This document shows, one piece after another, positions 1 to 64,000 of a stretch of 64,000 nucleotides of DNA. Origin of the DNA: Macrostomum hystrix (lineage: Eukaryota; Animalia; Platyhelminthes); assembly GCA_950097015.1 (NCBI GenBank), contig CATNEN010000039.1, forward strand, positions 8,742,001-8,806,000. The letters run 5' to 3'. A program made the position numbers and the translations under genes. The notes beneath the pieces are model-generated. The model was not told the DNA's origin. It was given only the letters and a program-made list of their open reading frames with translations, and ran no database searches. How positions within the stretch are numbered: position 1 is the first letter of the stretch; each line of letters opens with the position of its first letter.

Positions 1-546
1 AGAAGGAGAGGGAGAGGGAGAAGGAGAGGGAGAACGAGAGGAAGGGGGAGAAGGAGAGGGAGAGGGAGAAGGAGAAGGAGGAAGAGAGCAGTGGTGGACA
101 ATCTCGCACGGACATAACAGGCGCAGGAGGCGAATATTTTATGACGAAATTACTAACAAGAGACACAAAAACGAAATCACGTATCAATAAAAAGTCTAAA
201 CACTACAAAGCGGAGAAGACAGTAACTGTTTATAAAAAGGGAGCCAAGAGACACCAGTACAATGGAAATAAACTTTTTTGTTGTAAATAATCAAAGCAGA
301 CAAACGATTTCCCCATTTTTTTCTTTAGCTTATTTACTTTCTTTTTGACAACATGCTACAAAATACTGTGAGTAGTGTTAACAAAGTTTTTAAAAAGTTT
401 CTTTTCTCATCTTCCATCGAAAATGGTTGTAAATGACTAGTTAATCATATTATTAAACGAAAATCAACACAGAAACGAGAAAAACAGCAGGTTTAAGACG
501 CGGTACAAAACCAATAAAGAAAAGCAAACTTCTACGATTTTTTGCG

Positions 547-895
547 ACTGTGGAGTGGGGTGGCTGCTGGTTCTGATCGTGTGTACTCTCACTGGCTGTG
601 GAGTGGGGTGGCTGCTGGTTCTGATCGTGTGTACTCTCACTGGCTGTGGAGTGGGGTGGCTGCTGGTTCTGATCGTGTGTACTCTCACTGGCTGTGGAGT
701 GGGGTGGCTGCTGGTTCTGATCGTGTGTACTCTCACTGGCTGTGGAGTGGGGTGGCTGCTGGTTCTGATCGCGCGTACACTTGCAGGCTGTGGAGTGGGA
801 GTATATTATAATTAAGCGTACACTCTGACTGGTTAGTGGGGTGAGAGTATATTATAATTAAGCGTATACCCTGACTGTGGAGTGGGGTGGGTGCT
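547..895. repeat. 48-bp minisatellite, about 5 copies plus degenerate tail
   Basis: unit ctgtggagtggggtggctgctggttctgatcgtgtgtactctcactgg. Confidence 0.9.
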
Positions 896-1124
896 GTTTT
901 GGATGAAATTCAACAAAAACTTTAACAAAATATCTGTTTTATCAGAATACGAACAACGTGAGACTCCAAATAGATCCGCGGTTTGTTCAGATTTAGCTGT
1001 CATAGCTCTGCACAGGTCACAAGGATGAATTCTTTTTTGGTCATTAAACTCGAAAAACAACACGACAGGAGGGAGCAAGTGAGAAAAACAACACTTGTGG
1101 CGATAGCTGCTCAACAGCTCGAGC

Positions 1125-4100
1125 TCACAGCAGAGCGCATTTCGATTTGCGCTTCTTGGTGTCGCGACGCAGAACATCAGCTGTGCGACGATTGATCAGC
1201 CGGACCAGGTCTAGGAAGCTCTGTGGAAGTTTTATTCATATTTTAAGAACAATTTTCGTTGCTTGCTACTTTTAGTAGTTCACAATGGAGTTCATAGTAC
1301 ATTTTTGTCAGACTTGCAATGGGTAGATAGAGAGTGCCGAGGGGAGCTAGGGAGTGCCGAGGGGAGCTAGGGAGTGCCGACGGAAGCTAGGGGGTGTCGA
1401 GGTGCCGAGGGGAGCTAGTGAGTGCCGACGGAAGCTAGGGGGTGTCGAGGTGTCGAGAGGAGCTAGGGAGTGCCGAGGGGAGCTAGGGAGTGCCGAGGGG
1501 AGCTAGGGAGTGCCGAGGGCAGCTAGGGAGTGCCGAGGGGAGCTAGGGAGTGTCGAGAGGAGCTAGGGAGTGCCGAGAGGAGCTAGGAGGTTCCGATAGT
1601 AGATAGCAAAAGGGGTTCCGATGGTAGGTAGCTAATGGGTTCCGATAGTAGGTAGCTAAAGGGGTTCCGATAGTAGGTAGTTAATGGGTTCCGATGGTAG
1701 GTAGTTAATGGGTTCCGATGGTAGGTAGCTAATGGGTTCCGATAGTAGGTAGCTAATGGGTTCCGATGGTAGGTAGCTAATGGGTTCCGATAGTAGGTAG
1801 TTAATGGGTTCCGATGGTAGGTAGCTAATGGGTTCCGATAGTAGGTAGCTAAAGGGGTTCCGATGGTAGGTAGTTAATGGGTTCCGATGGTAGGTAGTTA
1901 ATGGGTTCCGATGGTAGGTAGTTAATGGGTTCCGATGGTAGGTAGCTAATGGGTTCCGATAGTAGGTAGCTAATGGGTTCCGATGGTAGGTAGCTAAGGG
2001 AGCAGACAGTAGCTAGGGCGCTGAGAGTTGTCAAATACTGGAGTCTATCGTGTTGCAGTTAATCCCAAGCCAGTTGAGAGGGAGGAAATTTGACACCTAA
2101 GGGTGGCCAGCAGCACAAGATGGGCAAACTCAATCAAGCTCCATGACCGAGCCCACACGAGCCGTTGCGTCGTTGGGCAATTGCTGCGGGGCGAATGATC
2201 TGACGTGGGTATTTCACGGAGATAAATAGTGTCGAATTTATTTTTCTTGTTTTCAAAGCTTCTTTGCTTAGGCGGAGAATGAAAAGGACAAGACGAAATG
2301 GGAAGATTGGTGAAAAAGAGGCGAATAATAAACAAGAAATAAAGAAAGTCAAGAAAATGTAAAACAAAAATGAAATAAAGATAAGAAGATGAGCAGGTGA
2401 GGCAGATGAGTAGATGTGGCAGATGAGCAGGTGAGGCAAATGAGCAGGTGAGGCAAATGAGCAGGTGAGGCAAATGAGCAGGTGAGGCAAATGAGCAGGT
2501 GAGGCAAATGAGCAGGTGAGGCAAATGAGCAGATGAGGCAAATGAGCAGATGAGGCGGATACACAGGTGAGGCATCGCGACTCTCACATCCTGAACATTC
2601 AACTTGGCCTTGGCGGAGGTCTCTAGGAAGGCGCAGTTCCACTGGTGCGCCAGGTTCTGTCCCTGCTCCTTGGTTACTGTCCGCTCGTCCTCGAGGTCGC
2701 ACTTGTTCCCAATCACAACAATTGGCACCTGGGCATGTGAGAAACAAGCAGTGAGAAACGCGGATTTAAACTAAGCAAAGAAGATCGAACTCCAAAATTA
2801 GGGAATTAGTAGATATAATCTATGCACTTTAGCAGTAGAAAGAGTACTCTATTTTTCCACATGGAAAAGACTATAGGGGATATTTCAAATACCCACTGCC
2901 TACTTCACGACGACGATTGGGTTGAATAATTTGGGGGAAATATGGGTATTTGAAATACCTCCACTTAGTTTTTCTAATTTTTAATCCCCAGAATCCAAGA
3001 ATTATTAAGTAAAGCTTGGGTACTCTGTTAAATAATTTAATCTTCGCAAAATTATTTACATGAAAACTGCTTTTCGGGGGATTAGAGACAGACCAAGACA
3101 CATAGAGGGACCCTTCAAATCCCTCATTTGCATCTCCCTTGAGACACCTTTCAGGTAGGCTATCTGAGGTTTGAGCCGTCATTCAAGGGTGGCATTGCCC
3201 CCATACCGGAAATCAGGAATTTTTAACGCGAATCTTTTAGCTAATTTTTGTCAATCCCACTGCAATGCAAAGCTTTAAAAACCTGAATCTTCCCAAACTA
3301 GAATGCTATCTAACCAGAATCTTCACAAACTAGAATCTTCCCAAACCAGAATCTTCACAAACTAGAATCTTCCCAAACTAGAATCTTCCCAAATTAGAAT
3401 CTTACCTAACTAGAATCTTCCCAAACCAGAATCTTACCTAACTCAAATCTTCCCAAACCAGAATCTTCACAAACTAGAATCTTCCCAAACTAGAATTTTC
3501 CCAAACCAGAATCTTCACAAACTAGAATCTTTCCAAACTAGAATCTTCCCAAACTAGAATCTTCTCAAACCAGAATCTTACCTAACTAGAATCTTCCCAA
3601 ACCAGAATCTTCCCAAACTAGAATCTCCCCAAACTAGAATCTTCCCAAACCAGAATCTTCCCAAACTAGAATCTTCCCAAACTAGAATCTTCCTAAACTA
3701 GAATCTTCCCTAACTAGAATCTTCCCAAACTAGAATCTTCCTAAAAAAGAATATTCTCAAGCTAGAATCTTACCAAACCAGAATCTTCCCAAACTAGAAT
3801 CTCCCCAAACTAGAATCTTCCCAAACCAGAATCTTCCCAAACTAGAATCTTCCCAAACTAGAATCTTCCTAAACTAGAATCTTCCCTAACTAGAATCTTC
3901 CCAAACTAGAATCTTCCTAAAAAAGAATATTCTCAAGCTAGAATCTTACCAAACCAGAATCTTCCCAAACTAGACTCTTCCTAAAAAAGAATATTCTCAA
4001 GCTAGAATCTTACCAAACTAGAATCTTCCCAAACTAGAATCTTCCTAAACAAGAATCTTCCCAAACTAGAATCTTCCCAAACCAGAATCTTACTTTAAGT

Positions 4101-5710
4101 TAAATCTAATATTCATAAATAGAATATAAGTGAAAATTGAAGCAAGAAGTATATATATATATTATACAGTGCAAATTCCAATTAAGCAGACATCGATTGG
4201 CCGCCCTAAAAACAACGGAGCAACAGGTACAGTAGGGTACGAGGTAAAGGGGCTAATGTCTAACAAAATTTCGCTGCCTTTCTATGCCCGCCTTAACAAG
4301 ACGAAGCTGAACAAGACTGGGAAAGTAAGGATACACTAAATACACCGCAAGACATAAAAAACGATGCCGCATTTTTAAGGCTTGCAGCTTAAAATAAGTT
4401 CGGGTTGCTTTGCGAGTCACCACCCACGATCAGTCATTCAAGACTGCAAAGTCTGTAATTATTAGAATTTGGCTCCTCTTTAGTATCTGGAAAATTCAGC
4501 GTCACCTAATCTGCGACATCAAGATAGTACTTAGTTACTCATTCAAGAGGGTTGTCAAGGCCTGTCCGAAACATAATTGGAGTGGGAATTTTAAGAAAAC
4601 TTGTTCGAATAGATTCTTTGAATTCTATAGAATAATTAAGTCCCCATGGAAGGGGATGGCGAGGGAATATGCTTCTTTGCAAGCATTCATCGGACTTCAG
4701 CAGGTTGGCATTAGGTGCGATGAGGTGGGGCGACCGGCTGTGAAACCGAGAGAATAACGGGTAGAGAAATCGTGGTAGAAGACAGGCAGAGAAGGGGGGA
4801 GAAGACAGGCAGAGAAGGGGGGAGAAGACAGGCAGAGAAGGGGAGAAGACAGGCAGAGAAGGGGGAGAAGACAGGCAGAGATGGGGGGAGAAGACAGGCA
4901 GAGAAGGGGGGAAGACAGGCAGAGAAGGGGGAGAAGACAGGCAGAGAAGGGGGAGAAGACAGGCAGAGAAGGGGGAGAAGACAGGCAGAGAAGGGGGAGA
5001 AGACAGGCAGAGAAGGGGAGAAGACAGGCAGAGAAGGGGGGAGAAGACAGGCAGAGAAGGGGGAGAAGACAGGCAGAGAAGGGGGGAGAAGACAGGCAGA
5101 GAAGGGGGAGAAGACAGGCAGAGAAGGGGGGAGACAGGCAGAGAAGGGGGAGAAGACAGGCAGAGAAGGGGGAGAAGACAGGCAGATAAGGGGGAGAAGA
5201 CAGGCAGAGAAGGGGGGAGAAGACAGGCAGAGAAGGGGGAGAAGATAGGCAGAGAAGGGGGAGAAGACAGGCAGAGAAGGGGGAGAAGACAGGCAGAGAA
5301 GGGGGGAGAAGACAGGCAGAGAAGGGGGGAGAAGACAGGCAGAGAAGAATCTGTGAGAAGCAGGCGTAGCAGAAGCTAGGTCTCACATCTTCCGAGTCCT
5401 TGACGCGCATGATCTGCTCACGCAGTTCGTGCAGATCATTAAACGAAGCCTGCGAGGTGATGGAATAGACTAGCAGAAAGCCCTGGCCATTTTTCATGTA
5501 CAGATCGCGCATTGCAGTGAACTGCTCGGTGCCAGCCGTGTCGAGAATCTCCAGCATACACTGGCTGTTGTCAACTTCAACCTGCTTGCGATAAGAGTCC
5601 TCAATTGTGGGATCATACTTTTCGACGAAAATTCCCTGTACGAATTGCACAGTGAGGGCAGATTTGCCCACACCTCCTGAGCCAAGGACAACTAGCTTGA
5701 ATTCTCGCAT
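1125..5710 (-). CDS. RAP1: Ras-related GTPase Rap1, 3 coding exons (5710-5387, 2728-2588, 1220-1125), 186 aa
   Basis: [43 protein letters not shown]; DTAGTEQF (T61, Rap-specific); NKCD; ETSAK; hand-read last exon [31 protein letters not shown] ends in a polybasic stretch plus CaaL box; both introns GT-AG, phase 0. Confidence 0.96.
1330..1995. repeat. two abutting minisatellites (20-bp then 24-bp) in Rap1 intron 2
   Basis: gggagtgccgaggggagcta (~1330-1585), then gggttccgatggtaggtagctaat (~1590-1995). Confidence 0.9.
2385..2572. repeat. 17-bp minisatellite next to the Rap1 intron 2 donor
   Basis: unit gagcaggtgaggcaaat. Confidence 0.9.
2876..2962. repeat. short inverted repeat / hairpin (possible tiny MITE)
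   Basis: ggggatatttcaaataccca ... tgggtatttgaaatacctcc. Confidence 0.5.
3285..4092. repeat. 16-bp minisatellite in Rap1 intron 1
   Basis: unit aaactagaatcttccc, about 50 copies with variants. Confidence 0.92.
4786..5346. repeat. 22-23-bp purine-rich minisatellite in Rap1 intron 1
   Basis: unit gaagacaggcagagaaggggga. Confidence 0.92.
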
Positions 5711-8137
5711 GACGGCTTGAATACGTGTAGCAATTGCTGAGGGAAAAAGCGTGCAAGAAAATTGATTAGCCTCGAGTTATGTTTGCCTACATGTTCTTCA
5801 TAAGTAGGCAGGCAAAATTTAGAATTGAATGACCAACCATTAAATCTATTTAAAAATAAACTTTGTTTGAAATAAAACTACAAGCTTCAGAGTTCCATGT
5901 AGTGTACATTAGCCTTTGTAACGAGTTCAGACCTTTATTATATAAAAAAGCAAGAAATACAAATAAAACTTGCAACAAACACATACTGCTTGAACTAAAC
6001 TTGAAGACATCAAACAAAATGGCTTAAAAAGATTTTCAAGAAACTACTTGAAAATAAAATTATAAAAAAATATAAAATGCCTGGTTAAAAAATGCTAAAA
6101 GCTAGACTAAAAAGCTAAGAACAAGACTAAGTTAAATAATTTTATATTGGACTTCTAGTAATATTTTTAAGTACTATTTTACTATTACGGGGAATACAGG
6201 CATAGAAAAAATCATAGCGTGTTGGAAAAAATGCAACAAAATCGAGTAGAATAATTAAAGAAAAGCTAAAGTCAAACACATTGTGTCTATACACCCGAAA
6301 TGATATCACTGTGTACTTAAAACTGCTTCTATTAATATATGTATTATATATCTCGCACATTTTTAATGATAATAAAACGATACAATGATCTAAAAACGTT
6401 CAATATATATAAGCTTCCTACAGTCGCGCCATTCTTACTAGGCCTATCAAGTAAATACCTACTGACTGTGGGCGCAACATTTAATGCTAAGTACCCGTCC
6501 CGTGTGATTTTTTGCTCCTGTCAGAGAAATCACGGCCTAAGATAGGACTATGAAAAAATCTTGATTCTGACACAATTTAAAATCCCATATTGAAGCGATT
6601 TAAATGGTTTAACAAATAGATTCCACCTTCTACATGTAAATGCTATTCGAAGCATTTTAGTCAGTATTGCGTTGAACATTGTTGCGTTGCGTTTTAAATA
6701 AAGCTTCTAAAAATGTCTTGCTAGCAATATGTTTTTCACGATTGTCTTTATTATTGTGTCTTGGAAAAAATGCACGGGGATTCGAAAGAAAGACCCCATT
6801 ATCAGTTACGTTCCTGCATTATTCCATGACCATGCGTAAAGTCATTAGTAATACTTTTTAATAGTATCATTAAAAAGACATCTTTAAAATCATTACTTTT
6901 CCTCAATTTCTCAGATTACTCGTAGGTCTAGCATATCATTTAGTTCAGCCTATAAATGAGTAAAGCTGTTTTAAATTTTTAATTAAGTGTGGAAGGCCTC
7001 TACTCAATTTGGAACTATCTTATTTTGATCACCTTAACTTGAATATAGTCTTAAATATTTCAATAAGACATTAGTATATAATCACTGGTAGCAGTAGCAC
7101 ACTTGTGTATGGTATATTGTGTATGGTAGCCTTTATACTGTGTCTGAGCAGCAAGACACAGTGATTCACTTATTACATCTACATCACATATTTAGTCATA
7201 ATTATTACTCATTGCAAATGTTTTGTTTTACTAATCTGGTTATTTAGGGCTCCAATGGATCAGAGTTTCCCAGCAAAAACACTTTTGTTAAATTGTTAGT
7301 TATTAGAACAGCTTTATTTATGTTATTCAACATATTATATTAGGCCTAATATAAATATTCACCACGAATTTCTTTATTAGGCCTATAGGCTAGGACTATA
7401 TATAGCTAAATAGCTAGCACTTTGCTGGCAGCTACATGTATGCGTCCTATCTAGTCATTAATAGAATAATAGTTTGGTCGGTGCTGGACAATCAGCTGTA
7501 TAGCATGTGATTTGCCATCATCCATGGACTCTGTTGCACAGATAGGCAATTACCAATTTGGTGGCAATGCAGATTCAGATTGCGATGACTTGCTGCATTA
7601 TAGACTTGGCATAAGACAATAAGAGGACCTGCACAGACCATATAGTATATGGTTTAGTTGTAAAGAGGATCCACTAGACAGGCCGTGGAAACCAGATTAT
7701 TCATGCATTTTCTACTTGTCTAATTAGTTGTCCTAACTTGTCCATTCTGAAATAATTTTTTGAAGAAAAATATATTCAAAGTATATTCTTACCAAATTTT
7801 GCTACTGCAAGTAGTAAGCAAAACATTTGACAAACTAATTTCAACAAAAGAGTAAATTTGAATAATGAAAATTTGCTGCATCTGAAATGAAAAAAGTAAC
7901 AAGATTAAAAATAATAAAACTAGAGTTTTGAGGCTATAGATTATGTGCAATGATTTGCAAGAGAGGAAAAAATATTCTTATTATACATATTTGTCAAATT
8001 TGACACTTAAAGTGAGAAAAATGGCATGTTTGGTTTGTTGAATTTTTATTCAGTTTGATGAAACGTCTATCTGTAAACTAAACAGAGCAGCAAGTTCTGT
8101 TCCATCAACCAAACAAGATAAAGAACTGAGTAAATAC

Positions 8138-8990
8138 TACGAGGGGTGATCAAAAAGTTTTGCAAGTTACATCATTACAAAGTCCAGAGAAATCTGGAGC
8201 ACAGATTTAGTGTCTCATTCCCTCGAAGTACTTCCCCTCAGCTTTGATGCACCGTTGCATGCGCATCCACCAAGCCGGGAAGCAGCTATGGTACTCTGAT
8301 GTGGGCAGTCTCTCCAGTTCTGATTTGACCACTCTTGCCAGGTCTTGGATGCGAGAAAATGGCCTCCCAGAGATGGCAGATTTTACTTTTGGGAACAGCC
8401 AGAAGTCGCAGGGTGCGAGGTCTGGAGAGTAGGGTGGGTGGGGCAGCAGCTGAACTCCTTGCTGCTCCAGGAAGGCCTGAGTTGCAGCTGCAGTGTGGGG
8501 TGCCGCATTGTCGTGGTGCAGCAGCAGCCTGGCACCATGCCGAGTTCTCGCCCACTGCCGCTTCTGGGCCATTTGGTTTGAACATCTCCAACCACAAGCG
8601 GCAGATCCATACGCGCTTAGTGCGCTGGTCAGCTGTGAGCAGGTGCGGCACCCAGTGGGCGCAGGTCTTGGAGTGGCCTAGCTGCTCATGCATGATGATG
8701 TGGGCGCTTCCATAGTTGACACCAAGCTCGTAGGCAAGAAATCTCAGTGTCACGCTGCAATCCTCCCACACAATCGTGTCCGCGCGGGCCACTGACGCTT
8801 CGGTCACGGATGTCCTAGGTCGTCCAGACTGACTCTCGTCTTTGGCACTCGCCCGCCCGTCAGAGAAGTAGCACATCCAGCGCGTGACAGTGTCAAATGA
8901 CAGCACAGCTTCAGCAAATACAGAAACTAAGTCAGCGTGGATTTCCACAGCTTTTTTGCCTAGACTTCGTAGACTTTGATTTGGCAGTCG
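8138..8990 (-). mobile_element. mariner (DD34D) transposon relic, internally deleted, one TIR
   Basis: TA+CGAGGGGTGATCAAAAAGT TIR at 8138; HHDNAAPH...HPPYSPDLAPCDF (2nd and 3rd catalytic Asp); WVPHLLT linker and HTH region in another frame; first catalytic D (xDE.W) region and the second TIR not found. Confidence 0.9.
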
Positions 8991-9530
8991 ATTTGCTTGC
9001 AGTAGACGTCAATTTAAACTTGCCCATGTTTACTGTTTTTTTCTAATGTCAGACATTGCCAGATGCTGAAATGAACGACATGAATGTGAACATGAACTTA
9101 TAGCTTTAGCTCAACTATTCTGCAGTAGTAAGTAATTGTAAGTAATAAGTCAGAGACATTGTCATCGTCACAGAAAAGAGCAGAGGACATCTTTATCCTA
9201 GGAAACTGCTAACAATATATTTTTTGGTCAATTGGTTGCGTGGCCTTAAGTGACTAAAAAAATGCAGCAGCATAAATTCATAAATTCCAAAGCACTAATC
9301 AATCGTTATCTTGGAGCGTGGTCTGGGTGAGAGACCCCTCAGTGGGCGTCGACACTGCTTCCGCACTGTAATACGTTCAATGGGAACCGGAGGTGGTGAT
9401 GGCGGCATTTCAATGGCAAAAAAGTTCGGCGCCTGTTCAATTGGGCGGTGGCGATGGCGACCGTGTTCGGCTAGACGGCGTGCTCAGCTATTTGGCGACA
9501 TCTGTCAGTCTCACAATTACACAGCAGTAG

Positions 9531-12353
9531 CTACGAGTAGCACAACTGCGGATGGGGCAGTAAAGCTACTTTGGTGTCGGTCACCACGCAGGCGCCCCGA
9601 AACTGTTGCAGCCCAACGTAAATCAAGTCGCGGGGGTTTCCCAAGTCTCCTAATGGGTTGCACGCAAATCTTCTGATATGCGCTAATCGACAGCCACGAG
9701 CCGGTGACATTGTGGCGACCTGCACTAGCAACTTGAGCGGGTCGGCATCTGCAATAACCGGCATCAGGTAAACAGCGAGCCGAATCTGCTCGCCTTGCAG
9801 TTTGATAGAGTGCAGCTGACAAAAAAGGAAATCCATCACTGTGCCACCTTCGATAGCCACAAAGCCGGACGCATCCCGGGATCCAGGCCTAAAAATTCGT
9901 AGCGTCCAACCGGACTGCAGAGTGGCACTGTGCCATCCGACTTGCCAAGACTTGGGTCGACGAAGCACGACACCAGGGAGACTGAGTACTTCAATTTGAC
10001 GAAATGGATCCTCTTCTTCCTGCTGCACGTGACGAATCAGCCGCGCTCGCGCTTGAATGTGGCGTTCCACCGCACCAACCAGCTCAACGTCAGTGCGTCG
10101 CGTACCATGCAGACGCTTCTGCAAGCGCAAATGCATGCTTTCAAAAAGACCAGCCGACTGGCGGTGTACGGCGCCGGCCAGATTTACGTACGTCAGCATG
10201 TGGCAGCACACCTGATGAGGATTGTATGTCAGTACCTTCAGTGTATACAATCCATGCAGCTTGTCATGGAAGTGGCGCAAAGAAACTTCCACGTGGCGCA
10301 ACTCACCTCTGGGCGCATAATCAGCGTACATCCAGAACACAACGGTGGAGAAAATTAGCAGATTCTGATAATGGTCGGGTGGCAGAAAGTCCTCTAAAAC
10401 CAGGGGACCGTAGGCTAGCATCCACATTTCATACTCATGCCCACGAAAGTTGCGCATGTCACTCAGAAGACGCACGGCATGGCGTTGGACGTTGCTGGGC
10501 AGCCTGATTCTTAGCAACTGCTCATTTAACTGGCTTTGGAGTCGGTGCAGGTCTGGACAGTTTGTTTCTCCTCGATCAGGCTTGTGGCGCACAAGGAAAA
10601 ATTTATATATCATCATGCGGACAAAATCAAGGAGCAGCTGGTGCAGATAACACGGCGGGCATCCGCGCATAAAGTCGAATCCAGGAAGACGTCCCAACGG
10701 AGAATGTCCTCGGACGCCTAATGTGTCCGTATTGCGTTGCCGTACACCGGGTGCCATACCCGTCAGGTGCCGCTCGGCTAATATACACGTGTCTGTCATG
10801 CTCTGGAGGACATTCTGCAGGCAACCAAGACGTCTAGCAGTATTTTGCATTGCCGGCGTTAACCCGATGTCAAAGACGCGGCCAAAGCCTGACGGATGTA
10901 GGCGCGTACGGATCCATAGATGGCCATGCATTGTCGCATGCAGAGCGCATCCGCACGAGCCGGGGCGTCGAACATACCAAGTATTGGATGGAGACGTATT
11001 GTACGCTTCTGTCCATCAGCATCAATGTACGTAACGCCTTGGATGCGTAGAGGAATTAGACCGTTAACAACTACCGGGAGGAAAGCTGACGCATTTACCT
11101 TGGTCTTTCCAGCCCAGAGTCCACAAATAATCACGTAGCGCAACTTGAAGCGATCATAAATCTCGTTGATGCTCAAGTAAACCGGACAGACCTCTACTTG
11201 ACTTGTCGACCGTGATGGAAAGCCGTCGGAGCTCAGTGTGTAGGAGAGGTCGCACTTGGAAGCCGGGTTTATGGACTATAGAAACTCTCTGTACAGTTGA
11301 CCGTTGCTGAAGTTTATGGTGTCGGCAGGCCTACGGAAGTCCACCGGGAACGTCAGATTCTGTAAAAGTCCACACGACTCTATGTAGGTTCGAATTTGCT
11401 TGCGGATATTGAAGACCCAGAAGTTGGCGACACTGACTGATCCACAGTAGGTGCACTGTCCACCGTTTTGACTGCAGTCTCCAAGGTAGTTAACGTGGCA
11501 CTCATTGCACACAGTGACGCAACTTGCTGAACCAATTAAGTTCTGCGCGGACTACAGTAGACGTAGAAGTCTGGTGATCTTTTTGCGTGGGATCTCCAGA
11601 TCAACGGCGCAGTCGCTTATGAGGCATACAGCCTCACCAACGGAACCAGTGATGGCCTCGCCATTGTGCCACGGCAGCTGTAGCCAGGCATCGAGAGCGG
11701 GCTCCTGGTCGTCGTCGCTGTCGACTGACTCAGCCATACCGCTGTCACTGGTGCCTGTGGAGCATAATAAGTATACTTGTAAGGACGGGGCCAAGGGGGT
11801 CAAGGGCGCATGGATTGTGTGTAAAAACAACGAAGAAAAGAAAAGTTAAGAATGACACTTTCTAAACCCGGTTTTCGACTGGACTGCCTTTAAAACCGGA
11901 GAAATCGTCCGATTTTTCGCCAGGAATTTCCCCTTGATTCTGTGAAACGGTGATAAAGAGCTATCACAAACCCTGCACGGAAGGCTCGTAGTTGTCATCG
12001 TCCGTGTCGTTACTGTCAGTGTCGTCGCCGCCGTCCACTGGCTCGACTTCGTCGCCGCTTTGATGACGCTCACTGCCACCGTCACTGGATTCTGTAAGGC
12101 GTAATAAGTATTTCAGTAACGACTGGTTTCAGGGTTTATAGGTGCTGTGTAGAAGTAATAAAGAGCTATCACACACCGTGCACGTAAGGTGCGTCTCATT
12201 GCCTGCAGGTGCGTCCGTGCCATCCCCGTCTGCGCCGTCGCCGATGTTAACTAGCTCGGCTTCGCCATATCGATCGCTGGTGGTGCATCGAGCTTGGCTT
12301 GCAGTCTGCGCGACCGTTGGTAAAAGCGCCTTTTGCGTCTTTGTTGCTCCATT
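9531..12353 (-). pseudogene. CMC (EnSpm/CACTA/Mirage-like) transposase pseudogene with spliced acidic N-terminus
   Basis: CNECH..CTYCG, LSSDGFP, CGLWAG, FDAPARA, YLHQLLL, LPSNVQR, GHEYEMWM, NPHQ..H, SAGLFESM motifs; in-frame TAG at 11552 and 11276; frameshift near 10930; GT-AG introns 12176-12092 and 11971-11755. Confidence 0.75.
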
Positions 12354-12835
12354 GTTAATAGTAAAGAGTAAAGATATGCTCTGAAAGTTTTGGCATTTTC
12401 TGCTATTTTTGAAGTTACTTCGTATCCAACTAGCTTGAGTACTACTCGACATTATTCGTTAACTTAAAGAGCGGGGCTATGTACTCGTACTTGATTGTTT
12501 TGTGCTTTCTTCCCACCTCTTTTCTTTCAAGCTCGTAGGGGTTTATTCACAATTCTATAATAATTCTTAGCTACTAACGACTATTGACTAGCTAGGTTGA
12601 CTTGACTTAGCGATTCGTACAGTGACTAAACCAGTAAAAACACACAGAGAAAAACGTTGTTTTGAACTCAGCACATAGCGAGAGAAATTTATTTATGTAA
12701 AGCACATACACTTATATAATACATATTTTCGCTTTATACTCGCGGAACATAAAGCGAGGCATTAGATTTCTTAAAACTGTTGTCCTGCAATTATCATGAA
12801 CGTTTAAATTTGAAATATCAAAAGAATAAGAGAAG

Positions 12836-13200
12836 TCAGGTTTTCCACTGGTCTTCCTTCGTTGTCTTCTATGGTTTTTGTCCGGATGAAGAACCAGAGA
12901 AAAAACCGGGCAAAATTCCATACAAAAATATTGCATCGGGATTTACTCCGGATGTCCCCCGGTTACTCATCTGGCACCTAACCAGACGAAGGCCCGGGCA
13001 AAAAACCGGGCTGAAAACCAGGCAAATTCCTTTAAAACCACAGTACTCGCCCGGTTCTTCGCCTGTAATTTCGTCTGGTTAAGAGAACCAGAGAAAAACC
13101 GGACCAATTCACCAGGTTTCCGTTCTTTGTCTGGAAATAGTACAAAAACCTTGCCTAACCAGACCAAAACCAGACGAAGAACCCGACCACATAGCCACAC
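12836..13200. repeat. clustered short CCGG/AAAACC motifs, probable subterminal repeats of the CMC element
   Basis: repeated aaccagagaaaaaccgg, aaaaccggg and ccagacgaag motifs upstream of the transposase; similar motifs at 11865-11930. Confidence 0.45.
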
Positions 13201-14242
13201 GGCTAGCCCACATAGTTCAATAACTTTAATAGGCCTTTTCAATAGGCCTTTTTTATTGCAAAAATTGGTCTTATATTTAATAATCTGTTGTCTGGTGGGA
13301 GTGTTAACTGTGTTTTTTCTAGGGGGCCTACAGTGTCCCCTAGTTATTTTCCTAATTTGCCAATAAAAATGCACTATTTAAGTTGAGTATTGCAACTTTC
13401 TAATCTCCTCTGTTGAGGACTTAAGCTCTTGAGATTTCAATGCCACATCTACACAATGGATGGATACAGGTCGTTTTGGTGACAAATAGTTGTTTCGGAG
13501 ACAAGCTGTTTTGGTAACAAAGAATTCTTACAAGCACACGTATGGTAGAAGTGTTTCATTTGAAATTGCTTGAATTATTATTTCTAATTTCGATTTGGTT
13601 TTTTTTCATTTTAGCAAAAATATACAAAGTTAAACATAGGGTTTTCATGACCTACCACACTTGTTGCAGGGATATACTCTGTGAGTCCCTTTTGATGTCA
13701 CCACTTGGCACCAATGGTTACTGCCTCAGTCCATCTGCAAACATCTTAGGCTGCAACAAACAAATCTCATGGATCATTCATTTGTGCCAATTGACCATTG
13801 ACCATTGTGCCAATTCACCTGAGAAAAATTGACCATTGAGGCCAGATCCGATTTCTATACACATCATTTTATAGTGCAGATTCAAATTTATTTATCCTGT
13901 TCTGTAAATAAACAAAAGATACTTTATCTGTTAAAAATTAAATAATAACTACATCTCTCAATCAATGAATGTCATCATAGTAAATTATATATATTATTGT
14001 TTGTACACAGGACTAATTTTGCATGTCACCACAACAACTTTAGCATGTAATTTATTTTTTTGAAATATTATTAGCAAAATCGCAAAATAGTTTACATTGT
14101 AACTACAAAAATCGAAATAGCTAGCTAATATTAAATTAGCCTTAGGCAGACAGTCTTAAAGACAACTTATATAGATTAATTGGTGACTAATCACACAATA
14201 TAGTGGTACCTAATGTGTACAAATTAATTTGTTTCTCTTCAG

Positions 14243-17200
14243 GATTCCTCTATTCCTGCAGAGTTTGCTGCCAAGTCAGACGATGAGGCGAGTCAATACG
14301 CTGACAGCTTCAATGATCTAATTAGATTCATTGAAACGGCTCTAGATATTCACAAGGTAAAGTTATGATTTACTACTTAAATTTGGCATATATGAGTAAC
14401 TCTTACAGATGACCTTTAACATCTTATTAAAAACCTGCCAGCCTGAACTATCCGGCATTCTCTACCCGGTGTTTGTACACCTGTACCTGCGCCTTGTGTC
14501 TGGCGATTACTCGGCCGAAGCTGTTGCCTTCTACAACCGGTTCGCGCCGGCCCTGCCAGCCTATCACCGAGGCGAAGAAGCTGGCGGAGACGCCGAAGGT
14601 AGCGGCCACCTGCAGCAGCTGCGAGCTGTGACCAGAGCTGGCCAGGTGGCCGCCAGCCCACTGTTGGAAGGATTCCGCTCTGGACAATACACCGTGGCGT
14701 TGTGCAGGTGAATTAACAAGGGGAAGTAAGTAGAGCGAGAGGGGGCTGAGTGGCAGAGCGATCTCTCGCACCAAGGTCCCTAAGCTCGATTCCGCGGCAA
14801 AGCCACATTCATAAGCTCTTGAGGGCCAACCTCCAAGGCACAGTGAGAGTGTACACGGCCTGTGTGAGCGTGTGCCTGCGTACAGTATTTTTGTGCGTGT
14901 GTACTCAGGAGTCAGCGGAATGTGCAGAATTGCCTTCTCCCGAAAGTATAAATTTTGTACTTTTACTTGTTGCAGACGTTTGGTTCAAAGCTTTGCATTG
15001 TCTCGAATTAACAAAATTTTGGCGCCATTTGAAAGTTTTTTCTTTCAGCGCGACTTAATCTGCGATCTATTTGTATCATCCGTGTGTATTATAAAATATT
15101 TGTGCATTTTAGTTAAAGGAAGATCAGCCATAGACTTACAGAAGCTCAAATATGTATCATTAAATTTCCCTTCTATCAAATGTCTATGGCCAAAAATACT
15201 TAAAATTGGTCGCTTTGGCCACTAAACTTGCTTCTTTGCAATTTCTCCGTCGTTTTAGCGGCCATAGATTATTGAATAAGCAGGAGATGTTATATGCAGA
15301 TTCGAGGTTCTCTACGTCTATGGCTGATCTTCCTATACTTAAATGTAAGTTGGATTTGTATTTTACCAAATCGATCACTGCTAAAGCGACACCACTCGCA
15401 GCTGCTAGCCTGAATCAAACAAGCACTCATGTTGCACTGCATAATTTTACTTTTTCTAAAGGGACAGCCATCGGCTTCTCAAGCAGTTCCTAGCCGAGCG
15501 ACCCGGCCAGCCGGTTGACTCCGCTATGGATCACGTGATCGTCGAAGAGCTCGAAGGTCCGCCCCGTTCCCGACTAGCCGTTGAAAGCCGTCGCGGCGCC
15601 TTTATGGGCGAAGCTGGACGCGAAGCGAATCGAACTCGCGTCCTCTACGCGGTTGCTAGGGACGCTATGGAGAGCGCGGGCCAGGGCCAGCAGGGAGGCG
15701 GCGCAGGCGGTGGCAGCGGTGCAGCTAACAACGGCTTGGACGATTCGGCAACTGGCGTCGGCGGCGGAGGCGGCGATGCGGATGACGATGGTCCAAAGAA
15801 GAAGAAGGGAAAGAAAGACCAGGTTGGTGACGTCATTCTTTTCAAATTTCTTTAGCCAATGAACCCAGGACAAAAGCATTTTTTTCTCAGACTGCGGGCA
15901 AGAAGGCCAGGCCGGATCCGAACGCGCCGGCGCCAGATCGAATTCCGCTGCCGGAGCTGCGAGATCGGGATCGCACCGAACGGCGTCAGCGAATTCGCGA
16001 CCTACAGAAGCGCCAACGTCTGGGGCCGCAGGCGCTGCCTTCCTGCTGTCTGTACACGGCGCACAACAGCTCCGACGAGCGAGTGACCGCCTGCGACATC
16101 AGTGAAGATGGCCTGCTGCTGTGCTGCGGCACTGAGCACTCCACTATTAAGGTTTGGCCTGCTTTTTTCTTCTTCTTCTTGTTACTTTAAGTAGACTCAA
16201 CACCTATTCGAACATACTAATCCGCGCATTACACAGGCCTGGGCTTTATCCGCTCGAGACGGCCTGCAAGAACTTCTGTCAGCCGAAGAGCTTGACAAGC
16301 TCGACACAGCCGACGACGCTGTTCACCTGAGAATGCTGGCTGACAAGCACAGCATGTGCCGCCAGCTGCTAGGGCACTCGGGGCCCATCTACTCTGTGTC
16401 GATTGCGCCCAATAAGCAGCTGCTGGTGAGTCTCCCCACTCCTCAACCAACCACCTCACTTCTCAATGGACCACCTCACTTTTTAACCAACCACCCCACT
16501 CTTTAACCAACCACCCCACTCTTTAACCAACCACCCCACTCTTTAACCAACCACCTCACTGCTCATCCAACCACCTCACTCCTCAACCGACCACCTCACT
16601 CCTCAGCCAACCACCTCACTCCTTAAACAACCACCTCACTCCTTAACAGACCCCTTACTCTCTGACCGACCAATCTTCGACCGCTTACCTCACTCTTTAT
16701 CCATCAACCTCACTCCTCAATCGATCACCTCACTCCTCAACTGACTACCTCCCTCTTCAGCCATCAACCACCTCACTCTTCAACCATCAACCTCACTCCT
16801 CAATCGATCACCTCACTCCTCAACTGACTACCTCCCTCTTCAGCCATCAACCACCTCACTCTTCAACCATCAACCTCACTCCTCAACCGACCACCTCACT
16901 CCTCAACTGACCACCTCACTCTTCAGCCATCAACAACCTCACTCCTCATCCGACCACCTCATTTCTCATCCAGCCACCTCACTCCTCAAACGACTACCCA
17001 CTTATCAACTAACCGCCTTACTCCTCTATCGCACGCTTCAATCGTCTACCTATTACACCAATCTTGCATTATCCGCAACGCAGTGATAATTTCGATGAAT
17101 TCGTTTTCGAATCTAAAGGTGTCTGGGTCCTCGGACGCCACAGTTCGACTTTGGTCGCTGCAGCTCTGGTCCTGCCTGGTCGTGCTGCGCGGTCACCACG

Positions 17201-18410
17201 AGCCCGTCTGGTCCGTTCGCTTCTCACCACTAGGCCACTACTTTGCCAGCGGCGGCGCTGACTGGGTTGCTAGACTGTGGGCTACCGACCACTGCAGCCC
17301 ATTGCGCCTGTTCTGTGGCCACCTTGGTGATGTTGATTGTGTCAAATTTCATCCCAATGGCAACTATGTGGCCACCGGCAGCTCCGACGGCATGGTTCGA
17401 CTCTTCGACGCCCTCAATGGCCGCTGTGTTCGCGTCCTCTCCGGTCACAAGGGCGCCCCGGCCAGTCTAGACTTTAGCGGCTGCGGCAGGTTCCTTGTTA
17501 GCGGCTGCACTAGGGGCGGCCTCATTGTGTGGGACCTTGCCGTCACTGGCGGATTAGCACAGGTGAAAAAACTCGCTGTCAAAAAGTTAAATCGTTTAAT
17601 TTACATTCACTTGAAACTTCGTCAACCATGCTGATTATTCGGTCCCGCATTATCTTAATGCGCCTAACTACGACATTATACCGCCTAGCTCCCACCTCAC
17701 TCCGCCCTAACTCCTAGCTCAATCTCTAGCCCCACCTCACTCCGCCTAGCTCCCACCTCACGCCGCCTAAACCCACCTCACTCCGCCCCAACTCCTACCT
17801 TAATCTCTAGCCCAACCTCACTCCGCCCCAACTCCTATCTCAATCTTTAGCCCCACCGCACTCCGCCTAGCACCCACTTCACGCCGCCTCAACTCCCACC
17901 TCACTCCGCCTCAACTCCCACCTCCCTCCGCCTAGCTCACTCCCTTAGTGTAAGCTCTTCTTACACTATCTACTTGAATATTTTGCGGGTTTCACAGCTT
18001 CAGACTTCTCTCCGTCACCTATAATATCTGGCCGACACCTCGCGCATTTGCAGGTCGCCCACTTCAGCCGAGCGCACGACAGCTGCGCTGGCGGCGGTGT
18101 CACCTGCCTGGCGATCTGCCGCGACTCCCAGTTGTTAGCCACTGGCGGTTTGGACTCTGTAGTCCGACTTTGGGATTTCGCCAAGCTGACCGCCGCCGCC
18201 GCTCCCGTGGCCTCATCAGCTGCTGCTCAGCAACAACAGCAGCAGCAGCAGGCCTCGCTGCCACCGCCGCCCACGCCGCCAACCTGCCAGTACGACGCGG
18301 CTTCCGCCTTTCTCAAATCGCTGCACACGAAGCGAACCCCGCTTCTGGCGCTGCACTTTAACAGGACTAATGTGCTTTTAGCAGCCGGATATTTTAACTC
18401 CGACGATTAA
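14243..18410 (+). CDS. TAF5: TFIID subunit 5 (NTD2 + WD40); exons 14243-14356, 14442-14707, 15462-15822, 15891-16151, 16237-16425, 17119-17562, 18054-18410; start exon not located
   Basis: FIETALDIHK/PELSGILYPVFVHLYLRLV, GEAGREANR, DPNAPAPDRIPLPEL, LPSCCLYT, FSPLGHYFASGG, FHPNGNYVATGSSD, TKRTP match TAF5; all junctions GT-AG and phase-consistent. Confidence 0.93.
14738..14945 (+). mobile_element. tRNA-derived SINE-like element, copy A
   Basis: A-box-like gagtggcagagcg, B-box-like ctcgattcc; body gtgtacac...ctcaggagtcagcggaatgtgcagaattgcc shared with copies at 37797, 53110, 58210 and partly 60080. Confidence 0.7.
15117..15334. mobile_element. MITE with terminal and nested internal inverted repeats (Kolobok-like TTAA-AGG end)
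   Basis: ttaa|aggaagatcagccatagac ... gtctatggctgatcttcct; inner pair tctatggcc/ggccataga; right TTAA degenerate. Confidence 0.65.
16435..17030. repeat. ~20-bp C/A-rich minisatellite in TAF5 intron
   Basis: unit ccacctcactcctcaaccaa, starts ~10 nt after the donor. Confidence 0.88.
17685..17940. repeat. degenerate ~20-bp minisatellite in last TAF5 intron
   Basis: cccacctcactccgcctag. Confidence 0.8.
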
Positions 18411-18615
18411 GCTTATTTGATGCGACTCCCTGTTCTCAATTAGCCTGTAACCTACTTTTCTGCTTCTTGTTCCTGTTCCTTTAGCTGCTTGTTGTTTGTA
18501 ACAAATAAATAAAGTTTGCATTTTATTACCCATTTTTTTGCTGGCTTTGCAACGAACCGCGCGTAAAAAATATTATAACAAATGTGCCTCTGCAACCTGC
18601 TTGTCTGTTTTAGTT

Positions 18616-19209
18616 TCTCCCATCCCCTCTGACTCTCCCACTGACTCTTCCACTGACTCTCCCACTGACTCTCCCACTGACACTCTCATCCCCTCTGACT
18701 CTCCCACTGACACTCCCATCCCCTCTGACACTCCCATCCCCTCTGACTCTCCCACTGACACTCCCATCCCCTCTGACACTCCCATCCCCTCTGACACTCC
18801 CATCCCCTCTGACTCTCCCACTGACACTCCCATCCCCTCTGACACTCCCATCCCCTCTGACACTCCCATCCCCTCTGACACTCCCATCCCCTCTGACTCT
18901 CCCACTGACACTCCCATCCCCTCTGACTCTCCCACTGACTCTCTCACTGACACTCCCACTGACACTCCCATCCCCACTGACTCTCCCATCCCCACTGTCT
19001 CTCCCATCCCCTCTGACTCTCCCACTGACACTCCCATCCCCTCTGACTCTCCCATCCCCACTGACTCTCCCATCCCCTCTGACTCTCCCATCCCCACTGA
19101 CTCTCCCATCCCCACTGACTCTCCCATCCCCACTGACTTTCCCATCCCCACTGACTCTCCCATCCCCACTGACTTTCCCATCCCCACTGACTCTCCCATC
19201 CCCACTGAC
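18616..19209. repeat. 18/12-bp minisatellite downstream of TAF5
   Basis: ctcccatcccctctgaca / ctcccactgact. Confidence 0.92.
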
Positions 19210-20845
19210 CATTGCAGTCCCTTAAATCCACAAGAAAGAGGAAATCTTTACCTTATAACAGAATTGGCACTCCATCAATAGTCGGCATTCTGTAAACACA
19301 GGTCGCGGCCCTGTCAACAATGCAAGTTTTATTTCTATTGGAGGTTTGCAGAGTAGAAACTCCAAAGTGGTGTTGATTTTAATTTCCCAATCTCTCTGAC
19401 CGATGGAGAGGAGCCAGCTGCGGACGGGCGTTTCGTGAGTGTGGAGTATTTGCCGTCGCACGCGAAGCTGAGCTTGAAGAGGATGAAAATAGACGTGACT
19501 GATTGCTGCAGCCACAAGGGGTGGGGCATTTTGTCCAGCTATTTTGCTTGTGAATGCCTTACGCCAGCTGAAGGCCAGAGTTCTTGCCTAGCAACAGACT
19601 AGCCTAGTCGCTCCATCTTGCTATTATTTCTGCGAATAATTTATTATATGCGTTTAGCATTGGCGCCGTTTAAATTCAATTAAGCAGTAATCTGCATCAT
19701 TTTCGAGCATGTTTGCTCATTTAGCTGCGCAGGTTGCCTGGCTGCTTGGCTGTCAGCTGATTGATGAGGCTCAAGATCAGATCGGCCAGCTATTTCGGTC
19801 TCAGATCCTAGCCCGGCCTAGCCAATACTTTTTGTTGCTGTCTGTCTGCCTGTCCGCTGATTCAGGTGGCGGTCGCGGCTGCAGCTGTTCTCGTGTTTGT
19901 CCGGCTCTGCAGCTCAGCCCTTTCGCCGTCATTGGCTGCTTGGCGCGCGTGTGAGAACCGCTGAGCGGGATTTAAGCTGGAGTTTTCACTGCTCGATCCT
20001 CAAATAGAGTTCTCAAAGTGGCGCGCGCTTATCACTCTAAGAAATCTAGCACAGGGGGCGCTTTTCCCACAATCAATCTCTCCACCCCTCCTGTCCCTCT
20101 AGGCGAGAGCTCCGCTGTCTCCCAATCTAAGTTATAAATAGGGCTGATTTTTAGTCCAGTCTTGCTTGGACAAGAAAGTCGGCTTCGACTCTTTGACCCG
20201 GCACTTGCAGTTGGCGAACTTTTTGACCCCGTGAAGCGAACGCATTTGGTGAGTGAGTGTGCATTAAGTTCGGTCAAAATTATCGTTGGCTATTTAATAA
20301 ATTATAATATTAATATTAATAATATTTAATAAATAAACTTGGAGCAATCTGAAAGCAAAAGTAAACTCTGAAACAGACCTTGCTGAAATTGCTATTTTTC
20401 TCGTCAAGAATTTAGTATATTTTGCTCTCATTTTATTTTTTCTTCTTTGTTCTCATTCACACAAAACCTGCACGTTTTGTGTGAATTTTCTACGCTTCCT
20501 CTTTAGTTAGTTCTGGGCCACCTTCAGCAAACAAAAAATTGCCCGGTGAAGTATGTCTGTCTTCTTGAGCACTCTTGAGCGCACAATATTGATAAAGAGA
20601 TCAGCACAATTTTCTTTTAAATCTTTCTTTGTTTGCGTAGAACGCAAGTCAAGAAAAAAGAACTTATTTTACGTTAAAATATCTAAAAATGTAAGAGCCA
20701 GCAAAAAACTAATAAAAATCTGATTCGATCAATATCGATAATTTTTAAATCGATACCAGCAATCGTTCGCTCGTACAAAGCGCCCAATTCTGCTCAGGCA
20801 TCATCCAGGGAAATTTCCCAACATCGCGCTCTTTTACGCAGGGCA

Positions 20846-21445
20846 ATGTCCGGCCAGCAGCCAATAGACGCCACCGTGAAGACGTCGCGACCGCTTCGTC
20901 CGGCCGACTATCCGCCGAACTCTTTCGGCGACTTCTGGCAGCGCAAGCTGCGCACCAGCTTCCGCCGGATGAACCGCAGCGGCTCCGGCCTGTTGACGCG
21001 CGACGATTTTCGGGCCATCGGGGAGGAGATGGTCCGCCTCGGCGGCCTCACCGGCCAGCGGGCCGAGGACGTCAAGGCGGTGATGCTGCGCATTTGGGAC
21101 GACTATTACAGGCCCCGGGAGGGCGGCCCTGGCATCACTGCCGACCAGTACGTGGCGCAGAAGTGCCAGATGGTCAACGGACCGCTGCGCGTTGACGTCA
21201 CCCGCTACGGCCAGGAACTGTTCAAGGCCATGGATCACAACGGCGACGAGAGAATCTCGCGCGAGGAGTACCAGATCTTCACGAAGGCCTGGGGCATTGG
21301 TGACGCGGCGCGCGACGAAATGTTCGAGTTGATGCAGCGCGACGGAAACGTGTCCAAGGAGGACTTCCTGACCGCCCTGGCCGACTTCTACATCAGCGAG
21401 GACCAGTCCTCGCCTTACGCTACACTGTTTGGAGACTTGTGCTGA
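20846..21445 (+). CDS. sarcoplasmic calcium-binding protein (SCP)-like EF-hand protein, 199 aa, intronless CDS
   Basis: FWQRKLRTSFRRMNRSGSGLLTRDDF resembles the annelid SCP N-terminal EF hand; canonical loop DHNGDERISREE; C-terminal YATLFGDL; GC-rich codon usage. Confidence 0.85.
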   Translation: MSGQQPIDATVKTSRPLRPADYPPNSFGDFWQRKLRTSFRRMNRSGSGLLTRDDFRAIGEEMVRLGGLTGQRAEDVKAVMLRIWDDYYRPREGGPGITADQYVAQKCQMVNGPLRVDVTRYGQELFKAMDHNGDERISREEYQIFTKAWGIGDAARDEMFELMQRDGNVSKEDFLTALADFYISEDQSSPYATLFGDLC

Positions 21446-22004
21446 GCTTCAGCGGGCCACTCGGCGCTGCTGCTGACTGTAGCAATTTCCTCGAGAAAGA
21501 TTTTCTAGAAATTTTATTAATAACTACGAAATTTAATATCGAAAGCAATACGTTAACCAAACGTGTTAAACCCTGGTAACTATTTGCCTATCAATTCTGT
21601 TCCTTCAGTTGTCTAAAAAACTAGTTTTGAAAGTATCTTAGCTTCTCCCCTAGCCCGCTATACCCGCTTCCCATTATACTCTGCAAAACTAAAACACTTG
21701 CTTAGCTCGATCTTAAACTCTAAAAGCTGCTTAAATTCTTCTTTGATACCGCCGACATGATTCATGATTTTGAATTCATGCACGCTTGCATAACGCCTGT
21801 TGATGATTCAATCATTCACAGGCTTAATACTTGTATTTTAGTAGCTTTGGTAGAAATATTTAATTAAATGCATAGATTACTCGTCAGTGATAAATATAAT
21901 ACAATATTTAATTAATAACTAAAAATCCAGTAACTTAACACCCATCGACGCAAAACCCAAGGCAGTGAAATATTTTAAGTCAAATATTCTAAGAAGTGTT
22001 TCCG

Positions 22005-22455
22005 AATCCGAACTAACGACAATCCGAACCATAGACAATCCGAACCATAGACAATCCGAACCATAGACAATCCGAACCATAGACAATCCGAATCATAGGC
22101 AATCCGAACCATAGACAATCCGAACCATAGACAATCCGAACCATAGACAATCCTAATTGTTATGTCCTCCTTAGTAGCACCGAAGAAAGCCGTAAGATAG
22201 TGTTTGAGCGTTGGCGGGCTTATGCCACTCATTAGCGTAGCCGCTCCCAAAAAACACTTAATATATTTCTTTGGCTCGCTAGCCGTCTTAAGCATTCAAT
22301 ACTGTAACGAGTATCTAGGGTTTCAACCCTAGACCCTTTTAGAAGCAGCAAGCAAACTAGGCAGCAAGCAAACTAAATCTGTGTCACGTCACAACACTAA
22401 TCATAGACAATCCGAACCATAGACAATCTGGACCATAGACAATCTGGACCATAGA
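22005..22455. repeat. 16-bp minisatellite split by a solo LTR
   Basis: unit atccgaaccatagaca at ~22005-22152 and ~22402-22455. Confidence 0.9.
22158..22396. mobile_element. solo LTR (239 bp) with 5-bp TSD
   Basis: TGTTATG...CACAACA termini; CTAAT at 22153-22157 and 22397-22401. Confidence 0.8.
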
Positions 22456-23191
22456 ACGCACAACCGACCCTTCAGGAGTCCACGAAATGGACTGCATTGT
22501 CTCCTCGCTAGCTGTGGTCATGTTCTAGGATCTGCATAGTCGATTTCAGTAGACTATTACAGTTTCTGTGTCTCCGGGTCGCCAACTGTCGGCAATTGAT
22601 AAGGCATCAGAATCCACACCGCTTAGAGTTAGGGTTAGCTGCATGGCTACAAGTCTTGGCTACACGACCAAGCCGTGGCTTAGTTACATTGTTTTTCTGT
22701 CCGTGGATCAATGTTGTCCTTAAGTTTTTCTTTATTTCTTATCGTTTTGTCTATTGTAGTGTTCAGTGCCGTTCCGGCGGTGTGGAGCGGAGACCCCACA
22801 TGGCCAGCTAAAATTAATTTTTTTCAGAAAAAGTGTATTGTAGTGTATTAAAAGTTTAAACTTATCCCTGAAAAAATGCAATTGATGCACGGGCCATAGA
22901 CGAACAATGCAAATCGAAGTAATGAACGGTCGAATGTCATTTTCAAACTCCTTTAAACTTTTTGAGCTCTCGCTATTGGCTTCTAGGTTTCTATGCTTTT
23001 AAGTATTGTGCAAAAACTCATTTCACTGCTCTGAGATCGCTACTATTTTTGTTTCACTGTCTATGGCCAAGTGCGAGCCAGGCTTTACAAAAGGCAACGA
23101 GGCAGTTGGTTTATTTACGCAATTATTGACAAGTGACGCTTCGACTTTTGTCCCGAGTTTCAAGTCGCTGGTCAACGCATCAGAATTCGGC

Positions 23192-24241
23192 ATGGCGCAG
23201 GTGACCGAAGGCGGGGGGCCCGAGGTGGTCATGAGAGCCGGCGTCATTCTCTACCGCAAAGGCAACGGCTACGAGTTTCTTATGCTGCGCTGCCGCCCCG
23301 AGTCGCCAGACGCCGCTTCGCAGCGCTGGGAGCTGCCGAAGGGCCCGATGGACGAACGACTTGACGACACCCGCCTGGTGGCCCTGCGCAATGTCCACCA
23401 GAGTTCTGGCATCTGGCCGGACTGTTTCAAGCTCCATCGGGATTTTTTGCGCGTGTCCAACTTCTCGGATGGCCAGTGAGTGTAACTCAGTGCAGTGGCC
23501 TGCATGGAGATTGACGTCTTAAATAGCAGGGAGGTTGAGGAAGGTTATAGCCCAGTGGTTATCATTCAGATTCTTATTCCAGGGATATATATTCAGAATC
23601 CCAAAACTCTGGGTAGAAATTGAGTTGGTTTTTGGTTTATATCTGACCAAATTGGTTTAGATGTAATTCTTACCATTCACACAAGCACAGTATTGTCAGA
23701 AACATCTTCCTTTTAGTCAGGGAGTCAGAGTCTTCAACTGTTAGACAGGTAGTCAGTGACGTTTCAACCCTTTTAGACAGGTACCATTCAGAGACGCCAC
23801 CAGCTAGACAGGTACTACACCAGGTAGAGAGATATTTTTGTGTAAGACTTTCTCGCACTGCCTTTTTGTAAGCAATTGTTGCGATTTTACAATACGTGGT
23901 AGAAAAATGTTTTACGATCATGTGTTCTAGCCTCGTTTGATGGCAGTATAACCGGTCGTGTGAAAAATTTACCCACTCTTTCTCGCAGACGCCGAGTTCG
24001 CGAAACCTTCTATCTGGCCGAGATCGACACCAAAACTCGTTCTGGCGACGATATCGTCAGTGAGACGCTGCCAAAGCCATGCCAGCAGCTCTACTGCGGC
24101 TATCAGTGGATGTCTGGCGACCTGGCCAAGATCCGAATTCGGACAGATGAGGGTCGCCTCCTGCTAGGACAGGCGACTGACTTTTTAGAGTCGCAGGAAC
24201 AGGCGAGTGGCTTTCGATCCTTGGTACTTTTGGGTTCATAA
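23192..24241 (+). CDS. Nudix-fold, Ap4A hydrolase (NUDT2)-like protein with degenerate Nudix box; exons 23192-23475, 23989-24241
   Basis: RAGVILYR..YEFLML, WELPKG, ETFYLAE, GYQW resemble NUDT2; phase-2 GT-AG intron joins in frame; in-frame upstream ATG at 23063 also possible. Confidence 0.75.
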
Positions 24242-24465
24242 GAGTTTAGATGAGTTCATATGAATTCATAGAAGTTCAGGGGAGTTCAGAAGAGTTCAGG
24301 GGAGTTCAGGAGAGTTCAGGAGAGTTCAGAAGAGTTCAGAAGAGTTTAGGGGAGTTCAGAAGAGTTTAGAAGAGTTCAGGGGAGCTCATAGGAGTTCAGA
24401 AGAGTTCAGGGGAGCTCATAGGAGTTCAGAAGAGTTCAGGGGAGTTCAGAAGAGTTCAGAGGAGT
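24240..24465. repeat. 10-bp tandem repeat starting at the Nudix stop codon
   Basis: rgagttcagr units. Confidence 0.88.
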
Positions 24466-25810
24466 ACGGTTGCTTGTAGAGGGTTCCATGCTACAGTGTT
24501 TCAGGGGGCGTTTTACTCACTGCGGAAATAGGAGACTTCACAATGTCGAATCGTACGGTATGGAAGTTTTGAGTCTCTTATCTCTGCTGATTTCATCAAT
24601 TCAGTACGATTCGACGTGAAATTTAGGGTCTGTGAAAGCGCCACTGTTCAGGTTCAGTACCTCAGAGTGCTGAGTATTTCTAGTCAATTCATTCCGCAAC
24701 CATTTTTCAGCTCGAAACAGTCTTCAGTGTTCTGGCCAACATCAAATGAAGCATTAAATTACACATTAAATTCTATCAAACAACTAGCGCGAACGGGTTT
24801 TATCTCGAGTGCGCACTAAAAAAAGAATGCTCACATAATGCTACTTAAAGTAAAATTTCAGAATTTTTTTACAAGACGAATGTGAAAACTGTGAATACAC
24901 CATTGTTACGAACGTACAATGTGCGATGTTCGCGATTTCACTCCTTTTTATTTTTAACGCCGGGAGGCAGTTTTAAACAAATAAAATTTTAAGTCAATTT
25001 GAAAATGGTTTAAAAACCATACAAATTTTAAACAATTTGAAAGCAATAATTTTTGCAACATAAAAATTCTAGCAGAAAACAAGAAAGATTAATCCTTACC
25101 TAAAATGATTCTGATTCAAGCAGCTTCAGTTAACACATGAAATTCATGGAGAGAATTGTAGCTGGGCATAACAAGTTTCATGCATCTGTAAAGTGAGTTA
25201 ACTAAGATTTTGAAAGAAAGAAAAAAATGAAACTAGCTAGGCAAGCAGAGAAAATTCAAATTAGGCACAAAACACACGGATAAAAAGATTGTGCACAGAC
25301 TTGTGTCTTCAGTTTGACATACCTAAGTTATCGATCTGTCACTGAGCCATTTTAGAAGGCTAAGTCAACATGTAGTTATAGTAGCGCAAACGATAAAGTT
25401 TTGACGTCCGGTCGGCAAAGCATTCACTGCATGGGCGTAAACTGAACAGGGTGCAGTCTATGAACAGCTCTACACCCTAATAGATGTGGCTGTGCCACTG
25501 CATGTCTGTACATCAAGCCCGATCAGTGTCCAAGTCATTTATAATCATATTGCATGGTTGAAAATTTAGTGTGCAAACGTGGATGGAACTATGGTTAGTA
25601 CATATTCAAGCAAATATAAGTATGATGGTGTTATAATGATGCACGACATTTACAATTATATAAGCTGATAAACAGGGAGAGTAAACTAATGTTCATGAAG
25701 CGCACAATCTACTATGAGCACAATACTGCGTTTCCAAGACGGCTCAATAAAAGTGCTCAGTTGAAGCAATGAGCCTAAAGTGTTGATATGCATGCAATGT
25801 CTGTTTATAG

Positions 25811-25932
25811 TCAACTCAGGGGATTGCAAAGAATATCACTTGTAGAGTACATGGCCCTTTGATAATCTTGCTGTTGCTGTGGCATCTCGGCTGTAATGTG
25901 CCTTGAATCATGACCTCCTGGATTGGCTGGCC

Positions 25933-25967
<35 letters not shown>

Positions 25968-26173
25968 ACCTCATTCTGCTGTGGCTGCTGCTGCGGCTGC
26001 CGTTGTTGGAATGTGCTGTGCTGCTGAAGCTTAGGCGGCTGCATTATGACTCCTGAGCAAGGTGTCGCTCGAATAGGTGTGGGGTGTAGCACGCCGCTGT
26101 GTATCGCTGAAGCTCTGACCGAATCAGCTGAGCCTATGGGGCTTGGTGTCGGCCCTGGTATTCTACAGTAGAA

Positions 26174-26251
<78 letters not shown>

Positions 26252-29200
26252 AAGTCGGGCCATATTACCGGCTGCATAGGACTGCTGCTGTTGCTGGGTT
26301 GCTGTTGTGAAAGCCGAGCTTGAGGCAGCTATGGAATACCTGGGCCACTGTGGCATTCCTGATGGTGAATAACTGGGTCTGATCTGATGCTGCTGTTGCT
26401 GTGGCTGTGGCTGCCTGATAAAACTTGGTCTCTGCAGCACTGGTGCCTTTGTCGTCTTTGGCATCTGCGGTGACAGCGGCGGCAGCGGCGACAGGGGCGG
26501 AATGGGCGGCATTTGCGGCGGTGGCAGAATGCTACCAGAAGAGCTGTGAGACATCATCTGCTGCCGCTGCTGCTGCTGTTGCAGAAGCAGCTGCTGCTGT
26601 TGCCGAATGGCAGCGAACGCAGCTGGCGGTGGAGGCGTTAGCAAAGGCGTCGTCAGTGGCCTCATCTGGGGCATCGGTGGCTGCAGACGATACGGGCGTG
26701 GACGGTAAGCCTGCTGCTGCTGCTGCTGCTGCTGCCAAAATTTTTGTTGATGCATTGCATCTTCCTCAGTAGTCAGATCGATAGTTGGCATGGAATCCGC
26801 ATAGTGAGCCGGTGTGGCGCCGTTTAGTAACGATGGAAACTGCGCCAACAAGCCTGGCTGCGGAGTCATCGACTGCGGCGTCGGCAGCTGCGGCGTCTTT
26901 CGCGACAGCGCCGTCGAAGTCGGCTTTTTGCGAGTGTACTTTTTCCTTGGCGTCGAATTCGCAGAATTGGCGCTGACTGAGGAGGCCTGCTGCTGCTGGC
27001 GCTGCTGCTGTATGTTCTGGTTCTTGAAGTCCAGGTTGCGCTGCTGCATCAACGTCTGCTGGTATCTCAGATGCTCATGGAAATAATTATTTTGCTGCTG
27101 CTGCTGATACATTGACTGTGGCGGTGCTGATAGTGACGGTGGCATCGGCTGCGCCTTCAGCTCTGGCAGAGGCTGCGGCAGCGAACTCTTGTGTACAGTC
27201 GACGCCAACGATGCCCCAGAGCTATTGCCACCGCCACCAAGATGCAGGGTTGGTGGCGGAGATATCTGCTGACTATCCGACGTGAAACGCTGCTGCTGCT
27301 GCTGCTGCTGCTGCTGCCTGTTGTCCTTACTGAGGGTCAGGGCCAGCTCATCCGTGGCAGCCTCCGCGGCCGCCACCAAGTCGTCCTCCCGGCACACGGG
27401 CGGCACAGCCAGAACTGGGGCCTCCTTGCGACGCATCGACAGAGGAGCTAAAAGAAAAAAATCATTCGTGGCTGCAATCACCGCAGACTACTCTGCCTTC
27501 ACAAGAACGTAGAATGCATCATTTTTGGCCGGGAAATCTATTGATATCATGCAGCTTTCCTCCTTCTAGGTACCTATGAGGACTATTGTATGCGCTCCTT
27601 CTAATTAAACAGATTGAGAACCCCCGGCTGAGCTGGTCCTGTCTGATTTAATCAAATCTCTTGTTATCCACCTTTTCCGCCAAAGAAATGCTTTATCTGC
27701 GATGCAATCACTTTTCATTAGTGAAATTAATCAACTTTAAAATCTGTCAGCCTTGAATGGAAACAAATTGTAGTTCATCCATGGAGCTCAGAATCTCAGA
27801 ATCAGTGTAGGCTGACTGGCTGTTGAAAATACACTAGTCAGATAGGAGACTCTAATGCAATACGTTAAGAAAAACACTGATAACTTACTCTAAATATATC
27901 GTGCAACATACACTCAGCAACATTGGAAAGCTTCCACCCTCGCGCCAGCCGTGTACGCTCGTATATTTAGAGTTTCAAAACAGGTTTTTGTCGCCAGACT
28001 TGTCCCATAGACGATGCACTTGGGCCATAGACAAAATCTTAGGTCATAGACGCCAGACAAGTCGAAGGAAACAGTCGCATGGAGCAGTTCGCAACCGAAA
28101 GCAATGGTCCGCCAAATGACCTACCCGATCACCGGACATGAACCCCATAGAGCACGTTTGGGATTACCTGAAGCGCTCGATTTGGCGCGACAATCCGTCG
28201 CAAAACGTTGCCCAACTGCACGAATCACTGTCTACTTCATTGCAACAACTACCGCAAGATTTTCTGCGACGCCTGGTTCTGGGGATGCCCCGGAAAGTGA
28301 GCGCTCTGCTGCACGCACGTGGCTGCTATACGCGTTACTGACCCTGTTCTGGGCAAGTTGTCACCCATGCTCGCGCACTTTGTTTCTTTGCTGTTCCTTT
28401 GCTTCGTTCGAATCCGGATTATATATTAGTCTATGGCTCAAACCACGAATATCTCCACCCACCAAAACGTTGACCCTCGCGCACTAGGGTAAAAACCACA
28501 GAATACACAGAATATACAGTGTATTCTGTGGTAAAAACTTTTTAATGTTGCTGAGCGTATATTCAAAATGTTTGTTTTATTAGAAAGATAAACAGATTCT
28601 CCATATTTTAGCTGTCTGTGCCTCTACCTGTTTTAGAAAGTGAGCAGTGCTTACAGGAAACTTTATAAATAAATAAATTACCATTAGCGACGCACAACCT
28701 TAAAATGTTGTGACACAGAAACGTTTAGAAATGTAGCTGAACTTGTAGAAAATTTCAATACCTATCGAATGAACTACTAAACATTTCGAAATAGCGAAAA
28801 CGAAGATTTTTTCTGCATTAAAACTTTTCGCATTTGTTTCTGGAAGATAATTATTTTGGTCTTCATTAAAGTTTATCCAAGCTCAGCTCAGTAGTTAAAA
28901 CGGACAGACACACAAGCTTCAGCTAGAATATAGAGATTTTATTGAGCTTTCTAATAAAATAAACATTAAAACACAACTGTTGAAATTTATCACTGTGAAG
29001 TGGTACATCGGAATTTCCTATCTGCCCAGTGTAATTTCGGGACACCCAGTCGGCCTACACTGGTCCGGAAAATGCGTAGTTGTCTCTCCAGTTTCTAGAT
29101 GTTTTATAGAAATGATTCATGATTCATGATTCAGCACTTAACTAACGGTTGCTTTTTCTATGTGAGTCAAGACAGACTTCGACATGCTCAAAACTGTTGA

Positions 29201-32200
29201 ATTCAAAGCACTACAGAATATTTTCACAATGTGACTTCAAAGCATCACAATAGTGCAACTTTGAGGCCTTCTCAAATTCCTACAGCACAGCCTAGATGTA
29301 AGTGATAGAGCCCCAAAAGGTTTTCATGTCAGTGTCCTTGTTCGAGCAGGCCTGGTTAGATTGGAAAATGTCTGCTCTATTTGATGTGTTAAATTCGAGT
29401 TAAATTCGACTAGCACGGCATCTGGAAATATGAGACTGTCCAGAAATCCAGTACCAGGGTGTGGCCCCCTTAAGCCTCAGAGGACTAAACGCATTAGCGC
29501 GCAGTGCCCTAATTAAAGGTCTAAAAATTTGAATATTTTTACGTGGCATGACATTATTCAGAGCCTTTCATTAATACTGACAGAATGACTTTCGACAGGA
29601 TGGCTAACATCAGTGCGAAGCAAGACCACACCTGTTTTAAATGATAGTCATTTTCGTCTAAAAAGAAATTCTGAAGGTCTATATCTAGTGTGAAATTTCG
29701 AAAATTGACGTCAACAGTTCCTATTTTAGCTAAATAAGTGTTAAAATATTTTGAGTTCTCTGTTACTTACTGTAGTTATCATGTTTTCTAGTTTGTGAAG
29801 CATCTAGTTTGTGAAGCATCTAGTTTGTGAAGCATCTAGTTTGTGAGGCATCTAGTTTGTGAAGCATCTAGTTTGTGAAGCATCTAGTTTGTAAAGCATC
29901 TAGTTTGTGAAGCATCTAGTTTGTGAAGCATCTAGTTTGTGAAGCATCTAGTTTGTGAAGCATCTAGTTTGTGAAGCATCTAGTTTGTGAAGCATCTAGT
30001 TTGTGAAGCATCTAGTTTGTGAAGCATCTAGTTTGTGAAGCATCTAGTTTGTGAAGCATCTAGTTTGTGAAGCATCTAGTTTTTGAAGCATCTAGTTTGT
30101 GAAGCATCTAGTTTGTGAAGCATCTAATTTGTGAACCATCTAGTTTGTGAAGCATCTAGTTTGTGAAGCATCTAGTTTGTGAAGCATCTAGTTTGTGAAG
30201 CATCTAGTTTTTGAAGCATCTAGTTTGTGAAGCATCTAATTTGTGAACCATCTAGTTTGTGAAGCATCTAGTTTGTGAGGCATCTAGTTTGTGAAGCATC
30301 TAGTTTGTGAAGCATCTAGTTTGTGAAGCATCTAGTTTGTGAAGCATCTAGTTTTTGAAGCATCTAGTTTGTGAAGCATCTAGTTTGTGAAGCATCTAAT
30401 TTGTGAACCATCTAGTTTGTGAAGCATCTAGTTTGTGAAGCATCTAGTTTGTGAAGCATCTAGTTTGTGAAGCATCTAGTTTGTGAAGCATCTAGTTTGT
30501 GAGGCATCTAGTTTGTGAAGCATCTAGTTTGTGAAGCATCTAGTTTGTGAAGCATCTAGTTTTTGAAGCATCTAGTTTGTGAAGCATCTAATTTGTGAAC
30601 CATCTAGTTTGTGAAGCATCTAGTTTGTGAAGCATCTAGTTTGTGAAGCATCTAGTTTGTGAAGCATCTAGTTTGTGAAGCATCTAGTTTTGAAGCATCT
30701 AGTTTGTGAAGCATCTAGTTTGTGAAGCATCTAGTTTGTGAAGCATCTAGTTTGTGAAGCATCTAGTTTGTGAAGCATCTAGTTTGTGAAGCATCTAGTT
30801 GTGAAGCATCTAGTTTGTGAAGCATCTAGTTTGTGAAGCATCTAGTTTGTGAAGCATCTAGTTTTGTGAAGCATCTAGTTTGTGAAGCATCTAGTTTGTG
30901 AAGCATCTAGTTTGTGAAGCATCTAGTTTTGTGAAGCATCTAGTTTGTGAAGCATCTAGTTTGTGAAGCATCTAGTTTGTGAAGCATCTAGTTTGTGAAG
31001 CATCTAGTTTGTGAAGCATCTAGTTTGTGAAGCATCTAGTTTGTGAAGCATCTAGTTTGTGAAGCATCTAGTTTGTGAAGCATCTAGTTTGTGAAGCATC
31101 TAGTTTGTGAAGCATCTAGTTTGTGAAGCATCTAGTTTGTGAAGCATCTAGTTTGTGAAGCATCTAGTTTGTGAAGCATCTAGTTTGTGAAGCATCTAGT
31201 TTGTGAAGCATCTAATTTGTGAACCATCTAGTTTGTGAAGCATCTAGTTTGTGAAGCATCTAGTTTGTGAAGCATCTAGTTTGTGAAGCATCTAGTTTGT
31301 GAAGCATCTAGTTTGTGAAGCATCTAGTTTGTGAAGCATCTAGTTTGTGAAGCATCTAGTTTGTGAAGCATCTAGTTTGTGAAGCATCTAGTTTGTGAAG
31401 CATCTAGTTTGTGAAGCATCTAGTTTGTGAAGCATCTAGTTTGTGAAGCATCTAGTTTGTGAAGCATCTAGTTTGTGAAGCATCTAGTTTGTGAAGCATC
31501 TAGTTTGTGAAGCATCTAGTTTGTGAAGCATCTAGTTTGTGAAGCATCTAGTTTGTGAAGCATCTAGTTTGTGAAGCATCTAGTTTGTGAAGCATCTAGT
31601 TTGTGAAGCATCTAGTTTGTGAAGCATCTAGTTTGTGAAGCATCTAGTTTGTGAAGCATCTAGTTTGTGAAGCATCTAGTTTGTGAAGCATCTAGTTTGT
31701 GAAGCATCTAGTTTGTGAAGCATCTAGTTTGTGAAGCATCTAGTTTGTGAAGCATCTAGTTTGTGAAGCATCTAGTTTGTGAAGCATCTAGTTTGTGAAG
31801 CATCTAGTTTGTGAAGCATCTAGTTTTTGAAGCATCTAGTTTGTGAAGCATCTAATTTGTGAACCATCTAGTTTGTGAAGCATCTAGTTTGTGAAGCATC
31901 TAGTTTGTGAAGGCATCTAGTTTGTGAAGCATCTAGTTTGTGAGGCATCTAGTTTGTGAAGCATCTAGTTTGTGAAGCATCTAATTTGTGAACCATCTAG
32001 TTTGTGAGGCATCTAGTTTGTGAAGCATCTAGTTTGTGAGGCATCTAGTTTGTGAAGCATCTAGTTTGTGAAGCATCTAGTTTGTGAAGCATCTAGTTTG
32101 TGAAGCATCTAGTTTGTGAAGCATCTAGTTTGTGAAGCATCTAGTTTGTGAAGCATCTAGTTTGTGAAGCATCTAGTTTGTGAAGCATCTAGTTTGTGAG

Positions 32201-34673
32201 GCATCTAGTTTTTGAAGCATCTAGTTTGTGAAGCATCTAGTTTGTGAAGCATCTAGTTTGTGAAGCATCTAGTTTGTGAAGCATCTAGTTTGTGAAGCAT
32301 CTAGTTTGTGAAGCATCTAGTTTGTGAAGCATCTAGTTTGTGAAGCATCTAGTTTGTGAAGCATCTAGTTTGCGAAGCATCTAGTTTTTGAAGCATCTAG
32401 TTTGTGAAGCATCTAATTTGTGAACCATCTAGTTTGTGAAGCATCTAGTTTGTGAAGCATCTAGTTTGTGAAGCATCTAGTTTGTGAAGCATCTAGTTTG
32501 TGAAGCATCTAGTTTGTGAAGCATCTAGTTTGTGAGGCATCTAATTTGGACACTCACGTGATCTGCTGGAAGTGTCCTCAACCAGCGCCAGACGTCTCTT
32601 CTTTGGCGGCAGACGCGCCTTCTCGTACCAATGAGCAGTTGAGTCCGATTTGCTGCACAATGAACAGGAAAAGATAAATTATTCTTCTGTCAGGAAGCCA
32701 ATTTAGCACAACAGCGCATGCTACTAACCTAGTGCTCGCGCTGGCAGCAGATTTCTGTGACAGCAGCTCCAGCTGGTCAGAAGTCTGCTGTTTCGGCGAG
32801 TGCGCTGCTGGCGATGGCAGCGTCGTTGGCGTCTGCGTCGGCGGTGGCGTCGGCGGCATGTCGCCCAGAATGAAGCCAGCGGACTCTTCTTCGCTGTCCC
32901 TCTGTTCGGCCTCGTCCAGCAGCACCTGGGCAGCGAGTTTCTTCTTCCAGCCCCTCCGTTTCTTGGCTACCTGGCGGGGCTTTTCTGTTGACGCCGCAAG
33001 CACGACATCAGGCTGCGGAATGGCAAGCTGAGCCCCCTGCAGTTTCTGCTCGAACCAGTTGTGCTGCGGCAGGGAGACGCGAAGTGCTGAGGCGCTGCCG
33101 CAGGCCACAGGCAGCTGCTGACTGCCCGTCCGCTTGCCCTGCCGTTTCTGCTTTGTAGTGGCTGCAATGTGAGCAGTAAACGATGCCGGATGATCACCTC
33201 AGGCCTATCACAGTACTGCGGAGTATTAATCTCATTGAGACAGTTGAAATATGCATATAATTTTCTGTAGCTATATTAGCTAATTTCTTTTGAGATTAAA
33301 TTATAAATCAGATGAAATCATATCGTGAGCATTCATAGCTACGCATTACATAAAAAATTAATGGATAAATATGTGTATACATAGTCTGCAGGTAGAGCAG
33401 CATAACAGCTTAGTTTCCAAGCTTCAGCAATGCACTGCAGTCTAGGTCTCAACACTCAGCAATGCCTGCCAGCAAGGAGAATGGGAGGGGGAGCAGGTAG
33501 CAGCAATGCAACAATGGCAGGTGTTTTCACAGCAGCTGCACAGGGGGAGATGTACAGGCTAATGACGCACAGGTGAGGAGCTAGCTGGCTGCTTTCAAGC
33601 TGTTGGGGTGAATGGGATGGAGACGGAAGAAAAATTTCCCAGAAACTGCTGGGGTACAACGGACGAGACAGGCCGACCGCGTTTTGCATTGTTTCCCGTG
33701 GTAGCCAGCTGTGTGCGTCACACTACAGTTTTTCTATTTTTAGCTAAACTAAGAGCTGAGCTACATTCAAGACTCGATTTTAAAAATAAAAAAACATTCT
33801 ATATGCATGCTCACAAACCTTGAACTACGATATTCGCCTAAACTTTTACTCTGAGATTATTTATTAACACAGAGCAATCAAACTTCACAGCGCTCAACCA
33901 TTTCACAGTGCTCAACCATTTCACAGTGCTCAACCATTTCACAGTGCTCAACCATTTCACAGTGCTCAACCATTTCACAGTGCTCAACCATTTCACAGTG
34001 CTCAACCATTTCACAGTGCTCAACCATTTCACAGTGCTCAACCATTTCACAGTGCTCAACCATTTCACAGTGCTCAACCATTTCACAGTGCTCAGCCATT
34101 TCACAGTGCTCAACGGCGCTCATCCACTCAAAAGGGTTCAACCACTCCACGGTGCTCAACCACTCCACGTGCTCAACCACTCCACGGTGCTCAACCACTC
34201 CACGGTGCTCAAACACTCCACGGTGCTCAAACACTCCACGGTGCTCAAACACTCCACGGTGCTCAAACACTCCACGGTGCTCAACCACTCCACGGTGCTC
34301 AAACACTCCACGGTGCTCAACCACTCCACGGTGCTCAAACACTCCACGGTGCTCAAACACTCCACGGTGCTCAAACACTCCACTCGACATTATCAGCTAA
34401 ACAGGCTCTCACCAATACGTCTCGACTTTTTCATGTCCAGCCCAGACAGACTGCTGTTTGGCTGCAGTGGCGGTGCCGCTTCAGCTGCCGCGGTCGGCTT
34501 GACCGCTGTCTCGGAGTCGTCAATCATTAGCAGGCTGCTGTTGACAAGCTCGTCAACCACTGTCAGCTCTTCGCCGATTGATCCTGCGCAGTCTGAGCTG
34601 CCTTCGTCTTCGGCAGTATCCATGCTTGTAAGCTGGTGGCTGCGGATGGGTAGCGGCGTTTTTAGCAGCTTCT
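25811..34673 (-). CDS. unknown Q/P/S-rich probable nuclear protein; exons 34673-34413, 33161-32729, 32652-32558, 27447-25811; upstream exons unresolved (candidates near 37079-37319)
   Basis: GT-AG junctions with consistent phases 1/2/1; basic motifs KKRRGWKKK, LPPKKRR, PRKKYTRKK; poly-Q tracts; no folded domain recognised. Confidence 0.65.
27909..28559 (+). mobile_element. Tc1 (DD34E) non-autonomous deletion derivative
   Basis: TA-flanked TIRs cactcagcaacatt / aatgttgctgagcg; internal RSPDMNPIEHVWDYLKR...GCYTRY Tc1 C-terminus. Confidence 0.88.
28497..28530. mobile_element. 34-bp palindromic mini-element with 8-bp TSD nested in the Tc1 TIR
   Basis: gtaaaaac|cacagaatacac...gtgtattctgtg|gtaaaaac. 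Confidence 0.75.
29787..32548. repeat. 2.76-kb 16-bp satellite (~170 copies) in an intron of the Q-rich gene
   Basis: unit gcatctagtttgtgaa; begins ~10 nt from the donor at 32557. Confidence 0.97.
33884..34385. repeat. 18-bp minisatellite with two sequence domains
   Basis: gtgctcaaccatttcaca switching to gtgctcaaacactccacg. Confidence 0.92.
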
Positions 34674-36289
34674 CTGTATAAATAAATACGATAGTTGTGC
34701 AAGCTCAGGCGTTCGCAGTTTAGCTTTTCTTGTGTCCCGGGCTCTTTGAAATCTGGCTAATTCATGCGGAAACTGTTGCCGTCTCAGCTTTCCTCTATTA
34801 TAAGAGTTGAAGTTGGGAGAGCGCGCCCACATCTGTCTGCCTGAGCGCCCGCCCCTCCGCCCATGCCTGAAAGCGCAGACTGCAGCATCAGGCTGGGATG
34901 GATGAGTTCTTGCAATGCCTGGCCGCCTGTGATTGGCTCAGGATTAAGCTAGCTAAGGATCCAGGTGATTTTTTAGGATAGGGGTGTAAATTGAGCTGCT
35001 TGCTGTCACACAAGCCAGAAAACAGAAAAATTGCATATTTGAGATGACGAATTTCGGGGAAAATGATGGGAATTAGGACCCGAATGAAATGACAATTTCT
35101 CACTCAACCTGCCGCATGTGCGACTGCTTCAGCTCAGCGGGGGAATAATTTTGTTATAAACGGTCCAGTCATGCCCGTCTTTTTTCAGCTGTCGAATCCC
35201 TATATCCAGTTTAATGACGCTACGACTTACGGCAGACTTAAAAGCATGTAGAGAAGAGACAAAAGTCGCATAAGCTGCTTTACTTTATGTCACAATAAAT
35301 TCCAGCAAATAAGCCGACGGCGAACACAAACTCACTTTCACTTTCACTTATTCTTCGCAATGCTATATAGCTGGCAACCAATAGACCTGAGCGATCACTC
35401 GCAGCGCGTGTGGCAAGTCTTAGTTTTTTATTCTCCAATATCCAGCAGCTACAGATTAGGCGCAAAATAACTGCAGTTTTAATTTGCAGCAGCAAGACAG
35501 CGCAGTCGCAACTGAAGATATAGTCTGCCCGCATGCATGCAGACACGGCAGATAAAATATAAACGCTTTCTATGAAAGCCCGCCAACGTGCTCGCACTGG
35601 GTATGTAATGTCGCCACCCCAATACCAGCCACCCCACACCCGAAGCCCGCAGTCAGCAGATAAAACACGACCTGGCATGTACGATAAAAAGTTACAAACT
35701 GCTGGCCTATATAAATATAACTAATAAGGGGCTTAGTCATTTCTCAGAGAGCTTCAGAACATGCTGTTCGTGTATCAACAGGCCCAGCTGGTTCGGTGCC
35801 ACAGAATAGGCTTTGAAATTTGTTCAGTATCAGTTCAATTATACATTTTCCGAACCCCTGATAAGCTATTCGCTATCTGCTTTAGCTGTTGTCCAACTGT
35901 CGCTTATCAATTCGTATCAATATCAATTTGACAATTTGTCTTAAAATTCTCCACGTGTGCTGTAGATGCAGACATTGTCTGAAGATTTGATTGGCCGATA
36001 TATTGTGTTAGATTGTAGGCTATAAATTATAACTGTCATAGAGCACTTCCTTGAGTTTTTCTATCATTTTCTACAACACGGCACTAAATGCTTTTAGCTA
36101 TTTGAAAATTTTGGGAACTGAGAAGCTGAAGTCCCAAATGTATTTGCGCAGCCACACGGACACAGCAAAGCCTCGATAGGTACTCAAATCAAGCTATAAA
36201 TTACTGGCTAAATAAACTAGCCTTGAAAAACTCCGGCTCGACAGAAATATCTCACATTTTTATCATCTATTTTCTATTTTATATTTTCC

Positions 36290-36960
36290 CCGTCTCATCT
36301 CTACCCTGTCTCATCTATACCCTGTCTTATCTCTCCCATGTCTCACCTCTCCTGCGTTTCATCTCTCCGTTTCTCATCTCTCCCGTGTCTCATCTCTCCG
36401 TGTCTCATCTCTCCGTGTCTCATCTCTCCCGTGTCTCATCTCTCCTGCGTTTCATCTCTCCGTTTCTCATCTCTCCCGTGTCTCATCTCTCCCGTGTCTC
36501 ATCTCTCCCGTGTCTCATCTCTCCGTTTCTCATCTCTCCCTGTCTCATCTCTCCTGCGTTTCATCTCTCTGTTTCTCATCTCTCCCGTGTCTCATCTCTC
36601 CCGTGTCTCATCTCTCCGTGTCTCATATCTTCGTGCCTCATCTCTCCGTGTCTCATCTCTCCCGTGTCTCATCTCTCCTGCGTTTCATCTCTCCGTTTCT
36701 CATCTCTCCCGTGTCTCATCTCTCCCGTGTCTCATCTCTCCCGTGTCTCATCTCTCCGTTTCTCATCTCTCCCTGTCTCATCTCTCCTGCGTTTCATCTC
36801 TCTGTTTCTCATCTCTCCCGTCTCATCTCTCCCGTGTCTCATCTCTCCGTGTCTCATATCTTCGTGCCTCATCTCTCCCGTGTCTCATCTCTCCATTTCT
36901 CATCTCTCCCTGTCTCAGCCCTCCCTCAGTCTCACCTCTTTTCTGTCTCATCTCATCTGT
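36290..36960. repeat. 15-16-bp pyrimidine-rich minisatellite
   Basis: tctcatctctcccgtg. Confidence 0.9.
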
Positions 36961-37796
36961 TGATATATTTTGTGTCTTTCGGTCACCCCGTCCTAGATAT
37001 GTCACTGCCTTCAGCTTTTTCTTCAATACAAATTTGTAAATTAGAAAAAAATATTTAACATCCACAGCGATGACTCACCGTTCCTTATCCTTCCTGTACC
37101 TCGCTGCTTCAGTGAATGATATTATTATAAATGTATGCTTTTGCAGTGGCAGGTTTTTAACAACTACTGCAGGCTTTTATTTAAGCAATGCCACCCCTCC
37201 TCAGTTGAACCATCTTGCAGCCTCACAGGGACTGTAGCAGGCTCTCTATCGTGCATGATCAGTGGGTCTGGCTGTTGTTCTGCGGCTTGAGTACAGCTGC
37301 CTGCCTGCCTTCGGTTAGCTGTAAAGAGAAACACAGCGAAAATTATGACGAGGGTAACGAGAGAGAAAAATGAGAATCATATAGAAATTGAGTTAAGATC
37401 TTCAGCACTAAACAATAACAGCCATTGAGACAGGCTCTTGTATTGTATAAAAAGCTATAAGTTACCCATTGCACATCGAGTTTCTATACAATGGGTTTCA
37501 ATTTTCTGAACAATGGAAGCAAACCCTCCAGAAAGACTTCGAATAGTTTAATTCGCGTCACCCCAGTTAAATGTGTGTATATGTAGGCAGTCTTGTGTGT
37601 AGACCAGCTGTCTGTTGCTATGGGTAATAAACTTTGCTCAAAATCCATAACAGTGAGCATGCCGTACTCAAACGAACACGTGCAAGACGTCATTCCATTG
37701 TGCCTGCATTGCCATCTGTATGTTTCAGTTGATTTTTCAGCCATTCTCTCTATTGCCTCGACCTGTGTTAAGCTTAAGTTTCAACAGATCAACTCG

Positions 37797-38030
37797 TGCG
37801 GGTCAGTGGCAGAGCGGTTAACGCGTTTGCCTCTCTCGCCAATGTCCGGCCTGAACTCGATTACGCGTCGAAGCCACATTCACGTCGAGCGCATGCGCCG
37901 CGGAGAGAAGGCTAGGGGGGCTTGTCGTGCCATTTACGCCCCTGCCTGACGATGCGAAAGTTAGGGTAGATGTACACCCCTGCGTGCGTGCGTGCTCTGC
38001 AGGAGTCAGCGAAATGGGCAGAATATTTTG
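37797..38030 (+). mobile_element. SINE-like element, copy B
   Basis: tcagtggcagagcggttaacgcg (tRNA D-arm-like), aagccacattca, gtacac, caggagtcagcgaaatgggcagaat. Confidence 0.7.
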
Positions 38031-40460
38031 CGAATATTTTGCTTTCATATATAGCTTAAAAACTGACGTCATGTGCATTATAATACTTTTTAGTCATTAT
38101 AACAATTTTTTTCTGCACAATAAAATCTTAATAGCGTCCAGCTTGAAAGTAGGTACACCTGTCTCCATGACTACCTGCAGCTGGCTAGTGTGTCTCTAAT
38201 TAGCTAAATCATTTGATGGTCTGGGGGACGAATTTAAACAACAATAGAGCGTTGCTGTCGCAGTAAAAATTGAAAAAAGAGCTGCAACAAATTGTGAAAT
38301 TTCAGCAAAGTTCATGCTTAAGCCAGCAGTATATAGCTTTATGATCTTCACTATATAGTATCACTGTACAAGCTCTATGTACCGATTACAATTGTCTGTA
38401 AGCAGATGTTCTGACCAAAACTGCACCTTGATAATCCACCAATAAACACGAGAACAGTCGAATCAGTAGTGACTTCGCAACTATCTTGAGGACTAAATAA
38501 AAAATAAACAGCTAATTAACTTATCGCACAAATCATTAATCATTTTTAGCACTGCAATCAAATAAATTTTTGTTCATGGTTTTATTTAAGCGTACAACTT
38601 AACCTTTGCTTAAGTGTACACAACCTGCACATGTAAAGTCAGATTCAACATTCAAACGATCATAAACAGATTTCTCTTTGTTTTGATCGGGGCTTTGGTT
38701 TCTATGCGACGAAGGTCCGGAAATGCAAAGATCTGCAGCATGGAGACAGGTGAGGTGCAATTATGCGATATGAATCTAGTTTGATTTCCTGTGTTTACTA
38801 AAGACACTTGCTATTTTATAAGAAAGGCCTTTTTGACGGCCATTGTAAAAACTAACTTGATTTAACTAGCCCTAACTGAAGGTGGTGGATGTTAAAATGT
38901 ATGACAATAGCTATAGCTGCGGCTGTGCTGTCGGCTGCACATCTGGCCCAATTGCGGCATAAATTAAAATTTATTATTTTAATACAGAAAAAACACATGC
39001 ATTGCTACCTATCAGTAGCAATTAACGCCGAGTTAGATTCCGTTCAGTTTTGTTTCTTGTCAAGTTCGTCAATGATTATAACGAATTCTGCATTATAAGT
39101 TGTCTTATGCTTGCTAGCTCATTGAGTCACAGCTACAGCCAATGTCTTTAACGATTGGTTTGTCGCTAAAAACGCGTTGCATATATAACTGCAGAAGACG
39201 TCGCAACGGAAAACAGCTGAAATCCTATTTTGCTAGAAAAGCAGCACTAACTCTTACAGTGCATGTGCATTTTCTTTTCATAAAAACAGATGTTAGGTAA
39301 AAGTTGGATTAAGGAGACGATTACCTTAAATGTACGTATCATAAACACACAGCGTGATTTTAATAAACGCGTTGATGTGAAAGCAGAGCAGGATATTAAT
39401 TGATTGTTTAATTACAGGCCTCTGGAAACAATTACTCTTTAAATGGCCCTTCAACCTGCCTGCATATATGCCACATTCTTAAATACGACAACTCTGCTCA
39501 GCAGGATACTTAAGTAACGACACAATTAGCTAACAACTATAATGGTCCTCTCTACCAAATGGATGAATTTGGTTTAGAAAATTGACATTACTCGCTCATA
39601 CTCTATTCCTCGTTTTTCCTTGAAAGTCAGCCTGTTAATAAAGTTATTAGTTTTCTAGGAATCGAGAATTTTTAGCAGTCCTCGCAATCTCTAATACCAC
39701 TCCAACAGTTGACAAATAGCAAAGTACAATTAATTAACGTGGCTACTTCATCAGTTGCCTTTGTATCCAAAAACCGATAGATATGCCGAAATGTTATCTA
39801 AACCGATTGATCGATCCAAACTGATCGATATCCAAACCGATCGATATCCAAACCTTTCTAAGATACGACAACTCTCAGCAGAAAAAATGCGATAGCAAAC
39901 GTGCCGCTGCTCGTGTTGTTGAAGCCAGAATTGTCGTTGCAGAATGAAATACTGGCCTAATGCAAATTAAAAAAATAAAAAATATTAAAATACTTTTTCT
40001 ACAAGAATAAAGCAGTCCTTTTATAGTTTTAACTAGCTAAAGGCCCTTAAAACTAATTATGTATTTGTTTTACACGTAAAATGTTGACATGTCAGCTTTC
40101 TGAATTTTGTTCACCGGCTCACGAATTTAAAGAGGCTAAAGCCCTATTTAACGCTTGCTTGCTGCCTGCCACAAAAATAAGTATACAGCTTCGCTTTTAA
40201 CTTAAAATGAATTTATAAATTGATATTATACGGCATTTCGTATCAAAATTTTAGTAGAAATAAGAAATTTCCGATTTTTTAACTTAGATCTCATTCCTTC
40301 AAAGTCAAACTAAGCCTAAGGGTCTTAGACTAAGGCCTTGTAGAGCCTGAGGCACTGAGGCAAAGCGATTGAAAATTACGACTTGAAGTTTGGGGGTACG
40401 AGTTTGAGTCTACACTTAACTCTGAATTGCTTCGCTGTACCAGTGTACCATGAGTACCAG

Positions 40461-40688
40461 CATACATGCGCAACCTCCCAAATCTTAGCCAGCCGTGCAA
40501 CTTAGTTTTTGCTCTATTTATGACTTAGTTTGCTCTCATTTGCTCTCTTTTTCTCTCCCCTTTTTCCATTTTCTTCACGCCTTCCTTTTTTGTCCCTTGG
40601 TCCCCCTTTGATTTTTTTGCGCTTTGTTTATTGGTTTTGCGACTTACCTTGCTTGGCCCTCATTTCACCCGGCCGGTTCACATGTATG
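40461..40688. mobile_element. MITE (hAT/P-like, 8-bp TSD), copy 1
   Basis: CATACATG termini; flanks agtaccag / tgtaccag (7 of 8 match). Confidence 0.8.
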
Positions 40689-41061
40689 TGTACCAGTACT
40701 AGCTGGGATAATTAAGTGTAGGTGGTGTGACATCCCTCTAGTCAATGGGCTGAACAGCCATATGCAGCCTTCAGGTGTGTGGCACAAAACAAGCACAGTA
40801 GCTGCTGTGTGTGCTATCCTATGACCTTTTGGCTTCACATGTATCCTAATCAGGGCAGGTGTAAACAGTATAATTAAATGTATTGATTTATCATTTTTTA
40901 CTTAGTTACAATTTTTTATGAATACAATTTAATATTTTCTGTGGCCTGAAATTTAGATTTAAATCAAATTGAAAGCAATTCAATTGTTTTGTTTTTATAG
41001 CTAAACTTCTCATATAAAGCATATAAAGCATACTATGTCTACATAGCTATATGATTCAGGC

Positions 41062-41342
41062 CATACATGCGCAACACCCGGCCGACCCAGCCGAACCGGC
41101 CGGGTGAAACGAGGGCCAAGCAAGGTAAGTCGCAAAAACCAATCAACCAAGCGCAAAAAAATCAAAGGGGGGACCAAGGGACAAAAAAGGAAGGCGTGAA
41201 AAAAATGAAAAAGGGGAGAGAAAAAGAGAGCAAATGAGAGCAAACTAAGTCGTAAATAGAGCAATGAAACGAACTAAGTCGCAAATGAGAGCAAAAACTA
41301 AGTCGCACGGCCGGCTAAGATTTGGGAGGTTGTGCATGTATG
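41062..41342. mobile_element. MITE (hAT/P-like, 8-bp TSD), copy 2, inverted relative to copy 1
   Basis: TIR catacatgcgcaac / gttgtgcatgtatg; perfect TSD attcaggc at 41054-41061 and 41343-41350. Confidence 0.88.
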
Positions 41343-42529
41343 ATTCAGGCCATTCAGCCTGCCATGCATGCCATAGTAAATTGCTAATTCTATTTTACTA
41401 AGGGGCCTATGTAATTATTAAGAATATAGGAACAGCAATTTATAGTGTTGGCCAGGATAGGCCTACAAGTTAAGGATTTACAGATAGGACAAGTTTTATA
41501 GATATATTGATTTATTAAATAATTAGGCATATTAATTACAGATTAGAATTATATAAATATTCTGTTAAGAAGTAAATTTTCTAAATTGCTTGCTAATAAC
41601 CTAAGAAAATTTGTCCACTCTGCCTCAAATTCTACCTTTTAATGTAAACACACATCAAGGCAAAGGAAGCCCCTTAAATTTTCCACCTCAAGTTCTGACT
41701 AGATAATTATTATAGGTATGAGTCTTTTTGCTGCCAAGTTGTTTCAGTGACAGTCATTTCGGGGAGAAATGGTTGTTTTGGTGACAGGGCATTAATTGGG
41801 GCTAGTAATAAATTTTTTCTACAATTATAACATAGTTTTTTGCAGTTTCATCTTTGTTTTAATGAACATATTCCACATGAGCCCAGTGTACATGTACATT
41901 ATTCTGTACATTAAATTCCAAGTGATGTCCTAAGTTCTGCTAGATTGAGATTTATGTTGATTTAGTATTTAGGATTGCCACAATGATAAAATGTAAATAA
42001 TTTTCACAAAACAATTAGTTTACAATCTAAATCAAAAGTAATTCAATTGAAACATAAGTAAACAAATTAAGATATATATATTTTAAAGTAGCATCAAGCT
42101 AAAAAGTAACAAAACATTAAAAGTACAATAAAGGCACAAAGCTAAAAAGTTATTGTCCATTGTCAGCTGACAGCTGAAACTGCAGCAGGGGCATAAAAAG
42201 GGGCACAAAAAACCACAAGCACACAGAAGACCAATTGTATTGAGGCTGCAATTACAATATCTGCTCCAGAGTTGGCCCTGCATGGCTCTATTGGTGCCTC
42301 TGGACACATTTCAGTGCCCCCTGCAACAAAATTTGCAAATGCAAAGGCAGCAGCAGAGCCTCTTGGTGCAGCAGTTAAACCAACAGGTAGAACTGGATGT
42401 TGCTTCACTGTGCTTTGTGTTGAAAGCAGCAATTGTAACCTTCAAGGTTATTGTTAGTCCAGATGGCTTGTTGGTAGACCCTCAGAAGGGGTCCAGACAG
42501 TTCTCTGCAGCCATGTATGTCAAACAAGT

Positions 42530-43630
42530 CAACTAGTTGTTGGGCATCCATTGACTGCTGCAGGTTGTCTAGAGCTGACTCCATATCCTCTGCTCAAAGA
42601 AATGGCAAGGCCAGTACCTTCCAACATGGCAAGTCCTAATTGCACTGTTAGTAACTCAAAACAATATATTAAAATATATAGATGCCATGATATCAGAACA
42701 ATCATCATGGCATTGTTGCAGCTGTTGCAGAGACGTGTTTGTGAGATGTAGATCAGAAAACTACTACATAAGCTCATGAATGATGAAATCTTGATTTCCA
42801 TACTGTTCTTCAAGAGTAGCCAATGCCAAATGGTAATTGGCAGCAGTAATTGCAAATCCCCGAATCAAAGATCGAGCCAATTCAGAAAGAGAGTCAAGTA
42901 GTTAAATTTGTATATGTCAGACAGATGTAGATTGGAATCAATTGACGACAAAGACTTATCCCAGAAGGACTGCTATTCAGAGATGGAGCCATCAAAGACT
43001 AAAATAGGCTGTTTGGGCAATTTAACATCTTAGGTTGTCTGAGCTCTGGAGGATCCAAGGATTAAGCACCAGAAGGCAGAAATTTAACTAGCAATTTGAT
43101 TGTCTGCTTAGCTCTAACAGAGTAATTTTGGCTTTGTTCTTGTTCCTCATCTAGCTTGTCTTCATAGACAGCAAGTTCAACCTTATTGTCAAAGTTGTTT
43201 AACTGCTCGTGCTTACTTTTCAGCACCTTGAGAACCGCTTCAGCCTCCACAACAACCTTTGAATCAAACTGTGATCCCTTAGCTAGAATGGCTTTGGCTC
43301 TAGAGATGGCTTTGGACAGACTTGATTGAACTATGCCATGCCTGTGAATTAAGTTGGCTAACTCTTCCTTCAACATGACTGAACTGGAGATTGCACTGGA
43401 CCCAAATCTCTAGACGACAGAGGAGCGGAATGCAGAGAGAATGACCATTAACGGGAACTGGAGTGAATGAGTGAAAATGAGAGTTCGCACTGAGTAATTA
43501 AAAGTCACAATGGCAGAGACCATAGTCCCGGAGTGAGAGCCATAACACAAAACTGAAAGAGCCACAACAGGAGACTAAGAGCCACAACAAGAGACTGAAA
43601 GAGCCACAAGCAGACGTTGATACCAAAGGT
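42530..43630 (-). pseudogene. BEL/Pao LTR retrotransposon gag relic
   Basis: coiled-coil ORF 43376-43062 followed by VKLPKQPILVFDGSISE*QSFWD...LSDIYKFNYL, the DUF1759-type BEL gag motif; many stops; boundaries approximate. Confidence 0.7.
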
Positions 43631-44187
43631 GAAGATCATGTGTTACAAGATGCACTAAGTTGATGGTTCTTTTTCATTGGGTGCCATGTAGCGATTTCTT
43701 AGGCAATAAATTGATTCTGCAGTAGGATCCCATCTATACAGCAGTGTGCCCTTTCAGGCCAAGAGTCAAATATATTTAACTTTCACCAAGCAATACGGAA
43801 GGGGGTTGGTTAGAAGGGTAACATGTGCAAGAACAGGCCAGAGGGTAAGACATGAAATGCAGGGAAAGGAAAGAAAGACAAGTCAAGAGCCAATCAAAGC
43901 CAAGAGAGAAAATTAGGTTAATAAATAAATTGAACAGGCAGGGGGAGAGAGGAGAGAGTACATTAAGAGGGCATGTGAAATAGCAAAACAATGAGAATGT
44001 TATCACATTCAGATTATCAGATTATCACAAACTAAATGTCACCAAAATGACTTTTGCTTGTCACCAAAATGACAGCCACCAAAATGTCCTGTGACCAAAA
44101 TGACTGTAATCCATTATAAGTAATATCAACTGAGTATACCCCTAGTAAAGTTTGACACATAATGCCATTATGGATTTTAGTCACAAT

Positions 44188-44415
44188 CTATTGATTTTGA
44201 GACCTCATTTCCAGTTGGTGGATTCTGCCTTGAATTCCACCTTGATAATCATATATAATACTTGGATGTTTCTAAGGTTTATTTGTATTATGTAGTACTT
44301 TTTACTATTACTATTATTATTTTTATTATATTTATTATTGACCTAATTGCATTATTAAACAAGAAATAAATGAGGCTGAATCCTCCAACCAGAAGTGAGC
44401 TCTCAAAATCAGTAG
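44188..44415. mobile_element. MITE-like element with ~40-bp imperfect TIRs and AT-rich core
   Basis: gattttgagacctcatttccagttggtggattctgcct ... aggctgaatcctccaaccagaagtgagctctcaaaatc. Confidence 0.6.
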
Positions 44416-46636
44416 GCCCCTGCTACTTCTGCACTTTAATTGCTTGACCTTCTTCCATTCTGATCTTAACTGTTTCTCATCTTGTTTCAATGCTATTTCT
44501 AGGCTTACCCTATGTGTTTAGGCTTGCTCACCCAAGTGTTTCTCTCACATTATAGTGTTTTATGTTTTATGATTTATCACTAAATAGGATCCTTCACCAG
44601 ATTTGGTTGTCTTATTTATGTAATAACCATGTGATCTAATATCTGTTTTAGAAAAGGTTGGTTATTTTTGCTTGGACAAATAAATAATTTGTTTATTATT
44701 TATGTTTATTATGCTTGTGCCAACCCTTCTTCTAGTCTATGGACTGAATAGCTATCAATTCAAGTTGACAGTGGGTATATTTTAGAGCAAGTTTCTATAA
44801 AAGAGCAAGGAGAAAATGACTTAAACTAAAAAAGAAGACCTGTTTTGCAGAATTTTAGCATTAACACACTAAGAACAAGACTAGCTATGGTCTCAGTTTT
44901 AATTCATTTTAAAATTTAAAGTTTCAACTTGGAAACAATAATGTATTGCCAGAAATGCACTACTAGGAGATGTATGATTTCAAAATTCTAATCAAGATCA
45001 CTTTTCAAAGCCTGCTTCAAAGTCCATGAGCTCATTTTCACAGCAAGGCCACGTTAATTATGGTTGTAGGGGATTCAACTTATGTCACCAAATTATGAGC
45101 CACTAAATAAATGTTAATTTATTTGTTGAAACTGTGCTACAAGAAGAGTATTCACCTAGCTGTAAAATGCATATTGACATCAGCTGGGTCGAAATTTAGG
45201 TGCATCTGCCGACCCTCCTTCCAGTCCATGGACTGAATAGCTAGCTGTACACAGCATTTAGAATTTAGATGCAACTGTCCCACTGGCTGTACACCTGGCC
45301 CACTTTTTTGTCAATTAAAAATTTATTATTACTGACTCTTGAAAGCTTTGAATTTTGAGATCATGTGTAGTTTCTACTTAAAAGCTTAATCAACAAATGT
45401 TTCATGCCTTAAAAACATGTTTTTCCTATAAAACTGTAGTTTTACCCCTGCATGACTAATCTAAGATTCTTTAAAGCAACTGGTATGAAAACACTGAGTA
45501 ATGAGCTCTACGCAAAAAAAGAATTGTAAATGCTTGATGATCATTCTAACCTGTTTGTGCCTTCTGTTATCTCTTCAGTTCTGCTCTAAAAATGCAACAT
45601 AGATTACACCGTTTCAAGGCTGCTTCCTGTCCTGTCCCTGTTTCTGCTTTCTTTTTCCTGTTTTTACCCCCTATTTCTTTGCTGGCTGACACTCCAGATT
45701 AAGCTCAGCCACATTTTCTCCTCATCTCCTCTCTCCCAAATATGGGCATCCCGAATCTGCGCCTGACATACAGGCAGATGTGCTCAAGAGTGCTCAAGAG
45801 GGGTACACAGAGGGGTCCGCTGTGCTATTTTTAGTTTCCTCATCAGGTCAGAATCGAAATCAGTCCTTATTGGCTTTTGTGAAAATCGCTACACGCTCTG
45901 TCGATAATGTAACAGAGTTTATATTCTTTGTTTAAGAAGCTATTTCGAACGTGTTCAAATTCCTGCTCAATGCCTTATTCAGATAAGGTTAGTTGCTTGC
46001 GTTATCCAATGCCAGGCAGTTGAATAGTCACGTTACTGTACGTGTTTTGATAAATGTTTGTGTCCGCGTGAGTAGTAATTTGTGTGAACTTTAATAAATC
46101 TGAGCTGATAAATCTAACTTCGGAGCACAGCTGTTAGTTACTTTTATACTGTTCTTTAACTTTTACTTTTCGGTTTATTTCAGTGGCTGTTAAGCTTGCT
46201 GTGCAGATGTCTGACAAAACCTTTTCGCTCGACTTCTCTCTCTGATTGAGTCTTGGCTGTTTCTTAATTTTGCCACTTTTTGAGCAAACCAAGAGCTTTA
46301 TGGTGTCAGTGTCGATGGTTCGAAAATTAGATAACAACCGAAAAAAATCGAATGCTTAAACTAAAACAACAATTCCGATTCCCAAATTTTGTACGGAATT
46401 TATTTTTGTAAAAAATTGAATCCTAAATAATCTAAGGGGCGTCACAATCTCAAGTGTACCAACTTCAAGCTTACTTAGTTTTTTGGCACAATTTTTGCAG
46501 TTACTTTCGTAATTTTTGCACCATACTGCGCCCAGCCATGAAAATAAATTATATAAGGAAGTTTGTTAAATGGCTCAAAGTCAAATTCCTAACAACCGTT
46601 TCAGCTTTAATAAGCTTGAAGATAATTAAGAGAAAA

Positions 46637-48452
46637 ATGGATCACGATCACTCGAAAATGATTAAATCTTCTGGGTCAAATAATAACGCTATGTCCATGC
46701 CAGGCATGGCTAGCAATGGATCTGGTCACATGATGATGGTGAGAAGATCCTCATATCGTTCGCACATTCATAAATTCTCCCAGATCCTCAAATATTTTAC
46801 AGATCCTCAAATTCTTTACTGATCCTCAAATCCTGTACAGATTCTCAAATCCTTTACTGATCCTCAAATCCTGTACAGATTCTCAAATCCTTTACACATC
46901 CTCAAATCCTGTACAGATCCTCAAATCCTTTACAGATCCTCAAATCCTTTACAGATCCTCAAATCATTTACAGATCCTCAAATCCTTTACAGATCCTCAA
47001 ATCCTTTACAGATCCTCAAATACTTTACAGATCCTCAAATACTTTACAGATCCTCAAATCCTTTGCAGATCCTCAAATCCCTGGCAGAATCTCGAATCAT
47101 CATATCTTTTTTTACCATCATCAAAGTCATCTAAATTCTTGTCCAGCCATCTAAAAATGTCATACTTGGCGCCACTTTTCATTACAGATGTATTTCCACA
47201 CCATGCTAAGCGATTACGTTCTATTCAAGCCATTACTTGTCAACACTGCTGGTGGTAAGAGCCTGCGGATTTTGCTTTGTTCTCGCTAATATACGCGTAT
47301 TACGTGTTATAAAGGCAAACTGGGTAGCCAGTTTGTTTATAGTCTACTAAAAACACGAAACCCCGAGCGTTGCCCTGCCTTTTAGTAATAAAATTCTGCT
47401 GAAGTACTTTAAAAGATTAATGGTTTGAATTTAGACGCATGCATAGAGAAAATTATAAATTCCGTTTTTTGCTAATTTGACTACTTAAAGTAGAGCGCAT
47501 CGTTTTTATGCTCCAATATATGTGTTTTTAAGTGTTTCTTATAAATAATATATTTCAACCTACACCGAATTCCGTCTACCAGCCATGATTGGCGCCTGCA
47601 TTGTGATCTTCATTTTGGCTCTGCTGTATGAAGGCTTGAAGGTTCTGCGTGAGCGCCTTCTCATTGCTGGTACACTGAGTCGTCGAAATGGTCGCTCATC
47701 AGCCAACTTTGTGCCCGATGGCACCCAGCCTGAGACCTACGTGCCCAAGGGCCGGTGAGGACTCGGCGCTTTGCTTGAGAATCGAAATTGCGATGGATTG
47801 CTAGTCTAGACAGTTAGATGCACATGAGAAGAATGGATTGCTAGTCTAGTCAGTTAGATGCACATGAGAAGAATGGATTGCTAGTCTAGTCAGTTAGATG
47901 CACATGAGAAGAATGGATTGCTAGTCTAGTCAGTTAGATGCACATGAGAAGAATGGATTGCTAGTCTAGTCAGTTAGATGCACATGAGAAGAATGGATTG
48001 CTAGTCTAGTCAGTTAGATGCACATGAGAAGAATGGATTGCTAGTCTAGTCAGTTAGATGCCCATGAGAAGAATGGATTGCTAGTCTAGTCAGTTAGATG
48101 CACATGAGAAGAATGGATTGCTAGTCTAGTCAGTTAGATGCACATGAGAAGAATGGATTGCTAGTCTAGTCAGTTAGATGCCCATGAGAAGAATGGATTG
48201 CTAGTCTATGCTGTTAAAGCAGGTGCAAACAATCCCTTCGCCCGCAGTGACCTGTCCATGCTGTCGCGAGCTCACGCAATTCAGACCCTGCTGCACGCGG
48301 TGCAGATTACCCTGTCGTATTTGCTGATGTTAGTGTTTATGACCTACTCTGTGTGGCTGTGCCTGGCTGTGGTCCTTGGCTCCACGGTCGGCTATTTTCT
48401 GTTCGGCTGGCTTCGCCGCACCACTATTGATATCTCTGAGCACTGCCACTGA
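46637..48452 (+). CDS. CTR1: high-affinity copper transporter CTR1/SLC31A1; exons 46637-46738, 47188-47254, 47583-47754, 48248-48452
   Basis: His/Met-rich N-terminus MDHDH..HMMM|MYFH, LYEGLK, MLVFM (MxxxM), GSTVG (GxxxG), C-terminal HCH; phase-consistent GT-AG introns. Confidence 0.95.
46780..47085. repeat. 19-bp minisatellite in CTR1 intron 1
   Basis: agatcctcaaatcctttac. Confidence 0.9.
47794..48208. repeat. 40-bp minisatellite (~10 copies) in CTR1 intron 3
   Basis: tggattgctagtctagtcagttagatgcacatgagaagaa. Confidence 0.95.
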
Positions 48453-48802
48453 GTCCCAGAGACAGACGGACAGTTCGCTATGACCTAGCGAGTGCTGGAG
48501 TCAAATTGATTGGACGCAGCAAATCGTGTGAAGCCAGCCATGTACTCGGAAGTTATTGTCCTGTCTGTCTGTCAGTGTTTATTTCACAAATATCTAATGC
48601 AAATTAAACTCGGATTTTATTGTATTCATATTCTTTTTGTTTTCTTTAAAAAAATCTTGTTTTTGTTTCAATTCGATATTGTGTCTGATTTGGTCTGTCT
48701 GGTAGGCGAAAATTATTGGAGCAATTAGTCAAGTTAGGATTTATTTCAGAATTCTATGAATATAATGAGTTAATGTAGAAAGGAGTAGCCAACGAGCGAG
48801 AG

Positions 48803-49385
48803 ATAGGGGAGAATGGCATTTTATAGATGGGGAGAATGGCATTTTATAGATGGGTGAATGGCATTTTATAGATGGGGAGAATGGCATTTTATAGATGGGG
48901 TGAATGGCATTTTATAGATGGGGAGAATGGCATTTTATAGATGGGGAGAATGGCATTGTATAGATGGGGAGAGTGGAAATGTATAGATGGGGAGAATGGC
49001 ATTGTATAGATGGGGAGAGTGGCATTGTATAGATGGGGAGAGTGGAAATGTATAGATTGGGAGAGTAGAAATGTATAGATGGGGAGAATGGCATTGTATA
49101 GATGGGGAGAGTGGAAATGTATAAATGGGGAGAGTGGCAGTAGACAGGGGGAGAGTAGCAGTAGACAGGGGGAGAGTGGCAGTAGACAGGGGGAGAGTGG
49201 CAGTAGACAGTAGGAGAACGGCAGGAGACAGGGGGAGAGTGGCAGTAGACAGGGGGGAGAGTGGCAGTAGACGGGGGTGAGTGGCAGTAAACAGGGGGTT
49301 GAGTGGCAGTAGACAGGGGGTTGAGTGGCAGTAGACAAGGGAGAGTGGCAGTAGACACAGTAGGAGAACGGCAGGAGACAGGGGG
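48803..49385. repeat. graded G-rich 22-24-bp minisatellite
   Basis: atagatggggagaatggcatttt grading into gtagacagggggagagtggca. Confidence 0.88.
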
Positions 49386-49774
49386 CCAATAGAGTGACAG
49401 TAGATAAGAAAAGTACCAAGCAGCAAGCCCTATAAAAGCATCAAGCAAACTTGTAGGCTAGAGCATTATGCTGCCAATATCAGAATGCCAATTCACGCAC
49501 CATTGATTGATCAAAATCAAGTCATTACATTTATGAGTTCCGTGTAACCCCATTTGTTGTTCCTTTATTTTAACTTCGACCTGCTAGTAGAGCAATGCGC
49601 AATATTATCTGGTTTTATTGTTCTGTAGATTTTTCTCGCTTATACTTAGTTTCACTCGGATCATTCCTGTTTTATAGGCCAGTACAATCCGGCACCTTTG
49701 GGAACTGCTTCCTCTGGTGATTTAGGGCAGTTTTTTTATGCGCTGATCGACTCATTTCTTGTCAGGTTTGCTGA

Positions 49775-50248
49775 CCTTAATTTCCCTCTCCTCTTCATTT
49801 CTCCCACCTTAATTTCCCTCTCCTCTTCATTTCTCCCACCTTAATTTCCCTCTCCTCTTCATTTCTCCCACCTTAATTTCCCTCTCCTCTTCATTTCTCC
49901 CACCTTAATTTCCCTCTCCTCTTCATTTCTCCCACCTTAATTTCCCTCTTCTCTTCATTTCTCCCACCTTAATTTCCCTCTCCTCTTCTTTTCTCCCACC
50001 TTAATTTCCCTCTCCTCTTCATTTCTCCCACCTTAATTTCCCTCTCCTCTTCATTTCTCCCACCTTAATTTCCCTCTTCTCTTCATTTCTCCCACCTTAA
50101 TTTCCCTCTCCTCTTCTTTTCTCCCACCTTAATTTCCCTCTCCTCTTCATTTCTCCCACCTTAATTTCCCTCTCCTCTTCATTTCTTCCACCTTAATTTC
50201 CCTCTCCTCTTCATTTCTTCCACCTTAATTTCCCTCTCCTCTTCATTT
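49775..50248. repeat. 32-bp pyrimidine-rich minisatellite (~15 copies)
   Basis: ccttaatttccctctcctcttcatttctccca. Confidence 0.93.
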
Positions 50249-51267
50249 CAACCCTTTCTGATATCGTTCTCCCCTTTTCTCCCCTCCAATTTGATTATCT
50301 CCTTCATTTTTCCCCTTCAGATTACCTTCTCCCCTTATTTCTCCCCTTCCACTTTCCTTTTGTCCTTTAATTCTCCCATCTACTAATTGGGTTAAGTTTC
50401 CTCTTCCATTTCAGTTACATATTGAATTCAGAGCAAACAATAAACTTTAACAATGTGGGTGTTAATAATTCAGTTACAAGCTGAATTATTTGTTAAGGGA
50501 GTTTAACTAGTATTTGCCCTTTGTTGTTTAGAACTGATGTTTTTAGCAAAGCTATTATAACGATTGTTTCACGCATACACATTGAGATTCTCTTTTGTTA
50601 ATTTTCTATTGTTCTAATAAAATGGCACCTTTTATTCAAGCATGCTTGCGTCAGTGATTTGTCAGTGGCTTTGTTTAAAACACTCTTTGTGTTTGAGTTG
50701 AGTAGCTGATTCTGAGTGATTGTTATAGCAATAAGCATCTTAGCCTAATAGCATATTGGCTAGTTATAAAAACTTGATTGTGTCTCAGCTCTGTGTTGTT
50801 CATTGTGTTTAATGCTTTGATTTCAAAATAATTAAAATAAAATAATCAGTTTCATCATTCGTCTTCTTGTTTTGATTAAAAATGTGTCGTTGAGTTACAT
50901 TTTTGCGAATAAATTCTGCTTTAGCAGGTATCATTTTAATGCGAGTGGCTATAATAGCTCGTATTTTAGCTAAATAGATTTCTGTTGTAATCGTATCTGA
51001 AATATAAAACAAAGTTGAGCAAAAATTATAATCGCAAACAGCGACTTGTTCTCAATTTGAGGCTTTCATTCTATAATTGTTTTTCTTCACCAAATATTTG
51101 CAGTGTTTGTTTCATCGTTTCATTTCTGCTATCAAATTGTGCCGCATTGCAGAAATTATTGCTTCGAAATGCTTTACAATGTCTCATGGGATCAGGTACA
51201 TATCCTGTATCAGGTAAATACAGGAAAATAGTGCAAAGGATTCTGCAACACATAAAGGATGACAGGG

Positions 51268-51912
51268 ATGAGATTCTAGCTTAATGGGAACATTGCTAGT
51301 TAGTGAGATTCTAGCTTAATTGGAACATTGCTAGTTAGTGAGATTTTAGCTTAATGGGAACATTGCTAGTTAGTGAGATTTTAGCTAAATGGGAGCATTG
51401 CTAGTTAGTGAGATTCTAGCTAAATGGGAACATTGCTAGTTAGTGAGATTCTAGCTTAATGGGAACATTGCTAGTTAGTGAGATTTTAGCTTAATGGGAA
51501 CATTGCTAGTTAGTGAGATTCTAGCTTAATGGGAACATTGCTAGTTAGTGAGATTCTAGCTTAATGGGAACATTGCTAGTTAGTGAGATTCTAGCTTAAT
51601 GGGAACATTGCTAGTTAGTGAGATTCTAGCTAAATGGGAGCATTGCTAGTTAGTGAGATTCTAGCTTAATGGGAACATTGCTAATTAGTGAGATTCTAGC
51701 TTAATGGGAACATTGCTAGTTAGTGAGATTCTAGCTTAATGGGAACATTGCTAGTTAGTGAGATTCTAGCTTAATGGGAACATTGCTAGTTAGTGAGATT
51801 CTAGCTTAATGGGAACATTGCTAGTTAGTGAGATTCTAGCTTAATGGGAACATTGCTAGTTAGTGAGATTCTATCTTCATGGGAACATTGCTAATGGGTG
51901 AGATTCTAACTT
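51268..51912. repeat. 35-bp minisatellite (~18 copies)
   Basis: gagattctagcttaatgggaacattgctagttagt. Confidence 0.95.
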
Positions 51913-52535
51913 CTAGTAGTATATAAATCCAAAAAAAATGTGTAGATAAATTTTTAAGGCGACTTGGCAAAAATATCAAAGCGCTATTGCATATAAATTA
52001 AAATATTTTGTTTATTTGAACACCTTTCTTTTCTAATCTCTTCAGTGCCTGCTCTTCCATCTGTTTTGTTTGTCTTAAGGTGCTATTTCTTAGAAAAAGT
52101 TCTACCTCCTGATCCGTGTGATTTTAGCAAAAGTTGAGCAAACGCACCGCCACCTAAACAGACATTCATACATTTATATAAGCACTTTCCACACATTCCA
52201 CTTGGATTGGCAGGCAGGTGGATTTGCTGGTAGATTGTGATAGAAATACTTGTCACTCATCTTTGCCTTGCCTAATGATCCCAGTCAATTCTTCAATACT
52301 TCTTCAAGCCCTCTGGCGTGCATTCGCTCAATTGCAGAATTGGCATAACAGTTTTTTTTCCTGGATTCTATCATTTACATCACACCCTTATTAACATCAT
52401 TATCGTAATTATCAACGCCTCGCCTTTTTATGCATCGATGAGTTGGCGATAATGCTGGGATCACTATTACTAAGTCTGAAGCGTTAAAAGTGAGATTGCT
52501 ACTTTATTGCGTCTAACATATATTCTAATCTTGTG

Positions 52536-52852
52536 CCTAACACGTGTCTTACATGTCTAACACCAGTCTAACGCATCCAGCACAGGTCTAACACGTGTCT
52601 TACATGTCTAACACCGGTCTTACGTATCCAGCACAGGTCTAACACGTGTCTTACATGTCTAACACCAGTCTTACGTATCCAGCACAGGTCTAACACGTGT
52701 CTTACATGTCTAACACCAGTCTTACGTATCCAGCACAGGTCTAACACGTGTCTTACATGTCTAACACCAGTCTAACGTATCCAGCACAGGTCTAACACGT
52801 GTCTTACATGTCTAACACCAGTCTTACATATCCAGCACAGGTCTAACACGTA
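52536..52852. repeat. 51-bp minisatellite (~6 copies) built from ~10-bp subunits
   Basis: ctaacacgtgtcttacatgtctaacaccagtcttacgtatccagcacaggt. Confidence 0.9.
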
Positions 52853-53109
52853 ACAGATTAGTGTAGAATAGTTACAATGTATTTATTCACCACAAATTTA
52901 TCATTATTTAGTATAATATTCCAAACAAAAAATGAGTAAATTTGTAATATATAACACGTGTCTAACATGTCTATTACGTGTCTAAACTGTCTAACATCTC
53001 GAAAATGTGTCTAGTGTCTATGATCTCACGAATTTAGAGGCTGATCGCGAATTACGCTCGTTCAAAAAGTTAAAATCTCGGGTGAGGTGAGGCAGTGGCA
53101 CATCATTTG

Positions 53110-53320
53110 GTGACACTGGACCCGTAGCCAGCGAGGAGGCAATTCTGCCCATTTTGATGACTCCTGAGCACACACGCACACAGACACCGTTCGCAGGCAC
53201 TCGCTCACACAGGTGTGTACACCTGTCCTGACTTTCTCACCGTCGGGCCCAAATAAATGTGGTCTGGCCGAGGAATCGAAGTTGGGGTCGTTGATGCGAG
53301 ACCCTCGATGTACCTCCCAA
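53110..53320 (-). mobile_element. SINE-like element, copy C
   Basis: reverse complement ttcgattcctcggccagaccacattt...gtgtacacacctgtgtgagcgagtgcctgcg...ctcaggagtca...gcagaattgcctcctcgctggc aligns with copy A. Confidence 0.72.
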
Positions 53321-53651
53321 AATTTGCCGCGAATTTCTGTAATAAGCACTGAAATGCCTTGCTCAATCTTCAGGTTTTGTGGGTCAAGTTAGAGATAACG
53401 CACAGGTGATCGTAAGTGTTACAAAAAGCCAGTGTTATACGTAATTGGACTGCGTGGCTTTGTTTGCCTAAGTGCTCAAGCTTCAGGAAGAAGCTAAACA
53501 TTGATCATAATCCTTTCACTTTTTTCTAGCTTACAATCAGCCCATCATATGCATAGCCCAAGTGGCATTATAAAATTTTATGACAGTTTAATTGTAACAC
53601 TTGGCGAACCTGTGCATGCAATTTTTTTAAGTTTTTCATTAAAAAACGACT

Positions 53652-54361
53652 CAGTTCAACTAGCCCTGACACTGTTCAACTAGCCCTGACACTGTTCAAC
53701 TAGCCCTGACACTGTTCAACTAGCCCTGACACTGTTGAACTAGCCCTCACACTGTTCAACTAGCCCTGACACTGTTCAACTAGCCCTCACACTGTTGAAC
53801 TAGCCCTGACACTGTTCAACTAGCCCTGACACTGTTGAACTAGCCCTGACACTGTTCAACTAGCCCTGACACTGTTCAACTAGCCCTGACACTGTTCAAC
53901 TAGCCCTGACACTGTTCAACTAGCCCTGACACTGTTCAACTAGCCCTGACACTGTTCAACTAGCCCTGACACTGTTGAACTAGCCCTGACACTGTTCAAC
54001 TAGCCCTGACACTGTTGAACTAGCCCTGACACTGTTCAACTAGCCCTGACACTGTTCAACTAGCCCTGACACTGTTCAACTAGCCCTGACACTGTTCAAC
54101 TAGCCCTGACACTGTTCAACTAGTCCTGACACAGTTCAATAACCCACTGACACAGTTCAATAACCCACTGACACAGTTCAATAACCCACTGACACAGTTC
54201 AATAACCCACTGACACAGTTCAATAACCCACTGACACAGTTCAATAACCCACTGACACAGTTCAATAACCCACTGACACAGTTCAATAACCCACTGACAC
54301 ACACACACACACACACACGCACACACACACACACACGCACACACACACACGCACACACACA
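53652..54361. repeat. 20-bp then 21-bp minisatellite followed by (CA)n
   Basis: actagccctgacactgttca, then ataacccactgacacagttca, then a CA microsatellite. Confidence 0.93.
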
Positions 54362-54711
54362 GCCCTGGTCTGATTGATCTGGTGTGCCAGCCCATAAGCC
54401 AGACACTTGGCAGCGGATTAATCTGGAAGCGATCTGGAATCGCTTGCCTATAGGCTTATCTGCATAGCGGTTCTTGTCAAACAGAATCCCAGATGGCAGA
54501 AATGCCAGCCGGAAAGCCAACATGAGCAATTACTATGCACACGATAGAGTTGAGAATATTGTGAGCTGCATAAATTATAATAGTGATTTCCTGAATAGGA
54601 TTATTTCAATGCCAATCTTAAATTTTCGTTTCGAAAAAATACTAATTACTTTTACACCTTTTTGTGACCTCAACTTAGTGGGTCAGTTCCACTGTTGTCA
54701 GTTCCATTGTG

Positions 54712-54897
54712 GGTCAGTTTCCCTAGCTGGTCAGTTTCCCTAGCTGGTCAGTTTCCCTAGCTGGTCAGTTTCCCTAGCTGGTCAGTTTCCCTAGCTGGTC
54801 AGTTTCCCTAGCTGGTCAGTTTCCCTAGCTGGTCAGTTTCCCTAGCTGGTCAGTTTCCCTAGCTGGTCAGTTTCCCTAGCTGGTCAGTTTCCCTAGT
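54712..54897. repeat. 17-bp minisatellite (~11 copies)
   Basis: ggtcagtttccctagct. Confidence 0.92.
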
Positions 54898-55387
54898 AGA
54901 GCCCTGATAAACCAATCAGTCCAGGCATTCAGAATGAAATATGAAATACAGGCTCGCCCCACACAGTACTTGCACTTAGATAATTGCTCGACTCAAATAT
55001 TTTTTAATTATATTGGAGCTTATGTAGACGCTTTCAGAATTAATAATCATAATAAATACTGATGAGGCCCATTGACAAAGAAAGGTCATCGGTTTAAAAT
55101 CATGTATCTTAGAAATATTCATTTTTTTAAATTGCGGATAGATGAAACATCAAACTCCTTTGATCCAACCGTATTGTTTGTTTCTCTAGGAAAAACTGCC
55201 TATTCAATATCAACTTACAATGCTATAGTTACAATAGAAAAAAATATTTACTGATTTTTGCTCCATGCAGCTAAAAAAAGCAGTAGCGATTCGAAAATTA
55301 AAATAACGTTTTTCTGAATAGCTAGGCCTCACAACAAGTCGAGTTTTTAGCGGAAAAATTTCCTGCTTAAGTGGCTTGTTATTCTAA

Positions 55388-56165
55388 ACTACCCTGCCGC
55401 CCCCCTGCCACCTATAATGCAACCTTGCCACCCACCTACTAGCCTACCCTGCTACCCTACTAGCCTACCCTGCTACCCTACTAGCCTACCCTGCTACCCT
55501 ACTAGCCTACCCTGCCGCCCACATTCAAGCCTACCCTGCCGCCCACATGCTAGAGTACCCTGCCACCCACATGCTAGTCTACCCTGCCGCCCACATGCTA
55601 GCCTACCCTTCCGCCCACCTACTAGCCTACCCTGACACCCACCCAATAGCATACCCTACCGCCCACATGTTAGTCTACCCTTCCGCCCTTGCGCCCACCT
55701 ACTAGCCTACTCTGCCACCCACCCACTAGCATACCCTACCGCCCACATGCTAGTCTACCCTTCCGCCCACATTCAAGCCTACCCTGCCGCCCACATGCTA
55801 GTCTACACTGCCACCCACATGCTAGTCTACCCTGCCACCCACATGCTAGCCTACCCTGCCGCCCACCTACTAGCCTACCCTACCGCCAACCTACTAGTCT
55901 ACCCTTCCGCCCACATTCAAGCCTACCCTGCCGCCCACATGCTAGTCTACCCTGCCACCCACATGCTAGTCTACCCTGCCGCCCACCTACTAGCCTACCC
56001 TACCGCCAACCTACTAGTCTACCCTTCCGCCCACATTCAAGCCTACCCTGCCACCCACATGCTAGTCTACCCTGCCACCCACATGCTAGTCTACCCTGCC
56101 GCCCACATGCTAGTCTACCCTTCCGCCCACATGCAAGCCTACCCTGCCGCCCACCTACTTGGCTG
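55388..56165. repeat. 24-bp C-rich minisatellite upstream of the GPCR
   Basis: ctagtctaccctgccgcccacatg. Confidence 0.9.
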
Positions 56166-56339
56166 CCTTGCCGCCCGCCTTGTTGCCAGCATTGGCGTCA
56201 CCCATTGGCTGTCTCGCAATTGGCTCCCATCTGTTCAGCCCATCTGTTCTTGTTATAAAAAAACTGGCATCATTGCCTATTCATTTTAGCCTCCTCCCTG
56301 AACTGCATTATTGTCTTGAAGTCTCTGAACTAAATCGTC

Positions 56340-59300
56340 ATGTCGACTGCATCGCCATTGTCTCTGGTTTTGAATTACAGCGTGGCAGCACTGACGGAAG
56401 TCGGGAACGTCAGCGCAGCGGAGGGCAAGACCAGTCAATTCGACCCCTACCTACTCTTGGCTGTCGTGCTGTTCATTACAGTCGACATCATCGGCGTGGC
56501 GGCCAACGTGTTCGTGCTGATAGTTCTGCTTCGCAACGACAGCAAGCAGGTGTACGAGATCTTCTGCACCGGACTCGCACTCACTGACCTGCTTTTCCTC
56601 ACCCTGACCGTGCCCATCACCACCCTGCAGTACGTCACGGACGCCTGGCTGCTGGGAGCTCTGCTCTGCAAATTCACATTCTTTGTGGTCACGGTGAGAC
56701 CTGAGGCATGCCTGCTGCTTCAAACCAAGCAGACAAACCAATCACACCACCACCGGAAATCTCCCCGCACAGATGACCGTGGACTCCTCTGCCACCAACC
56801 ACCCCAACCGGAAATCTCCCCGCACAGATGACCGTGTACTCCTCTGCCACCAACCACCCCAACCGGAAATCTCCCCGCACAGATGACCGTGTACTCCTCT
56901 GCCACCAACCACCCCAACCGGAAATCTCCCCGCACAGATGACCGTGTACTCCTCTGCCACCAACCACCCCAACCGGAAATCTCCCCGCACAGATGACCGT
57001 GTACTCCTCTGCCACCAACCACCCCAACCGGAAATCTCCCCGCACAGATGACCGTGTACTCCTCTGCCACCAACCACCCCAACCGGAAATCTCCCCGCAC
57101 AGATGACCGTGTACTCCTCTGCCACCAACCACCCCAACCGGAAATCTCCCCGCACAGATGACCGTGTACTCCTCTGCCACCAACCACCCCAACCGGAAAT
57201 CTCCCCGCACAGATGACCGTGTACTCCTCTGCCACCAACCACCCCAACCGGAAATCTCCCCGCACAGATGACCGTGTACTCCTCTGCCACCAACCACCCC
57301 AACCGGAAATCTCCCCGCACAGATGACCGTGGACTCCTCTGCCACCAACCACCCCAACCGGAAATCTCCCCGCACAGATGACCGTGTACTCCTCTGCCAC
57401 CAATCACACCATCACCGGAAATCTCCCCGCACAGATGACCGTGGACTTCTCTGCCACCAACCACCCCAACCGGAAATCTCCCCGCACAGATGACCGTGTA
57501 CTCCTCTGCCACCAACCACCCCACCACCGGAAATCTCCCCGCACAGATGACCGTGGACTCCTCTGGCACCAACCACCCCAACCGGAAATCTCCCCGCACA
57601 GATGACCGTGTACTCCTCTGCCACCAACCACCCCACCACCGGAAATCTCCCCGCACAGATGACCGTGGACTCCTCTGCCACAAACCACCCCACCACCGGA
57701 AATCTCCCCGCACAGATGACCGTGTACTCCTCTGCCACCAACCACCCCAACCGGAAATCTCCCCGCACAGATGACCGTGGACTCCTGTGCCACCAACCAC
57801 CCCACCACCGGAAATCTCCCCGCACAGATGACCGTGGACTTCTCTGCCACCAACCACCCCAAACGAAATCTCCCCCGCACAGATGACCGTGGACTCCTCT
57901 GCCACCAACCACCCCAACCGGAAATCTCCCCGCACAGATGACCGTGGACTCCTGTGCCACTAACCACCCCAAACGAAATCTCCCCGCACAGATGACCGTG
58001 TACTCCTCTGCCACCATGCTCCTGGGCCTGACCTGCAGCCGATTCCTAGCCGTTGTGCATCCGTGGGAGAATAGAAAAATCAACCCGGCCAGAGCCAAGG
58101 CCGGCTGTCTGTTCGCCTGGATCTGTGAGTCAGCGGTGGACCTTCATAATGATAATAATATTTGCAGGAGAGCTGTGGACATTGGCGTATTAGCTCGTAT
58201 TTTGTGACAGTAGACCCGCAGCCAGCGAGGAGCCAGTTTTGCACATTCCGCTGTCTCCTGAGCACATACTCACATATGAGCACTTACATGGCCCCTGATG
58301 TATTGGGGTCCAATGTAAATGTATGTGTGTATTAGAACACTTAATTCATCCGTGGATACTGAAGGAACCACTGTGCCATCACTCCCATACCGATGTGTAC
58401 TAATTCATACTTTGGCTGGTGTTTCTAGGAAGTTGCTTCATGACATAGATTATGATTATAAGTTCTTGGCTACTGTCATGAACGGTGGGTACTGTCGCGA
58501 ACTGTGGGTACTGTCATGAACTGTGGGTACTGTCATGAACTGTGGGTACTGTCAATACCTGTGTTACTGTCACGAGCTGAGCTGTAGTAGATTAAAAGGA
58601 GCGACATAGGTGATTTGAGTAAACTGCCAAGGCTATGGTATTCACAATTGTGACAATCAATTACCCAGGCTCTAAGGCGAAACCAACTTTCGACTGACAG
58701 TTCTTGATTCAGCCCGAATTCAAGCTGCTGCAGCTGCTCCTTAGTCTCTTTAAACTAGGAACTTGCCCGTTCGTCCTAAGGTAACTCGTCCTAGAAAAAT
58801 CGCCATAAAAGACTTTTTTAGATGGGCTTCGAGACACACCGGCTCAGGCTACAGGCCCGCCATAATCCCTAAGCCGGTGGCTGGATGTGACAAAGGTGGC
58901 ACAGCCAAAAATTTTATCCGCCCTGCAATGGGGAGCATTCGAAATCTGGCGGGATATTCGGCTGGAAAGTAAATCCTCTTGCCAGCGAGTCCTTCCTGTC
59001 GTGTCCATATTGAAAAACTAATGGACACGAAAGGAAAGGAAATTAAAGGGGGATTAAGAAGGGAGAAGCGACTAATTCATTGTCGGCCTTCGTTTTCACT
59101 CGCTTAGGCGCCTACAGATATGATCACCACATCCGTGTCTCGCTTCTATTCAGCCTGGGTGGTCTCTGGTCACTCCATCCGTGTCTCGCTTCTATTCAGC
59201 CTGGGTGGTCTCTGGTCACTCCATCCGTGCATCGCTTCTATTCAGCCTGGGTGGTCTCTGGTCACTCCATCCGTGCATCGCTTCTATTCAGCCTGGGTGG

Positions 59301-60749
59301 TCTCTGGTCACTCCATCCGTGTCTCGCTTCTATTCAGCCTGGGTGGTCTCTGGTCACTCCATCCGTGCATCGCTTCTATTCAGCCTGGGTGGTCTCTGGT
59401 CACTCCATCCGTGCATCGCTTCTATTCAGCCTGGGTGGTCTCTGGTCACTCCATCCGTGCATCGCTTCTATTCAGCCTGGGTGGTCTCTGGTCACTGGTC
59501 ACCACATCCGTGTCTCGCTTCTATTCAGACTGGGTGGTCTCTGGTCGCTGGTGAGGCTTATTAGTTGTGAAGCGTCCTAAAGTTGTCATCAGGCTAGGTG
59601 TTACTGCAATATCTCTCTATTATCATATTATACTCATAATCTAGCTAGAGCTATGCGTGCTAACCAAAATTTTCTATATAAACCGCCCTGGCAGTCGGAG
59701 CCATGCTGAGCATCCCCCAGCCCATCGCATTCGTCGTTGTCGAGGAGGACGGCATCCCAATTTGTCGGGACTCCTTCGAGCTGGAGCGAAGTCGCGTGGC
59801 CAACTCCGTGGCCATCCTGCTGTTCTCCTATGTGCTGCCGTTCTTTGCAATGCTGATTATGAACTGCCTAATCGTCAGGAAGCTGAAGAAAGAGGTAGGT
59901 AGTACCTAGTCTGGAAGAGAAAGGACGTTAGTACTTTGTAACGCTCTTTAGATTTTCTGTTTCGGAACCGTTGTGGATTGGATGAGGCAATGGTGCGTCA
60001 ACCTTGCATGGTATAGCGCGTGCAAAAATGGAACGGGGCAATCAGGCTTGAAATTGCCATAATGTTGTTGCTAGAGCACTGAGGCACTCTGACTCGTGAG
60101 AACATGAATGTGTGTGCACATTTGCCCTGACTTTCTCATCTTCAGAGATTGGGGCTTGGCCTGTAGCTCATAAGCGATTCAGGTGTGATAGAGGTTGCTA
60201 CGGCTGAGATGTCACAATCGATCTAATTTAGTCACTTTCTTCACTTACCAGGACGGCCGGCCTAATGCATCGGACAAGAGGCGTGCCACCAAGCGCCGAC
60301 TGCGCACGAAAGTGACAAAGATGGTGATGCTTGTCACCCTGCTCTACGGCATCTGCTGGCTGCCCACCGAGCTCATTAACTTCTGGTACAACGGCCTGAG
60401 GCACGTGTTCCCGATGAATAACGCCATGCTGGTAGTGAAGATCTGCGCCAACGCGCTCCACTATGCCTCCTGCTGCGTCAATCCGATTGTCTACTCTATG
60501 CTGAGCGGCTCCTTCAAGGCAGCCATCGTCAAGCAGTTCCCCTCCATGGGTCGGCGACTCGCTGGCGGTGCCGAAGAACACGGAGCCGACGACGATGGCG
60601 TTGAACCCAGACGAGCACTCGGATGCATCGACGAGGACCCTACGTGCGCGGTTGTGGCGGCCGGCGGCGACAATTGCGACTGCGGTAGCGGCGATGAGTC
60701 GCCAGACGAGGAGTCGCTTGCCATCGGGGTGAGAACGACCAGGCTGTGA
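56340..60749 (+). CDS. rhodopsin-family neuropeptide GPCR (galanin/allatostatin-A-receptor-like); exons 56340-56693, 57992-58124, 59695-59894, 60252-60749
   Basis: TM1 ..AAN, LALTD, WLLGALLCK, SRFLAVVHP, SYVLP, CWLP, NPIVY; junction phases 0/1/0 consistent. Confidence 0.9.
56755..58015 (+). repeat. ~55-bp tandem array (about 23 copies) of the GPCR intron-1 acceptor plus exon-2 start
   Basis: unit ggaaatctccccgcacag|atgaccgtgtactcctctgccacc-aaccaccccaacc; the last copy runs into coding sequence. Confidence 0.95.
58210..58300 (-). mobile_element. SINE-like element, copy D (3' fragment)
   Basis: reverse complement gtgctcaggagacagcggaatgtgcaaaactggctcctcgctggc. Confidence 0.6.
59125..59548. repeat. 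46-bp minisatellite (~9 copies) in GPCR intron 2
   Basis: catccgtgcatcgcttctattcagcctgggtggtctctggtcactc. Confidence 0.93.
60080..60185 (-). mobile_element. SINE-like element, copy E (fragment)
   Basis: reverse complement ctgaagatgagaaagtcagggcaaatgtgcacac...ctcacgagtcag. Confidence 0.45.
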
Positions 60750-61417
60750 GTTTTCTCCAAGCGTCACGTTTGCTTTGACTCCTCTATTCTACTGTCTTGA
60801 GATGCATTCGTACGGATTCTACACGTTTCAGCTAAACGTATCCAAAACTTGCGTTTAAGACGTTCCTAATTTTGCTGTCAAAACGTTCCAGTAAAACTTG
60901 TTTAATTCTTGTAGCTTATTGCTTTGTAAGAGAAAATTATTTTTTCGGACACTTTATTCGCAAAAATTTCTGTTCCTTATGAAACTTCAAAAAGTTGCTT
61001 TGAATATTTTTTTGTTGAGAAAATGATTGCTAAACTTCTGAATGAAACTAACCGCGTGTTTTGTTCAATTTAGGCAAAAATGCAATATATAGCTCGTACA
61101 TCAATAATCTAGCGATTTATTGAGTTATGGGTAACTGTCGGGCTATGTCAATTGTTAGTGCAGTCACAGTCGTTGTTGTAATAGTTCAGTTTATTTAAGT
61201 GCGCGCGCGCCACCCCCGCCGCTGTTATTTACTTTGATGTGTCTTACACAACCACCCATCCTCCACCCTATTGTTATCTCGTGTGATTGCTGAATCATGC
61301 CTGTCTGGCACAATATATATTGATCGAAGGTGCACGGCTAGAGTTTGCGCTTGTGACTGTCCTGCAACCTGCTCAATGCGTTTGCTTCTGTTCTTCAATT
61401 AACCCACGACTTCACAT

Positions 61418-61432
61418 TGGCGACGAGGATGG
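61418..61432 (+). promoter_or_regulatory. primer-binding site complementary to the 3' end of tRNA-Ser(GCU)
   Basis: TGGCGACGAGGATGG, 1 nt after the LTR CA end, overlapping the gag ATG. Confidence 0.75.
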
Positions 61433-64000
61433 CTGCGACTATTCCTACACTCTCTGCAAACTCTGATGTTGAGGTTTACATCGAGAGGCTAGATCAGTAC
61501 CTGGTCTACAAGGAAGTTAAAGACGAAGCGAAGGTTGCAACCCTGATCACAGTCATTGGAGAAGAGGCATACAAGCTGCTCCGCAACCTGTGCCTGCCAG
61601 ACGCAGTGTCCTCCAAGCCCTACGAAACGTTGACACAGCTGCTGAAGGATCACTACGCTCCAAAAACATCAATGCTCTCGGCCAGATTTCGTTTTCAGCA
61701 GCGCATCCAGAGACCCGGCGAGAGCTTCACCGACTTCGTTGCCGGTCTCAAAGCAGCTTCTGAGCACTGCAAGTTCGGCATTACTCTGACCGAGAGGCTA
61801 CGCGACCAGCTCATCTTCGGCATACGCAGTGACGCCCACCGAGCGAAGCTTCTGGAAGTCGAGGATCCGACTTTTGATGCCCTGACTAAGAAGATTGAAA
61901 CGCTGGAGACGGCAGAGATGTCCTCATCCGAGATGACACACAGGGCCGAGCCAGTGGCCCACCTGCGCCCGCACAGGAACCCGTCTGGAGCCAAGGGAGT
62001 CAAGGACGTCTGCAGGCAAGCTCCTCGCCGGTCAGCTGCCAGCTTCGCTGACCCAGCTCGGGCAGCGCAGTCGTGCTCGGCCGCAAGTGCGTGTGCAAGC
62101 TGCGGCGGCGCCCATAGTCGGCAGCAGTGTAAGCTGCGCGAGGCCAAATGCCACGGCTGCGGTAAGGTCGGCCACATCCGGAAGGTGTGCAAGTCATCCA
62201 GGCTGCACAAAGTAGATCCCGAGCCGGCTGAGGCGCAGGAGCCCCTTTTCAGCCTTAGGCAAGGCGGATCAAGCAAGGGACTGGTAGTCAAGTTGCTTGT
62301 TCAGGGCAGCCCATGCTGTTTCGAGGTGGACACCGGGTCCGCCCTCACTGTCATACCCAAGAACCTGCAAGAGGAGGTCCTGCCGGACTTGCGCTTGTCG
62401 CCGACCTCCACGGTGCTGCGTACCTACACTGGAGAAAGCTTTCGGCCAGTCGGGCAGGCGGAGGTCACCGTCCAGCACAACAGCCAGGACCTGCGGCTGC
62501 CACTGCTGGTCGTCGAACAAGGCGACGTCGCGTTGCTCGGCCGAGACTGGCTGGCGAAGCTGAAACTTGACTGGCCGAGGATCTTCGGGCAAGTCAACTC
62601 GGTGACTGGCGAGGCGGATGGTCTGATCGCGCAGTTTCCCGAGGTCTTCCAAGGCGGCCTGGGCACCTATCGGCACGGCGAGGTGAAGCTGCACATGCCT
62701 GCGGAGGCTAAGCCACGCTTTTTCAAGGCCAGGCCGGTCCCCTACGCGCTCCGAGAACGCGTTGACGACGAGCTTCGGCGGATGGAGGCGGACGGCATCA
62801 TCACATCAGTCAAGTACTCAGACTGGGCGGCGCCCATCGTGCCCGTGGTTAAGAAGAACGGTGCAGTGCGGATCTGCGGAGACTATAAGCTGACCTACAA
62901 TGCGGAGGCTACGCCAGAGCTGTACCCGCTGCCGCGCATCGAAGACTTGTTCGCTAAGTTGGGCGGCGGCTGCAAGTGGTCCAAGCTGGACATGTCGAAC
63001 GCCTTTCTGCAGCTGCCCCTGTCTAAGGACAGTAAGATTTTCTTGACCATCAATACGCAGCGAGGTCTGTTCCAGCTGAACCGCATGCCATTTGGCATCA
63101 ACTGCGCCAGCGCCGTGTTCCAGCGCACGCTCGACTCTCTGCTCGGTGACCTGGAGTCGGTGCAAGTCTTCGTTGACGATATCCTGGTGACAGGCAGAAC
63201 TCTGCAGCATCATCGCGAGAATCTCACCAAGGTCCTTCAACGCCTCCAGGAGGCGGGTCTACGGTTAAACAAGGACAAGTGCGAGTTCTTCCGCGACTCG
63301 GTCGATTACCTGGGCCATCGGATCGACAGCCAAGGTCTGCGGCCGCTGGCGGAGAAGGTGACGGCAGTGCAGGACGCGCCGGCGCCCACTGATTGCAGTC
63401 AGCTTCGAGCCTATCTCGGCATGCTAACTCACTACGGTAAGTTTCTGCCTCATCTGTCTACCGTGGTCGCTCCGCTCAACCAGTTGCTGACTAAGAACGC
63501 CCGCTGGTGCTGGGGAGAGCCCCAGCAGCTGGCCTTCCAGAGGTCCAAGCGCCTACTGCTCGAGTCTCCGGTGCTTGTTCACTACGACTCGAAGCTGCCG
63601 CTGCGATTAGAGTGCGACGCCAGCCCCTACGGACTCGGCGTGGTGCTGACACATCGCATGGACGGCCAGGACCGAGCGATCGCCTTCGCCAGCCGCAGCC
63701 TGACTACGGCTCAGAAGGGCTACTCGCAGCTGGACAAAGAGGCCCTTGCGATCATGTTCGGCCTCCAGCGTTTCAATCAGTTCCTGCAAGGCCGCAAATT
63801 TGTCATCGTGACCGACCACAAGCCGCTCCTGGGACTTCTAGGCGAGCACAAAGGCATCCCTGAGCACGCGGCTGCCCGCATGCAGCGCTGGGCGATCCGC
63901 TTGGCTGGTTATGACTACGTGCTTGAGTTCCGGCCCACCAGCAAACACGCAAACTGCGATTCACTGTCCCGGCTGCCGCTGCCGAGACAGTTCGAGGAGG
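61429..64000 (+). CDS. gag-pol polyprotein (single open frame, truncated by window edge)
   Basis: RDQLIFG; double zinc knuckle CASCGGAHSRQQC / CHGCGKVGHIRKVC; protease VDTGS; RT RICGDYK, RMPFG, FVDD; RNase H CDASPYGLG, TDHKPL; motifs in one frame; absent from the ORF track, consistent with no stop before the edge. Confidence 0.93.
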   Translation, partial: MAATIPTLSANSDVEVYIERLDQYLVYKEVKDEAKVATLITVIGEEAYKLLRNLCLPDAVSSKPYETLTQLLKDHYAPKTSMLSARFRFQQRIQRPGESFTDFVAGLKAASEHCKFGITLTERLRDQLIFGIRSDAHRAKLLEVEDPTFDALTKKIETLETAEMSSSEMTHRAEPVAHLRPHRNPSGAKGVKDVCRQAPRRSAASFADPARAAQSCSAASACASCGGAHSRQQCKLREAKCHGCGKVGHIRKVCKSSRLHKVDPEPAEAQEPLFSLRQGGSSKGLVVKLLVQGSPCCFEVDTGSALTVIPKNLQEEVLPDLRLSPTSTVLRTYTGESFRPVGQAEVTVQHNSQDLRLPLLVVEQGDVALLGRDWLAKLKLDWPRIFGQVNSVTGEADGLIAQFPEVFQGGLGTYRHGEVKLHMPAEAKPRFFKARPVPYALRERVDDELRRMEADGIITSVKYSDWAAPIVPVVKKNGAVRICGDYKLTYNAEATPELYPLPRIEDLFAKLGGGCKWSKLDMSNAFLQLPLSKDSKIFLTINTQRGLFQLNRMPFGINCASAVFQRTLDSLLGDLESVQVFVDDILVTGRTLQHHRENLTKVLQRLQEAGLRLNKDKCEFFRDSVDYLGHRIDSQGLRPLAEKVTAVQDAPAPTDCSQLRAYLGMLTHYGKFLPHLSTVVAPLNQLLTKNARWCWGEPQQLAFQRSKRLLLESPVLVHYDSKLPLRLECDASPYGLGVVLTHRMDGQDRAIAFASRSLTTAQKGYSQLDKEALAIMFGLQRFNQFLQGRKFVIVTDHKPLLGLLGEHKGIPEHAAARMQRWAIRLAGYDYVLEFRPTSKHANCDSLSRLPLPRQFEE

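Follow-up and report, generated by a model that had tools for sequence, protein, structure and literature searches.

Gene organization and receptor family

The window, i.e., the whole stretch of 64,000 nucleotides from Macrostomum hystrix that was analyzed, harbors a transcribed four-exon gene for a rhodopsin-type G protein-coupled receptor (GPCR), whose first intron consists almost entirely of tandem copies of its junction with exon 2. The exons and introns are arranged as listed below, where X2, X3 and X4 denote sets of read-derived contigs (X2 and X3 being RNA-like, while X1, referred to further on, is a DNA run).

56340–56693, + strand: coding part of exon 1 from ATG to donor, 118 codons in an open frame, TM1 to the first half of TM3
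56694–57991, + strand: intron 1, 1298 nt, phase 0, nearly all array, with a paralog intron at the equal codon boundary
57992–58124, + strand: exon 2, 133 nt, rest of TM3 and start of TM4
58125–59694, + strand: intron 2 with CTAAC at 59660–59664, from a spliced X2 contig and the sequence
59695–59894, + strand: exon 3, 200 nt, TM5, with X2 contigs starting at 59695
59895–60251, + strand: intron 3 with CTAAT at 60223–60227, from an X4 joint and the sequence
60252–60749, + strand: coding part of exon 4, comprising TM6, TM7 with NPIVY, the C-terminal tail and the stop, with X2, X3 and X4 contigs on it

The donor of intron 1 reads G/GTGAGA at 56694, and in exon 2 the motif SRF replaces DRY. Exons 1, 2 and 4 were each scanned separately, unjoined, with Pfam profiles, and all three matched 7tm_1 (PF00001): exon 1 at profile positions 2–65 with 41.3 bits, exon 2 at positions 67–111 with 25.8 bits, which alone lies under the 30.5-bit cut-off, and exon 4 at positions 187–260 with 42.9 bits. 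Judged by this profile, the predicted protein is a member of the rhodopsin-type (class A) GPCRs. It resembles rhodopsin-type orphan or peptide-like receptors of flatworms, namely GCR080 of Schmidtea mediterranea, CAH8496236.1 of Heterobilharzia americana and a 'galanin receptor type 2' of Cichlidogyrus, in the 7tm_1 matches on exons 1, 2 and 4, in an identity of 45–49% over the stretch from TM1 to TM3 and of 59% over exon 2, and in the common TM3 motif FSSA-MLLGLT-SRF-AV-PW. A Heterobilharzia GPCR, P0009, is 49% identical with exon 1 up to its residue 128. A close ortholog was not found, the best database match being 53% identical over exon 1 (HMMER, 1.84 billion representatives), and a word-indexed protein search gave no match at E ≤ 1e-10 within the length range indexed, longer proteins lying outside that range. 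A paralog on G000:C34 shares 87% identity with the gene in exon 2.

A junction minisatellite in intron 1

The array and the sites within it that are relevant to splicing comprise the following features.

56745–58016, + strand: minisatellite of the junction ('mirage' type), 23 copies of 55 bp, from TRF, the unit list and alignment A1
56694–56772, + strand: ancestral intron of 79 nt, preserved whole in the first unit, with AATCAC (56741–56746) at -28 from the first decoy AG
56771–57937, + strand: 22 decoy acceptors, with the G of AG at 56772, 56827, ... 57882, 57937
57958–57964, + strand: CACTAAC, from motif scan and alignment, with A57963 as candidate branch point, at -28 relative to the G of the working AG
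57990–57991, + strand: working acceptor AG, from the paralog acceptor and the break of an X2 contig

An earlier, sequence-only reading of this DNA had described intron 1 as filled by about 23 copies of its own acceptor, each made of intron tail and the first 24 nt of exon 2, and this description is borne out in both respects. TRF reports a period of 55 with 23.0 copies and 95% matches, and according to the unit list and the alignment every unit comprises 31–33 nt of intron tail followed by the 24 exonic nucleotides. The sequence CAGATGACCGTG is present 23 times, comprising 22 decoys and the working AG. Unit length is mostly 55 nt, with units 13, 15, 17, 18 and 20 measuring 57 nt and the last one 54 nt; units 3–11 are mutually identical, and the right half of the array displays about one private change per unit. 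The non-repeated head of the intron continues into the tail AATCACACCACCACCGGAAATCTCCCCGCACAG, and decoy 1 thereby keeps the donor, AATCAC at -28, and the same tract and AG. The array is hence a minisatellite-size tandem repeat whose unit combines the authentic intron end and exon start of its host gene, i.e., a mirage minisatellite, as tandem duplications of an intron/exon boundary were named in amphioxus (Canestro et al. 2002, as cited in PMC3087553).

Tandem arrays make up 23% of the window, and in the myosin loci their share is 36%. The present array was found nowhere else in the 220-Mb assembly, and an origin from a dispersed repeat family was rejected on account of this uniqueness. The idea that an assembly artefact underlies the array as such, or else its copy number together with the T at 57961 to which the branch motif owes its form, was likewise rejected as scarcely credible. 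In X1, word depth amounts to 357–1385 in array bins versus 84–93 in flanking single-copy DNA; a depth of 4–16 times single-copy supports many copies. Moreover, contigs of the variant units 15/17 and 18/19 agree with the assembly, the variants follow an ordered pattern instead of a collapsed consensus, and such arrays occur everywhere in the genome. What speaks for an artefact is the shortness of the array contigs, together with an X1 coverage gap at 57782–58123 that takes in T57961, this T being read from the assembly alone.

The working acceptor and evidence from RNA-like contigs

The AG at 57990–57991 had been proposed as the one contiguous with the coding sequence, and the paralog, P0009 and the Pfam boundary concur. 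The paralog and flatworm homologs as well as the Pfam profile place the start of exon 2 at 57992. The paralog features an intron of matching place and phase that is devoid of an array; its intron tail is homologous (AAATCTC...CAG/ATGAC), and its acceptor, ttacag/ATGACTGTGGTT, resides at the homologous place. In addition, no gap separates exon 1 from exon 2 either on P0009 (residues 129 and 130) or on the Pfam profile (positions 65 and 67).

Read-derived contigs were placed on 57440–60850, which encompasses the right part of the array and exons 2–4. For one RNA-like X2 contig the match to the genome starts at 57991 and extends to the right, and the three unmatched letters that precede the match fit the end of exon 1, as they would fit, for instance, a trans-spliced leader. 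The same contig contains the joint from 58124 to 59695 with GT..AG ends, while an X4 contig carries CTGAAGAAAG before 60250 and thus joins 59894 to 60252; X3 contigs cover the 3' exon. By virtue of these spliced X2 and X4 contigs the gene is transcribed, with an exon depth in X2 that is low (4–7). An X3 contig of 88 nt lies within the array (57593–57679, depth 3.3), and hence some array-bearing RNA exists, representing either precursor or decoy-spliced transcripts. A decoy joint was not seen among the RNA-like contigs on 57440–60850, where contigs drop rare forms.

Branch motifs and the products of decoy use

The motif CACTAAC had been singled out as confined to the last junction and as lying about 28 nt upstream of the true AG, and the motif scan upholds both points, with the motif at -28, a typical branch distance, and under the stricter YTNAY criterion. 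It constitutes the sole YTNAY or CTRAY in the 1298 nt of intron 1 (57960–57964 for YTNAY). At the junctions, 20 units have CACCAAC, unit 13 has CACCAAT and unit 18 has CACAAAC, CACTAAC being found in the last unit only. T57961 is private to that unit, the other aligned units having C, and it is considered derived, given that the motif extends across the point where the duplicated units meet. Of 162 possible single substitutions in the last unit, three would create YTNAY at -45 to -9. Weaker motifs of the form NTNAY, with U two bases before the A, are AATCAC in units 1 and 13, where the sequence-only reading had already noticed it, and GATGAC, with which every unit starts and which is followed by the next AG after about 51 nt. 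Their presence implies that the uniqueness of CACTAAC holds only under the stricter YTNAY criterion. In the alignment AATCAC is kept by the original intron tail and by unit 13, and the 57-nt and 55-nt units show AACCAC.

The other introns of the gene carry CTAAC at -31 (intron 2) and CTAAT at -25 (intron 3), counted from the G of AG. For comparison, 26 myosin introns were predicted from Pfam-found exons in this genome, which renders the motif frequencies rough: YTNAY at -45 to -9 occurs in 20 of the 26 versus 44% of control stretches, and CTAAY in only 4 of the 26. Short introns of 67–128 nt exist in the same predicted set.

Recomputing the products of decoy use reproduced the earlier values for the two outermost decoys. 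Use of the first AG (56772) would correspond to a 79-nt intron and add 1219 nt out of frame, and use of the penultimate AG (57937, decoy 22) would add 54 nt, i.e., 18 codons, in frame and without a stop. All of decoys 1–21 reach a stop 26–94 codons past the junction.

Origin of the array and choice of the acceptor

There is good reason to regard the locus as a mirage minisatellite that arose by tandem amplification of the intron/exon junction and is spliced out whole to the last AG, and this reading is held with considerable confidence. The array probably originated with the duplication, between two ACC^A microhomologies, of a 57-nt piece composed of 33 nt of intron tail and the 24 nt that open exon 2; slippage or unequal exchange would then have raised the number of copies to 23, in the setting of a genome of which about a quarter is minisatellite. 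In the course of this process a 55-nt derivative, minus the ancestral AATCAC branch-like motif, would have become the main unit. Splicing would join the end of exon 1 at 56693 to the last AG at 57991 and remove the array within intron 1, giving rise to a normal rhodopsin-type receptor.

Two cues probably determine that the last AG is chosen, namely its position close to the exon and CACTAAC. On the one hand, proximity to the genuine exon 2 and to the strong donor 133 nt downstream would favor the last few AGs. On the other hand, CACTAAC, as a derived motif of the last unit, would act as a second cue: a branch at A57963 uses only an AG downstream of it, which excludes the penultimate AG. Transcripts joined to decoys 1–21 would bear premature stops, and the penultimate AG would be the one decoy with an in-frame product, not clearable by nonsense-mediated decay. 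The selection of the acceptor by the single nucleotide T57961 would be a plausible refinement, and position and exon context offer an equally good explanation of the choice.

If position and exon context alone picked the last AG, the T would be neutral, one variant among those of a rapidly changing array, a reading that deserves serious attention even though its chances are put below even. Only the last acceptor precedes the full exon 2 with enhancers beyond +24, at 133 nt from the strong donor, and the decoys carry merely 24 nt of exon. The first AG would give an exon of 1352 nt, which is far past the usual exon-definition range. Private changes at a rate of about one per unit in the right half of the array agree with a neutral T, and amphioxus mirages are reported to leave regular splicing intact (PMC3087553). 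However, exon definition gives no means of distinguishing the last AG from its neighbor 54 nt upstream, a lone private change in the last unit would yield YTNAY with a probability of about 2%, and a first intron of 79 nt should be recognizable across the intron, since the genome has introns of 67–128 nt. The opposite position assigns the main role to the C-to-T change at 57961, such that decoys are used without the T and the last AG with it, and in this strong form it appears unlikely. It draws on the fact that the only YTNAY of the intron, at -28, is private to the last unit and derived, that all 23 acceptors possess a nearly identical tract and AG, that the other introns of the gene use CTAAY at -25 and -31, and that YTNAY is enriched before acceptors in the genome. 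Nevertheless, the ancestral intron survives in full as decoy 1, including AATCAC at -28, and was presumably functional before the duplication, so that a branch-site model leaves decoy 1 unexplained; CTAAY in only 4 of the 26 predicted introns argues that the perfect consensus is not required here, and GATGAC lies about 51 nt ahead of the next AG in every unit.

Heavy use of the decoys, which would send much of the RNA to nonsense-mediated decay and reduce productive splicing to a minority, either as a consequence of a recent and mildly harmful expansion or as a brake, is improbable. It would accord with the first AG completing an intact ancestral intron that is transcribed first, with the identity of units 3–11, which indicates recent expansion, with the early stops after decoys 1–21, and with the array contig in RNA-like X3 and the low exon depth in X2. 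However, comparison with the paralog and homologs shows all four exons to be conserved, each with an open frame, and the only contig across the edge of exon 2 breaks at the true AG. The related proposal of the sequence-only reading that array length tunes productive versus decay-bound splicing is not supported. Within the preferred reading of a mirage spliced out whole, a bolder and rather doubtful extension holds that selection shaped the array: the spreading unit would have lost the branch-like motif, leaving 1.3 kb of decoys without YUNAY, and one C-to-U change at the duplication junction would have made CUAAC in the last unit, between the penultimate and the productive AG. A single nucleotide would then serve as a natural address label that marks which 3' splice site is to be used, and arrays of this type might be tolerated by this rule in general.

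Relation to known systems

The structure itself is not new, as it is of a known kind and ordinary for this genome. According to PMC3087553, the mirages of amphioxus likewise consist of copies inside an intron beside the authentic boundary, many of which keep AG signals, and their inner units are homogenized while the edge units differ. On the other hand, amphioxus is a cephalochordate, whereas the present genome is of flatworm type, and the array described here comprises 23 copies of a 55-bp unit in contrast to 3–6 copies of 150–160 bp in amphioxus globins (PMC3087553). Decoys without YTNAY combined with a terminal unit that has gained one are a feature of the present array, a point that the part of PMC3087553 used here does not discuss for amphioxus. 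A literature search on branch-site selection in such arrays yielded nothing relevant.

In classical splicing systems, duplicated identical 3' splice sites compete with each other, adjoining exon sequence and branch position decide which AG is used, and scanning downstream from the branch ends at the AG that it meets first. Those duplicated sites were engineered in vertebrate minigenes, whereas a natural 23-fold series is encountered here. The value of the locus lies in its being a clean natural experiment with 23 acceptors of near-identical tract and AG and one private nucleotide that makes the sole consensus branch site. Thereby, the array could help to weigh branch site, exon context and distance in the choice of 3' splice sites in flatworms, and it bears on the survival of genes in a genome with a quarter or more of minisatellite DNA.

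The GPCR gene and its exon 1/exon 2 boundary

The exons of the GPCR gene were searched one by one, each separately; the named homologs are all from flatworms (Schmidtea GCR080, Heterobilharzia, Cichlidogyrus).

Exons matching the Pfam family 7tm_1 (window coordinates)
Exon 1, 56340-56693, + strand, 118 codons: 7tm_1 positions 2-65
Exon 2, 57992-58124, + strand: 7tm_1 positions 67-111
Exon 4, 60252-60749, + strand: 7tm_1 positions 187-260

Three lines of evidence support the predicted boundary between exon 1 and exon 2, namely the Heterobilharzia americana GPCR (P0009), a paralog on another contig (G000:C34) and the ends of open frames among database matches. In the P0009 alignment, the end of exon 1 falls on residue 129 and the first codon of exon 2 on residue 130, and the joint made with the last AG is thus exactly colinear. 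As the sequence-only reading had proposed, use of the penultimate AG (57937) would add 18 codons in frame inside TM3; relative to P0009 this would be an insertion of 18 residues, and it is free of stops. The paralog, which is 62% identical over exon 1 and 87% over exon 2, carries an intron at the identical codon boundary and in the same phase, and the tail of its acceptor (...ctcctaaaatctctcgcattcattacag/ATGACTGTGGTT) is visibly homologous to that of GPCR intron 1; this 3.8-kb intron is devoid of the 55-bp array and contains a different minisatellite instead. Moreover, the database matches to exon 1 include many open frames of 130-170 residues that end about 20 residues past the boundary, which would fit an old intron at this place in related animals.

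Two further arrays lie in or close to these genes. One of 24 bp x 31.5 (55422-56176) precedes the GPCR start codon by about 160 nt and is likely located in the promoter or 5' UTR region, and another of 20 bp x 74 (ATCTGTTTATCTCAAAGCTT; 1652-3134 of the fetched paralog region L024) lies in paralog intron 2, about 25 nt past the exon 2 donor.

Anatomy of the intron 1 array

Tandem Repeats Finder reported one array at 56745-58016, with a period of 55, 23.0 copies and 95% matches, and CAGATGACCGTG is present 23 times between 56770 and 57989. The array was divided into pieces by a cut behind every AG.

Resulting pieces
Head, 56694-56772, + strand, 79 nt: donor GTGAGA at the start, ...AATCACACCACCACCGGAAATCTCCCCGCACAG at the end
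22 units, + strand, each 54-57 nt: ATGACCGTG(T/G)ACTCCTCTGCCACC + AACCACCCCA(CC)ACCGGAAATCTCCCCGCACAG
True exon 2, after the last AG, + strand: opening 24 nt identical to the 24 nt of the units, then ATGCTCCTGGGC

This confirms the earlier observation that units of about 55 bp join the intron tail to the first 24 nt of exon 2 and place some 22 decoy acceptors before the working AG; the interpretation attached to it is partly supported. Units 3-11 show no differences among them. In its right half the array mixes variants of 55 and 57 nt as a mosaic, and each unit there has roughly one change of its own. A search of the 220-Mb assembly did not find the unit outside its array. The word depth in X1, a DNA run, supports a many-copy array, reaching 357-1385 in array bins versus 84-93 in the single-copy flanks.

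Transcription and splicing in public runs

Parts of the gene are present in five public runs, whose contigs were placed on 57440-60850 of the window.

Run contigs at the GPCR gene
X2 (RNA-like), 167-nt contig: three unmatched letters followed by 57991-58124, which is joined to 59695 with GT..AG ends
X2, additional contigs: on exons 3 and 4
X4: contig linking ...CTGAAGAAAGAG (exon 3 end, 59894) to 60252
X3 (RNA-like): 3' exon, depth 22
X3, 88-nt contig: within the array, 57593-57679, depth 3.3
X1 (DNA): without cover over 57782-58123

Hence, the gene is transcribed and spliced. The match of the X2 contig to the genome breaks off precisely where the working acceptor lies: position 57991 is a G, as is the final base of exon 1, and the three mismatched letters are those expected from ...CACG/ATG, which fits the end of exon 1 but does not prove exon 1 as the partner. 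The X3 array contig demonstrates that some array-bearing RNA exists, either precursor or decoy-spliced.

The X2 sample is not identical to the assembled individual, since it carries a synonymous C>G at 58033 (ACC>ACG) and a T>C at 60624 that replaces Cys by Arg in the C-terminal tail. In addition, 58199-58232 in intron 2 and 60112-60145 in intron 3 each hold a piece of one element with a very high copy number (DNA word depth about 2.3e5 and 6.1e4 versus about 88 for single-copy sequence); these pieces are joined, with 0-40 nt between them, in contigs from elsewhere in the genome.

A branch-site motif in the last unit

CACTAAC (57958-57964) is the sole YTNAY and the sole CTRAY in the 1298-nt intron 1, and its candidate branch A (57963) lies 28 nt ahead of the G of the working AG. 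Its restriction to the last unit, already noted by the sequence-only reading, stands, as the equivalent place is occupied by CACCAAC in 20 units, by CACAAAC in unit 18 and by CACCAAT in unit 13. The motif straddles the duplication junction, comprising exon-derived GCCAC(C>T) and intron-derived AAC, and therefore cannot be ancestral. T57961, the single private change of the last unit, is read from the assembly and falls in the X1 cover gap at 57782-58123, a gap that proves nothing either way. Among the 162 possible single substitutions in the last unit, three yield YTNAY and two CTRAY at -45..-9; the chance of YTNAY arising is about 2%, subject to the usual post-hoc caveat.

CTAAC occurs in GPCR intron 2 (59660-59664, A at -31), CTAAT in intron 3 (60223-60227, A at -25) and CCTAAAA in paralog intron 1 (at about -21). 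Motif frequencies were taken from positions -45..-9 of the 26 better-scoring predicted myosin introns of this genome and from random control stretches.

Branch-motif frequencies
YTNAY: 20/26 predicted myosin introns; 44% of control stretches
YTAAY: 10/26 predicted myosin introns; 11% of control stretches
CTAAY: 4/26 predicted myosin introns; 5% of control stretches

According to these frequencies, introns of this genome usually have a U two positions ahead of the branch A, and they prefer a perfect CTAAY without requiring it. Measured against the genome's own standard, branch motifs are scarce in decoys 2-12 and 14-22.

Acceptor choice

Among the decoys, only the penultimate AG would yield an in-frame, stop-free product, and its product is thus the one that nonsense-mediated decay would not clear. 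A strong donor 133 nt past the start of exon 2, together with exon sequence beyond +24, may favour the last few AGs, whereupon the CACTAAC branch, situated between 57937 and the productive AG, would commit splicing to the AG downstream of it. This position suggests that T57961 is more than noise, and a measurable effect of it on acceptor choice is about as likely as not. That it constitutes the main determinant is improbable: the first decoy (56772) is still the complete ancestral intron, with unchanged donor, AATCAC 28 nt ahead of the AG, and unchanged tract and AG. It was presumably functional before the duplication, and its present neglect is not explained by a branch-site model. Moreover, GATGAC, a U-n-A motif, opens every unit about 51 nt ahead of the next AG. 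A single-nucleotide selector is a plausible but unproven idea, which can be tested cheaply.

Relation to mirage minisatellites and probable origin of the array

The amphioxus study (PMC3087553) cites the Adh3 case, in which junction minisatellites were named 'mirages', and describes amphioxus mirages that retain AG/GT signals in many copies, leave splicing regular as seen by RT-PCR, differ in array length among haplotypes and possess edge units that are not homogenised. The array of GPCR intron 1 has the defining structure of such a mirage, and the persistence of regular splicing is shown only in part. The kind of structure is already known; new are the locus, in another phylum than amphioxus, and the branch-motif observation.

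As judged from the alignment, the original unit was 57 nt long, made up of an intron tail of 33 nt that included AATCAC and of 24 nt of exon, and was probably duplicated between ACC^A microhomologies (...CAAACC/AATCAC and ...GCCACC/ATGCTC). The tail of unit 13 is nearly the original. First 57-nt and then 55-nt derivatives, in which AATCAC became AACCAC, probably came to dominate the array. With heavy minisatellite seeding, some arrays would begin on a splice junction, a scheme that fits the minisatellite-rich genome: tandem arrays with a period of at least 8 occupy 23% of the window (some 30 distinct arrays) and 36% of the 102 kb covered at myosin loci (L025-L038), and most long introns in both contain a minisatellite of their own.

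Within another gene of the window, an intron extending from a donor at 46740 to about 47187 houses a 19-bp x 15.8 array (CAGATCCTCAAATCCTTTA, 46781-47080) with 16 acceptor-like TTTACAG copies; the likely true acceptor, ttcattacag/ATGTATTTCC, follows the array at a distance of about 100 nt and has TCTAAA motifs ahead of it. In a myosin gene (G000:C8; L036, 3058-3429), a 15-bp array (TGGGTCAGGTCAGAT) begins at the predicted donor aactgg/GTCAGG and may represent a donor-side junction array.
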